Positions 1-64,000 of a stretch of DNA of 64,000 nucleotides are shown piece after piece. The position numbers and the translations under genes were made by a program. Origin of the DNA: Podarcis filfolensis (lineage: Eukaryota); NCBI GenBank assembly GCA_964270895.1, contig OZ185437.1. One strand, given 5' to 3'. Numbering within the stretch: position 1 is the stretch's first letter; each line of letters begins with the position of its first letter. The notes beneath the pieces were generated by a model. That model was given only the letters and a program-made list of their open reading frames with translations. It did not search any database and was not told the DNA's origin.

Positions 1-708
1 ATCTCCCCACAATAATAAAGTTGCTACAGGCAGCAAATTTTCCATGTTTGCAAATGCATAACAGTATTTGTCATGACTAGCCATCCTCAGAGCCCTGAGG
101 TCTATCAGACAGGCTGCAACTGACAAATGCTGACAGATTTATATGGTGAGGAGCCTTTCAGTCTCAAGTTTCTGCAACTAATATTTAACTCTTATGGCAA
201 CCCAAAGTTCTTATCAGTAACAAAAACAGCAACAGCCCAAAGGAAAAGCTTATCTTAAACAGAACATCAGTTTAGAATGAAAGGCTGTGAACAGAGAATT
301 AGGAATTGAAAAAAAACAAGAGCTTGAAAATGATTCATGCAAGTAAACATTAGGTTCATTGGAATATGAAGTAATAACTTTTACTGATAAGCCACAGCAC
401 AAGACGTGCAAATGTATGTAATTGTAGCCTAATTACCCTTCTTTAACAAGACATGCTGATTTGGGGTGGGGCCATGACTGGGGAGAGAAGTGAGGAGGAG
501 GGGGTGCTTAACCTGTCATTTCTCTACTCCAAATGGAAGCTTCTCTTTCCCTTCCCCCAACCCTGCATGGAACAAAATGTGTGTTTTGCAATGGCAAACA
601 TAAACTTTTGGTCCATGCTGTTGAGGGGGAAAAATGGGGGACAGCTCAGCTTGGAGAAATGGCAAAATGGCAAAAGTATTATTAAATGAAAGAAGCATTG
701 ATTCCTAC

Positions 709-900
709 TGGCAAGATGGTCCTTTCTTCTTTCAGATACTGAAACTCCTGGAAGTTGAAGTCAAACTCATCATCATAGGCCAGAAGTTCCTGCTCGTCAC
801 CCTTGCGGAAATGACGCATCCTTATACCTCTACCAGCAAGGTGTGCATGGAGGAGCACTGCAAACACATTAATTCCACTTGGCCTCTCAGCATCCAGGGC
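709..900 (-). CDS. MOXD1: MOXD1 exon 8 (HxH CuM ligands); gene continues beyond window start
   Basis: ALDAERPSGINVFAVLLHAHLAGRGIRMRHFRKG...FDFNFQEFQYLKEERTILP; CAG acceptor, GTAGGA donor, 192 nt. Confidence 0.97.
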
Positions 901-2098
901 CTGAAAAGGACCAGTGAAACTTATCAGATTACCACAGAGGGTGAGAGGACATTCAGTATTAGAAGAGCACATAGACTGCATTGTAATATGCTTACAAAAG
1001 CCATTATCCCCTCACCACACACACACACACTGTAGACAGAATGTTAAAATAATTCCTGCACACATAAGAATTTATTCCTTTTCAAAATAATAATTTTAAG
1101 GCAGAGACAGTCCTACAAAAGGGAAAAAGAAAGAATCCTTTAAAAAACCTAACAGCAAAAACCATGGAAGCATGTGTAGATTTACAGAGCAGTAATTCAA
1201 GTTGTCAACTTAGTCACTGTCCTATGATGGCTGACCAGCAGAACAGACTTTTGAGCTGCTTTTGCTTTCCTTAAAACACTCAGACGTTTGCAAGGTGGGG
1301 AGGGAGAGTTTGGGAGCTAGAAAATTAAGCAAACTCAGTCTTTAATCACCTCAACTATTCCTGCTTTGTAAGTTCTCACATCCAATCTCCTCAACAGCCG
1401 TTCCAGACCAGTCTATTCCCTCCCTCCATGAGTTTCCAAACACAGTATTATTCAGTATTTTAAATAGCATTGTTCATTCATTGTTTTGCATATGTGCCAT
1501 TTATTCAAAGTGGAACTCTCTTCCCCAAGAAAACAGCAAAGCACTGTCAATATTTTGAACAAAATATATTTGCCCAGCTGCCAGAAAACTGGTAACAAAG
1601 CACTACAGAATGAAAGTCAGAGTTATTAACTGTAGGTCAGTTTTAAAGCACATTCTGTAAAGATCAGCAGGAAAAGAAAAATAAAGATCAAGTATTTCTT
1701 TCACTAATTCCTGTTCTATTTTCATTTGATTTCATTTAACAACTTGCATGCTGCTGTCAGGGATCCAAAGGAATGGTATATGTGCCCAGGAGTTAAATTG
1801 GATTCAGGAGTTTGACTTTTTGCTTCCTCATTACAACTGTTGAAGAGACAGGTCAATTTTAATTACAGTGCAAAGGGTTTTTCAGCAGAGAAAAATGAAG
1901 TTAAAAGGCTGAGCTACACGTGCAGTTCTGTCTCATGTGCACACAAACAATCTTTTGATCTGGGACCTACTGTACTGCAAATGTCTGTATAGTAATGACT
2001 ATCATACCCACTAGTTCCTTCAGAAGAAAGCAATTCAAATGTGCTATTTTCAGATAATGCAAAGAATCACAATGAATTGCGCAAGGCAGGAGACATAC

Positions 2099-2265
2099 TT
2101 CCTCTAGGCATTCCAAAGTGCAGTGACCCTCTGATGTGAATTCTGGCATGCCCGGTGGGATGTTGTGGAAGAGGCTGACCCAGAGACCTGCTTCAATAAC
2201 TCCAGCATCGTAGCTCCTTAAATCTGGGGTATAAAATAGCCTCAGCCCAGAGTTATCTATCATTC
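2099..2265 (-). CDS. MOXD1: MOXD1 exon 7
   Basis: (G)MIDNSGLRLFYTPDLRSYDAGVIEAGLWVSLFHNIPPGMPEFTSEGHCTLECLEE; CAG acceptor, GTATGT donor, 167 nt completes the split codon. Confidence 0.97.
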
Positions 2266-4854
2266 CTGAGAACAAAAGAGCAATTGTCAGAAGCAGCCAT
2301 AAATCAACATAAAGTATCCTATTGGTTTTTTTAAAGTCACTTTGGGACCCACTTGTCAAGTTTATGCAAGAAAGTAACACAAGGGAGAACTTGTGCTTAA
2401 GACCGGTCAAAGGGGGTCACAAAAACTGGGAAAGCTGTAAATAAGGTATTGTCACAAGAAAGTGGTTAATTAGAGCAGGCTGACTTCTGTACTTTTCTGA
2501 CCTGAACAAAAAAAAAATGTATGCATCTGTGTTCCTTGTAAGGCCTTTCCAAATAGCCACTCTAGCACAATAAACACATAGTTATCACTCCGTCGTTGTG
2601 GGGTATCATATAAGTGTCTCTCTCCACCACCCGCACCAAGGAAGCACATCTGAACTGACAAGCACTTAAGATGCAGTATACATCAAGGGGGTGGAGGAAT
2701 GGATCCTTCTGTAATGATCTGGAGTGCTGTCAGGGATATTTATTTGATAGTATTTGGTAAGACTGATCATGAGCAACTCTTTTCTGTCCCATGTTCTCTC
2801 CATTTTGTGATGTTTTTTAAATTTTATTTATTCCTTCTTATATACAACATATATATAACAGCACATATAATAGTGGTGGACAAAGGTAAGTCAGGATCTT
2901 GGGGTGATTTCTGGCAGATCAGCAAAACTTTCCCAATTGTTTAAAAATAGCAACACTAACATACTTTAAAAAAAAAAAAGATAGCTTGCCAAAACAAATA
3001 TTTTCTTTCCTGAGTGGAGGAATCAGGACTTGATTGGTATGTAAAAGGATTGTAAGAACAGTTCTGGTCCTAAAAAGAAATTATTTGGCTGAACATGTTT
3101 AATTTAATGATAATAATGTGCCAGTTAAGGCATCCTGGTCCTAAATTCTAAGCGTACAGAAGTTTGCCTGTGCCATCATTTTGATCTGAGTCTAGTTTGG
3201 GAATCTTAAAATTATGCTTAAATAAACGTAGATCCATCATGAGTGAAGTTTACCTTTTCCCTGATACATAGGTGAGGGGGTTTGTTTTCTGTTAAGCTAT
3301 TGTTTAATTTGCTGTACTCAGTAAAAGTTAGGGCTGGAACCCAGGTCCCACTTCTTTCAATATTAGCAGCCTTTGATTAACTATATCTATATAAAAAAGG
3401 GGGGGACTGTCCAATACAATTGTGATTTTAAAGGAATAACAAAATTAACAAATCAGCAACGCTAGGAGACAGAAGCAATCATTTTGTCTATGGTGAGCTG
3501 ATTTTAACAAATCTCTGCAGTGTTTTTCCACTTTCGTAATATGACAGGACAGACAGTAATGTGTAGTTGGCTATCAGCATCACTGCATGTCTTATCACAG
3601 TTTCTCTTATGAAATATCTTATCTTTACTGGTCCAGACAGCCCTTTCTCATTAATATGAATCTTTTAAAATCTAAGACTTTAACGTTTTTAAGTGGCTAA
3701 TTGTTGTTTGGATTTTTCTTGTCTTTTAACATGCTACAAGCTATTTTGAGTGGAGCTAATCTCTCACAGCCACTGTGCAAGAGAGTCAGCCAGACAGCCA
3801 GTCTAGGAGTAAATCCCAAGTCCCTCCCTCCTCAGTCAAGTAGTTCCTCGTAGTATCAAGATAGTATCTGCAAGGTCCTTGTTACCCTAGATAGGCGGGT
3901 CAAGTTGGAAGTGTGGAAAACCTAGTTGCACAACACACCCAGACATGTGAGGAAGCATTTGTTTTGGAAAGGAAAACTACTCAGCACATGCTCAGAGGCA
4001 GTCAGCCTATGTGCCAGAATTTCTGTAAATCAACATTTACAAAAACTGATGGAACTTGAAAAGCTTCCAAACTTGGCTATAAGTCACCTAGAGGCTGCCT
4101 TGTTTGGGTGACTGATGCAATAAATAAACAATTGTATTATTTTCCCCCCACAATATGTTGATAACTAAAACAGTACAGCTTCAAAATCTCATTCAAACGT
4201 TGATCTGTAAAAAGTCAAAATGACTTTGATGCCATGCAAAAATATTACCACCCATCACATCTTTAAGAGATTGAGAACTAAAAGATGTGCATGTTTCCCC
4301 AATTTTTTTGTGAAAAAGTTTATCCTTTGGAAATTCAGATTAAGTTGTGCAGTGCAAAAATTGTTACACTAGCTAGTTTAAATACCGTCAAGTGTCCCAT
4401 GTGTAGATACCTTCAGGCTTGAACTTATCAACATCTGTGCACAGATGACGCACCATGTGAATCAGATATATATGTATACCTGACTACGCTGTATTGCAGA
4501 ATTGACCACAATAGCTCTATTGACCATACGTAATAGCTCCAAAAAGAAGAGCTGCCATTTCACATAAATACTGTACCTGGAAGTACAGCATATACTTTGT
4601 ACTAAAGCATATGTCAACCTGTGCTTCCATGTACAGTATTTCAAACATTGCATTCTCCACATGAATATGAGCAAGAGCTAGGGCAAGCCCAGGATGTTCA
4701 CAAAGAAGATTATCATCAGCACTGACACTTTAAGAAAAAGTGGAATTTCATTCCCTGTTAGCTGTTTCATTTACTGGGATGAGCAGGCTAGGAAGCCTAT
4801 GCATTTGGCATATTTTACTAATTTAGAAAGTTTAAAAGTAGTTAAGAAACATAC

Positions 4855-4957
4855 CCTCCATATATGATGGGTTGTCGTAATGGACTTCCATAAGCACATA
4901 CTGAGGATCTGATGCTGTCCCGATAGATAAGCCAACATGAGGAGGATATGTAAAGCC
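4855..4957 (-). CDS. MOXD1: MOXD1 exon 6
   Basis: Manual translation GFTYPPHVGLSIGTASDPQYVLMEVHYDNPSYME(G); TAG acceptor, GTATGT donor, 103 nt. Confidence 0.96.
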
Positions 4958-5295
4958 CTAGAATTTGAAACATGCAAACACAATTAACCAGGTTCTACCA
5001 AAAGTTCTAATAATTTAGTTTGGAACGTATTTCAACCTCATATGTCAATTAGAGAAAATGGCAGATCCCTTAGGACTGACACTTACCAGAAATTGCTGAT
5101 ACTAAATATATCTATGTCTGCATGTAAACATGCAGTAATTTGGGGGTTTTGTGTACATTTTGTGTATATTTCGTATTTCTTTACTATACATACATTTGCT
5201 CCCATCATTCTACCAAAGGGGAAAACTGGTACTGATACTTGGACCTTGTTTACCTCCTTTCCTTATCTGTTGTTGGACAAAGTGTAATGAAGGTA

Positions 5296-5537
5296 CAATG
5301 GTACCTCAGGTTACATACGCTTCAGGTTACATATGCTTCAGGTTACAGACTCTGCTAACCCACAAATAGTGCTTCACGTTAAGAACTTTGCTTCAGGATG
5401 AGAACAGAAATTGTGCTCTGGCAGCGCGGCGGCAGCAGGAGGCCCCATTAGCTAAAGTGGTGCTTCAGGTTAAGAACAGTTTCAGGTTAAGTACGGACCT
5501 CCAGAACGAATTAAGTACTTAACCTGAGGTACCACTG
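5296..5537. mobile_element. Tc1/mariner (Tigger-like) MITE
   Basis: TIR caatggtacctcaggtt / aacctgaggtaccactg, flanked by TA on both sides. Confidence 0.85.
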
Positions 5538-6840
5538 TATATCACTATCAGACACTATAGGAACAAGCCTAGGATCAGTGTACTGTATTCCAAATTCATA
5601 GATTTATAGCCTGCCTCTCAATGCATACAAAGATTTCAATGCATTTTAAAGAACAATGTAATTTTAAATTTTTTTAAAAAACCAACAGCTAAAATTCTTC
5701 AAGCACATCACATTAATCAATTAAAAAATGCAGACTACGGTAAAAACACTTCTCAGTTTTCCTAAAAACACCAGCAATGATCAAGTCACATATATTCCAC
5801 TAAGGAGAGAGCTCCAATTGAGAAGGCCCTGTCCTTGCTCTCTGCTAATCTAACTACTTACTGGTAGACTAGAAAGGAGGACCTTAGAGCCTGATCCAAA
5901 TGTTCAGGCACCTTGAATTGAGCTGCCTAGAAAAGACTAGGCAGCCAATGTAACCAAAACACAATAAGTTTGATATGATCTGAACAGCTAGCTGCCCCAA
6001 GCCTATAAGCTTCTGCACCATATGCAGTTTCTGAACTATCTTCAAGGACAGCTCATGTACAGCATAATACAGTAATCTAGCCTGAGCATAACCAAAGTAT
6101 TTGTTGTTGAGAATAAGCGAGCTTTCTCTAGATAGGGGTGCAGCGTAAGATGGCAAAATGCCCCTCTGCCCACACAGATGTTACCTGTGCCTCCACAAAC
6201 TGCATACCTTGCTCTTCTGTGGAAGCACAACCCCATCTACACCCAGATGCAATTCTCCATCCAAATCAGCAGATTTCTCAGGCCATAGTTCTTCCCTCAT
6301 CTGCATTAAATTGCTTGACCTCATCCCACCCCAAACTGTTATTATTATTAGTAGTAGTGGTACTAGTAAAATTTGCATACTGCCCTATACCCTCAGATTT
6401 CCCAATTGGAATTTCCCAATATTGGATCATTTTTTTCTTAATCTAGGCTGAGTTTATACAGGTTTATACCACAGGAATCATATTATTCTGAGTAATGACA
6501 TATAATTTTAAAATTATTCATTGTTGTCTCTTGTTTACCTTGGAAAAATTCTCAAAATACAGAAATGTGCTCAACAGCTAGATTTAATGTTGATGGTATT
6601 TAACCATCTTGAGACCAAGTTCAATTTGTTCCATGTAGCAATTTTTGGCTCAACAAGACTCCGGCAGCTGGGCTTTAGATTTCATCATGTTCAATACAGG
6701 CAAGAATTTAAGAGAATGTATATCAGTCATGACTAATTTAAGTCCTACTGATTTCAATGGACTTCTGCTGCCAGAGTTCATTAGGTGAATTCTGCCCACA
6801 GTGTCTTAGCAAAATAAGTTGCAAAAACCATATATCTTAC

Positions 6841-7020
6841 CTCTCCTCCAATGGCCCAGGCAAAAATGACTGTTTCACAGGTGAGGAATGAATCCGGCAT
6901 GTTTGGATGATAGCACTCATGACCATAGTCCAGTACACTATCATTCAGACTGCTGCTACATTGATAGAGTAGAATGTGATGAACCAAATTTTCATGGCCC
7001 TTCTGTATCAATGGTTCAAC
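6841..7020 (-). CDS. MOXD1: MOXD1 exon 5 (copper monooxygenase N-domain, HH copper ligands)
   Basis: VEPLIQKGHENLVHHILLYQC...CETVIFAWAIGGE; CAG acceptor, GTAAGA donor, 180 nt. Confidence 0.97.
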
Positions 7021-7552
7021 CTGTTAATGTAATAAAAGTCAATGAATTTAATACTGTTTTATCTTAGCAAATGTTAACAGCATTTGAAGAAGCAGGTCCC
7101 AGTCAAAATAGCTACAATTACAATTATATATTAGTGATATAATGAAAACATTTAAATCATTTTGTGATGGGGCCAAACACAAATTACACATCTTTTAATG
7201 GTGTTATTCATTAAAAGGATGCACTGAACTTATGTTGGTGGAGCTACTATGAGATACTATGGTACAGATTATAGCTGGAAGGATTACGGCAGACATGTAA
7301 ATGTCCCTGGAAAACACATGGGGGGTTTTGTGCCCTGACTTGGTGTTTGGTTTGCAGATTATTAATGTGCCTTACACATTGGGAGGGATCATAACTCAAT
7401 GGTAGATTACACAGTTTGCATGAATTATTTTTCAGGTTCCATCCCTGTTTGTTAGCTAAGGCCAACCTATCTAACCAGAATGTTCTCTTCTCCCATCCTG
7501 AAGACATCCTGGGTATGCATGCTTCCATTCTGCAAGCATGGGAAAAGAATAA

Positions 7553-7617
7553 TAGAATCATAGAACTGTAGAGTTGGAAGGGCCCCTGAGGATCATCTAG
7601 TCCAACCCCTTGCAAAA
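7553..7617 (-). mobile_element. Tail fragment of tRNA(Ile)-like/CR1-tailed SINE
   Basis: aatcatagaactgtagagttggaaggg...ggatcatctagtccaacccc; similar tails at ~33045-33112 (-) and ~38795-38865 (+). Confidence 0.7.
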
Positions 7618-7728
7618 AATGAAGAGTGTCTGTGGATACATGTAAAATGGATGGCTGGGGAGTGTGATATGGCACAGCAAAGCATATACTTCTGAATAAT
7701 ATAATTATGTTATAATATGACATAACAG

Positions 7729-8094
7729 TCCCATGGACTGCAAGAAAATCAAATCCCATGGTCCCATGGACTGCAAGAAGATCAAATGTATCCATTCTTA
7801 AGGAAATCAGCCCTGAGTGCTCACTGGAAGGACAGATCGTGAAGCTGAGGCTCCAATACTTTGCCCACCTCATGAGAAGAGAAGACTCCCTGGAAAAGAC
7901 CCTGATGTTGGGAAAGATTGAGGGCACAAGGAGAGGGGGACGACAGAGGATGAGATGGTTGGACAGTGTCCTCGAAGCTACAAACATGAGTCTGACCAAA
8001 CTGCAGGAGGCAGTGGAAGACAGGAGTGCCTGGCGTGCTCTGGTCCATGGGGTCACGAAGAGTCGGACACGACTAAACGACTAAACAACAACAA
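7729..8094 (+). mobile_element. 5'-truncated RTE-BovB LINE, 3' end
   Basis: Encodes ILKEISPECSLEGQIVKLRLQYFAHLMRREDSLEKTLMLGKIEG (BovB RT C-terminus); tail gactaaacgactaaacaacaac; 12-bp TSD atgacataacag at 7717-7728 and 8095-8106. Confidence 0.9.
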
Positions 8095-8860
8095 ATGACA
8101 TAACAGCAACAAAATAGACTTATATGGATATGGTGAACAAGAGCAGGACCTTGATTCATAGTTAAACTGGGGAGGACTTTGCGTAAGGCCTCCTCGCTGC
8201 TTTATTCTGCCCTGTAGGAGCTATCATGGTACCGCAGAAGTGAAATAAAACTACAACCAGTTTTCACACACTGATCATTTCAAAGTAAGTACAGTAAAGA
8301 TGCAGGGTTGTATCTCAGATTGATGTAGTTTCCACCATCTTACATGCCCCCATGTAAAAAGGGCAGGTGCTCACACTATAACTAGTTTCTGAGCTATCAG
8401 AAAAGGGAAGAGTAGAAGCATAAATGAAAGCAGCAGTCACATTGCCCTAAAACCAACAGCAGTTTTTTAAACTGAATGCTACAGTGTAACAATGATGACA
8501 AAATCCACCCACTTTTGATACAAATAAAATAAGACGGGAACCAGCAAAAAGGCTCGGAGGATGTTCTATTGATCTCTGCTTGAAATAACGGAGTACTTGC
8601 CCAAACGTGTGATGCACCCACCTGCCTCTAAAGGGCACCGACACCTGCTGTTCTTCTACTCAGAACTTAAAGCAACAACAACAACAACCTCTCCTTCAAA
8701 GCAATGGGTCATCACCAAAGTTGGCAATCCTTTCACTGTCAGTTTCCTAAACATCAATTCAAACAAGTATTCTTTTGTTCAGTTCCCTTTCTACTGGAAA
8801 AGAGAATCTTCCAAAAGGTAAACAGTTAATGTATAACGCCCTTCTGCCATTGCCAGACAT

Positions 8861-9021
8861 NNNNNNNNNNNNNNNNNNNNNNNNNNNNNNNNNNNNNNNN
8901 NNNNNNNNNNNNNNNNNNNNNNNNNNNNNNNNNNNNNNNNNNNNNNNNNNNNNNNNNNNNNNNNNNNNNNNNNNNNNNNNNNNNNNNNNNNNNNNNNNNN
9001 NNNNNNNNNNNNNNNNNNNNN
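8861..9021. other. Assembly gap (161 N)
   Basis: Run of N in MOXD1 intron 4. Confidence 1.
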
Positions 9022-9916
9022 AGCCCATTAATTTGATAATAATTATATAAGGTGACAAATCACTGTCTTTACAGCTGGACAAGAGGCTGGAAATAACCCC
9101 TTAATTATCTGACTTGTGTAAAAATGCATGCAAATATATATTGTAAATATATTTTTCATTACCCATTAAAAGATATGGCAGTTACCAAAAAAATAAAATC
9201 CTTTCAAGCTTAAGATGACAAGGGTGAGAATTTCAGGACATAATAAAATGAGACTTTTATCTCACATGCATACATTTTCTTCTACAGAACCTTTTAAATA
9301 TCTGGTGGTTATATGTTGTGTTTTATGAAATGTACTGTAAGAGCTTTACAGGGCTATCATCCATGAGAAGTATCCAATTCTGACTGATACAGCACTTTTG
9401 TCTTTATATATTCAAAGTACACTCAAGAGCAGCACTGAAGCGGGTGAGGAGACAGAATGCAAGCAGCCCTTCTACATTTCTGTTATCTGTGTGGCTATTG
9501 CTATCACAGAGCTAGTATGTTGGGGAACTGCTTCCTCCCAATGCTTACTCCACAGGTGTGGTATCAAGAGTATCTCACTGATGCTCTTTGCACACAGACC
9601 CATTGCCATGTTGAGCACTTGAGCACTTCCAGTACATGTCAACACCTGCTGCAGAATATGAATGTGTCAAAGACCAATCGCTGTTACTGCACTTCTCCCA
9701 TGGAAAGAAAGAAGCATAATGAGCCCTGGGCCAGAAAAATATCAGCAGCAATTAAATGTGGCAATGACAAGTGGTTTGAGTGTACACGCTTGTGGATGTG
9801 TCTATAGGGAAGGCTTGAATATAACAAGAGAGGCATTTGTACCTATTTCAAGGACAGGCCAACTCAGTCTGTACTGAGGACTGAAAGAGCTAGACAGAGC
9901 TAAAGACAGGGAAGAA

Positions 9917-10237
9917 CAGGGTCGGATTTAGGTTTGATGAGGCCTTAACCTATTGGAGGTAATGGGGCCCTTTATATGTCCAGCTGTCCTTTGTCAACAA
10001 CAAATTGTAACTGTTTTTTTGTGTTGAATATATGCTATATGGTAATTTCTGGACCTAATAGGTATCTAAAGCCATTTGCCGCTGCTGCTGTATGGAGGTT
10101 TCATTTTATTTGTTGTTTATCTTATATTTTGGAAATGTACATCCAGGGTTTTTTTCCCCTTTAAATTTTTTTTGGGCCCACAAGAGAGTGGGGCCCAAAG
10201 CTGTAGCTTGTTTAGCTTATATGTAAATCTGGCACTA
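9917..10237. mobile_element. hAT-type MITE
   Basis: Ends cagggtcggattta / taaatctggcacta; 8-bp TSD gggaagaa / ggtaagaa (7/8). Confidence 0.7.
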
Positions 10238-10320
10238 GGTAAGAACATAATAAGAGCTTGCTGGATCAGGCCAATGGCCTATCTAGTCCAGCATCCTGTT
10301 CTCATAGCAGCCAAACAAAT
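10238..10320 (-). mobile_element. CR1-type 3' tail fragment
   Basis: taagaacataataagagcttgctggatcaggccaatggcctatctagtccagcatcc. Confidence 0.6.
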
Positions 10321-13300
10321 TCTTCCCTTTCCACCCCAGTGGAAATGCCATACTTTCCTTAGCTACCAAAGTAAAAGTAAGAGATGGTACAGGGGCAACT
10401 ATGGAGATTGCTTATACAGCTACTTCCTTCCACGACTCTTATATGCCCTACTAAAACTCAGGTACAGGCTTAGTCCACAATTCTGCCCACACAGCCTCAG
10501 GAACAAATCTATTTTGCCATTAGCTCTATTCTTTGCCTTTGCAGAGTCCACTGGGCTTTTCCCTCTACACATCCCAAGGTCCCCCCAGCCAGAGGAATAT
10601 TTGAAATCAAAAATTGCCATTTGACAACCCTAAGATCGTGACCCCCATCACCGAGAACAGAGGAGTCAGCTCCTTTTTGTCTCTTCATCTTCCTAGGCAC
10701 ATCTTGGGTTATTTATATTATGAGTGCACAGCCAGGGGCATGTGCATTTTATTTACTAGTGCCTAGTATAAAAATATTCTCTTGCATTTTATCTTAACCT
10801 TAAACAAGCTGGTCAAATATTATACACCTTGCTGCTGACATTTGTAAGAGCTGAAGTAATGCTAGGATTCTGTACTCTCTGAAATGCTTTGGAGTGTATG
10901 TTTGCCTTCTTAATAAGCATGTTTTCATTTTAACTAGAAATAGTTAAGACATCGAGTGTATTAACTTGTTTTTTCTAGTAGAAACCACCTAAATTCCTTG
11001 TACTTACAGTACCTTAGTATATGTGGTGTAGACAAGTTGACAAGAAAATCAATAACTGGAAGAAGGAAGAGGTTTAGAAGCTTTTATAAATCCTAATACT
11101 CCACTGTGAGTACTAGATTTCCAGACAGCCTGGTATATGAAGTGGCTTTGGTAATAACAGTAACAAATTATAACTGCAAACTACAAGAAAATGTCTTTTA
11201 AGTTGGAAGGAAAGTAAGACAGACAGACTCCTTAGGTTCTCCATAATTGAAAAAACATATGATGAAAACTAATCTAGGATTTCAAGGAGAAGAAATTGTG
11301 ATGAAACTCCCTAGTTTGTTCTTCTATTTACAAAATTATTCCTAACAGTTCTGTTCCAATAATTTTACAGTACAGTAAGCTCACATCTTACACACATTTA
11401 ACTTGGCCACATTCAGCTATATGCATGTGGCAATTTTATTTTTTTATTTTTTTAAAGGGCTGCAAAAAAGGTGGCTTCTGGGGGAAATGCCTTTGGCAAT
11501 CTCACCTGCCACTGAATCCAATGGTTTTTGACTATTTGAGATTTTGGCAATCCCTGGAACCTAACCCCCATGTAATTTGCAAGCTTAATGTATACTGTTT
11601 TGAGATTGGGAAGAAATAATGACATCATGGATATGTAGTTAGTTTTATTGTTAATTATATTTCACAAGTTTTGTGGACTAAGCAAAATAATAAGGATTTG
11701 GTAATCAATTAATTAGCATACTTTCATAGTTCACAATATCAATCTTGGGTGATAAACTAAATGGCTAAGCAATATAGCCAACTGCAGAGGGCTGTGCCCC
11801 TTTTGAGAGTAAATATACAGTATTTCTAAGCTGCAACGTATTTCCTATGTGTTGATTGATTTTATATATCATGAAATATTTGTGTTTGTATTTAGAACAA
11901 ATATTTTTTCCTCTGCAATTACCTGCAAGATTACACTTAGTCCCTTGCTTTCCCCAAAATACTTTTTTGCATTCTATACATTGCTAAAATTGCAAGATAA
12001 AAAAACAGCTGTCAAGTTCAAGTTCCATGAACAAGTTGGCAAGAAATACTGTAATGTCACTTATAACTCTGATCATAGGCAATGTTGTTTGTCTGCCTGA
12101 CATTCCCTGATGCTAGAGGCTTGATGCTAAGACCCTCAAACAGTTACTATCAAAATGCAATTAATATGAATTTAAAGGATTCAAAGAATGAAAAACACAT
12201 TTTTAAAAATATTCCTCCCTATAAGACATCTCAAAATTATGTGTGATACTAGTTCTGATTAGGTTCTTTTATGCATACTGCAGCCACACAAGATGAAGTC
12301 ATATCTGTATCAATGGGAAAGCATCTGGGTGGATGCTTAAGGCATGGGGGGGGGGCAAAATTATAGGAGCATCCATATGAAAACAGCAAAATATATTTCT
12401 TTGGGGACCAGGGGCCATTTTTTAAGATACTTGTGTGGGTGGGTGGGTGTAGCCAGTGGGGCTTCAGGTGCACATTTTCATCGTGATGTTTATGTGCTCC
12501 CCATTGGTAAAATTTGTCTTTTGATGCCCCCCATATTTAAAACCAATATAAAGCATAAGTATTAGTAGGGCTCTATGCCGCACACTGTTATAAATCAATA
12601 CAATTCTCAGAACAAAATAATGTATGTGCCACAACTATTTTGTCTTTCCATCTTCAAAGAGATTGTGAAATAACATGTCAGAGACTTTCCCAAAGGCACA
12701 TTTATGCAACATTTTACCAGAAATTGTTCCTTTTGGGTTGAAATAAACACTGCTTACTGGCAGTAAAGAGAAACAATGTTCTTTGTGGCTGGCCAGTTCA
12801 TCAAAATTACAGTCCTTTACATAACTGCAAAATGAGAAACAAGAAAACAGCCAGATGTCTAGTTATTTGTTTTGCATGACAAGCTTTCTAGGGAGAGATT
12901 TGGTTTGAACCGTTATTCAGCATTAGACAGATTCCAAAACTGGTTTAATCTCTCTCTCCCTCTTCCTCTCTCTATATATCCTACTGTCATATTATGTTTA
13001 ACTAATTAACCTTACAATCCAATGGTCCTTGGTGGGATTTCCCAGGGCTCACGGGAAGCATGAAATTTCCCTGTACAAGAATGGAGAAAGAGGTCTAGCC
13101 AGAGAGGAAGATCAGACATTGGATGCCTCTGCCACACTGAGGAAACCTCCTTGGCCCTGGCCCAACTCATGTCACTCTTCCAACATAGGTAGGGCTGAAA
13201 AGGAGCAGGCACAAAGGATAATAAACAAATAAATAAATCAGTGCTGGACTTAAGTATGTGTAGTAAGAATCTAAATCAACTGCAATTTCTAACTTCCAGA

Positions 13301-14299
13301 TTGTTTTGTGATTACCACATTAGAAAAAAAGAAGCCTGGTTGCTTCCTTCTGCCATCACTCACCTAGGGCTCGTCCCAGTTGTCCCATGCCTAGAAAGCA
13401 TGAGTGCAAGAGAGTTTCCTGAGAAAACCTGCTCTTTAGTGCTGAATTGGAGCAAATGTCAATCTGCAGAAAACCTGATTAATGTTTTCTCCGATTCAGC
13501 AGCAAAGATTGGGATTTTCCAGGGCAAAGCAGTGGGAGAAGCAGAAGTGTGGACAAGCCTTGAGCTATTCAACAACTGCTCCTGTCTAAGCAAAATAAAC
13601 ATTCCATCTATGCTTTATAATAGCTTTGGAAGTACTTTGTTGTACCTTCTGGGAAGCATACATACAAAATAATGGCAGAAACAGGGTGAATGTCACAGCG
13701 TTCCATATATTCTGTGTTACTAAATACTAATAGGGCATACTGAATAGGATTAAAAAAATAATAATGTAGCATTTAAAATGTCAGCTGGAATGGGTATCAG
13801 ATTTAGAAAGGATTACAAGCGCAGTATGCAAACAAACAGAAAATCAGGAATTTGTCATTAAACAACAAAAAATAAAACTTCAGATGGCTGAACATACACA
13901 TGGAAGCCAGACCCTTTTCCAGGGTGACATCAGAAAGACATGGAACTTTGCTTATTATAATATCCCATCTCCCCCCCCCTTTTTGTTTGCTTTTCTTCTT
14001 TTGAAGTTGCAGCTGTAAGCTGTGTGCATGCGTATGTACTTTAACAACTATTCGTCCAAAATTTGGGCAAGTGAAAAAATGATACTCACTCAACATTAAT
14101 CTCATCTCTCAAAAATGATTTGGAAGATTTGGTCAACTGAAAGTAGGAATGTAACTAAGTCATATGCTAAGTGTTCTGCCTTGCCCACTAGATCCTGAGG
14201 TCTTCTAGAGGGTCCTGCAGCAGGACCCTCTAGCAGATCTCCACACTGCCAATGATCTTAGGAGATGTTGGATCTGGACTGCTGAGGCTGCTGAAGAGG

Positions 14300-14625
14300 C
14301 CAGACACCATCTTGGCTCTGCAACCTGCAAGACCTGCTCCCTGCCTTGCACGCCTTTCCCCATCTGGTCCGGAAGGGTGCTGTTGTGAGGTTCTGTTGCT
14401 GCTGTTAATGCTATTTTTGCATCTTTATTCTGATCTTATGATTTATGTGGAAATTGTTCAGTCTGGCTGTACACTTTTTGATGCTTTGTTGATTGCTTAT
14501 GACTACTTTTTCTATGCTTGTAGGTAAGTAATCTTAAAAGTACGTTGCAAGCCACCTTGAGCATGGTTTTAACTTTGGAAAGGTGACATACAAATAAAAT
14601 GATAGATTGATTGATTGCCACCCCT
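14300..14625 (+). mobile_element. L2-like LINE 3' end remnant
   Basis: T-rich 3' UTR ending gcaagccaccttgagcatgg...ggaaaggtgacatacaaataaa followed by (gatt)n. Confidence 0.55.
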
Positions 14626-16025
14626 GCCCCTGGACTGGAGGCCATCATAGCAGCTGCCTGGGTTCTGGGCCACTTCTCAGACCCCTACACCTCACATCTG
14701 CCATAGGGTCACAATGCTCATTCAACTCAATGGACTTAAGTTACTGGAATTAATTTATTTCAATGGGTCTAGCCTGACTTAGATATCACCCTATAAATTT
14801 ATTGTGAAAGAATCAGAATCCATCTTGAGCATAATCTTTTTAAATGCTTTTAGAACCTTCAGCTGTTGATCATCTTCAGTGTTCTTAGTTACTTTGAGCC
14901 TTTGAGGATAAAGTGGGTTGTAAGTCAAAATAAATAAATAATCTTGGAAGTTTAAAAGGCATAGCCAAGCTTGCAACAAAGAGAAAATCCATCAGATCAA
15001 AGGACCCATAAACAAATAAGAAAGATTTGTGATATTCAGCTGAACATTTTACAGACAACTTGATTTTATGGAGCTGTGAGAGCTTTGAACAGGTAGCAAA
15101 TGGTTAGAATGCAAAACTTCACATCACTTTTTTTTGGGGGGGGTCCTTTTCAGAAAAAAAAGTGATGCAATTTGCATCAAGCAAGATGCAGGGCAGGCCA
15201 CAGAATAATAAGTAGGTACTGTCTATCATTCAAGATAAGAAACAGTGCTCCCATTAAGTATCAAATGCTGTGGCTGCCCCTTTGGCTTCCGATCAATCAT
15301 GCTCTCAAACTGGAGCCCCTTTGTGTTTTGCACGCTGTTGGATTTGGCATTACTAATACGTTCCTGTGTCAAAAAGCCTAGTTACCCATGGTAACAAGAT
15401 TTTTGAGAGTCTCTTTTTAATGAGACTCTACTATGAATCTAAAAATTATGTTTAAGTAGCATCTGCTAGCCTGTTCCAGGGCAGATAAAATATTTTGGCA
15501 ACTTGTTCTTGGCCCCTGTCAGAGGCACAGAATTTTGCACTGCCTGCCTGCCTGCCTCTATTTAAAAGTATTTATATGCAACCCAATGAGGAAGTTTTGG
15601 GAGCAGTTTACAACAAACACAAAAACAGATAAAAAATACAATAGAACAGGTCAACAGTAAATACAAAAACAAATAAAAATGCAACAGAACAGGTCTATCT
15701 GCTTCTCTTGCCACCCATCAATACATTTGCTACTCATTTTCACACTGTTTTTATGTGCTTTACTGCTAATCTGGAACAAAAGAATTTACACTGAATCTCT
15801 TTTGCCATTCTGTTGCCTTTCAGCCAGTTTAAGGTGTTCCTTTTGGAGCTTTTTGCACAAACCCCCAAATAATTTGGTGTCATTCACGAACATGGCTTCT
15901 GTGAACACTTGAATAGCCTACCAGCATACAAAGCTGTCATATACCATGTCAGACCACTTCTCAATACTAAATGAATGTGGCTTCTCAGAGCTTCAAACAG
16001 GGATTTCCCCCAGTCCTATCTGGGA

Positions 16026-16165
16026 TTTATTTATTACATTTATACCCCATGTTTCCTTCCTGGAGCTCAAGGTGGTATACATGGTTTTTTCTCTTCCCAT
16101 TTTATTCTCACAACAGCCCTGTAGGGCAGACTGGACTGAGAGACAGTGACTAGCCCAAGTGACTG
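16026..16165 (-). mobile_element. MIR/Ther1-derived SINE fragment
   Basis: tttatttattacatttatacccc...ctcacaacagccctgtaggg...gactagcccaag. Confidence 0.6.
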
Positions 16166-18486
16166 TCCCAATAGGTTGCCAATAGCATCACATGTGCTTG
16201 TGATAGTCATCTATGTCCTTACATGCATAGCCTCCTGCTACAGGATAATGTTGATGGGGTTAAATCGGGTTAGAAGGGGTACAAAATGGAAGGTTGAAAT
16301 AAAGAAATGATTCCTTTGGAAATTATGAAGAACACCTACTATGTCCAGACCCTCATCTGGAAGTTGCAGTTAGGATGGTTAAAAGGTCAAGCACACAAGT
16401 CAAAGGCCACTCATGACATCTGTTGATTTAAGAAACTTGCCAAAACTAGGTGGGTACAAATTACAGTAAATGATGTAAACTTGGTGAAAGACCAGTGCAA
16501 TTTTTTTGAACTTAGGAGGTCAACTTTTTTAGCCATGACAGCTGGTTGTAGTTACTGGCCATAAAACTGAATTGTGTTTCTGATCAGCATCTCAAATTCT
16601 CTCCCCCACCCCTTCTACCTAGCCAGGTTCAGAAGAAGTTTGCAACTTGGATGAGGTGGAATCTCCTTAAATTACCAACTACAGTGATTTACAGAGCAAT
16701 CAGAACCTCTGCCTGGAAGTGGCTGGCATTGATGAAACACAGTAGGTCACAGCTGCATCCACAGCCCCATCACTGGAACCAATCTGTGTGCCAATCAATT
16801 CCCAAAACACCCTGTTTCAGGCTTTTCCCATAGACTTCTGCCCACAGGGATACCACTAGCGGTAGCTTCCAATCCATGTGCCATTGGGGAAAGTGTATAG
16901 GGCACACTTCTTGCTGCCATGGCTCATGTGCTGGTGCCAGAATTCCCCCACCAGCAGCATGGCAGATTGGGAGGTGGGCTAGTTCTACCCATCCTTCCCC
17001 CACCCGCTAACTTGGCACTGAACAGGTGTTGAAATATACAGGAGAAACAGTTTCCAACTCATTCAGCTGCGTCTTAATACTTTAATCATGTGAACTAATG
17101 TGAAACTGTGGTACTTCATAATTTGTGGTTACATATTAAAAATGTGTGTCCTTGTTAACATATACTCCTGGTATCTGTTTATTATCTAGGTACCAGGATC
17201 AAAATGAAGTCTGTATCTAAGAATGGAGAAATAAAAATCTTCCTCTATCACAAAAGGTATTTGTGCCAGCCATATAAGAGCCCCTTATACCATCTTCAGT
17301 TGGCATATGAAGGGCAAAAGAGTAGTCGCCCCCCTTAGATTTCTGTCTAACAGAGGATACTCCCTTCTTCAATATCTATAAAAAGTATACAATTTGTAAT
17401 CTTCATATATTCATTTAAATAAAACAGATACCCAAGAAAACAATAAGAGAGGCACACACAATATTTTCGATAGGAGCTATTTAATAGTTTTAGTGAAGGA
17501 CTTGAGAATCTTAATTTTCATTACATGGGAGCTAGTATTTAAGAAAGCCTTGAGTGGTATACATAATGCATAGGCTGGGTTTTTTATTTTATTTTAGAAC
17601 ACTCAGGACATTAGTACTATATATAGGCAAACATCAAATGCATGGAATTGTGCCTCTGGCATCTGTGGAGTCCTGCAACTTAAGCAAACTAAAGCATGAT
17701 GCAAGTGCACATCTAGCCACAAGACATGTTTGCAGGCATAAATAAGTGTTGTTGGCTCCCTTAAGAAAATTGCATATACCTTGGGTCTCAAGATTTGTAA
17801 AATTTCGTAACTCATATGAACTTTTTGATTTATGTAACATATTTAGCTGGATAGGCATTTACTTTCAAAATAAAAGTAGCAGATTAAGAAGTTCAGAATA
17901 AGAAGCAAGTCTTTCTGTAATCTTATAACTTCTTTGGTAAACCCACCACTCCTCACAAAAACTGTGGAGTTACATAAAGCCATCTTTGCACAATGTGATT
18001 CAGAGATTACAGTAAGCCCGCAATTTACATGGGGGTTATGTTCTGGGAATCATGCCTAAAGCCAAAATCGCGTATAGTCAAAACACATTGGGTTCCATGG
18101 CAGGTGGGATTGCCAAAGTCTTTTCCCCTGGATGCCTGCCTCCTTTCAACACCCTTTTTAATTAGGTAAAATTGTTTTGCCAAGCACATAAACCTGAATG
18201 CACCCAAGTAAAATATGTGTACATTGCAGACTTACCGTACACCAAACTACCTGCCTAGATCCTATACATTTGCCTCAGCATGTTTGTATCATGCTAAACA
18301 GTCATAAATGTTGGCATGAGTTCCTGAACATTAATGAACAAGCACAGCAAGTCTTGGAATTCCATCGTATCAACTGAAGAAGCACAAGTATATCCAGCAG
18401 TATTAAAACAGCTGATGTTCAAAAACAGTATTTCTTAAACTTAACCAAAATGGCTTTTATTTGGGGGGTGGCAGGGGAAGCTGTTT

Positions 18487-18562
18487 CATCATCATCATTT
18501 ATTATTTATACCCCGCCCATCTGGCTGGGTTTTCCCAGCCACTCCGGGTAGCTTCCAACAAA
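18487..18562 (-). mobile_element. L2-type 3' tail fragment
   Basis: ttatttataccccgcccatctggctgggttttcccagcc; related plus-strand piece at ~29930-29987. Confidence 0.5.
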
Positions 18563-18944
18563 GATTTAAACTACACTAAAAATACATTTCAGTACTCCTA
18601 ATCAAATCCCATTTCAAGGGAACTTTCAAATAATCATGTTTCTATCCAAATTAGGGAAAACCATTTACGGGTTGATAGTAATTCTCTCCCCACACACAGA
18701 CATGCATGGATGACCAACCTAAGCCCTTTTTTTCCTTAAACTTCTCTATAGTAAATCAACATAACCAAGGCAGGACATAAAACAGAACTAAAGTTAAGGC
18801 AGCAGTTCAGATTTTTAGATGCTGAAAATATGATCCTATATTTCAAGGATCTTCACTGTTTTTAAAATGTGTGTACAAAAAAGAAAGCCTTAGCAAAAAG
18901 TGCTATCTTATAAATACATACATATATGTATCTTGATGGCATAC

Positions 18945-19028
18945 CTGTATCACATGATGCTTTTCATGTAGTGTAGGTATCTTAAACATTTGGCACCAAT
19001 ATGTTGTATCTTTGTCTGGTATAGGCAC
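18945..19028 (-). CDS. MOXD1: MOXD1 exon 4
   Basis: VPIPDKDTTYWCQMFKIPTLHEKHHVIQ; CAG acceptor, GTATGC donor, 84 nt; preceding intron only 133 bp. Confidence 0.96.
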
Positions 19029-19161
19029 CTGTCTTAATAAAAGGAAAAGGAAAGGCAAATATAATATAAAAGTATCTGATTTCTGCTCCCTGTACAGGTA
19101 GCTAACAGTTCCACCCATCTTACCCTGATACTTAATAAAAGCAAAACCCAAAGAAACTTAC

Positions 19162-19329
19162 GCCTTGGTTTGTCAAGTCAAAATACGGCAATGAGGGAGC
19201 GATAATAGCAGTCTTCTCTGGGTTCAATAAACGAAGACTCTTTGTCCCTCGATTTGAACCATGGTAATTTTGAATTCCTTCTCTAAAGTCTTTGTCATGG
19301 TATGCCCATATCACCCTCACTGTGCTTTC
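19162..19329 (-). CDS. MOXD1: MOXD1 exon 3
   Basis: ESTVRVIWAYHDKDFREGIQNYHGSNRGTKSLRLLNPEK...YFDLTNQG; TAG acceptor, GTAAGT donor, 168 nt. Confidence 0.96.
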
Positions 19330-19760
19330 CTAGAAAGGAAAAAGAAAAACTTTCCTGATTAAGTATGCAAGAAGATGTCTCAGTCAATCATGGCAGCTTA
19401 CCAGATGAATCTGCCCATCTATAACAGCCTTTCCTAATGATACCCTTCATATATTTTAGACTACAACTCTCATCAGTCCTCACCACCTGGCTAGGGTTGG
19501 TGAGAGATAGTCCAGAAAGATTCTTTAGTAAGGGATTGATAGCTGCATTTTACTCTTTTTGTAGTTCTATCACTCTGCACTTCATTTTGTTTTGTTTAAA
19601 TTTGCTGTTAAAAATAGTTTTGTCTGCTTTTTATACAGCCTATATATGATCAAAAAAGCAGTCTATAAATATTTTAAATTTTAAAAATCCAACATCATTT
19701 GTTTCACCTATCCTAAAGTGTTCTGTACTTCAGGCAATGCCTCCTTGTGGAATTGAGATA

Positions 19761-20002
19761 CAGTGGTACCTCTGGTTACGTACTTAAACCGTTCCGAAGG
19801 TCCGTTCTTAAGCTGAAACCATTCTTAACCTGAGGTACCACTTTAGCTAATGGGGCCTCCCGCTGCGTACGCGCCACCGGTGCACGATTTCTGTTCTCAT
19901 CCTGAGGTAAAGTTATTTACCCGAGGTACTACTTCCAGGTTAGCGGAATATGTAACCCAAAGTGTTTGTAACCTGAGGTGTTTGTAACCCGAGGTACCAC
20001 TG
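19761..20002. mobile_element. Tc1/mariner (Tigger-like) MITE, inverted relative to 5296 copy
   Basis: TIR cagtggtacctc / gaggtaccactg, TA TSD. Confidence 0.85.
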
Positions 20003-20285
20003 TATTCTGATGAGTTAATTATTCAGGTGCTGCCACCAGAATCTGTAATTAAACAAACTTCTATTAGGCATAGAGCTTTTCAGTGAGAGGGAAAAAAAGC
20101 TCAACAACTTTTCTGTCCGGATTTTCACATTTTGAAATATGGCAACCCTAGCATAGCATAATGATCCAAGAATGTGAAGCTCACAAATGGCTTGGTGTTT
20201 TTTTTGGCAGACTGTTTTATCTCTTCATTCATGATTTAAGTCTTACTCCCGTCTCTCTGAGCCAGATTGATCGTCAACTACTTAC

Positions 20286-20432
20286 TGTTATACTCTTGTC
20301 ATTGGGGTCACACGTGTGAAGTTGCCGGCTGAAAGCTAGTATCGTATGGGTACTATTTTCCATGGCATACTCCAGATGGTAGTCCTGCTGAGAGTCCTTT
20401 TTCAATGTTCTGTCTGCATTTGTAAAATAATC
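20286..20432 (-). CDS. MOXD1: MOXD1 exon 2 (DOMON)
   Basis: Manual translation DYFTNADRTLKKDSQQDYHLEYAMENSTHTILAFSRQLHTCDPNDKSIT; CAG acceptor, GTAAGT donor, 147 nt phase 0. Confidence 0.96.
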
Positions 20433-21006
20433 CTGTTGAAGAAACAAACCAGAAAATTATCCTGCTGTTACTTTTTTTGTTTTGCTTTAAATAATCTGAA
20501 CTCAACAACCTTTTGAGTTTTCTGGGAAAGAAGTGTAAAAGGATAAGTTGTAATTTTCTAAGAAAATATTTTATATTAGTAAACAGGAAAACATCAGAAT
20601 TTAGCCACCAGAATTTATTTTATAACTGTATGCATATATTTTTTTCTGCGCACCTTACAAAAGAGGGAAGGAAAGAGCAGAAAAGAAAACAAAGCAAATT
20701 TCCCAACATTGTCACCATGAAAACATGAAATACATTCTAATCAAAATAGTTACATTAAAGAGCCACGTGAAACATATTGTGCAGATGATACTTCTTTGCA
20801 TTGCATTTGTGGGTTAGAAGTGTATCCATTATGGTTTTGCTTTACATTCATAGAATGTATAAACTAACTTTTAAAAGTTTGTTGTTCAAGTGTATCTATT
20901 CCAAAGCCATCTTCTGTTTAATGTTTTAAAATCTAGGAAGAAAGTGTCTGCATTAATGAACAATCTAATACCCCAATCCTAAACCTATGTTCTTAGTTCT
21001 TTCTAT

Positions 21007-21628
21007 CAGTGGCGTAGCGTGGGGGGTGCAGGGGGGGCCGGTCGCACCGGGCGCAACATCTGGGGGTTAGGGTTAGGGGGCGCAAATCCACGGGTTAGGG
21101 GGCGCAAATTACTTGCCTTGCCCCGGGTGCTGACAACCCACGCACCACGCTGTGTATGCCCGCAGCCTGTGTTGGGGGGGTGAGTAACCGTCGCCCTCGC
21201 CTGCTGCCCTTGCTCACATTCACTCCGGTGCAAATCAAGCCCTGCTTCTGGGTAGGCCCAGACAGAGGGGGGGGGCATATGGGCCACTTGGCCCAGGCCT
21301 CCGATTCCAAAAGGGGCCTTGGTCAGCATATTCACAATTATTTATATACAGTGGTACCTCAGGTTACATACGCTTCAGGTTACAGACTCCGCTAACCCAG
21401 AAATAGTGCTTCAGGTTAAGAACTTTGCTTCAGGATGAGAACTTTGCTTCAGGATGAGATGTGGCGTGGCGGCAGCAGGAGCAGTGGCGTAGCGTGGGGG
21501 GTGCAGGGGGGGCCGGCCGCACCAGGCGCAACATCTGGGGGTTAGGGTTAGGGGGTGCAAATCCACGGGTTAGGGGGCGCAGATTACTTGCCTTGCCCCA
21601 GGTGCTGACAACCCACGCTACGCCACTG
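21007..21628. mobile_element. Composite hAT-type unit: two ~146-bp direct-repeat modules (21007-21151, 21482-21628) with cargo including half a mariner MITE (21349-21481)
   Basis: 17-bp perfect outer TIR cagtggcgtagcgtggg / cccacgctacgccactg; perfect 8-bp TSD ctttctat at 20999-21006 and 21629-21636. Confidence 0.85.
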
Positions 21629-21695
21629 CTTTCTATTTCCTTGGAACCTACTTCCTAGTCTACATATGGAAGGAACTTATTCATAACCAAGTTAT

Positions 21696-21763
<68 letters not shown>

Positions 21764-21768
21764 GGAGA
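21696..21768. repeat. Compound (TG)n(AG)n microsatellite
   Basis: Directly visible. Confidence 0.95.
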
Positions 21769-22784
21769 AATATTAAATAGGAATATGATATTGTTGTACA
21801 CTTTGTATGTGCCAACCCACAGGAATATTTTAATGTTTTTCTGAGGAAAGATTATCCTACTTCTCAATGTTAGCAGACATATGATATAATGCATAAGCTG
21901 CATTATAGTGTCATTAACCTCTTCACCTCTGAATTCTTTGTCATAATGTGCAGCTGGCTTTCTGACTCCTCTCTAGGTCACCATAAGTCCTGTGACTGAC
22001 TTAAAATTCTCTGATGCTAATTCACAAAAACCTTCCATAGACTTAGAGACCAGGACAGCAATGTCATCTAATTTTCTCTTCTTAGCTTGCGGGGGCATTT
22101 GTGCATTTGTTTCCTCTTTTGCTCAGAGTGAGTTTGCCAGGTCCACACTCCAAAATGAGGTGCTGAGTTAGCTGTAGCTACTATGCTTTCATACGCATTT
22201 TTCCAGCAGTTCTTTCTTTCTTTTTTAAAAAGAATTTTATTAGAGATACATGTAAAAGAAAAGGGGTGGGGGTGGGGCAGACAACAGACCAAATAAATAA
22301 ACAGAAACTAAACACAAACAATTTGGGTGGATAACCTAAGGTATGCATCGCCAAGAAAACCAGTATATATTAGTGGACAAACATTTCCAGTCCACAAAAG
22401 ATAAATCATGTAACAGATCAACAAAGATATTGACATTCAGTCAGTTCACTCACCTGCCTCCCGTACCTGCTATGAGGCAAAATATTCTGAGTTTACATGT
22501 TACCTTGAATTACTCTATTATCATGATCATCATAACAGCTTTGTGTAAGGAGTTATTCTCTGCGTATGATGTGGCACTGTGTGGCTCTGCATCACAGCGG
22601 CAACCCCCAGCACTGTATATAACTGTAGTCTGCCCTAACTACATTGGCAAAGATATATGAGAAGAACTATGATAATGACTCCTTGACTCCATCAGGATGT
22701 GGCTTGGCAACCCCAGGAAGGATAGGAAGATGGGTGGCGTGGGGGTGGGGGGCTGGAAGGTTGTGACCCAGAAATGAGGAAGGA

Positions 22785-23196
22785 GGTCCTCCCCTTTTGG
22801 CTCTAGAGGCCAGAGAGGGGAAAGTAGATTTGCTAGTTCTCTCCATCCCCCCCAATTGTGGACCAGGCACCACCTTTGTAGGTAAGATCACATGCACCCC
22901 CCAGACAGAGCAGACATGTGTACCTGTGGCAGACACACAGGACAAGACAGTCTTATGGCAGAGTTTGCCCTGCCTTATCTTTGAAAACTTGGCAGGAGGG
23001 GAATGTCAATTGTTGGGACATCTTCGTAGCTTCCATTTGCTTATGGACCTCTTGCCTTTCTCATGAACCTTGGAATCCTGACTTCTGGGACTTGCGCTTG
23101 CCACTGAGCTTGTACCACTATGAGCATGAACAGAGACATCTTCCTTATTCTGAAGTCACAGATGCTACCAGTGGGAGCCTGTCAATGGCAAGAACC
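22785..23196 (+). repeat. Copy A of a local ~0.4 kb duplicated segment (MOXD1 intron 1)
   Basis: About 11 mismatches over ~295 nt core versus 28599-28975 by manual count. Confidence 0.9.
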
Positions 23197-26100
23197 ATGT
23201 CAGCTCAAAATATTGTGTAACGAGAGCTTTAGATCCCTGCTGACCACATGTGATGTGCTGTTCATCCTGGATGTAGACTATATAATGAGAAAGTTTAGCA
23301 TGTTTTGAAGTAACGATACTGCCGAAAATCAGCACTTTTTTTTTTAAGAAAACTACCGTAAGCAATTATTGGCTTGTGGGTGTAGTCAAACAATTAGATG
23401 TCTTTCATGCACTGGAAGTAATTTAGAAATTGAAGCAACACATGGTAAGTTGATTTTACGGATCATAAAAGATGAGGTATATAATTTCCTACAGATGAAG
23501 GCATTGATGATGAATTGCTCCTCACATGCTGTTGACCCTGCTCTCGCTCTCTCAAAAGGGATTTGCAGTTGATATGGTTTCTGATTAGTGCTATACAAAA
23601 TGGCAAGGAGAGTACTTTCTTATGGATGTAGTAAAAATATGTAAATAAGCCCTGTTTTATCCTTGAAGAATGTAAGCAGAACTGCACAAGGAACCTTGGA
23701 GGGGGGGAGGAATCACAGCTGTCATTCTATCCTTGAACAGGTGTTTTTATGGAGAAGATACCCTCCAACTACTTGACAACCTGCAATATATGTTGCCTCC
23801 TTTCCATTAGTAAAGGAAGTGAGAATAATATGTTCAACTACACTGGGGCACTCCAACACAAAGGGTCACAAGATTATTTGATAGCTTGATTATGCAATTT
23901 ACTGGGGCATATGGGCCATTATGCTTGTGAGATGTAAATTTTGTTCCACGTGAATGCAAATTATGGATGAGAGTTTTCATTCTGTACCACTCAAGTCAGA
24001 CTAGTACAGTGACTAGTGTGCCAGGTCCACATTCACATTTGGCACAAGTTAAGCTCTCAGCTTAATCCACATGGTTATGTTGTGAGGGTAAAATGTCAGT
24101 CTGAGATTCACTGGAAGGATTCAAATGTAATAAAGAACCAAAGAAAAAAAAATTGCTTCGGGCATTTTTAGGTGGGGAACCATTTAGAATTGGCAGGCTG
24201 ACATCATTTAACCTGGCTTTGGGGGATTATGCAGGTTTACAAACTAACACAACAGAGACCACACCCTGCCCCTCTGGCTGGGTTTCCCCAGCAGGGCTTG
24301 ATTAATTATAGCAGAGGGTCCCAACCAGGGCTATAGGTATTTTGTGTATCTGTGAAAAGGCTGAGAAGAGGGGGGTGTCTGTGAGGGATTTTATCTTACA
24401 AATAACACTTGTTTCTACACCTCATGGTAAAAGAATAAAACTTCAGAAATCGTGTCCTTTCTTCACAATTTGTTTCAGCCGTGTTCAAAACCTCTATCTG
24501 TACTCAACACTTCTTCAAAATGGCTGTTGAATTAATGCAGGTTTAAACACATGTTGAAAAGAAGCAGGTCTGCTGTGTGGAAGGCCAGTAAATATGGAGC
24601 AAGATGCCAACTACTATGCTTGTTCTGGTTTCTCAAGTGTGAATGCTCTTACACTACAAACGCACCCCATAGTTAAGTCAATACAGAGAGGCTTCGTACT
24701 GAAATGCCTCCAGCCAAACACCAGCTGACATATAAAGTATGTGTCACACTGACATATCTCCCCTTACTGCTTTTCTATTTGTTTTCTTAGCATTTCTTTG
24801 TTTATGTTGGCATGAGTGCATTTAAAAGAAGAATATGGTTCCGTTCACCATTTTCTCGATTTTCAAAATCTATTCTGATTGTTCCTCTGTAACATCTCAA
24901 AATTGATTGTATTTGATATATTCTTTGTTATGGGTGTCAGCTAACAAGCAAGGGTTATAATGAACACAGCGCTATCAAGTATTAATGAAGAGCTATTCAC
25001 AAAAGGATTTATGCCTCAAGTAAGGGCTATTTTTGTGCAAGAATTCAACAGAAGGGTTTGCAATGCAACGTTCTGTAGAACTTGCACAAAACAAGCATTC
25101 ATAAAGAAGGATTACCCTCTGCAAAAATGGATCTCACAGCTACTGCAGGCTGCGGGTGGGGACGCACAATTCCAGATAGGGGCGGAGACCACGGAGGAGG
25201 CAAGAAAATGCAAGCTGTGTCAATTCATGAGGAAAAAAGAGAGGGTCTTTCAAAAAGCTAGATGCAAAAATTAGAGCTGCCTTGAGCACTCTCATGGCAA
25301 GTAATCCGCCAAGAAACCCACTTTGGCACTATTGCAGTGGCAATATAACTACAAGTGCAGACAGACTGAGCGATTTCTCTGAGGCAGCACCAATCAAGTA
25401 TCTTCGCTTCACTGCACTGAGGTACATGTGCTTTTTCCATGCTTAAATGTATTCATAATAATAGCTCCACCCGTCTGCAGCTACTTTGCTGCCATTGGCC
25501 TACAAATATGTCTGTAGTGAGTGCTCTCTCTCTTTCTCTTTCTCTCCCCCCTCCCCCGCCACCTTAGCTCAACTCTCACTCTTTTCCCACCCCTCATAGA
25601 ACAGCTATTAAGCATGCTTGAGAGACCACTCTTATTTAGACACAAGTCTTGCACTTTCCAAATAGTTAGAGCTGGGTTCCCACTCTAATCTCTGAGCTCC
25701 TGGAATGCTCGGCCACTAATGCATCATTCCAGGCTCCCTCTCCACTCAACCACAGTTTTTGAAAGAATGTGTGGACCCTTTGTAAAGTTCTTTTTTGTCT
25801 CCATAACATAATTGCACCCTTCAACCTGATTGATCTATTTACAAGGAGTTAGTAGAAGCATCTTTCAAGTTCTGTTTCATCATACGAGATACTGAAGCAA
25901 AAGCCCCAGGTAACATCAAAAGGCACACAGAGAGATAATTATTTATGTTTTTTATTTTAAAGTTTTTCTGATCTCTAGTACTTGGCAAATATTTTCTTTT
26001 TTGGGTGGGGATGTGGGAAATCAATTCCTGGTAGGGCATTTTAAATTTTTAAAAGTCTGTGAAAAAAGAAAGCTCTGGCTTGTTTGTGTATATATGTGTG

Positions 26101-27689
26101 TTTTTCTTATAAATACTATGTAAGAACACTTCAGTTCCACTGTTCAGATCTTCCACTATGAACTTTCACAGGTCGATCAGCTAGATGTTGATCTATATCT
26201 TCCTTGATGGAAGCAAAGCAGTTTTATCTAATGGAGCATATGGATTGCAAGTTTCTTGAGAGCAGGGCCTTTTTTAAAAAATAAATATATAAAGCCATGT
26301 AAAGCACCATATTGTGTGCACCAGTATGGTGCAAACATAATAATTCACTTCTGTTTACTTATATAAACATAAGAAAGTAAGTATAACTAAAGGAAAAAGA
26401 TAAATGCCTACTTTGTGGTAATCGAACCTTTATAATCTGTGCTAGATGATATAAAGCAGTTTCCTGTGTTCCTACGATCTTTTGTCATGTGGCTGGCTGC
26501 TAAGTTGACTCATGAGCCTTTTGTGAGGAACTTTATCAAAAGCATTTTGGAAGTCTAAGTATATATAATGTCAACCAGATCTCCCCCAACTGAATACTTG
26601 TGGACACACTAAAAGAATTCCAAAAGGTGTGTGACACAAAACCTCCCTTTGCAGAAGTCCTGCTTGTCAAGGTTTGTTCTTTTATGTAACTGCAAACTGA
26701 TGTAGAAATCTGAAGAGAGTGAAAAAATGAGAAACTGAGGAGAAACAAAAATCTCCAGATTCGCCCATCCCTACAAGGGGACAAATATTCAATGTTCTAT
26801 TACTAATCATATTAATTCCTGAATCTGTGCACATGAAGTGTGAACACAGTCAGGTGAACATTGGGGCTTGTCATCATTAACAATGCTAAAACTTGAGGCA
26901 GAAAATTACTTGTATGCCACTGCCTTTAACTCCAATGAGCACGCTACCCACCTGATCACTCATCTGCTCACCTTAGAAGGGTCTTCGATGGACCCAAGTC
27001 TTGCCCAGGGATCAACCCTCAAACCTGTCAAATTCAGAACCAACTTCAGCACCAGGCTTCTAACCTGGGAGATAAGGCTACTGTATTCATAAAATAGGTC
27101 AAATTTTAAAAAACCCTTTTAAGTCTTCTACTACTCTCTGTCTCGCATAGGATTGCTGGCACACACCCTCCCCATAAAAACACACGCCCCGCACATGCCA
27201 GAATAACTCCAATACATGTTTGAATGTTTCCTCATAGTAATTCTTTTTACAACCCAGCAAGTTCACGGAAAACGCGTAAGGAGGTTTTCCGAAACCTATC
27301 CCTTAAGAAGCATTGGCACCAGGGTTTTTTTTTGTTTTTTGTGAACCGCCCCGAAGATCTTTTCATGAAGGACGGTATATAAATCGAAAATGATAATAGT
27401 AATAATGGCATGACAGTAATGACTATTTAGGAGAAGCAAGCACGAGATCCCATTTTGCCCCTTGCCCCAAACGGTCGCGATTTGGTGGCTGTCCCGTTGC
27501 CTTTCACTACACCAGCCGCTTTGTAATGGACTCTCGTGCTCTGAGCATGCACAGAGTGCACGGCTGCCCATTCCACTGAGCAGCTGGAGCCTGGACCCCT
27601 AAGGAGCTTGGATCCCTGGTCCTGGGAGGGGGAGCCAGCCCTTCTTCTCCTTCCCTCTCCTCCAATGCACTTGTGAGCCAGACCCCCGA

Positions 27690-28560
27690 CCCTGATCAGA
27701 TCGTACTCTGCCCCCCCCCCCAGCGCTGTCCAAGGCGCCCGTCCGCCTCACCTGCAGGTAGGGCTTCCCCGCGTCCAACCCGCCCAGCACGATGTCCGCC
27801 GAAGCCATGCCTCCCGTCGGCGAGAAGCCGAAGCCCACGTAGCCCGCCGCGCGCACCTCCAGGCGGAAGGCGATGGAGCTGCCCTGCGCAGCCCACGAGA
27901 GCCGGTAGCGGGACGCCCCGTCCAGCACGGCGCTGTGTGGGTAGTGGCGCCCGGGCACGGCGGGCAGCCCCCACAAGAGGAGCAGCAGCAGCGGCCAGCG
28001 GCGCATCCTCGTCGCCCGCTGAACCCGCGCCAGGCGCGCACCTCAGCCGACCGCTAAGCTGTGGGGACTGAGCTGGCCGAGGCAGCCTCCTGGCGCCTCC
28101 GCCAGGCGCCGCGCCTGCTCATTGGACGGGGCGGGCGCCCGGCGTCACCCCGCCCCCGCGGAGTCAGCGGGCCTCGAGGGCTGAGGAAAGCGCGGGAGAA
28201 GAAGGAGGAGGAGGAGAGCGCGACCTGCGTGAGGAGCCCTGAGGAGAGCCGGGGCGGCGGCGAAGGTCCTGAGGGGAAAGAGCGAGGGGGCAGAAGCTCG
28301 CGGCTGAGCAACGAGGAGCCCCCTCCTCCCCCGTCAGACAGGCAGAAATTCAACAGGAGAAGCCTTTGACACGTGCTCCTCTTCAAAGTCCTGCTGCTGA
28401 GAGGCGGAGCGGAGGAGAGAGGTGGCACGTGCCTCGTGGACGCGGGAGGGAAAGAGGAGAGCGACGCGCGCCCTGCCAGGCGGAGGGTTTCTCAGGTACC
28501 AGGTAGATAACAGGCAGCACATCCAACACCTGTAAGCCTCAGCAGGGCGGTGCCAGGACA
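27690..28560. promoter_or_regulatory. CpG island / MOXD1 promoter
   Basis: Very GC- and CpG-rich versus AT-rich flanks; CCAAT (minus) 28121-28125, GC box GGGGCGG ~28128-28134, CACGTG E-boxes 28370-28375 and 28426-28431. Confidence 0.85.
27752..28006 (-). CDS. MOXD1: MOXD1 exon 1 (signal peptide + start of DOMON domain)
   Basis: MRRWPLLLLLLWGL...IAFRLEVRAAGYVGFGFSPTGGMASADIVLGG...PYLQ matches recalled MOXD1 N-terminus; 255 nt, donor CAG|GTGAG, inside CpG island. Confidence 0.96.
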
Positions 28561-28598
28561 CAGCCTGGTTCTGCAACAGGTAACAGAGTCAACCTGTT

Positions 28599-28975
28599 GG
28601 TCCTCCACTTTTGGCTCTAGATGCCGGAGAGGGGGAAGTAGATTGCCAGTTCTCTCCATCCCCACCAGGCACAATAAGATCAGACAGAGCAGACATGTGT
28701 ACCTGTGGCAGACACACAGGACAAGACAGTCTGATGGCAGAGTTTGCCCTGCCTTATCTTTGAAAACTTGGCTGGAGGGGAATGTCACTTGTTGGGACAG
28801 CTTCGCAGCTTCCATTTGCTTATGGACCTCTTGCCTTGCTCATGCGCCTTGGAATCCTGACTTCTGGGACTTGTGCTTGCCACTGAGCTTGTACCACTAT
28901 GACCATGAACAGAGACATCTTCCTTATTCTGAAGTCACAGATGCTACCAGTGGGAGCATGTCAATGGCAAGAACC
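28599..28975 (+). repeat. Copy B of the duplicated segment (upstream of MOXD1 promoter)
   Basis: Direct repeat of 22785-23196, flanked by a duplicated ~48-70 nt block. Confidence 0.9.
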
Positions 28976-29187
28976 TGTAAGCCTCAGCATGGCGGTGCCA
29001 GGACACAGCCTGGTTCTGCACCCCTCTAGTCCAGGTGGCAGAGTCAACATGTTGTGTTGCAGTGCGTTTGCTTCACCAGAGGTGCTGCTGCTGTGCGACC
29101 TCTAAGTGGTTTCCACAGGTGGTCCTTTTCAGGTGTCAGATGTGCTGCTTTGGCTGCACTGCACTTTGGCCCCACTGCCCTGAACTG

Positions 29188-29490
29188 AATCATAGAACTG
29201 TAGAGCTGGAAGGGACCCTGAGGATCATCGAGACTAGAGCAGGGTTTCCCAAACTTGGGTCTCCAGCTGTTTTTCGACTGCAACTCCTAACATCCCTAGC
29301 TATTAGGACCAGCAGTCAGAGATGATGGGAATTATAGTCCAAAAACCAGCTGGGGACCCAAGTTTGGGAAACCCTGATCTAGACCAACCCCCTACAATGC
29401 AAGGCAGGAATATGCAGCTGTCCCATACGGGGATTGAACCTGCAACTTTGGCATTTTCAGCACTATGCTCTAACCAACTGAGCTATCCAG
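29188..29490 (-). mobile_element. tRNA(Ile)-like SINE with CR1-like tail, interrupted by a hAT-type MITE
   Basis: Minus strand ggatagctcagttggttagagc...gcaggttcaatcccc head and ...cttccagctctacagttctatgatt tail. Confidence 0.8.
29240..29376. mobile_element. hAT-type MITE nested in SINE
   Basis: TIR cagggtttcccaaacttggg / cccaagtttgggaaaccctg; flanks gactagag / atctagac. Confidence 0.8.
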
Positions 29491-32400
29491 GTTGATCCTT
29501 TCTTAGCAGGCCATGCGACTGGTGGTCTGAAAGAGTGTCTTTAAAACAAAACCCCCGCAGTGATTTACATCTTTTTCAGTCAGTTGCCCCATCCCCCAGT
29601 GCCATTCAGGCAGCTTGGCACCACAGCATTGAACCCAGACATAGGTATGGAATGAAGGGAAATGAGACCCTTGCTGAAGGGAAACAGACCTGGGAACCAT
29701 ATGCTTATTGCCTTGGGTTCTGTGGTGGAAGAAAAGTGATATGAGAAAAATAATCCAAGCTGCAGCCTGGACAAGACCTAGTATATCATGTGGTCAGTAG
29801 GATTGGGACATTAATTGTCTTACCCTATCAACAATCACATAGTGAAAACTACATTCCAAAAGTTTTAAATGAAAAAACACACATCAAAAACATAACCAGC
29901 TTAGCTGCTGTTTAATAACCATTAATAACCAGAATGGCTGAGGCAACCCCGTCAGATGGGCGGGATACAAATAAGTTGTTGTTGTTGCTATATAACGACC
30001 TTGTCATATTTGGAGTAAGGCTGGGGAAGGGTAGGTTTTTAATCACCTTTTCTGTGCATGGTTATGGACTAATTTGGGATTCTAATTGTTAACAACTGTG
30101 AACAGATGGAATATTCATCCAGATACAGTTAACAGCATTTTAGTGCAAACTCAGTGTGGAAGAAGCTGATGTCTGTACGAACCTAAGTTTCCACACACAG
30201 CAAAGAGGACTACTTATGGTAAATGGAAAGCATTCTGAAAGGCTTGATATATTACGGTCACTTTTAAAAAATATCAATAAACAAAAACAAACCACACATC
30301 GTTTAGAGAAAGCAGAGGAATGCCAGACTTTCCAAAAAGCTCACACTTTGGCTGATCCCTGCGATGGCTGTGTGTACATTGCCATTTACTCCAGCTCCAG
30401 TGCACTCCCACTGCTGGTGTTTGAAACAAAGTACACATGACGTTGGCCACAACCCATATGTATCCTGAAATTTCTTGAGAAATACAGAGGTTTGATGTGA
30501 TTGCCCTCAAATCAGCTTCTGTCTGACTTGTGAGCTTAAGCTGAGGTGTGAGAGTTGAGCTGAGGTGTGAACATTTCAGAAAACCTTTGTGCATGCTCAG
30601 ATGACCGCTTCATTGAATAGGAGTTTAGTGGGGTCACAGGCATGGGGAAACCAAACAGGTAAAGCTCATTGGATGAAGACCTCTCCAACGTCTGTCTAGT
30701 ATGAACAGCAATTTAAAAATGGAATGGGGCAGAGAGGAGAATGACCTCACTGCATTTTAAGCTGCTAATGTGTACATAGCCAATGTCTTCTGGAATTATG
30801 TCCCATTGTGAAGCACATTTATATATATTTTCTTTCTGTTTGTGCATGTAGGCTTTAGGACAGCATGTAGAGAATGGGATCTAATCCACAAGAAAGGGGG
30901 TAGCAAAAGGACGCCACCCTGTATGAAAGTAGAAGGGAGAATTGCCATTTATTTCAACCACAATGTACACTTTTCACACTTTAGTTTGTAGATAAAATGA
31001 TGTCATCATAGAATTAAGGAGATGGAAACCATTATTAAATAAAGTACTATAACGAAGGAAAGAGGCCAGCTTTTAGAAGTGGCTGGGGGTAGGTGGGGGT
31101 TCATGCCAAGTGTGTGGTACACAAACAGAGCTTCTTACACCACACTGCTAAATTAAGGGATGAGATCACATGTTTCCACTTAGTCTTTTAAGCTCACTTT
31201 TTGAAACCTTCCTTTAAAGCTGTGCCGTGTAGAAATTTCCAGCTGAAATAGTTCCTGCTTTAGACGTTCACATCTTCATCTCAAACACCTTCCTCCATGG
31301 CGCATGGTTCAATGGGGCAGATATTCTGAAAATGTCTCCAAAGCTTGAATGTCCCCTGAGCCTTCAAAGAGCATTGCCTCCAAGCTATCAGGCTTTTCCA
31401 CACACTTATGTCCCTAGTTTAAAACTCATATATCCATCAGTGGCCTGTGTGCTAATTTGTTTGGAAGTTTAGCAAGCCGTACAGGACTATATCCAGAGAA
31501 GAGGTAAAAGACCTTTGGATAAAAGTGGAGAAGGGCCATTTCAAGCTAGTGAAGAGGGGTAAACTACACACACAAAAAAAGTCCAAATTGGATTGCTGCT
31601 AGTATCAGCAGTACATAACTTTGGGAGTGCACTTTACACTGAGTTACAAGGTTAAACTGACTTGAGGCTGTAAGAGGATATACTGAATGGATATCCGAGG
31701 GTTTTAAAACGAAGCCTGGATTATAGAAGGATCTACTGAGTGCATTAATTCTCAGTAATCACAGTTCCTATAACTGTTGTTCTGATTTCTCCAAGATTAT
31801 ATCTTTTTCAGATAATCAATCTAGGGTACTCTTTCAAGGCTTTTCGGGTTGCAAATACAGAGCCTGTGCTTTTAAGTTTCCACATGCCTTGTGTCTGTTT
31901 TCACAGTCTGATGACTGCACATAGAGTGGGGTGTGGGACCTGCCGCTACAGCCCTGCTCCCTGCTGCCAGATGCGTTCATTTAGCTCACACTGATCGTCT
32001 GAAAATAGCTTATCGTTATTATTCCTCTTGCTTAAATGTAGGGAAATAAAACTGGGACTGAATCTCTTGCAAAGTGTCATCCACATAGCATCCAAAGCTG
32101 GGCCATGAGTTCTAGTCACCAAATTAATTACATTTCCTACCTTCTGTCTTTCACCACAGCTCTGAGTGCTTGTCGGGTGAAACTTAGGAGCAGGAGAAGA
32201 TGACCAGTTTTGGTTGATAAATTTAAGCTTGAGTGACAGAATTGCAAATTTAATAACTGTCTTAATGAAGGCAATGTAAATGTGATGGTAAATAGAACTT
32301 GTTTAGTGCTGACCTTTATCAATAAGCTTTTAGGAGGCCAGTGGGAAATGTTAGAAAACTCTGACATTTACAGAAAATCTCAAGGTCAACTGAGCATTGC

Positions 32401-33309
32401 CAGTAAATTACGAAGTTCTGTCCTCATTTCCATCATTTAGTATTAAAGGACAAGATTCACCATAGCTAGTTTGTACTTTCCCAAAACAAACCTTGTGACA
32501 TAAATATCTCTGATTATTTAACAGTGAATCTTAATGCCAAGCAATTTGCCCCAACAAAGAGCTACCACCTTAGGGTAGATGGCAATATTTTCATTGGAGC
32601 TGGGGTAAATGTTGAAATGTGACTCATTCATTTATACAGTTCACTGGTACATTTCAAGAGCCACCAAGTATCTTCTGTAAATTACCGATTTTTATCTTAA
32701 TTTCTATCATAACAATTGCTGTTGGGATCTATTAGGGCAACAGTACATTGCTATGGATTCTTGAGACATTATGAATGCTTGTAATGGTCAACGTATTGTT
32801 ATACAAATGTAAAATGTGAGAATATGGAAACCAATGAATTTCTGAATGCTTTGGGGATTTACCAGTGAACAGGCTACCCTTTCACCCTACTTTCACTATG
32901 AAATGGTAAAATTCATTGGGCTATCAACATGATTTCTCATGGGCACCTTTTCATCATTGTGGAGCTGATGTTGCCATTTGGTATTCTAGGTAGCTCCAGA
33001 CAAAGAAGCAGACTGGACAACAGCTAGAGCATGGATAGTGCAAGAATCATAGAACTGTAGAGTTGGTAGAAACCCTAAGGGTCATCTAGTCCTATCCCCT
33101 GCAATGCAGGAATTCTGCCCACAGACGTCCCTGTACTGTGATTTGAAGTGCTGTCAACTGGGGCTTCAAAGCACAGTATCACATGATGTCCCTATGACAT
33201 CAGGTGACCCACAGGTGAGTAGCCCTGTCCACCTGTGAGTTTCGGCATGCCAGGAGCGTGGAGATAAAGATCTGGCCTGCTGGGCAGGAAAAGGTTCCCA
33301 ACCCCTGGT

Positions 33310-33780
33310 GGAGAATTTCATCTCTTCTCCAAACTATTTGCCTCACTTCCTTGCTTTCCCTTCCTGAGAAAGTTAGTTGAAGCACATCTTCTGCAGTGAA
33401 GACAAAGAATTCATTCAGCTTCTCTGCAACTTCCTTTTACTGCTTTAGCACACTTTTCACTTCCATGTCATCCAAAGGTCCAACTGCTTCCTTAGTCAGC
33501 TTCCTGTTTCTAATGCATTTTTAAAAAAGGATTGTTGGTTTAAATATTTTTTAGCAATTTGCTCCTCATATTCTTTCTTTTCTTTTCCTTTTGCTCGCTA
33601 TTGCCTGCTTGCATTTCTTTGCCAAAGTTTGTGTTCCTTTGTGTTCTCTTTGGACAAGACTTGTTTTCTGAAAGAAGCCTTCTTGCTTCTAACAGTCTCC
33701 TTGACTCTGCTTGTGAACCATGTTGGCACCTTCTTGGCTTTGGTGGTACCTTTTCTAATCATCTGAGCTTCAGCACACAA
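33310..33780 (-). mobile_element. Decayed CR1 LINE ORF2 fragment (endonuclease-RT linker)
   Basis: Minus strand KKVPTWFTSRVKETVRSKKASFRK...HKLWQ resembles the CR1 linker; disrupted. Confidence 0.7.
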
Positions 33781-36700
33781 AACCTGGAACTCCCTGCAGG
33801 GATCCTTCTTTCCAGTCAGAGCATATTGCTGGGGGTCACATTCTTTAAGAGATTACCCAGAACATTGCAGCACCTTCTTGGCAGTAGCTGTTTTCTAAAG
33901 AGCCTGTTTTCCAATGATCTTGTGAACCACTGTTGCAGCCAACCATCTAACACACCCATGCTGACTCAGACCGTAAGGCCATTTATTTTTTTAAAAAAGA
34001 CATTTATCAAGAAACCACAAGCAGGGATCAGCCTGGTGTTGCCAGCTTCAAAAGAGCTTATTCCTATGTTTATATAATGGGTTCAAAAAGCATGCTAAAG
34101 GCTGCTCTTCATTCATGAGGCATTATGTTTCCTTTCTTTCTAGCACAGGCATATGGAACTTACGACTCTTGAGGTGTTGTTGGACCACAGCTCCCTTGAC
34201 CATTGGCCATGCTGGCTAAATCTGATAGGAGTTGGAGTCTAACAACATTTGGAGGACCACAGGTTCCCCATTCATTCATAGATCCTTCCACCCATTCAAA
34301 TGATAGTGCTTGTTGAGCAGGAAACATGACTGTGGTTGTTGCCCATCCTGCTGCCCCATATGGATGTTCTGGTGAAGGTCTGAAGGAGCCTATGCACATT
34401 CAACTTGTCAAACTGTAGTCCATGTGATTACGGATGCTCAAATAGGGTCTGCAGTTGCTCGGACAAAGCCTATGCACATAGCTGTATGTGCACATAGGTT
34501 CTTTCTCACCTTCACCTGAGCACCTGTGTGGGGCTCTTCCACACTATGATTTTTCAGTTGTGTGTGCAAAACATAAAACGTATTTGAAAGTTCACCATAA
34601 CATAATTCTGGAAGGAAATTTAGTTTTCAAAGGGGATAGGAATTATTATGTACCAGCTTTCTAGTGTAAGACTTAACATTGCCCACCTGCCTGTCTACTG
34701 CAAAATTTCAGGATCTCTTTAGCAGTCTTGCCAAATGGCAAAACATGTAAGCTGGTCAGCTGGACATGCAGGGAATCAATCTGCCAGCTTCATCAACCAT
34801 ACAAAGAACTCTGCACAGATCAAACCATGTTCCTAGCAAACCATATATATGGTCAGGTGAAATGGCTGAAAATCAGTTTTTAATCCAAGTGCTTTGATGT
34901 AAGTGTGTTATGGATTAGGCTACTAGAGATCCAAGCAATCCCATAGGGCTTAATTTTTAAGAAACAGAAATGAATTAAAGTCCTGTGTATCTGAATTAAG
35001 GTTCAGCTGAGCTGGCTCACTGCTAGTTAAATTCAACTTTGCATTAGTTTTAGAAGAAGGAATGAAACCCATACATTTAGCAAATTTGCACTGCCTTTAC
35101 ATTCTCAATGATCCATTAATAAGCCAAGCTCTCTTCCACAAAGGAAAAATATCACACTACCATTGGCACTCAACTTCCAGAATTTTAAAAAAAGTTTTGA
35201 TTTGCTGATTGAGAAATAGGAAAGTCAATTAAGGAAAAAGAGAATGGACCACAGTTCAAGAGGATCTGTGGAGCCGTGATGATTGATCAATGTTAAATGG
35301 TTTCAGGAATGTAAATCATGGCAATTATGCAACTAGACATGCAACTAATTTTGTAAATTATAGTTTTTTGCCATCTAAGGAGGACCTTTTTGATTTTGAA
35401 AGGAATTTTGACTATAGAGTATGGATTGTTTTTGTACTCCCTAGACATTTTTTTAAATTTTCATTTGCTGTCCCTGTCTATTTTAATGGTTCAGTTTTAG
35501 CACATTTATTTCTGGTTGATCAATTTTAATTCCAGTGTGCTAAACCAACTTGAGTATATATTTAAAAAGAAAAACAGAAAGTGGGGTATCAATGCTTTTA
35601 ATAATTCAATAATAAATACTGTGCACATTGAAATCAGCAACAGCAAATAATACAATGAAACAATGGACCATAACCCAGCAAATATTAGCTGCAACTAAAA
35701 CCACAATTTCTGTGTGAAAGAGCACATAAAATGCAAAAATTAGCAAGGAAGGAAATGTTGGGAAGAAGAAACAAAGTGCCATCTGAATGCAGCCCTAGAG
35801 TGGGTATAGAACTGAGATGTAAAGCATTAAAAGGGAATTGTAAAATATTAGTACAGTCTTGATCCTACAAGGTGAAGAATATCTTCAAATCTCTTTATGA
35901 CACAAAGACTTTGTAAATGTTCAGTATAGCTCTTGGTTCAGATCTATGAGTCAACTGTACTCACCCTTTTTAATAACAGTGATTAAAGAAAATAAAAAGG
36001 GATTAGGGTGTGGATGTGACAGAAAATACCCAGCTCTGCATTTGTTTCTTCCTGGGATAAATATTTTGAACATCTTATATATGCCAAAAGCAGGTGGGGG
36101 GGGAGTAGAGGACAGAGGGTGAAGAAAGAACTGGGAGCGGATAGGGGATCTTTACCTGTCTTTTGGATCCACCGGGAAACTCAACAAACCTACTGTACCT
36201 GGAACTGGGTGTGGAGAGTTCAGCTGAGTGGGCAGTACAACTTCCTGAGGAAGTAGCATCCACCTTGGGCCTGCCCATAAAAAACAAGTCTAGAGTGAGA
36301 GACTAGAGTGATGGCCGCTGTTTGCAGGAACTCTTCTAATTGTGAGGCTTTTGTGGGTGAGCTGAGATGTGTGTGTGTGTAACTTTGCATTAATGTAACT
36401 TTTTATGTAACTGCATTTTTGTAATATTTTGTTTAAGTTGTTGCTTTAGTTTTTTGTATAGCACTTACAGTTTTTTAGTGTATTAATCAGTATAGAAATT
36501 AAATAACCAATAATCAAAACTTAGAGGTTTCAACTGCGTGGGCATCACAAAAGGTCAGCAATAGTTTTTAGTACAAGCTCTATTTTAAAATAAAAATAAA
36601 ATTTGAGCAAATCAGTTGACACAAAATAACAATTACTCATCAAACTCAATAGAAGCTTAAAAGGTTAAAGCAGATGCTTCCAACTTTTTTGGGGATACAA

Positions 36701-36950
36701 GAGTCACCAATGATTAGATGGTGGTTTTGAGGGGATTTCTTGGCAAAAAAGATAAATAAGGATCTATACCTCAGAACCATGTTTTTGCAGCACTGGCAGT
36801 TACCAGATCCATGGTTTTTATGTTCATTCAATGGAAACAGATGTGGTCTGTGATTTGGCAGAGGTGGGGAACCCGTTAAAAAAGGCTAGTGGGTTTTAAG
36901 ACTCCAACAGCATCTGGAGGACACCAATTTGGGGAAAGACTGGAGTAGAC

Positions 36951-37082
36951 TAGAGTTTCCAAAACTTGTATTCAGCTGTTGTTTGACTACAACTCCCATC
37001 ATCCTTAGCTAACAGGACCAGTGGTCAGGATAATGGGAAGTGTAGTCAAAAAACAGCTGGAGATACAAGTTTGGGAAACCTG
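36951..37082. mobile_element. hAT-type MITE (same family as 29240-29376)
   Basis: Same internal palindrome; 8-bp TSD gagtagac / gactagac (7/8). Confidence 0.75.
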
Positions 37083-38272
37083 GACTAGACAATACATGTG
37101 CACACAATTCTTCAACTTTTTGATGAAGGAAAGCTATGGGAGTCTGCAAGTCTGAGCAGAGGAATTGGCTGCTTAGCCCTTTCTCCTCTGGCCATTCTTC
37201 TGCTAAAAAAGAGACACAAATTCAGAGGAATTTGTTTGCATCATCAGGAGGAATGTTTTTAACCACATTGCACAGAATTTTAAGTAGCAAGACTTAAAGA
37301 AGGGAAAGGGTTAAGTATCTCCTCTTTTCACTGTTCCTCTGCTCAAACTTGCAGCATCCTTAGGCCACACATTAAGTTTAAAAAAATGTCAGGAGATGTA
37401 TACTTCATCTGCCTTGAAACATCTCATTTGACCTGAGTCAAATGGTAGACTTGGGAATTCTCAGCTCATGGGACCATAATAACCCCCAATAGCCTTTGTG
37501 GGATATTCTTTAGAAGATATGAGCCCAAGAACTTAATCTTCTTTGCATTAATTGTGATTCCTATTTTTGTCCTGCTCAAATCCTCCTAATGGAAAGCAGA
37601 GGAAGTCAAGCCCTGCCTTTTAGCAAACCCCAAGGCTAGAATCTGAATGGGAAGCCTAATTTTTCCCCATCTTGATATCAACAATTAAATCTAAATTAAA
37701 ATGTTCCTGGAAGTTTTCCACAGCCAAGTGATTAAAAAAAATCTGCCAAATTTAGTTCTCATACAGCAGTTGCTGTATAAGCTTGAGTAAAAGAAAACTA
37801 TTTTTGTGATAGGTAGGTAAAGGATTTCTAGTATGAGATTTAAAAACAAAACATGAAAATTGAGGAAAATGTTAAGTACATAATTAGGGTAAGCCATGGT
37901 ACTTTGATCATGGCAATAAGCTATTAGCACAGAGGCTGCCATGCATTTGCAGAGAGAACTCAGTGGTCTTCATATGTCTAAAATAGAATCACTGATGAAT
38001 AAATGCATAACAAGAAACTTCATTTATTTAGTTAATTTAAGTAACTGTTTTTATTTAATTAACAATTGTAGAGAACTGCTGTGTTGAATCCATCATGGCA
38101 GCAGGTTTTCATGCTTCTTTCTCATCACTGAAGCCCTCTCTGCTATCTAAAATTCTCTCCTGAGGGATGAAGCACTGTGGTGATCACACAGGGTCCCAGG
38201 ACGTTTAACGGTCTATTCATCTCTGTGCCACCACTGTGCTTGCTTCCCCGCTGCCACCAACCAGTTACTCTC

Positions 38273-38690
38273 TGGTGAAACACTGAGTCCAGACAGTTGT
38301 TAAAAGTGAACCAAAAAAAAAAGTTTATTTTACAAACATTAACAAGTTTATGGTTTCTCCGATAGTATTCCTGTCAGTACCTTAACTTTAGTTTCTTTAC
38401 CGGCCTATACCTTCCTAATACCTTCTGACTGATTTTCTCAACTGTTTGACTGACTCCTCTTAACAAATTCTCTCAGTCTCTCACCCCAGACTAGCCCAAC
38501 CCACAGACTTATCTTATCTGTCTCTTCTAACTCTAGACTGTCTTCTCAACCACCCTAACTCTAACCCCCCCAAAAAAACCCCCTCTGTGCTTAAACCTTA
38601 TACACAGTTACTGCTGCCCCCTGGTTTCACATTGGTTAGTCATTTTACAATTAGTTAACCCTTTCCATATGAACCCAGTATGATGTCACA
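38273..38690 (-). mobile_element. Putative solo LTR
   Basis: Minus strand begins TGTGACATC and ends TTTCACCA, with TATA-like GTATAAG and a downstream AATAAA; no TSD found. Confidence 0.4.
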
Positions 38691-39815
38691 CACCTAGGAG
38701 GGCAAACGCCACAAGCACCCTCAAGGAAGACCTGGGATGTGCCCTTGGCCTGCAGTGGAAGAAAGGAATGTTAATATTCAGTTGGCTGTGATTCCTGAAT
38801 TGCCAGGAGTTGGACTAAATGATCCTTGAGTCCCTCCTAACTCTACAGTTCTATGACACTATGATTTATGAAATTGCTTGTATAAATCAGAAGTTGTTTG
38901 CACAAGCTGGCTCCACCAGGTTTTTAACTCCCCACTTGAAACTGCTGCCTGCATTGGCTTGTGAAGAGACATTCAAGTGCCACCATGAATACAGTTGTAG
39001 TTTTAGCTCACTGGTACTAGCCTACAGTGGTCTCATTTGAACATCACAAATGTTTCAATCCTGACCACTTTGCTTGTCCCCACTTGCGCTGGAAGAAACT
39101 AGTCCCCGTCCCTGGCTTAGTGTTACATCTGAACTAAGGATCACAATTTATTTCATTCCCCAAAACCCCACAATCTGTAGCCAAGGTTTGTTGGTTTACT
39201 GACCATGATTTGTTGGAGCAAGAAATACCACAATTTCTGGTACAGAAATAACATTAATTCAGGGAATTGTTTCCATACCAGTGAGGATGAGAGAAAGAGC
39301 CTTACCATGACATGTGAACTGGAATGGCCTGGAAATGCATTCAATAAGTCTGATCTTGAGCACTGAGACATGTGTGAGTGACCAGCTTGTGGATTAATAG
39401 CCTCATATAACAAACATGCTTAAGACAAATTAATGCATGAAGGGGTTAACACCACAGAACAAGCTGTCCTGCCAGGCTTAGCTAGATCACTCCCCCTTAT
39501 CTTGGGAGGGAGGGTTATCAAGCCTTTGTTCTTCCCATTCTGCCATGTGAACCCTACCAGTAAGCATGTCTAAACTAGATTCTCCAAGCTTAGACTGTGT
39601 GTCTTCAGTGAGCTGTCTTTTTTCTATACCAATAATTTAGAAGCTCTCACCACTTTGGAACCTAAGTTATACTGTCTATGTGTCCTGACTACCATGTTGA
39701 AAAGCACAAGAATCTGACGTTTGAAGACTTTGTAAGTGAATCATTTTTAACTTACCAAACGTGTGGTCTCTTTCTATGTTAAGATAAGAGGTGAACTTTG
39801 GAAGCAACATAAAAA

Positions 39816-40162
39816 AAGGTAAAGTTAAAGGACCCCTGACAATTAAGTCCAGTTGCGAACGATTCTGGGGTTGTGGCGCTCATCTCACTTTACTGGCCCA
39901 GGGAGCCGACGTTTGTCTGCAGTCAGTTTTTCCGGGTCATGTGGCCAGCATGACTAAGCTGCTTCTGGCGAAACCAGAGCAGTGCATGGAAACGCTGTTT
40001 ACCTTCCCATCAGAGTGGTACCTATTTATCTACTTGCACTTTGACGTGCTTTTGAACTGCTAGGTTGGCAGGAGCAGGGACCAAGCAATGGGAGCTCACC
40101 CCGTCGTGGGGATTTGAACCCCTGACCTTCCAATTGGCAAGCCCTAGGCTCAGTGGTTTAGA
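39816..40162 (-). mobile_element. Sauria-type SINE
   Basis: ggtaaag tail, gacccctgac, tacctatttatctacttgcac core, B-box-like region; slightly 5' truncated. Confidence 0.85.
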
Positions 40163-41207
40163 TATTTTAAAAGCTTAACAACCTATATTTCCACCCTTCA
40201 CTTTGCTACATATTTTGTGATACTAAATCTCTACTGGGGTGCTCTCACCCAAGAGTACTTGCTCCAAACATCCAGGGAATTCTCCTTTTATATCTATATA
40301 TATTTTCTTTAACCAAAACAAAAAACCAACACAGGTCATGGTAAGCAAGGAGTCAGCAATTTCAAACAGGTTCCTAGCAGCTGTCAAAAGTCTACTAGCT
40401 GTTTTGAAGTAGCCTTGCATTGTGGGTTAGGCTGTAGCTGTCACATATACAAGTGAAGATCATATTCAAGATCATGGAGGTTTAAACTCATGGTGGTAAA
40501 CTAATAATAATAATAAATAAAAGCTTTGGCCAGAGCCAGAGAAAACTGCAAATGCTGGAGCAGGGTGGGGAAATCAATAGCCAGGGTCTCATGCAGAAGA
40601 ACACCTACACATCTGCTTCAAAACTTTATTGGACTAAAGCCCAGGGTTGCACACTGCTCTCAAAAAGCATTAAAATGCTCTCTGGGGATAACAAAAAGCT
40701 GGAGATTTTGAGCTGCTCTACTACCGTAAAAGTGTTAAACTGCAGTAGTAGTAACAATTTTATTTGTTTAGCAACGAGCCATTACAAAGATAAAAGACAT
40801 TTAGAGTCGAGCCACAAATTGGGCTCTTAATTTTCTGGCAGCTAGCGCAAATAGAGAAACATGCAAAGTAACATAATGTTTCTTGTCCAACAGCAAAAAG
40901 CACACAAACTCACTTGATTTAGCATTCCCCCCCGCCACCAGCTATACTCAGATATTTTTCATAAGGATCTTTATATGGAGGGCACTGCATAATGGAGTGA
41001 ACAACATCCTCTATAACCATTTTACAAAACACACAGAAACTCTGTTCTAAGGGTAACTTTTTTTTTATAATCACGGCCTTCCAGAAAGGCAGGGGACATA
41101 AAAAGTCTTAATTCTGTAAAAGTAATTCTACATGCATCCAAAGTAACTAACTGTAACATATGTGAAAATAAAATAAATGTAGCACATGCAAATGTAAAGT
41201 TTCTTCT

Positions 41208-41330
41208 TGGATAGAGTGTGGTGCTGCTGATAACACCGAGGTTGCAGGTTCAATCCTCGCACGGGGCAGCTGGATATTCCTGTATTGCAGGGGGCTTGGA
41301 CTACATAATCCTCAGGGTCCCTTCCAACTC
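41208..41330 (+). mobile_element. tRNA(Ile)-like SINE, tail cut by BovB
   Basis: tagagtgtggtgctgctgataacaccgaggttgcaggttcaatcc...cctcagggtcccttccaactc. Confidence 0.75.
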
Positions 41331-41642
41331 TTGTTGTTGTTTAGTTGTTTAGTCGTGTCCGACTCTTCGTGACCCCATGGACCAGAGCACGCCAGGCACG
41401 TCTGTCTTCCACTGCCTCCCGCAGTTTGGTCAAACTCATGCTGGTAGCTTCGAGAACACTATCCAACCATCTGGTCCTCTGTCGTCCCCTTCTCCTTGTG
41501 CCCTCTATCTTTCCCAACATCAGGGTCTTTTCCAGGGAGTCTTCTCTTCTCATGAGGTGGCCAAAGTATTGGAGCCTCAGCTTCACGATCTGTCCTTCCA
41601 GTGAGCACTCAGGGCTGATTTCCTTAAGAATGGAGAGGTTTG
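41331..41642 (-). mobile_element. 5'-truncated RTE-BovB LINE, 3' end
   Basis: Reverse complement closely matches 7729-8094; same peptide in ORF 41341-41673. Confidence 0.9.
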
Positions 41643-44600
41643 GGAAAGGGATGCCAGAACTCACCATGAACACTTCCTTGTTCTCTTATAATGGCAATGG
41701 TGTCCACCTGAGAGGTGCTGGAACTGAGTTCCGGTTGGAAAAAGCCCTGTTCGCATTCCAGATGGGCATGACTCACAAAAAATGCAACAGCATCCAATCT
41801 CTAACACCCAGAGACAGATATAATTCCCACCACCCCAGGAAAAGGAACTAATAAAAGCCTCAAACCCCAAAGCTTTCAGGGATGCTGGATTTTGTAGGTT
41901 AAGTAGCATAACTGTGGAGAAGTGGTGTGCGTAAATCATGTCACAAAATCAAAGGATCTTATACATCCTATGGCATTTATATCATTTAGGTGCACTGTGA
42001 GAATCCTGTTGGTTTTTTAAATGCTAAAATGGTTAATAAAAATATGTAATGTATAGAAGACAGCTGCATAAATACTGCAGCCCAGAGACAGCTCTGACAG
42101 ATGCCGTCTTGCTGACAGATTGTGAAGACAAACATGTAATTATTCTGTCATAAAATTTTCCAAGATATTTCAACATTAGGTTTATCGCTAGTCTGCTTCA
42201 GTTGAAGACAATGGCATGTCCTTTCAAAGCTTCCAGAAGAAAGCCTATGGCGTGTTTTCTTGCCCTGGTTGGGGAAAAAAAAACATTTTGGTGCTAATTT
42301 AACTGCAATGGGAAGGAAGGAGGGAGGAAGTATGGGTGATTAGCAGAGTTATAGTGTATGAAGATGAATCTAACTGACCCGTCCCTTTGCAATTCAGGAG
42401 GCACATCCACTTTAACATATGTTGAACAGCAATGTGATGAACTCAGCATCTATAAACCTTGACTGCCGCTGTTACAGATAATGCTCTTTTTGTCCTCATC
42501 ATGAAGTGTAAAGGGTGGCATGCTCAGGAATTCTGGAACTAGGAATTCACTGAAAATGGAGACAACAGGGAGACAGATGCCTTTTAAAGTTAGGAACTGA
42601 ATTTGTCAATGAGAGGCTGAAATCTCATCTTAAGATTTTGGTGCAAAGCATAGAGTTTTGCCACCAAGGGAACATCCAGCCACCATTCTATGCAAGCAGT
42701 GTTCCAGTGAGGCTGACTGCCTTTAAAGTGCTCTGCATCTTATGATATTTGAGTGATTTGATTGTACGTCACCATGGGATTCTTCATCTTATTTATTTGA
42801 ATGGGGTTGGTGGGTCAAAAATACTCTTATAAAATAAGATAAAAAGTGTTCATAGGATGGAAGCCTTACTGCCTCTTGTTTTGGTACAATAGTGCTTGGT
42901 ATCTAGTTCTGCTAGACAAGGGGTGCTCAGTTTGATGTTCCATTGATATTGTGGAACACCAGCTCCCATAATGCCTGATCATTGGCTGTGCTGGCTGGTC
43001 GGGTGGGAGCTAGATAACATCTGGAGGCCACCACATTGGCTACATTCATATTACTCCTGAATATGTGAGTTGTAGATGACTGGCGTTCTGATTCAAAGCA
43101 CTAATCACCAGCTCTGTGATTGCTCATGTGTGTGTGTGTGAAGTGGGGAAGTAACTGTAGCAGGCATAGCAGAAATGTTCACTATTCAGAAGATATAGAA
43201 GCGATAATGTATTTAAGTCAGTGTCACCACTACCACCTTAGGTACTGTGTCCCAATGGGAAAACAATGAAATAGAAAAGGAAGGGAATTCACAGATGATC
43301 AAAACTGTGCCATGAAGAAGGAAGCAAAATACCGAAAGTGCACATATCAGCAGCTGAAAGCTCCTTACAGTCCCAATTCAGTGTTTCAAAGATCTTACAG
43401 TGATGAGACCTTGAAACTTAAAAAAGAAAGAAAGAATCTAAGAGTTGAAATCTTAATTAATAGCAGGATTTCTATACAGGCTGAAGCCACATCTGTGTGC
43501 AATATAAATGTGAAGGTTTTATCCTACTACAGGGACAGTGGCTCACCATATCTTAGCAATTTTCCTAGTATAATATTTTTCACTAATATAGGCATTTTAA
43601 TGCACAGTTTGTTGAAGAAACAGAATTTGGAGAAGAGCGGGTTACACAAAAATAGCTGTGTTCTTGCTCATCTATTGTTTCATCAAGTGCAAATTAGATA
43701 AGTTCAAATTAGATAAAACTTGAACCAAACTGATTTTTTACTCCTGGATGCATATGAAAGGTGGCTCAGGGCAGAAGACCTCTGCATGCTGCTGAAATCC
43801 ATAGCAGGGGGGGACAGGTCTAAGTGGCAATTAAAATTATCAGCAGGGCACATAGTATAGCACCATGGCATTATACAACTTTAGAATGCAGGTAAAAAAA
43901 TGTGTGTTTAAATATGCTCCCATTTCAAAATATTTCACAAAACCAATAAAACGAATTTATGGCAGGCTGTGCTTATTTAGTGAGGCTAGAAGAACATTAC
44001 TGAAAAAGACATTTATCATAATAAGGCAAGGTGCTTTGTGGGAGGTATTAAAAATGTAAAAAAATGAAAATACAGTCAAATTCTGAATATCTTTTGAGAA
44101 TGAACAGGAAGAGAGAGAAAATAGGGCAATGAGGATAAATTCAAATGGGGGAGGGAGAGGGAAAGGGAGAGAAGGGTGCCCCCCCCCCCGTTTTCAGAAG
44201 AAAATTGAAGAAAGCATTGGATTGTATTATGAACCTGCAACTGAAGAATGAGCACATGGGATTTAGTTTCCTTTGATGAATGGCTGTCTCCATACCATAT
44301 CTCCGTTGAGGCCAAATAATAATAATAAATTTTAATAAATCCTGCAAAATATCTTTTAAAGCTACAAATAAATGCTTTGCAGGTAAAGGCAGCATCTATA
44401 CTGGAGACCGTGTAGGAGTGGATGGATGCAGTGAGAGGGAGTTCCAAGGCTGAAACAAGATCCACTCTTTCCTTGGAGAGGCAATTAGATTTGAGCCCTT
44501 CAGAGATATTCCCTTTACCCCCACCACCACCCCAACTTAAATTGTGGGAAAAAAGAAAAGGTCAGGGAGAGGTAACTGACTGTGCCGTCTGTTCCTGTCA

Positions 44601-46026
44601 CAATTGTGCCTTTTGCCCCTTCTTTTGGTATGTATATCCGTCATAACAGTAAAACGTACACACACAGAGATATGTACAGATGTTCCCTTATGTCAAGATG
44701 CCTTTCAAGTGCTGGGAAAGAACCTCATCTTTCCAAAACAGCATTTGCTTTAAAGCGTCCCGGCACTGGACTGCTTTCATCTAAAAACTGCAATCAGCTT
44801 CAAATATGGGGCGTTTTGAAGCAAAATGTTCTCGCTTTGATACGATTGTGGAAAGTTGTGTTTTAAAGAGATCCTTTCTTAGCTTCTCTAGGGAGTTCAC
44901 ACATAGGAGAGACACACAGCATAGGTAGTAGGCAGAAAAAATGAAGCTGTATTCAAGCCAAATCCAATACAAACTTATGTCATAAATAAATCCCATTTAA
45001 CTCAGCGGAGTTTACCGGTATTTGTAAATGAACATGTATTGAATTGCACTGTCAGGATGTCAGAAGACATAAAGGAAGGGGCTGAGGGAAGCTTTCTTGC
45101 ATTAGGGAGGAGCTTCTCACTGAATTTACTGTATGAACTCTAGTCCTGGAAGGGAGTAGGTTCTGGAAAAAGTGAGGAGTTATGATGGGGATATGCAATT
45201 CACCAGTAGACTTGGAAACTATGGTTAGGTGATGATGCTACACATCAGAGGCAAAACCCAGTATCTCCTCTGGCTGCCATTTCTTAGCTCCAAATCATCC
45301 CAGCGATATTTTTTCTCTCACACCGAATTCTAAAAACCCCAAAACACCGACTAGCCTTTGGCAAACTTAACTAGATTGATATGGCCTGGAGGGGGTAAAT
45401 TGAGGTTTTGTTTTCATATCTTTTGCTCTTTTTTGTAAGTGTTATTATATATTGGAAGCAATAAAACTATATGTGTTGAGGGCGGGGAATTCTAAAAACA
45501 TGTTTTTAGCACTCTTCTTTCCTACCCACTGACCCTCTCTGATACTGTAAGCATTCACCCCTTGCTCATACCATTCTCCACTATCTCAGCAAATCTCAGG
45601 ACCATGGACTTGGTGGTACAACATCCAGTTTGGTCCTCATTCATAGAACTGATGAGAAAAACAGTAAAGCTCTTCACAGCCCGGGGAAAAGGAGGGCCTC
45701 CTGTTTTTCAACAGCAATTTATCATGCCTATTAACAGCAGTGTTTTAAAATATATGTTTATTATGCCCTAAGGCAGCTTCTGTGATATTCTCTTTAGGTT
45801 AAGTGAGCTCTTTTGAAGTCCTGCAGCCAAAACATAATTGCACATATTTTTTAGTATTTTGAGGGCTACAGTTAAATGATACTGTAGGTGTATGGAACAG
45901 CCTTCTGTTGTGTTTTTTTCATTTGAAAAAAAAAGATCATGAGATTGTGATCAGTTGCTGAGGGCATCCTAGTGGTCCCTCTCACCACTATTTCTTTAGT
46001 CACATTTGGAGTATCCCATGACTGCA

Positions 46027-46061
<35 letters not shown>

Positions 46062-46070
46062 TTACTACTA
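46027..46070. repeat. (ACT)n trinucleotide microsatellite
   Basis: Directly visible. Confidence 0.95.
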
Positions 46071-46379
46071 GAAAATGTTATGGCATCTGCTGTGTAATGT
46101 CCAGATTAGTTTGGAGAAGTTCTGTTAAAGCTTTTTAACAGAACATTGACAACACATAGATGTCCAGCAGAAGTTCTTCACTTGTTAAAAGCAAGCATGA
46201 GGAGTTTGTAATCCTGTATGAGGTCCATAAACACAGAGAAGATGCATGCTGCACTAGTGACATGCTTGCCAGGGTCCTGTGACTCCTGGTTTTACAGACA
46301 TTTCCATAATTGATGTCTTTTTGACTTAGCAGCTAGGAATCTCCTAGGAAGAGTATCCAGAATTTAGTATCCAGAATTT

Positions 46380-46680
46380 CACCTTCTCACCCCTTGCTTT
46401 TTCCTGTAAGACCTATTGCAGTCATTAAGAGTCATCAACAGGCTCATCACAGCTATCTGCCAATCACCCATTCCCACCACCCTTCTGAGTAATACCCCTC
46501 CCCACCTTCTCACTATATAGAAGGATCTGGCAACTTCTGTTTCAGTGTATCTGAAGAAGTGTGCATGCACACGAAAGCTCATACCAAGAACTAACTTAGT
46601 TGGTCTTTAAGGTACTACTGGAAGGAAAAAAAAATTTTTTGTTTTGACTATGGCAGACCAACACGGCTACCTATCTGTAA
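46380..46680 (+). mobile_element. Penelope-like element terminal (pseudo-LTR) fragment
   Basis: TATA-like ctatatag, hammerhead core, gttggtctttaaggtactactgg end; flanked by repeated ccagaatttag. Family assignment is from recalled reptile Penelope-like ends. Confidence 0.65.
46547..46584 (+). ncRNA. Minimal type I hammerhead ribozyme motif
   Basis: gtat-CTGAAGA-a-gtgtgcatgcacac-GAAA-gc-TC-atac: stem I gtat/atac, stem II perfect palindrome, AGCU palindromic stem III. Confidence 0.7.
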
Positions 46681-46779
46681 CCAGAATTTAGCTATCCAGC
46701 TAATTTTATTCATTTATTTAATTGCTCCCTGTGAAACATCCTGAAGCTATTTAACAATAAAAAAATCAACAGTACTGTA

Positions 46780-47140
46780 AAAGGTAAAGGACCCCTAGAC
46801 AGTTAAGTGCAGTCGAATTCAACTATGGGGTGCAGCGCTCATCTCCACTTTCAGACTAAGGGAGCCAGCATTTGTCCACAGACAGGGAAACATGTGGCCA
46901 ACATGTCTAAACTGTTTCTGGTGCATGGAACAGCGTGACGAGTGCCCGAGCGCACAAAAACGCTGTTTACCTTCCTGCCACAGCATTACCTATTTATCTA
47001 CTCATGCTGGAAAGCTTTCAAACTCCTAGGTTGGCAGGATCTGGGACAAAGCAACGGGAGCTCACCTCGTCATGTGGATTCGAACTGCTGACCTTGTAAT
47101 ATTGCAAGCCGAAGAGGTTCAGTGGTTTAGACCACGTCCC
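46780..47140 (-). mobile_element. Sauria-type SINE
   Basis: Same body as the other three copies, with (ACCTTT) tail. Confidence 0.85.
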
Positions 47141-47646
47141 AACATATCTAAAAGACAATTTCCAAGTCCAGTACAGGCCCAGGCTAGGATAGAATCCTCC
47201 ACTTAAAAGGCTAGTTGGGAAAGGAAAATCTTCAACAGGTGCCAAAAAGATAATAGGGGTAGCACCTGTCTGATATGTTATAGGGGTGTGTTGCTGATAT
47301 GCTTCAAATCTTCAGTCCTAATCTCTGCCTCTAAAGGACTGTGAACTGAAGCCAAATGTTGGAATACTTCTGTCTCTTTTGTCAACTGGTGTATTGCTTA
47401 ATTTCACTTTGAAGTGTACAGCTTTGGGATCACTTCCTATACTTGTGATTTGATGGACAATAATAATACACCATAAAATGACATTTTTGTGAGCGCATGA
47501 GTGAGCCCTGCATTTGCTTGAAACATTTCTGCTTCAGCCTTTACTCTTGTAAGGAAGACTTGGTGTGTTCCACTTCTCCCTCCCTCCCTCTGAGCTGCCA
47601 GCTGCATGTGTGGTTCACTCTTTGATAGCAACTCAGGTCTTTAGGA

Positions 47647-47783
47647 CAAGGATGGGGAACTTGTGGTCCTCCAGACAGTTGGACTCCTAACTCTCATCAA
47701 ACCTAGCTGACATGGCCAATGGTCAGGGATGATGGGAGCTGTGGTCCACCGTCATCTGGAGGGCTGCAGGTTTCCCATCTCCG
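47647..47783. mobile_element. Palindromic ~130-bp MITE (ggactacaactcccatca family)
   Basis: Imperfect inverted-repeat body; decayed relatives at ~34146-34275, ~42925-43045, ~59880-60015. Confidence 0.6.
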
Positions 47784-49783
47784 TAATAGGTCATCAGGTG
47801 CAATAGATGCCACTATGTCTCTTTAAACTAGTTTATAGCTTCATCTCCTAGCAAACATGAAAGTATTTACCATTGGAGGTTTCTTGCGGCTACAGGTTAC
47901 CCAGGGAATATTTACAAGGCTAGTACTTTTCAGAGTCTAAAATAGAATGTAGACATTTTTCAGCCAAGTCTTTTATTTCATTCTAAATAGGTACTTGTGG
48001 CTAAGTGACATGTCCAACCCCACCTTCTGACATTAAATCCCAGGTGTTTGATATTGGGTTTAAATATCTAAAGCAAATTGGTACAAATTCCTCTTAAGGA
48101 ATTAAATTGCAATGTCTGAGGTTTTGCTGTTGCTGTCCTGGAATTAAAATGGTACTTTAAAAAAGAAATCCCTTAAACCCAAAATATGTACAACACAAAC
48201 TCTCTTAAACTAGTCAAAACAAGTCTTGCCTACTAATGAAGCTGGCAATGAAACAGAAGCCAAAACAAGTCTGGGGATAAAAGGCAATTTCGATATCCAC
48301 TTTTCATGTGCGTGCAAAGGAAAGGGAGATACTGAGATACAACAAGAAAACAGGAGCCTTTTGGCCTTTTACCTTTGGAAGGTACATTTAAATGATACCA
48401 CAACATATGATTAGGTGGCTAGGGTTTAAATTGCTGCTCAGACATAAAGCTTCATAAATACGATCCAGGTATAAAGAGCCACATTCTCTTGTGCAGCATG
48501 CATTCCTTTATCCCTTCTGTACTGTGGAAGAAGATCTACATAAACATATGCACACATTACTTTTGGGGTAATAAATTAAGGAAAGGTGTGCAAACATCAC
48601 TTCCCCAAGGGAAGCCCCAATGATGGCAAAACCAGGAGGCTGTAACAACCCTCCGGTTCACGTTGCAATGCATCATTCTGACGTTTCTCCTTCAACTGCA
48701 CAGGTCACTGAAAGAGCTGTGTGAAATGCATGCTTCCTCAAGGCTAGGCCACTTTTCCATATGTGGAGAAGGGAGTATTTATCACAAGGAATGGGATACA
48801 ATCAGAGCAAACCCACATATTACGAAGTTCCAAAAAAGCTTACCACTTTCCAAGTGTGTTGTTCGCAAATTGAATGCTGAAGAATCTAGGTAACGAGCAT
48901 TTGGCACCCCATCTCTCACCCCACGCTATACCCTCAAAAATGGCTGAAAGGGAACATGATTAGTCCAGCCAATTTGGCATAAAAAAACTAGTGGGCATTT
49001 ATACATTATTCTTGTAAATAAGAAAGGCTGAACTGTAAAATTCTAGAGCAATTTCTCCACAACAGTTGTGGGAACAAAAATACCTCATTGCACATATATT
49101 AGAGGACATTTATGGAAAGGTTTCTTACTCATTAGGACTGAGTTTTTTTCATTCCTGCACCCCTTTCCTTTGGTCATAGACAGTACCCCAAGTGACAGGA
49201 TCTGAGGAGCAGAATGGTGCATCTGTCCCATTGAAAACTACATGGCTAACTTTTTGCTCACCTGAATAATATACCGATGATCAGATACAGTATGGGATTA
49301 AGGAGAAATCCAGTTCAGGCTGACTAGCAACCAGGAGGAGTGTTTACTTTCATGTCCATTAGGTTGTTCATTAGCTTAGTTCATCAAAAGCTACTTGTAC
49401 TAGCATCTTTTTTAAAATGTGCTTATTCTGAATCAGATAGGCTAAATTGATGGACAGAACAGTTGAGCTGCCTTTTGGATTCCCATTACTTCTGAGATGG
49501 ACAAGGATTCATCCAAACAATAGGTTTTTTGAGCTACTAAACATTGCTCTTTGCCTACAAGCTACTAGGGAACTTGCAAATCATCTTGTAGCTTACAGCA
49601 TTTTTAAAGCATGTTTCTAATTAGCACTGTAATGCTCTTATTAATTTATATATAGCTGGAAAAGTTAGTGCTGTGTGTTGCTTTTCCTGGATTATGTTCC
49701 AGCCTAATGTTGCTTCCTTTCAAAATGCTGACATTTTTTTCTCATTGGTAAGCTGTATGAACAGAAGGCAATTGGCAAAGGAA

Positions 49784-50169
49784 GGGATGCAGGTGGCGCT
49801 GTGGTCTAAACCACTGAGCCTCTTGGGCTTGTTGATCGGAAGGTCGGAGGTTTGAATCCACACAACAGGGTGAACTCCTGTTGCTGTCCCAGCTTCTGCC
49901 AACCTAGTAGTTCGAAAGCACACCAGTGCAAGTAGATAAATAGGTACCACTGTGGCGGGAAGCTAAATGGCATTTCCGTGCGCTCTGGCACTCGTCATGG
50001 TCCTCTGTGCACCAGAGGTGGTTTAATCATGCTGGACACATGACCCAGAAAACTTTCTGTGGGCAAACACCAGCTCCTTCAGCCTGAAAGCGAGATAAGC
50101 GCCACACCCCATAGTTGCCTCTGACTGGACTTAACCATCCAGGGGTCCTTTACCTTTTACCTTTACCTA
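49784..50169 (+). mobile_element. Sauria-type SINE, full length
   Basis: gggatgcaggtggcgctgtgg A-box head, ggtttgaatcc B box, tttacctttt tail; TSD tggcaaagga at 49773-49782 and 50172-50181. Confidence 0.88.
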
Positions 50170-50213
50170 AATGGCAAAGGACAACCTGCAAAGCATTCAC
50201 TTTCAAAATTGCC

Positions 50214-50219
50214 TTTATT
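50214..50219 (-). terminator. Candidate STX7 polyadenylation signal (AATAAA), implying ~1.8 kb 3'UTR
   Basis: tttatt on plus strand after an AT-rich, TE-free stretch downstream of the stop, followed on the minus strand by a GU-rich tract; not confirmed. Confidence 0.4.
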
Positions 50220-52028
50220 TAGATGGTGCAATCCAAATTTAGATTGTAGATACTTTCAGTTTTCCCCAAATCACAAGTCTCAGAGCTTATCATGTAAACA
50301 TTGCTTCTCTATCAAACTGCATACAAAAGATGTATAAGCTAGAGATAATATTTGTGCAATACATTTTAATTACTTCAATAATATATTAAAAAATAACCTG
50401 ATTAGTTCGCAGATAACAATGAATAACTTTTCCAATATATGTTACTACAAAATGGAACCAAAAATAATAATAATCAAGTTGTTGCTTTTTTAATAAAAAA
50501 AACCTCAGGACTTGAGAGAATTAAATTCAGCTTAATCATCTGGAAGTCAAAACTTTCCAAACTCTGTTCTGGACTCCTAGTACTTACTAATACAATGAGG
50601 GATCGATCACTTTGTTAAAAACAGAAACACCAGGTTTGATGTTTATATTGGCCTGAGAGCCCTGAATTCAAGCAGTACACAACTCAGAAATTTCACTAGT
50701 CACCATCATATACAGGAATATGAAGACCAAAGTAGTAAAGATAGTGAGGTTATCCATCACCAGATCACCTGATGTTGTTTTTAAAGGGTAAATGCAGAGG
50801 CAAACCCTTTTCCCTTCAGATTGGGGCCATGAAATGGGACATGGTGGATCCTGTCCCCATGCTGTATTCCCAATCCAAATGGCTTTCTTCTTCTCAGCTG
50901 CTTTGGTCCTGTGGGGGATCTTGTCCAGATGTTCACAAGTATACAAATCCATGATTGTGAATCCCCCACTGCCCCAATCCAGCTGTGTTGCCTTGAGTCA
51001 CAAACCAACTAAAAACAGTTTTCTAGTTAGGAATGTGTACATTATTGGAGATTCAAATCAGAGAGCCAAGTTTGAAGCTAAGCCACTATACATATTAATT
51101 TCGCCCGTATACTTTAAACTTCAAATACCTAACAAGTACATAAATTAAGGTGCAAATCTTAGCTAATTTTTAAATGTATTCCAAAGACTTATCTTTTAAA
51201 GATAAGTACAAACACACAGCCTATCATTATCAAACCCTTTTTTGCTAGATTAGCCTTTGCCAAGTTTGCTGATACCCAGTATCAGGTTTTAATATCAAAA
51301 TATGAAGAGAAAGATACCGTTCTTTTGTAAAACAGAAAATGCACATTTAGTCCAAAAAAGTTTCAGAAAGATTAAGTCAGAAAGGTAACAACCGAAGCAA
51401 GGCTCCAACCTCCAGTAACCCAGTTATTAGATTTCAACTGTGCAGAGAGTCAGTCAGTGGAAAGAGATTTCCACTAGTTTATGGAAAGAAATCCTTGGGA
51501 CTGTGTGTGTGTGTGATCTCAGAAATGAGAAATGTTTCACTTAGTCCAGAGATACAGGTTAATATTAACAGTCATTGAAAGTGATTGATGAATGAATTGT
51601 TGCAGTAAATTAACTTGGCCCTATAAAGTTGGGGGTTAAGCTGACATATCAAACAGCGCGTTTGACAATTTGCATCCTGCTCACAAGCCCCTCTATGATG
51701 CCTCTAAAGGGTTCAGCTGAATGACCTTGCAAGACAACTCTGTGTGTATGTGAAAGCCTGGCCTACTTGATCAACAGATCCACACCTGGAGGTAAAGAGA
51801 AGAGTAGTAAGCACCATATAAGAAGTTGCCTATACCTTGATCGAGTATTGGCAAGTTACATTGCCGCGATGAATTCAAATTAATTGTACTACACAAGCTG
51901 AGGGGGAAGCACTCGTGGATTAAAAATGCATCTTGTGACAAAGCAGAAGTGATAAAGATGGGCACATCATTTACTGAACAGCTTCACAATGAGACATGAC
52001 TGGAAACTCTACTACGTAATTTAGCACA

Positions 52029-52124
52029 TCATGATTTTGTTATTCCCCAGATGATGAGGCCAAGGATAGTTGCTCCTGCAACAAGCACAAGAATGAGGAT
52101 ACACAATTTCTTGCGGGACTTGCG
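52029..52124 (-). CDS. STX7: STX7 last coding exon (C-terminal TM anchor + stop)
   Basis: RKSRKKLCILILVLVAGATILGLIIWGITKS*; CAG acceptor. Confidence 0.95.
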   Translation of the reverse strand, partial: RKSRKKLCILILVLVAGATILGLIIWGITKS

Positions 52125-53399
52125 CTGTGGAGAAGCAAAAGAGGAGATTGTCAGCGTAGAAATTCCTGAACTAAACGGTTCAAAGTGTTCCATCGTCAGA
52201 TGATCTACCATCCAGTTCTCACCGGTGGCATGGAAAATTGTGTTTAAACCTTTCAGACTTCAGGTGGGGATACCCATGGTTTGAATATTGCTCTTCCATT
52301 TGAAGCAAATTCCCTCCACATAGAAAACTCAACATTAACAAAACCCTACAGAACCCAAAACTGAGTCAGTTCACATGTTTCGTTGAGAGACAGAGTGCAA
52401 GTTGAGAACTTGCAAGTTAGAGGTCTCTGGGGATTTCAAGCTAGCAATCATGCAATCCTAACCGTGTCTACTCAGAAATAAGTCCTACAGAATTCAATGC
52501 AATTTACTGTTAGACAAATTGGGTTAGAATTGCAGCCTTAGTCACTGTTTAGATTTACAGAAAAGACTAAGTTATAGGCACTCAATAGTTTGCTTTTAAA
52601 ACCTGAAATACCCCAACTCATAGGGAAACTTATTAAAATTTGTGGTACTTAAATCTCTCAACAACTTTTTAGATTACACATGACTTATTCTGCTCATAAA
52701 AAGAATAATCTTACTACTGGGGAATCAGAACTAAGTAGGTTTGAGGAGTGTAACATTCACAACTGTACTAAAGTTAGTTTTTATAAATACTATACATGTG
52801 ATGGGACAGTGTCCAATAAAAGTGAGAGCACACCTCTTAAAAGCCACTTGCTTTCCATTTCAGTGCAGTGTATTAAATAGGTTCATGGTCATTACGGTTA
52901 ACAAATGTTTTCAGTCTGTGCCTCAGGGCTGTCCCCGGGTCAGCAGTCCTGGGCTTCCCCTTCCTTAAGGGCTTTTGCATGGCTGAAATGTATCCTTGAA
53001 CTGGGATCATAGTTCTTGCTTGCCTGGAGATAGGATGGTTTTGTGTGTGTAGAGATCTCTTGACCTTCTTACGATTGCAACACATGACTCTTACTGTACA
53101 AAGGTAAAAGTCGCATTTGTTGCTCTAGCCACTTTGGTCTCTGTTCCCACCCACTTTTTGCTTTTGCTGCATCCCCTGAACTTTGACCATGATGGAATGC
53201 AGTCCTCAGCCTGAGAAATGTTCCCCAATACTGTACTACATTATCAGGCTTGCTGCTTGAGACTGCTTTTAGATTGGGCCTTATCCTCGAAGGCCCAAGT
53301 GGCACCTGTGGATCAAACTGCATTTCCCCAACTTAGCTATCCATGAAAAGTTGCAACAAACTGCTTGCTACAGTTATCCATCTTCTGGTCATGGCATGG

Positions 53400-53975
53400 T
53401 TTAATGTAGTGCACTCTACATGGAGCTGCCTTCAAAGGCTTTCTGCCTGTCCAAAAGGAGCTGGCAAGGCTTCTGGTGTGTGAGTGTAATTCAAAGTGAT
53501 GGTTTTGATTTAAAACCCAAGATGGCCATGCCTCAAAGCATCTGAAGGACCACCTTCTCATATAATTCCCTTGTCATATCTGCACTGGAAGTCCTTCTCT
53601 GGATCCCTCCACTTTTTTGAGATAAGGCAGCTGGTGATTAAATTGTTGCTGGCACCCATCTGTCTTTGAAGACGATGGAGCAATGTGCATTGGAGGTTGA
53701 AAGATGGGTCCTTTTCTGTTTCAGCACCACACATCTGCAACCCATCCTGTGGAACCAAGAGGTCTGCTTGTTGCCTTCTGGGTCAGCATTCAGGAACCGT
53801 ACAAAGATATTCCTGTCCATGCATGATTTTGAGTGGTGTATATTTGTGCTTTAACTCATCCTGCCTCCCTTATTACAAATGGAATGTTTAGTATGTGTGT
53901 GTTTTTTAATACGATTGTAAACTGCTCTGATTTTTTTGTTGGAAAAGCAGAGCATTAAAAATGATCATTAAAAAT
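53400..53975 (+). mobile_element. Old L2-like LINE 3' remnant in STX7 last intron
   Basis: gaaggaccaccttctcatata motif and tgtaaactgctctga...aaaaat end. Confidence 0.4.
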
Positions 53976-54109
53976 ATGGCCTAGAGGAGAGTGAGTCACC
54001 TGTACCTCACATTGCTAGCCTCTTAGTAAGTCTGAGAATTAAGCTTCAATTTTTTAATCAAAGGATGGAAAATTCCCAACATAATCTAGCTGCTTCTGCT
54101 CATATTTAC

Positions 54110-54192
54110 CTGGTAGTCTGCTGCTCTAGACAACTGCTGATTTGCTTGCTGGACATGGACTTCAGCCGTTTCTACATTGGCTTCTATGCTGT
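54110..54192 (-). CDS. STX7: STX7 exon (SNARE motif C-terminal half)
   Basis: (D)[27 protein letters not shown]; AAG acceptor, GTAAAT donor, 83 nt. Confidence 0.96.
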
Positions 54193-55589
54193 CTTTGAGG
54201 AGAAAAATAAACCACAGAGACTTTAATCTGAAGGCAGAGTGAAATTCTCAGTAACAGATAGAGATTGCTCTGGAACCTTACATCTTTAGTCCTGTTACTT
54301 GACTATGACACAGGAAAGGGGGGGGGGGAAATCCTAAGCACACTTACTTGCAAGAACGTTTAGCTGAAATAAACCAGGAAAAAACTACAGGTAACAAAGG
54401 ACATGGGGCGGATGGTGGCTCATTCAGCTTAACACATACACCCTCCCGACAATACCAGCCCATTGACATCACACCCCTGCAACCTGGGCGTCTGGCTAGC
54501 ATGGAAAGGGCTATGGTGATCCAACTGGCTGATTCACATACCAGTCAGATGCACAGGCAGTTCTGATGGGAGGCTGCTACATGTGTGGGCAGCAAGGGGC
54601 AGCCCCTGCAGTCCTTTGACTTGCCTTGCACTTTCTTCCAACATGGGAGTGCGGAATTACCTGAGCCTCCACCTGAGATCATTACAATGTGCATTATTTG
54701 CTCCTGCTGGCAGCAGTCAAAGATGAGGCATTGGCAGGGACATACATATTGTACTGATACTGGGACATGAGACAAGTTGAACTACACATTACAGTGGGTA
54801 ACTTTAAGTAGTGGAAGGGTGGGACTCAATGCAGAATCATCATTTTTAATGGCAGCCCTCTACTGTCCTCCCCCTTTTCTTTTCTTTTTAAAGGTGTGAT
54901 TCCACTCCTACTAAATGTGCTTAGGATTTTTCACCCCAACTAATAGGCTTCGGTTACACATGCAGAGAAGGAAAACGTAAGCTATTTCCCCAAGGTATGA
55001 TCATAACCAACTTGTGGAAACAGACTGTATCCTGGACAAAAATGATTGCCACCATGGTGGCAGTGCTCACCCACTCCATATGCAGGCACAGTTTTTCTTT
55101 TTTCTTTTTTTTTTTAAAAAAATCTGTTTAAAAGTCCAGCTCCTTCCTGAGCTTAATGTATAGGTCTATAAAATGTATACTTAAAACATAGATTTTTCTT
55201 ATGCATAATGCTTTTTCTGTCAACTCTTCATTCTGAACATGCTCTGAATTTAATCCTAGGAGGGCACAGCTCCTTTGAAATCTGAAAAGCTGTCAAGAAC
55301 CATGTAAGTTGTAATACAAGAAACCAAGCTGAAGTACACTTTTCCCACAACAAAACAGAACAGCCCCTTAAGCACATTTCATATTGTATCTCTTTTAGCC
55401 TGAAATATAAGGCAGCTACACGTCAGTTAATAAAATCCAGAAGGTGCATGGGCATATTCAGATTCCTCACAAGCCAAATTTTGACTAACCAGATGATTGG
55501 GAAACAGCTAACTCTAGCTTTTATCAAATTACTGGGAAATTTCTAGATGCTAACTGAATCCAGCTACTGTGCCCAAATGTTATGCTTAC

Positions 55590-55662
55590 CTATCACATCT
55601 CCTTGTTCATGAATCATCATCCCCAAATCTTTAAATATTTCATTAATATCCAAAATGTCTGC
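55590..55662 (-). CDS. STX7: STX7 exon (Qa-SNARE motif, zero-layer Q)
   Basis: [24 protein letters not shown](D); CAG acceptor, GTAAGC donor, 73 nt. Confidence 0.97.
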
Positions 55663-56421
55663 CTGTAAACACAGAAGATGTTCATGTTTATACATCTCCA
55701 ACAGCACTTAGCACAACTGCAGGAGTTCACTCCCAGCAACGTGTAGGAAAAAAATGGAAAAAGTGACAGGACAAATGGTTGGGGGAAAGAGATGGTTGGA
55801 CTACGAAACCACAAAACAGCAAGCAGCACACACAAATCCTTTAACATTCACCATGTTACTTTTAACATATCTGGAAAACAAATTGGATGTCATGTGTTTG
55901 CATATGGAATGTTTTAGCTAATTAATTAGGGTATAACCACAATCAGTTCCAGTCCAGATAGCTTTGTGTTAACGAGACAACTCTGTGCAATCCATGTCTT
56001 TTTAAAGGTACAATCTAGTCTCCCTGTTTTAGCTAGATAAATCAGAGGTGTAATTCCTCCAATGAAATCAATAGGATCAAGTGGACCTAGACTGTGACAT
56101 TTAGCAAAACATAAATAAATCGTTATCTTTACTTAGACACTGTTTCACTCCATTTATGGTTTAGGAATTAAAATTCTGAAATATAGATGTACTTTGGTGA
56201 GCATGGTTCACTAGGTGGAGCAGGATAAGACCTTTTCTTTGGTTTTAGAAACTGACATTCAATCAATCAATCACATGGAAGCACAAAACTTAAAGGCAAC
56301 AAATACTGGGATAGGGAGAACCAATACCACAAGAGAAGTTTTTTAAAATACACTGTCAAATTAAGGAAAGAAAATTCCGCTCTTGATCTCAGTGCATTTC
56401 TAAACTTTGCCCTCTGCTCAC

Positions 56422-56512
56422 CTCAAGCTGCCTGATGGCAGACTCTCTCTCCTCAATAAGACGAAGGTCATCTTCTGTGATTTCTTCTTCTAGTACTTGG
56501 GTCTGAGGCTGG
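56422..56512 (-). CDS. STX7: STX7 exon (linker / start of SNARE motif)
   Basis: [30 protein letters not shown]; TAG acceptor, GTGAGC donor, 91 nt. Confidence 0.96.
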
Positions 56513-56921
56513 CTATAAGTTAAAGCACACAGGATATCCAAGCAGATTATTAATTAATATGCTTTACACAGGAACGTTGATTGCTAGCTGCCACTGGCAA
56601 CCAGATTTTGGGACCTATTTGAATACCACACACAGTACCCACCGAGTGAAAGTCATTAATGGAAGCTCTTAAGAGGAAATACATATAAAAGCTGTTAAGT
56701 TTTTCTAACAGAACAATGCAGGATTAAGATCACATCACACTTTGGCAATGAAAGAACCACATTTATGACACCTCATTAAAAAAAAAAAGCTTCTACAGGT
56801 TTTATTGCCTACTTGTGAGTGATTTTAGAATTTATAGCAATATTATGTGCGCACACAGTTTTTTACCTAGTTTACTTAATTCAATAAATGAAACAATGTC
56901 AGGTTTTACAGCACTTCCTAC

Positions 56922-56974
56922 CTGTCCCAGGACACAAGTGTTCCTTCTTTGTAGCTTTCCTCTGGGGCACCACC
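56922..56974 (-). CDS. STX7: STX7 exon (linker)
   Basis: GGAPEESYKEGTLVSWD(S); CAG acceptor, GTAGGA donor, 53 nt. Confidence 0.93.
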
Positions 56975-57214
56975 CTGCAAAGTTAAGAGATGGAAAAACA
57001 ACTTATTCTGAGGCATGGAATTACATCTGCTACAATATGACACATCCACAAAAAAGAAGGTATAAGGAAAAAGGAAAAGTTGGATCAGCCCAATTTAATT
57101 TGTGTTATATCCTTAGCACTCCCTGAAGGGGAAAAAGTAATGCAATTGCAGGTGTAAGCTTCTACACTAGGGGGGGAAATGACACTGGAATAAATGCTTG
57201 CCCAGTTTTGGACT

Positions 57215-57270
57215 ATTCCTCCCTAAACATTCCTCCCTAAACATTCCTCCCTAAACATTCCTCCCTAAAC
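57215..57270. repeat. Perfect 14-bp tandem repeat x4 (attcctccctaaac)
   Basis: Directly visible. Confidence 0.95.
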
Positions 57271-57614
57271 ATTGTTTAGGAAGACTCCCCAGAACGGTTT
57301 CTGGGGTGGCTGTAGCTGGAGTGGAAAAAAGAAGAGGGAAAACTTCCTTCTGTGAACTTCTTCAACTTAACTCATCTTAGGATCCAAGTCAATGTCCCCC
57401 CCCCCCAAAAAAAAATCAGTAAAAACAGAAAAGAAGCAAGACCACTTCAGTGTCATAACACTTCTTAGAACCACCTTAACTTCTTGCTCACATTAGGTTG
57501 GTCTCGGCCCTGCTAGATCTGCATACCCACCATACCCAACAGCTATGGAATATTTAATGCACAAAGTAAAGCAGCCATGATAGAATAAGATGGATGAATT
57601 TATATTCTCTTAGG

Positions 57615-57768
57615 CAGTGCTTTTTTTCTTTAAAAAATGTTTAGGGGTACTCTCATTTTCCTACTCATATTGAAATGCTGCCCCTCAATGAGGCCAAACT
57701 TAGATTCACAAAATGTTTAGGGGTATGTGCACCCCTGCGTCCGCCCCCCCCCCCGAAAAAAAGCACTG
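57615..57768. mobile_element. hAT-type MITE
   Basis: TIR cagtgctttttt / aaaaaagcactg; TSD ctcttagg / atcttagg (7/8). Confidence 0.8.
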
Positions 57769-57818
57769 ATCTTAGGACTCAGCTAGACAGGTAAAGAAGA
57801 AGCGATTTATATGTGTTG

Positions 57819-57837
57819 TGCCACCAGATGGCGACGT
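57819..57837 (+). promoter_or_regulatory. Candidate CTCF site
   Basis: TGCCACCAGATGGCGACGT resembles the CCACCAG(G/A)(G/T)GGCG CTCF core. Confidence 0.5.
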
Positions 57838-58620
57838 GAAGTCCTGTTTTTCTCTACCTGTTTTCCCTGTTTAAACTTACAACGCTTTAAACTGAAACGC
57901 TTCTAGATCCAGCCTTGGGTGTCAATTCTTGCAAAAGCTTATTTCACCTTTATGCTAGATTCTGCTGCCGTAGATGCTACTAGCTGAGACCTGTTTGCAA
58001 TTATGTGGAGTATCACATGGTAATTCCTACTCACGTAAATATCAGTCAGCTTCAGATCAACAAACATGAGAAACCACACCGTGTTCCCCAGGCAATTGCC
58101 CGCAAAGCCACATGCTGACAAAATCAGGCATTCTGACAGGGTCTTCTGGGTCCTGCATGCTGTTGTATTCAAACCCAACTTTGACCACATGAAAGCTTCC
58201 CTTGTTTTATTCCACCCCGACCAAAAAGCTCCACCCTTGCTTGCGGGCCTAGGAGATTATCTGGTGCTTTAATAATAACAATTTAAAAAGCCACGACTTT
58301 TTGTTGCAGGTGAAATTCAAGAGCTTGTCATTCATTTCACAAATGGAGCTTAGCAACTGACTGCATGTGAAACACACATTTCACCATGCATCCTAATATG
58401 GAGATAACTGCTAAAGTAGTATTAGAGTAGATAAATGATAAATTCTACCCTGATTCCTCCATTAGTCTATGTAATTTGTTTATTTTAAAAAAATTATGTA
58501 CCACGTGATTGTAAGAAAACCCTCAAAGCGGTTTATAAAAGGTTAAACAGTATAACCAAGCAAGATTTACAAACCTACTTTAAAACATGCAAAAGTTAAA
58601 ACACTGAAACAGATTTTATA

Positions 58621-58872
58621 CAGTGGTACCTAGGTTTTTGAACAGAGTGTGTTCCGGGAGTCCGTTCGACTCCCGGAACCATTTGAAAACCCAAGTGTGG
58701 CTTCTGATTGGCTGCAGGAGCATCCTGCAGCCAATCAAAAGCTGTGGAAGCTGCACCAGACGTTTGGCTTCCGAAAATTGTTCAAAAACCAGAACACTAA
58801 CTTCCAGGTTTTGATCGTTCAGGAGCCGATTTTTTTCGGGAGCCAAGGCATTTGGCTTCCAAGGTACAACTG
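58621..58872. mobile_element. Tc1/mariner (Tigger-like) MITE, related subfamily
   Basis: cagtggtacc ... ggtacaactg ends, TA TSD. Confidence 0.8.
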
Positions 58873-58910
58873 TAAATGGAAACATCACACATACATTGGT
58901 ATATACTTAC

Positions 58911-59048
58911 CGATACCCTAGAGCTGGCTCGCACTCTGGCTACAAATTCTCTCTCTTTCTCAGCAGCTTGTCTTTGGACCCTCTGGAAATTTGTCAGTGC
59001 TGTAGTGAACTCATTTACAAGTCGGTCCTTCTGTATTTTTCTCTGACG
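58911..59048 (-). CDS. STX7: STX7 exon (Habc helix c)
   Basis: [46 protein letters not shown]; TAG acceptor, GTAAGT donor, 138 nt. Confidence 0.96.
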
Positions 59049-60539
59049 CTAAGGGGCAAAATGTAATATATATTACATATGTGATAAAATGAGATAAATT
59101 TATTGTACAGTTGTTATTTAACTGGCCCGGAGTCAGTCATCTGTTTATTATTCAGTGCAGGAGTTTTCTACAAGCTGCTGAACAGAAGCAGCATATATGA
59201 CTGCACATTTCATTAAGACAGACATCAAGTAAGGTCAGGGGCGATATGGACAAAAGTATTCTACACATGGATGCATCCCTGCTCTCTTTTCAACTATACA
59301 GTGTGATGAACACACATTTATCTAAGTTGTGGAAGGGCATTTTATTATTGCAAAGCCTCTGGCCACTGAATGGTGCTTTTTATGACGCCAAAGCCTCGCA
59401 CATCAAGGCTTTGGAATGGATCGCAGTGAAAGTCCAGCACTTGCACAGACAGGTGGACAATTACAGCAATTTTAAGTAGCGCCATGCCAGAGCAGGCTCA
59501 CATGTACACCCCTTCCCCTGAGTGGGACCCACAGTAAATATCTGCAATTAATATGCATTAATGATAGTGTAAAGGGCTTCATCGCTAAGCAACAGTTCAA
59601 AATTGGCACCCCGTAGCTATCCCCTAGTCCATGCTGGGTTCTAGCTTCTGACAAAGAGGCAAGAGAGGCAGTCATTTAAACCAGTGGTGCCCCACCTAAG
59701 CACTACTCTATGAGAGAAATTTTGTGCTGTGTGTCCTGTAGCATAAAAATGCCACCAGTATGACAGTGGTGAGATGACTGGCAAAATAATTTCCCCCGGA
59801 GTTAACATGACGACGCCTCAATTTTTAACACGATAAAGAAGAAGCTGAAGGAGAATGCTATATAATTGCACATATTTTGAGCAAGTGGGAACCTGCAGCT
59901 CTCTAGATATTGTTGGACTCCAACTCCCAACAGCCTCAGCCAGCATGGCCAACGTTCAGGGATAATGTCCGTTGTATTCCAACAATATCTGGAGGGCTAC
60001 AGGCTCCCCACCAATGAAGTAGTGCTGGATTTCCTCTGCTTTTATTCCTTCCTCAAAGCCAAACGCAGGCAGACCTGTACTCTTTTTGATGGAACAAAGT
60101 AATGAGAAAATAATAAGCTATTTGTTAGCATGGCTGTTCATAAGAATGAAAGACAACTGCCCTGAAATGAATGTTGATTTCATTTCCCCATATAATACCA
60201 TACAAGCACACTCACAGTTAAGACAAAAATGTCCAAGTTCTGCACATATTTAGACTGCTTAAACCCCACTGAAGTCAATAGGATTTAAGCAGCCTAACTG
60301 TGCACAGGATTGCAGTCAAAATGATTAAAATGATCATAATCCAAGTGCCTGTACCAAAGTAAATCCTATAATCCTAGTAGTTCAAAAAATACTTGGCCTC
60401 TTAATTATACTACAAACCAAGTTCCATTAATGTATTTTGCTTGATATGCCTCGGGAGTAAAATGTTTTCAAACACACATGGCAGAAATGAAAAAGGCAGT
60501 TTTAGGTTTTTTTTATAAAAAAATAACACATTTTTATAC

Positions 60540-60630
60540 CTGCTCGCTTATTGAAGGCAGAGATCCAAACTCCTTAATGTATTTGTCTGTCTCTTTGGCA
60601 AGTTGGTTTGTATACTGCTGCTTCTGCTGC
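60540..60630 (-). CDS. STX7: STX7 exon (Habc)
   Basis: [30 protein letters not shown]; TAG acceptor, GTATAA donor, 91 nt. Confidence 0.95.
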
Positions 60631-61609
60631 CTAAAACAGAAAGTTATAGCTGAGTGACTGGATTACTCAACCAACGTTTTTACTCCATTGCTGAATATCT
60701 TTAGAAATAAATCTTCAGGAAAGGCACATATATTATTTAATATTTGCAAAATAACTGCTGGTTCCACTTCTGTAGAAACCAAGAATGAAGAATTGAGAAG
60801 TAGTGGACCAAACTTTGCTTTAAATCTTTTTTAAAAATAAAAAAAAAAAATGAGTACTTAAATGATAAAGATTGCATTTGTCTGACAGGTTGATAGATGG
60901 GCCATGAAAAGTAGATTCGGTATTTTAAAATGTAAATAGTCAATATGGGAAGGGGAAAGAGAGAAAACATTTTAAATTATGACTAACACCATGATCAGGG
61001 GGAGGCTTACATATTCTTTTTTGGAAAAGGATAAGAGTAAAAAAATCTCTCCACCCCGCCCCCGGAATTATGATCACAAGTTAATTCTAAGGAAAAGAAC
61101 ATATTCTAATGTAGAACCACGATTTGAGTAGCAACATGATGTACTTGATTACTGTAAGCATTCCTTAATCAACAGCTCCTGTGTCAATTGAAGAAAAAGG
61201 CCATCTAGAGAACGGGTTGCAGTAAAAATCAAGGCACCCTGATCTACCAGTTAAATCTGGACAAAGCACTGGCAATCTGGCCCAAGTGGAAGTTGGTAGG
61301 CATTAGTTAGCATGCCCAGTGATATTAACTGCAAAGCCAGCTCTTTTAGTGTCCATGTATATGCCCAACACCCCTCTTTCAGGAGATTTCAAGCAAATCT
61401 CTCACTAATGAGCAGGGGCACAAAAGATATCAACAACCAAGATCTGCAGAAACCACCAATAAAAACCTGTAGGCACAGGACTGTATACATCTATAATCAT
61501 GTGGCTTCAGGCTAATCTAAATATTACATTAGATAATCTACATAACCTTCTGGTGCATGAGTGACACTTGCCAACATCACACTGTAGAAACAATGCATTC
61601 CTAATTTCT

Positions 61610-61613
61610 TTCT

Positions 61614-61652
<39 letters not shown>
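61610..61652. repeat. (CT)n microsatellite
   Basis: Directly visible. Confidence 0.9.
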
Positions 61653-61654
<2 letters not shown>

Positions 61655-62067
61655 TCGCAGTTATTTGGAATAAATTCCTTCTTTTGATTTCATGCTATAC
61701 TATACTATACTTTTGCATCACTTAACAAAACCTAACTTGCTGAAACTGTTGTCAAAAGCCTAAGAGTCATTTCCAAAATGCCGGAAGTAGCAAACATGAA
61801 AGTGGTTTGAACTTTTAAAAGAACCTCAGTAGGCTTTGTTGGCTCTGTACATTCTTGCTTCCAACACCATCTGGGTGCTTAATAGTGCCAACAATGCAAC
61901 TTGGAGGATTAACAAGTCAACATACAGATAAGATGTTGGTTTATCCCCACACTCCTTTTCTGTTCTCAAATGTTTCAAAGACGCAGAGCACTTTGGTAAG
62001 ACAGGAACACATATTGAGAGGCTATCTACAATGCAGTTAAATGAAGGTCATCTCATGAAGCGCTTAC

Positions 62068-62137
62068 AGCTGTTGCCGCAATTCATGCGTGTCTTGTGGC
62101 GTTCCAAGTTGATTCAGTACTCTTTGTATTTCTGCAG
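62068..62137 (-). CDS. STX7: STX7 internal exon (second coding exon, Habc domain); ATG exon lies beyond window end
   Basis: (S)AEIQRVLNQLGTPQDTHELRQQ(L); CAG acceptor, GTAAGC donor, 70 nt. Confidence 0.93.
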
Positions 62138-62546
62138 CTGTTTGCAAAAAGAGGAAGAGGGTTTTTGTAAATGATACATTTCCACCACAATTTCATGCAT
62201 CTCTAATTGACAATTCAGAAACATATACCAGTTGACAGAGCTGTGGTAGGTCAAATTCAGTGAAGTTTTCAAAAGCAAAGCTATACATACACGTACACAA
62301 AAAAGATCATGTTACAGCTGAACTGCTGAAAACGAAAGCCTTTCAAATTATGTTTTTAAACTTAAAACATTTCAAGAGCCCCAACGCACCTTTTGTCTGT
62401 CCTATCTAGTCCAACATTCTCTTCCCACAACAAAATGCCTATGAGAACCCTAAAAGCAGGATATATGTGCAAGAGCACTCTCTCAGTGTGTGATTTCCAG
62501 CAACTCATATTCAGAAGCATATTGCCTTCAATACTGGAGGTCATAT

Positions 62547-62928
62547 AGGTAAAGGTGAAGGACCTCTGGACAGTTAAGTCCAGTCAAAGGCGACTAAGGG
62601 GTTGCGGTGCTCATCTTACTTTCAGGCCGAGGGAGCCAGTGTTTGTCCACAGACAGCTTTCCAGGTCATGTGGCCAGCATGGCTAAACCACTTCCGGTGC
62701 AACGGAACACCGTGATGGAAACCAGAGCGCACTGAAACACCATTTACCTTTCCGCCGCAGTGATACCTATTTATCTACTTGCACTGGTATGCTTTCATAC
62801 AGCTAGGTTGGCAGGAGCTGGGACAGAGCAATGGGAGCTCACCCCGTCGTGGGGATTCAAACTGCCAACCTTCTGATCAGCAAGCCCAAGAGGCTCAGTG
62901 GTTTAGACCACAGCACCACCCGCATCCC
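62547..62928 (-). mobile_element. Sauria-type SINE, full length
   Basis: Complete head to tail; degenerate 14-bp TSD actggaggtcatat / attggagttaatat. Confidence 0.88.
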
Positions 62929-62974
62929 ATTGGAGTTAATATACTGTCATCATGACTACATGCATTGATAATAT

Positions 62975-63620
62975 CCCACATGAATTTGTTTAATCCCTTT
63001 TAAAAAGTCATTCAAGTTGGGAATCATCGTCACATCTTGTAGCAGTAAATTCCATAATTTAACTACGCCCCTTCGTCATTTTGCTTGCCCTTTTCTGCAG
63101 CTTTTCCAGCTCTACAATATCCTTTAGGTGCGGTGACCCAAACTATTTCAAGTGTAGCTGCATCATGTGCATAAAAAGCAATATTATATTGGCTGCTTCA
63201 TTTTCAATTCCCTTCCTAATGATTTCTCCAAAAGGAATTCACCTTCTTCACTGAAATATCCACCACAATCACAATCCCTTTCCTGATCCCTTTCTTCGTC
63301 AGTAACCACCAGCTCAGACTCCATCAGCATATATTTGAAGTTGAGATTATTATTATTATTATTATTTTGCCCCTCTTTATACTTGCTTACAATGAACTGC
63401 ATTTGCCATTTTAATGCTTATTCCCCAATTTGGAGAGATCTTTCTTTGGAGCTCTTCAGTATCACTGTTTTATTTTATTTTACCACCTTAAATAAATTGG
63501 TGTCATCAGTAAACTTGGTTACCTTGCTGCTCACCCCTAGTTCCAGATCATTTACCAATGAATTAAAAGCCCTGGCAACCAATATAAATCCTTGGAGGCA
63601 GCCCACTTCTTACATTTGCT
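62975..63620 (-). mobile_element. Decayed CR1 LINE RT fragment
   Basis: Minus strand reads NDLELGVSSKVTKFTDDTNLFKVV (CR1 FADD region) and FKYMLMESELVVTDEERD; stops and frameshifts. Confidence 0.8.
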
Positions 63621-64000
63621 TATTCCTACTCTCTGCTGGCTGTTCTTTAGCTAGTTACTGATTCATAAGGTTATTTCTCCTCTTAGCCTGCGATTTTTAA
63701 GCTTATCAATATTAACTAGCGACTACCTGATCATCCCCATCTACTTGCTTGTGGAGGCAAATAGCTCCTAGAGGCTACTGAGACAGAAGTTGCCTCTGCA
63801 GATACTACGTTAATTCTTGTCCACCTATATGCTTGATAAAAGTTATCTTTGAAAGAATGCTTCAAATCAATTCACTCAGAGGGGAAGATAAGCTAGTGGG
63901 CCTGTAATATCCTAGGTGCCCTTTGGATTCCCTCCCCCCCCCACAAAACCCCAAGTCTTTCCAGTCCTCTTCCTAAAACCCTGGAGAGTCATTGCCAGTC

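What the first reader, a model, noticed from the sequence alone, without database searches (positions are those of the whole stretch)
21007..21628. Composite transposon: two hAT-type MITE modules appear to have moved as one unit with captured cargo
Seen: two near-identical ~146-bp modules in direct orientation flank ~330 bp of cargo. Only the outer ends form a perfect 17-bp TIR pair, bracketed by a perfect 8-bp TSD (ctttctat). The inner right TIR of module 1 is broken (cccacgc-accacgctg). Module 2 begins exactly inside a mariner MITE (after ggcagcaggag; compare 5296-5537), whose other half is absent. Inference: the transposase skipped the defective inner end and used the next right end, carrying the intervening DNA here, like a bacterial composite transposon or Pack-type element. 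This would be a route for vertebrate DNA transduction.
Basis: partly seen in the sequence, partly recalled or inferred. Interest (0 to 1): 0.7.

Follow-up and report, generated by a model that had tools for sequence, protein, structure and literature searches.

The report
Young compound hAT transposon carrying captured DNA
A 622-base compound hAT-type ("cut-and-paste") transposon, made of two copies of a very abundant wall-lizard mini-transposon with about 330 bases of foreign DNA between them, sits here as one recent insertion that some lizards of the species lack. It is a tidy vertebrate example of a kind of event already known from maize.

Summary
Two MITE modules, 96% identical and in direct orientation (21007-21143 and 21482-21628), flank about 330 nt. 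The outer 17-nt inverted repeats are perfect and an 8-nt duplication (ctttctat) brackets the whole.

The new evidence is an exact empty site. Contigs from another individual of the same species and from two related species skip exactly 630 nt (622 + one 8-mer). So the whole block is one young insertion that is still polymorphic.

The cargo is ordinary junk. It has a low-copy stretch, an 85-nt piece of a multi-copy repeat, and the left half of a mariner-type MITE that ends exactly where module 2 begins. One internal junction of the cargo also exists in a species that lacks the insertion, so the cargo was contiguous elsewhere first.

The unit therefore has two good left ends and one good right end.

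Three things were not resolved:
- a donor locus holding both modules;
- the copy number of the 622-nt unit;
- whether the block moved as one unit (favoured, about 0.6) or was built at this site by faulty gap repair of a single MITE (about 0.3).

The scan has noted similar compound hAT elements before on other DNA of this genome (s1-329729, s1-287799). I rate it a new member of a known kind, of moderate interest.

The parts
20999..21006 (.). Left copy of the 8-nt target-site duplication (ctttctat)
   Evidence: The empty-site joint 20998->21629 has 8 letters that fit either side (table 5). T at position 2 and A at position 7 fit the usual hAT target pattern nTnnnnAn (my own knowledge).
21007..21143 (+). 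Module 1: hAT-type MITE copy with an intact left end (17-nt TIR 21007-21023). It carries telomere-like gggtta units and lacks the last 10 nt of the right end.
   Evidence: 96% identical to 21482-21618. Tens of thousands of contigs of four runs lie on it at 90% or more. 21042 T is private; the family has C (table 3).
21144..21152 (+). Garbled inner end or junction (accacgctg in place of tacgccactg)
   Evidence: One X15 contig (record 10) that carries the cargo matches from 21143 rightwards, but its 27 letters further left do not fit module 1 (table 8).
21153..21253 (+). Low-copy, GC-rich part of the cargo, origin unknown
   Evidence: No other copy in the window. A single X15 contig covers 21181 (table 3). 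No Rfam match reached a family's gathering score; there were two sub-threshold matches at E 0.45 and 0.75. No protein relatives.
21254..21338 (+). 85-nt piece of a multi-copy repeat, family unnamed
   Evidence: Contigs of X2, X9 and X15 from other contexts match exactly 21254-21338 at about 91-94%. Depth in this bin is far above the flanks (tables 2 and 8).
21347..21481 (+). Left half of a mariner-type MITE (TA at 21347-21348, TIR cagtggtacctc...). It has a private 19-nt tandem duplication around 21421-21459 and is cut at ...ggcagcaggag.
   Evidence: Alignment with the full copies at 5294-5539 and 19759-20004. Family contigs leave the reference at 21442 (table 7).
21482..21628 (+). Module 2: complete 147-nt hAT-type MITE with its own perfect TIR pair (21482-21498 / 21612-21628)
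   Evidence: (I1, I2). Its length matches the 147-nt family copies noted elsewhere in this genome (unchecked notes).
21629..21636 (.). Right copy of the 8-nt target-site duplication (ctttctat)

Best explanation
The 622 nt are one compound, non-autonomous hAT element with three usable ends: two left and one right. It entered this site in a single cut-and-paste event. A hAT transposase supplied from elsewhere paired the left end of module 1 with the right end of module 2, cut out everything between them, and pasted it into ctttctat, duplicating those 8 nt.

The material between the modules is a chunk of the previous locus. There, module 2 sat inside a mariner-type MITE, and module 1 or its remnant lay about 330 nt upstream.

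Shown: one insertion, exact empty allele, hAT-type ends and duplication, foreign origin of the cargo, and very young age (polymorphic in the species, absent in two relatives).

Inferred: the block already existed before it came here. How it was first joined is also inferred. Either two neighbouring MITEs lost the inner right end, or a gap-repair chimera formed at an earlier locus.
For: 1. Exact empty site. The joint 20998->21629 skips 630 nt with 8 ambiguous letters. It appears in X1 (same species label as the best holders, 1.2% different in the flank), X2 (3.8%) and X9 (3.5%). A minor one appears in X15 (tables 5 and 8).
2. Perfect outer 17-nt TIRs and an 8-nt TSD.
3. The inner borders carry no matching duplications. 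agcaggag stands before module 2 and tgtatgcc after module 1, so neither module inserted here on its own.
4. Module 2 abuts the mariner half exactly at its own terminus, and the other mariner half is missing. Module 2 therefore entered that mariner elsewhere.
5. Species B has the empty site, yet holds a contig spanning 21254-21367 (85-nt repeat, 8 nt, mariner start). Species B and C each hold a contig over 21216 (tables 3 and 8).
6. The only cargo-like contigs of X15 differ from the window at 5 of 224 nt, against 4 of 1234 nt in the unique flanks (Fisher p = 0.006). That fits a capture older than this insertion and fits poorly with copying at this site a short time ago.
7. Precedent: Ac/Ds macrotransposons and a compound Ds-like element with trapped DNA between a full and a truncated copy (PMC3260210).
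Against: - No second copy of the unit and no donor with both modules was seen. The window holds no other copy of this MITE, and I could not search the genome.
- All runs were short Logan contigs. They break inside repeats and drop variants, so they cannot show what lies between the two ends in other individuals.
- X15 branches exactly at 21006, so it has some MITE-started allele. But it shows no contig with the window's version of the cargo. A single-module allele in X15 is therefore not excluded.
- The garbled inner end is what a repair junction would look like.
Confidence: 0.6

Rival explanations
1. Built at this site. A single MITE first inserted at ctttctat. It was later excised from one chromatid, and the break was repaired by copying. 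The right end copied from another MITE copy that sits in a mariner MITE elsewhere and ran on into that copy's left flank for about 330 nt. The left end copied the sister's MITE. The two new strands were then joined at 21143/21144 with 0-1 nt of overlap. This is the accepted origin of Ds elements with 'filler' DNA.
For: - The inner end of module 1 is altered in a cluster: 4 changes in its last 10 nt against 5 in 137 nt, as expected for a repair junction.
- The two modules differ by 3.6%, as expected if they come from two templates.
- X15 has a branch at 21006 but no contig with the window's cargo version.
- Filler DNA in Ds2 and Ds-like elements is documented (PMC3260210).
Against: - It needs two events at one site within the short life of a still-polymorphic insertion.
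- Freshly copied cargo should be nearly identical to its template, yet the only cargo-like contigs seen in the same species differ by about 2%.
- No single-module allele was seen in four runs, though short contigs could hardly show one.
Confidence: 0.3
2. Not one event of either kind. The alternatives are stepwise nesting of separate elements at this site, unequal recombination between two MITEs, or an assembly artefact.
For: None directly. No independent run reproduced the two composite-specific junctions (21143/21144 and 21481/21482) in the rows the tool displayed.
Against: - The empty allele lacks all 622 nt at once, and the inner borders have no duplications of their own.
- Half a mariner MITE cannot insert by itself.
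- An assembly error would need two switches within 622 nt between unique flanks that are themselves contiguous in other samples.
Confidence: 0.07

Closest known systems
Maize Ac/Ds macrotransposons (Huang and Dooner 2008, as cited in PMC3260210 and PMC3744419)
   Same: Same superfamily (hAT). Two elements in direct orientation; the outer left and outer right ends are used together; the DNA between them travels along; an 8-nt duplication appears at the new site.
   Different: The maize case was observed genetically, with an autonomous Ac at one end and up to 100 kb of cargo. Here both ends are 147-nt MITEs, the cargo is about 330 nt, the inner right end is destroyed, and the move is inferred from population contigs, not observed.
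Compound Ds-l4-483 of maize (PMC3260210, Figure 5)
   Same: One full and one truncated copy of the same non-autonomous hAT element in direct orientation. Unrelated DNA, including transposon fragments, is trapped between them, with perfect TIRs and the TSD at the outside.
   Different: In maize the first copy is complete with its own TSD and the second is truncated, in a 7.3-kb unit. Here the first copy is the damaged one, the inner borders have no TSD, and an empty allele is available.
Ds2-type elements with filler DNA from aberrant gap repair
   Same: Foreign DNA between hAT ends, with a junction of no or minimal homology.
   Different: Those keep one left and one right end only. Here a whole second element with its own left end is included.
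Three-ended hAT element of the same genome (scan note s1-329729; unchecked)
   Same: Two left ends, one right end, one TSD, and a young insertion in a wall lizard.
   Different: That element is 882 nt and is reported as a family of about 50. I did not test whether it is the same MITE family. The copy number of the present unit is unknown.
Bacterial composite transposons (IS-cargo-IS) and Pack-MULEs
   Same: Working principle only: cargo mobilised because it lies between usable ends.
   Different: A different transposase superfamily. Pack elements carry gene fragments, usually as amplified families; here there are no gene fragments and no evidence of amplification.

Membership tests
hAT superfamily, non-autonomous (MITE) | 8-nt target-site duplication | tested here: met
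   ctttctat on both sides. The empty allele has a single copy, and the joint has 8 ambiguous letters.
hAT superfamily, non-autonomous (MITE) | Short terminal inverted repeats beginning CAG / YARNG | tested here: met
   17-nt perfect TIR cagtggcgtagcgtggg. That the motif is typical of hAT is my own knowledge.
hAT superfamily, non-autonomous (MITE) | Mobilised by a transposase with a hAT dimerisation domain | not testable with these tools
   There is no autonomous partner in the window, and the genome could not be searched.
hAT superfamily, non-autonomous (MITE) | High copy number of a short unit without coding capacity | tested here: met
   62,188 (X15) and about 25,000-28,000 (X1, X2, X9) contigs were laid at 90% or more, mostly on the MITE and mariner parts. 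Module 2 is 147 nt.
Macrotransposon / compound hAT element | Two copies in direct orientation with the TSD only around the outer ends | tested here: met
   The inner flanks tgtatgcc and agcaggag match neither each other nor the TSD.
Macrotransposon / compound hAT element | Insertion of the whole block in one step (empty allele lacks all of it) | tested here: met
   The joint skips exactly 630 nt in X1, X2 and X9, plus a minor one in X15. An intermediate allele is not excluded.
Macrotransposon / compound hAT element | Donor locus with the same two elements and the same DNA between them | tested here: inconclusive
   Cargo-like contigs exist in species that lack the insertion (X2 record 18; 21216 in X2 and X9). 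One X15 contig shows a different left context (record 10). No contig shows both modules.
Pack-type transduplicating element | Cargo made of host gene fragments | tested here: not met
   The cargo is a repeat mosaic. The ORF over it has no relatives. No Rfam match reached a gathering score; two matches were far below it at E 0.45 and 0.75.
Pack-type transduplicating element | Amplified family of the unit with different TSDs | not tested
   No whole-genome search tool was available for this organism. Read laying was used once (its cap), and its contigs are too short.

The most novel reading that the evidence does not exclude
Wall lizards carry a hAT transposase that is active now. It makes macrotransposition-type moves in a vertebrate germ line: this segregating insertion is a fresh jump in which two MITEs carried about 330 nt of a former neighbourhood to a new chromosome site. 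With tens of thousands of such MITEs, the same mechanism could shuffle exons or regulatory DNA.
Probability: 0.45. Interest if true: 0.55.

Novelty: new member of a known kind. Interest (0 to 1): 0.4.

Why it matters
Active cut-and-paste transposons are rare in amniotes. An insertion that is still polymorphic within a species shows that this MITE family has moved very recently.

A compound unit with an exact empty allele is a clean natural record that hAT ends from two separate elements can cooperate and carry host DNA along in a vertebrate. That had been worked out genetically only in maize.

In practice it is a ready-made presence/absence marker. According to an unchecked scan note (s1-307151), it lies about 7 kb from the MOXD1 promoter. 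It is also a candidate substrate for testing which ends the lizard transposase chooses.

The cargo itself is transposon debris, so no functional consequence is implied.

Tried and rejected
- BLAST of each part against the window. There is no further copy of the hAT MITE or of the low-copy cargo, only two mariner-type MITEs.
- Rfam on 20900-21750. Only two chance-level lncRNA matches, far below gathering scores.
- The search of earlier findings by sequence for the cargo and for module 2 was blank.
- The bacterial, viral and metagenome collections were not scanned, because they cannot hold lizard loci.
- I considered reading the extra depth on the modules as a copy number. I rejected this because the tool states that summed contig depth is not a copy number.
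- I considered taking the 19-nt inverted repeat 21480-21498 / 21612-21630 as a longer TIR. I rejected it: the two extra letters are flank (ag of the mariner, ct of the TSD).
- The N run at 8861-9021 was left untouched.

Full report
**What is in the sequence**

- A 137-nt direct repeat (21007-21143 and 21482-21618) is 96% identical, with five substitutions.
- The outermost 17 nt (21007-21023 and 21612-21628) are perfectly complementary.
- ctttctat stands immediately outside both ends (20999-21006 and 21629-21636).
- Module 2 (21482-21628, 147 nt) is a complete element with its own perfect inverted-repeat pair (I1).
- The block has two intact left ends and one intact right end.
- Module 1 follows the family up to 21143. 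Its last ten nucleotides are replaced by nine others, with one deletion and three substitutions. That is far denser damage than the five changes in the other 137 nt, so this end was changed by a discrete event or is a junction, not slow decay.

**The material in between**

Positions 21347-21481 are the left half of a TA-flanked mariner-type MITE. Full copies lie at 5294-5539 and, reversed, at 19759-20004. It stops at ...ggcagcaggag, exactly where module 2 begins, and the continuation gccccattagc... is not nearby. It carries a private 19-nt tandem duplication.

The left part of the cargo is not uniform (tables 2, 3, 8).
- 21254-21338 is a piece of a multi-copy repeat. Contigs from other contexts in three runs match exactly this span.
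- 21144-21253 is low-copy. A single X15 contig covers 21181.
- No Rfam match came near a gathering score, and no protein relatives were found.

The cargo is therefore an ordinary piece of repeat-rich intergenic DNA.

**The organism and the family**

Earlier notes of this scan identify the genome as a wall lizard. They record a young hAT MITE family with telomere-like units, of 147-167 nt, elsewhere in it (unchecked notes). In one search, between 25,000 and 62,000 contigs per run were laid at 90% identity or more, almost all on the MITE and mariner parts. Both families are thus very abundant. The window holds no other copy of this hAT MITE.

**The decisive new evidence: an exact empty site**

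Contigs of four public runs were laid on 20400-22400. A joint from 20998 to 21629, skipping 630 nt (622 plus one 8-mer) with exactly 8 letters that fit either side, appears in:
- X1, with the same species label as the best holders; its flank differs by 6 of 483 nt;
- X2, species B, 23 substitutions plus indels in 599 nt;
- X9, species C, 21 in 599 nt.

In each of these it lies within a contig that runs on for 59 nt into the right flank. X15 (species A) shows the same joint at low depth. Its main left-flank contig stops exactly at 21006, which is what a branch between a filled and an empty allele gives.

So the 622 nt are absent as one block, leaving a single ctttctat. The insertion is polymorphic within the species and missing in two relatives. 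Contigs show presence, not absence, so I do not claim X1 is homozygous.

**Origin of the cargo**

Species B has the empty site, yet it holds a 113-nt contig matching 21254-21367. That span covers the 85-nt repeat piece, the 8-nt spacer and the first 20 nt of the mariner MITE (record 18). Mariner copies in general have unrelated left flanks (loose ends at 21345-21347, agreement 0.33), so this junction is specific. Species B and C also each hold a contig over 21216, with G instead of A.

The cargo therefore existed as a contiguous stretch at another locus before this insertion arose.

In X15 the only contigs over the cargo (records 10 and 12) differ from the window at 5 of 224 nt plus a 4-nt G-run difference. 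The unique flanks differ at 4 of 1234 nt (Fisher p = 0.006). Record 10 matches from 21143 rightwards, but its 27 further letters do not fit module 1. I read these contigs as a paralogous, donor-like locus with a different left context. This rests on one short contig, and the tool warns that some records are filtered out.

**Mechanism**

Shown: a hAT-type insertion (8-nt duplication, T at position 2 and A at position 7, CAG-initiated TIRs) whose borders are the left end of module 1 and the right end of module 2. Neither inner border has a duplication of its own. Module 2 entered a mariner MITE somewhere else.

Inferred, at about 0.6: the block existed before and was cut out and pasted here as one unit, as in Ac/Ds macrotransposition. 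A close structural parallel is the compound Ds-l4-483 of maize, in which a full and a truncated copy enclose trapped DNA (PMC3260210; Huang and Dooner 2008 is cited there and in PMC3744419, but is not held in the library). The roughly 2% divergence between the inserted cargo and the only cargo-like contigs of the same species fits a capture older than this insertion.

The main rival, at about 0.3, is that a single MITE landed here and was converted at this site by excision and faulty gap repair. The template would be another MITE copy together with its left flank. The clustered damage at 21144-21152 looks like such a junction, and the X15 data do not exclude a single-module allele. Even under the favoured reading, the first joining of module 1 to the cargo may have happened that way at an earlier locus.

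**Comparison and novelty**

The element works like a maize macrotransposon or compound Ds. It meets the structural tests for a compound hAT element. The donor and copy-number tests remain open.
- It is not a Pack-type element, because it carries no gene fragments.
- It resembles bacterial composite transposons only by analogy.
- The scan has already described compound hAT elements on other DNA of this genome: s1-329729 (two left ends and one right end, a family of about 50) and s1-287799 (a MITE with an L2 tail). I did not test those notes.

I rate it a new member of a known kind. Its value lies in the exact empty allele and the evidence of very recent hAT activity in an amniote.

**Limits**

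- Read laying and the look-up of sequencing runs are capped at one call each, and all four runs were short contigs.
- No tool here searches the lizard genome outside the window.
- Species names are coded. Relatedness is judged from mismatch density only.

Noticed in passing
window 21068-21110 and 21543-21585: Each module carries telomere-like units (gggttagggttaggggg) and a twice-repeated gggttagggggcgcaaat motif. These may be subterminal transposase-binding repeats. Other readers of this scan noted the same family elsewhere.
   Followed up: no
window 21697-21765: A compound microsatellite, (tg)n followed by (ag)n, lies about 60 nt right of the insertion. Contigs of all four runs break there, which limited the right-flank evidence.
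   Followed up: partly
window 5294-5539 and 19759-20004 (reverse): Two complete TA-flanked mariner-type MITEs of about 245 nt, of the very abundant family whose left half is in the cargo. The copy at 5322-5405 is 95% identical to the cargo half.
   Followed up: partly
window 21254-21338: An 85-nt segment with sharp borders recurs in many unrelated contigs of three species at about 91-94%. It is an unnamed short repeat or the conserved core of a larger one.
   Followed up: no
window 20781 and 20806: The window has G and T where all four runs, including both outgroup species, have A and C. These are derived alleles, or errors, private to the assembled haplotype that carries the insertion.
   Followed up: no
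window 8861-9021: A run of 161 N (gap or masked).
   Followed up: no
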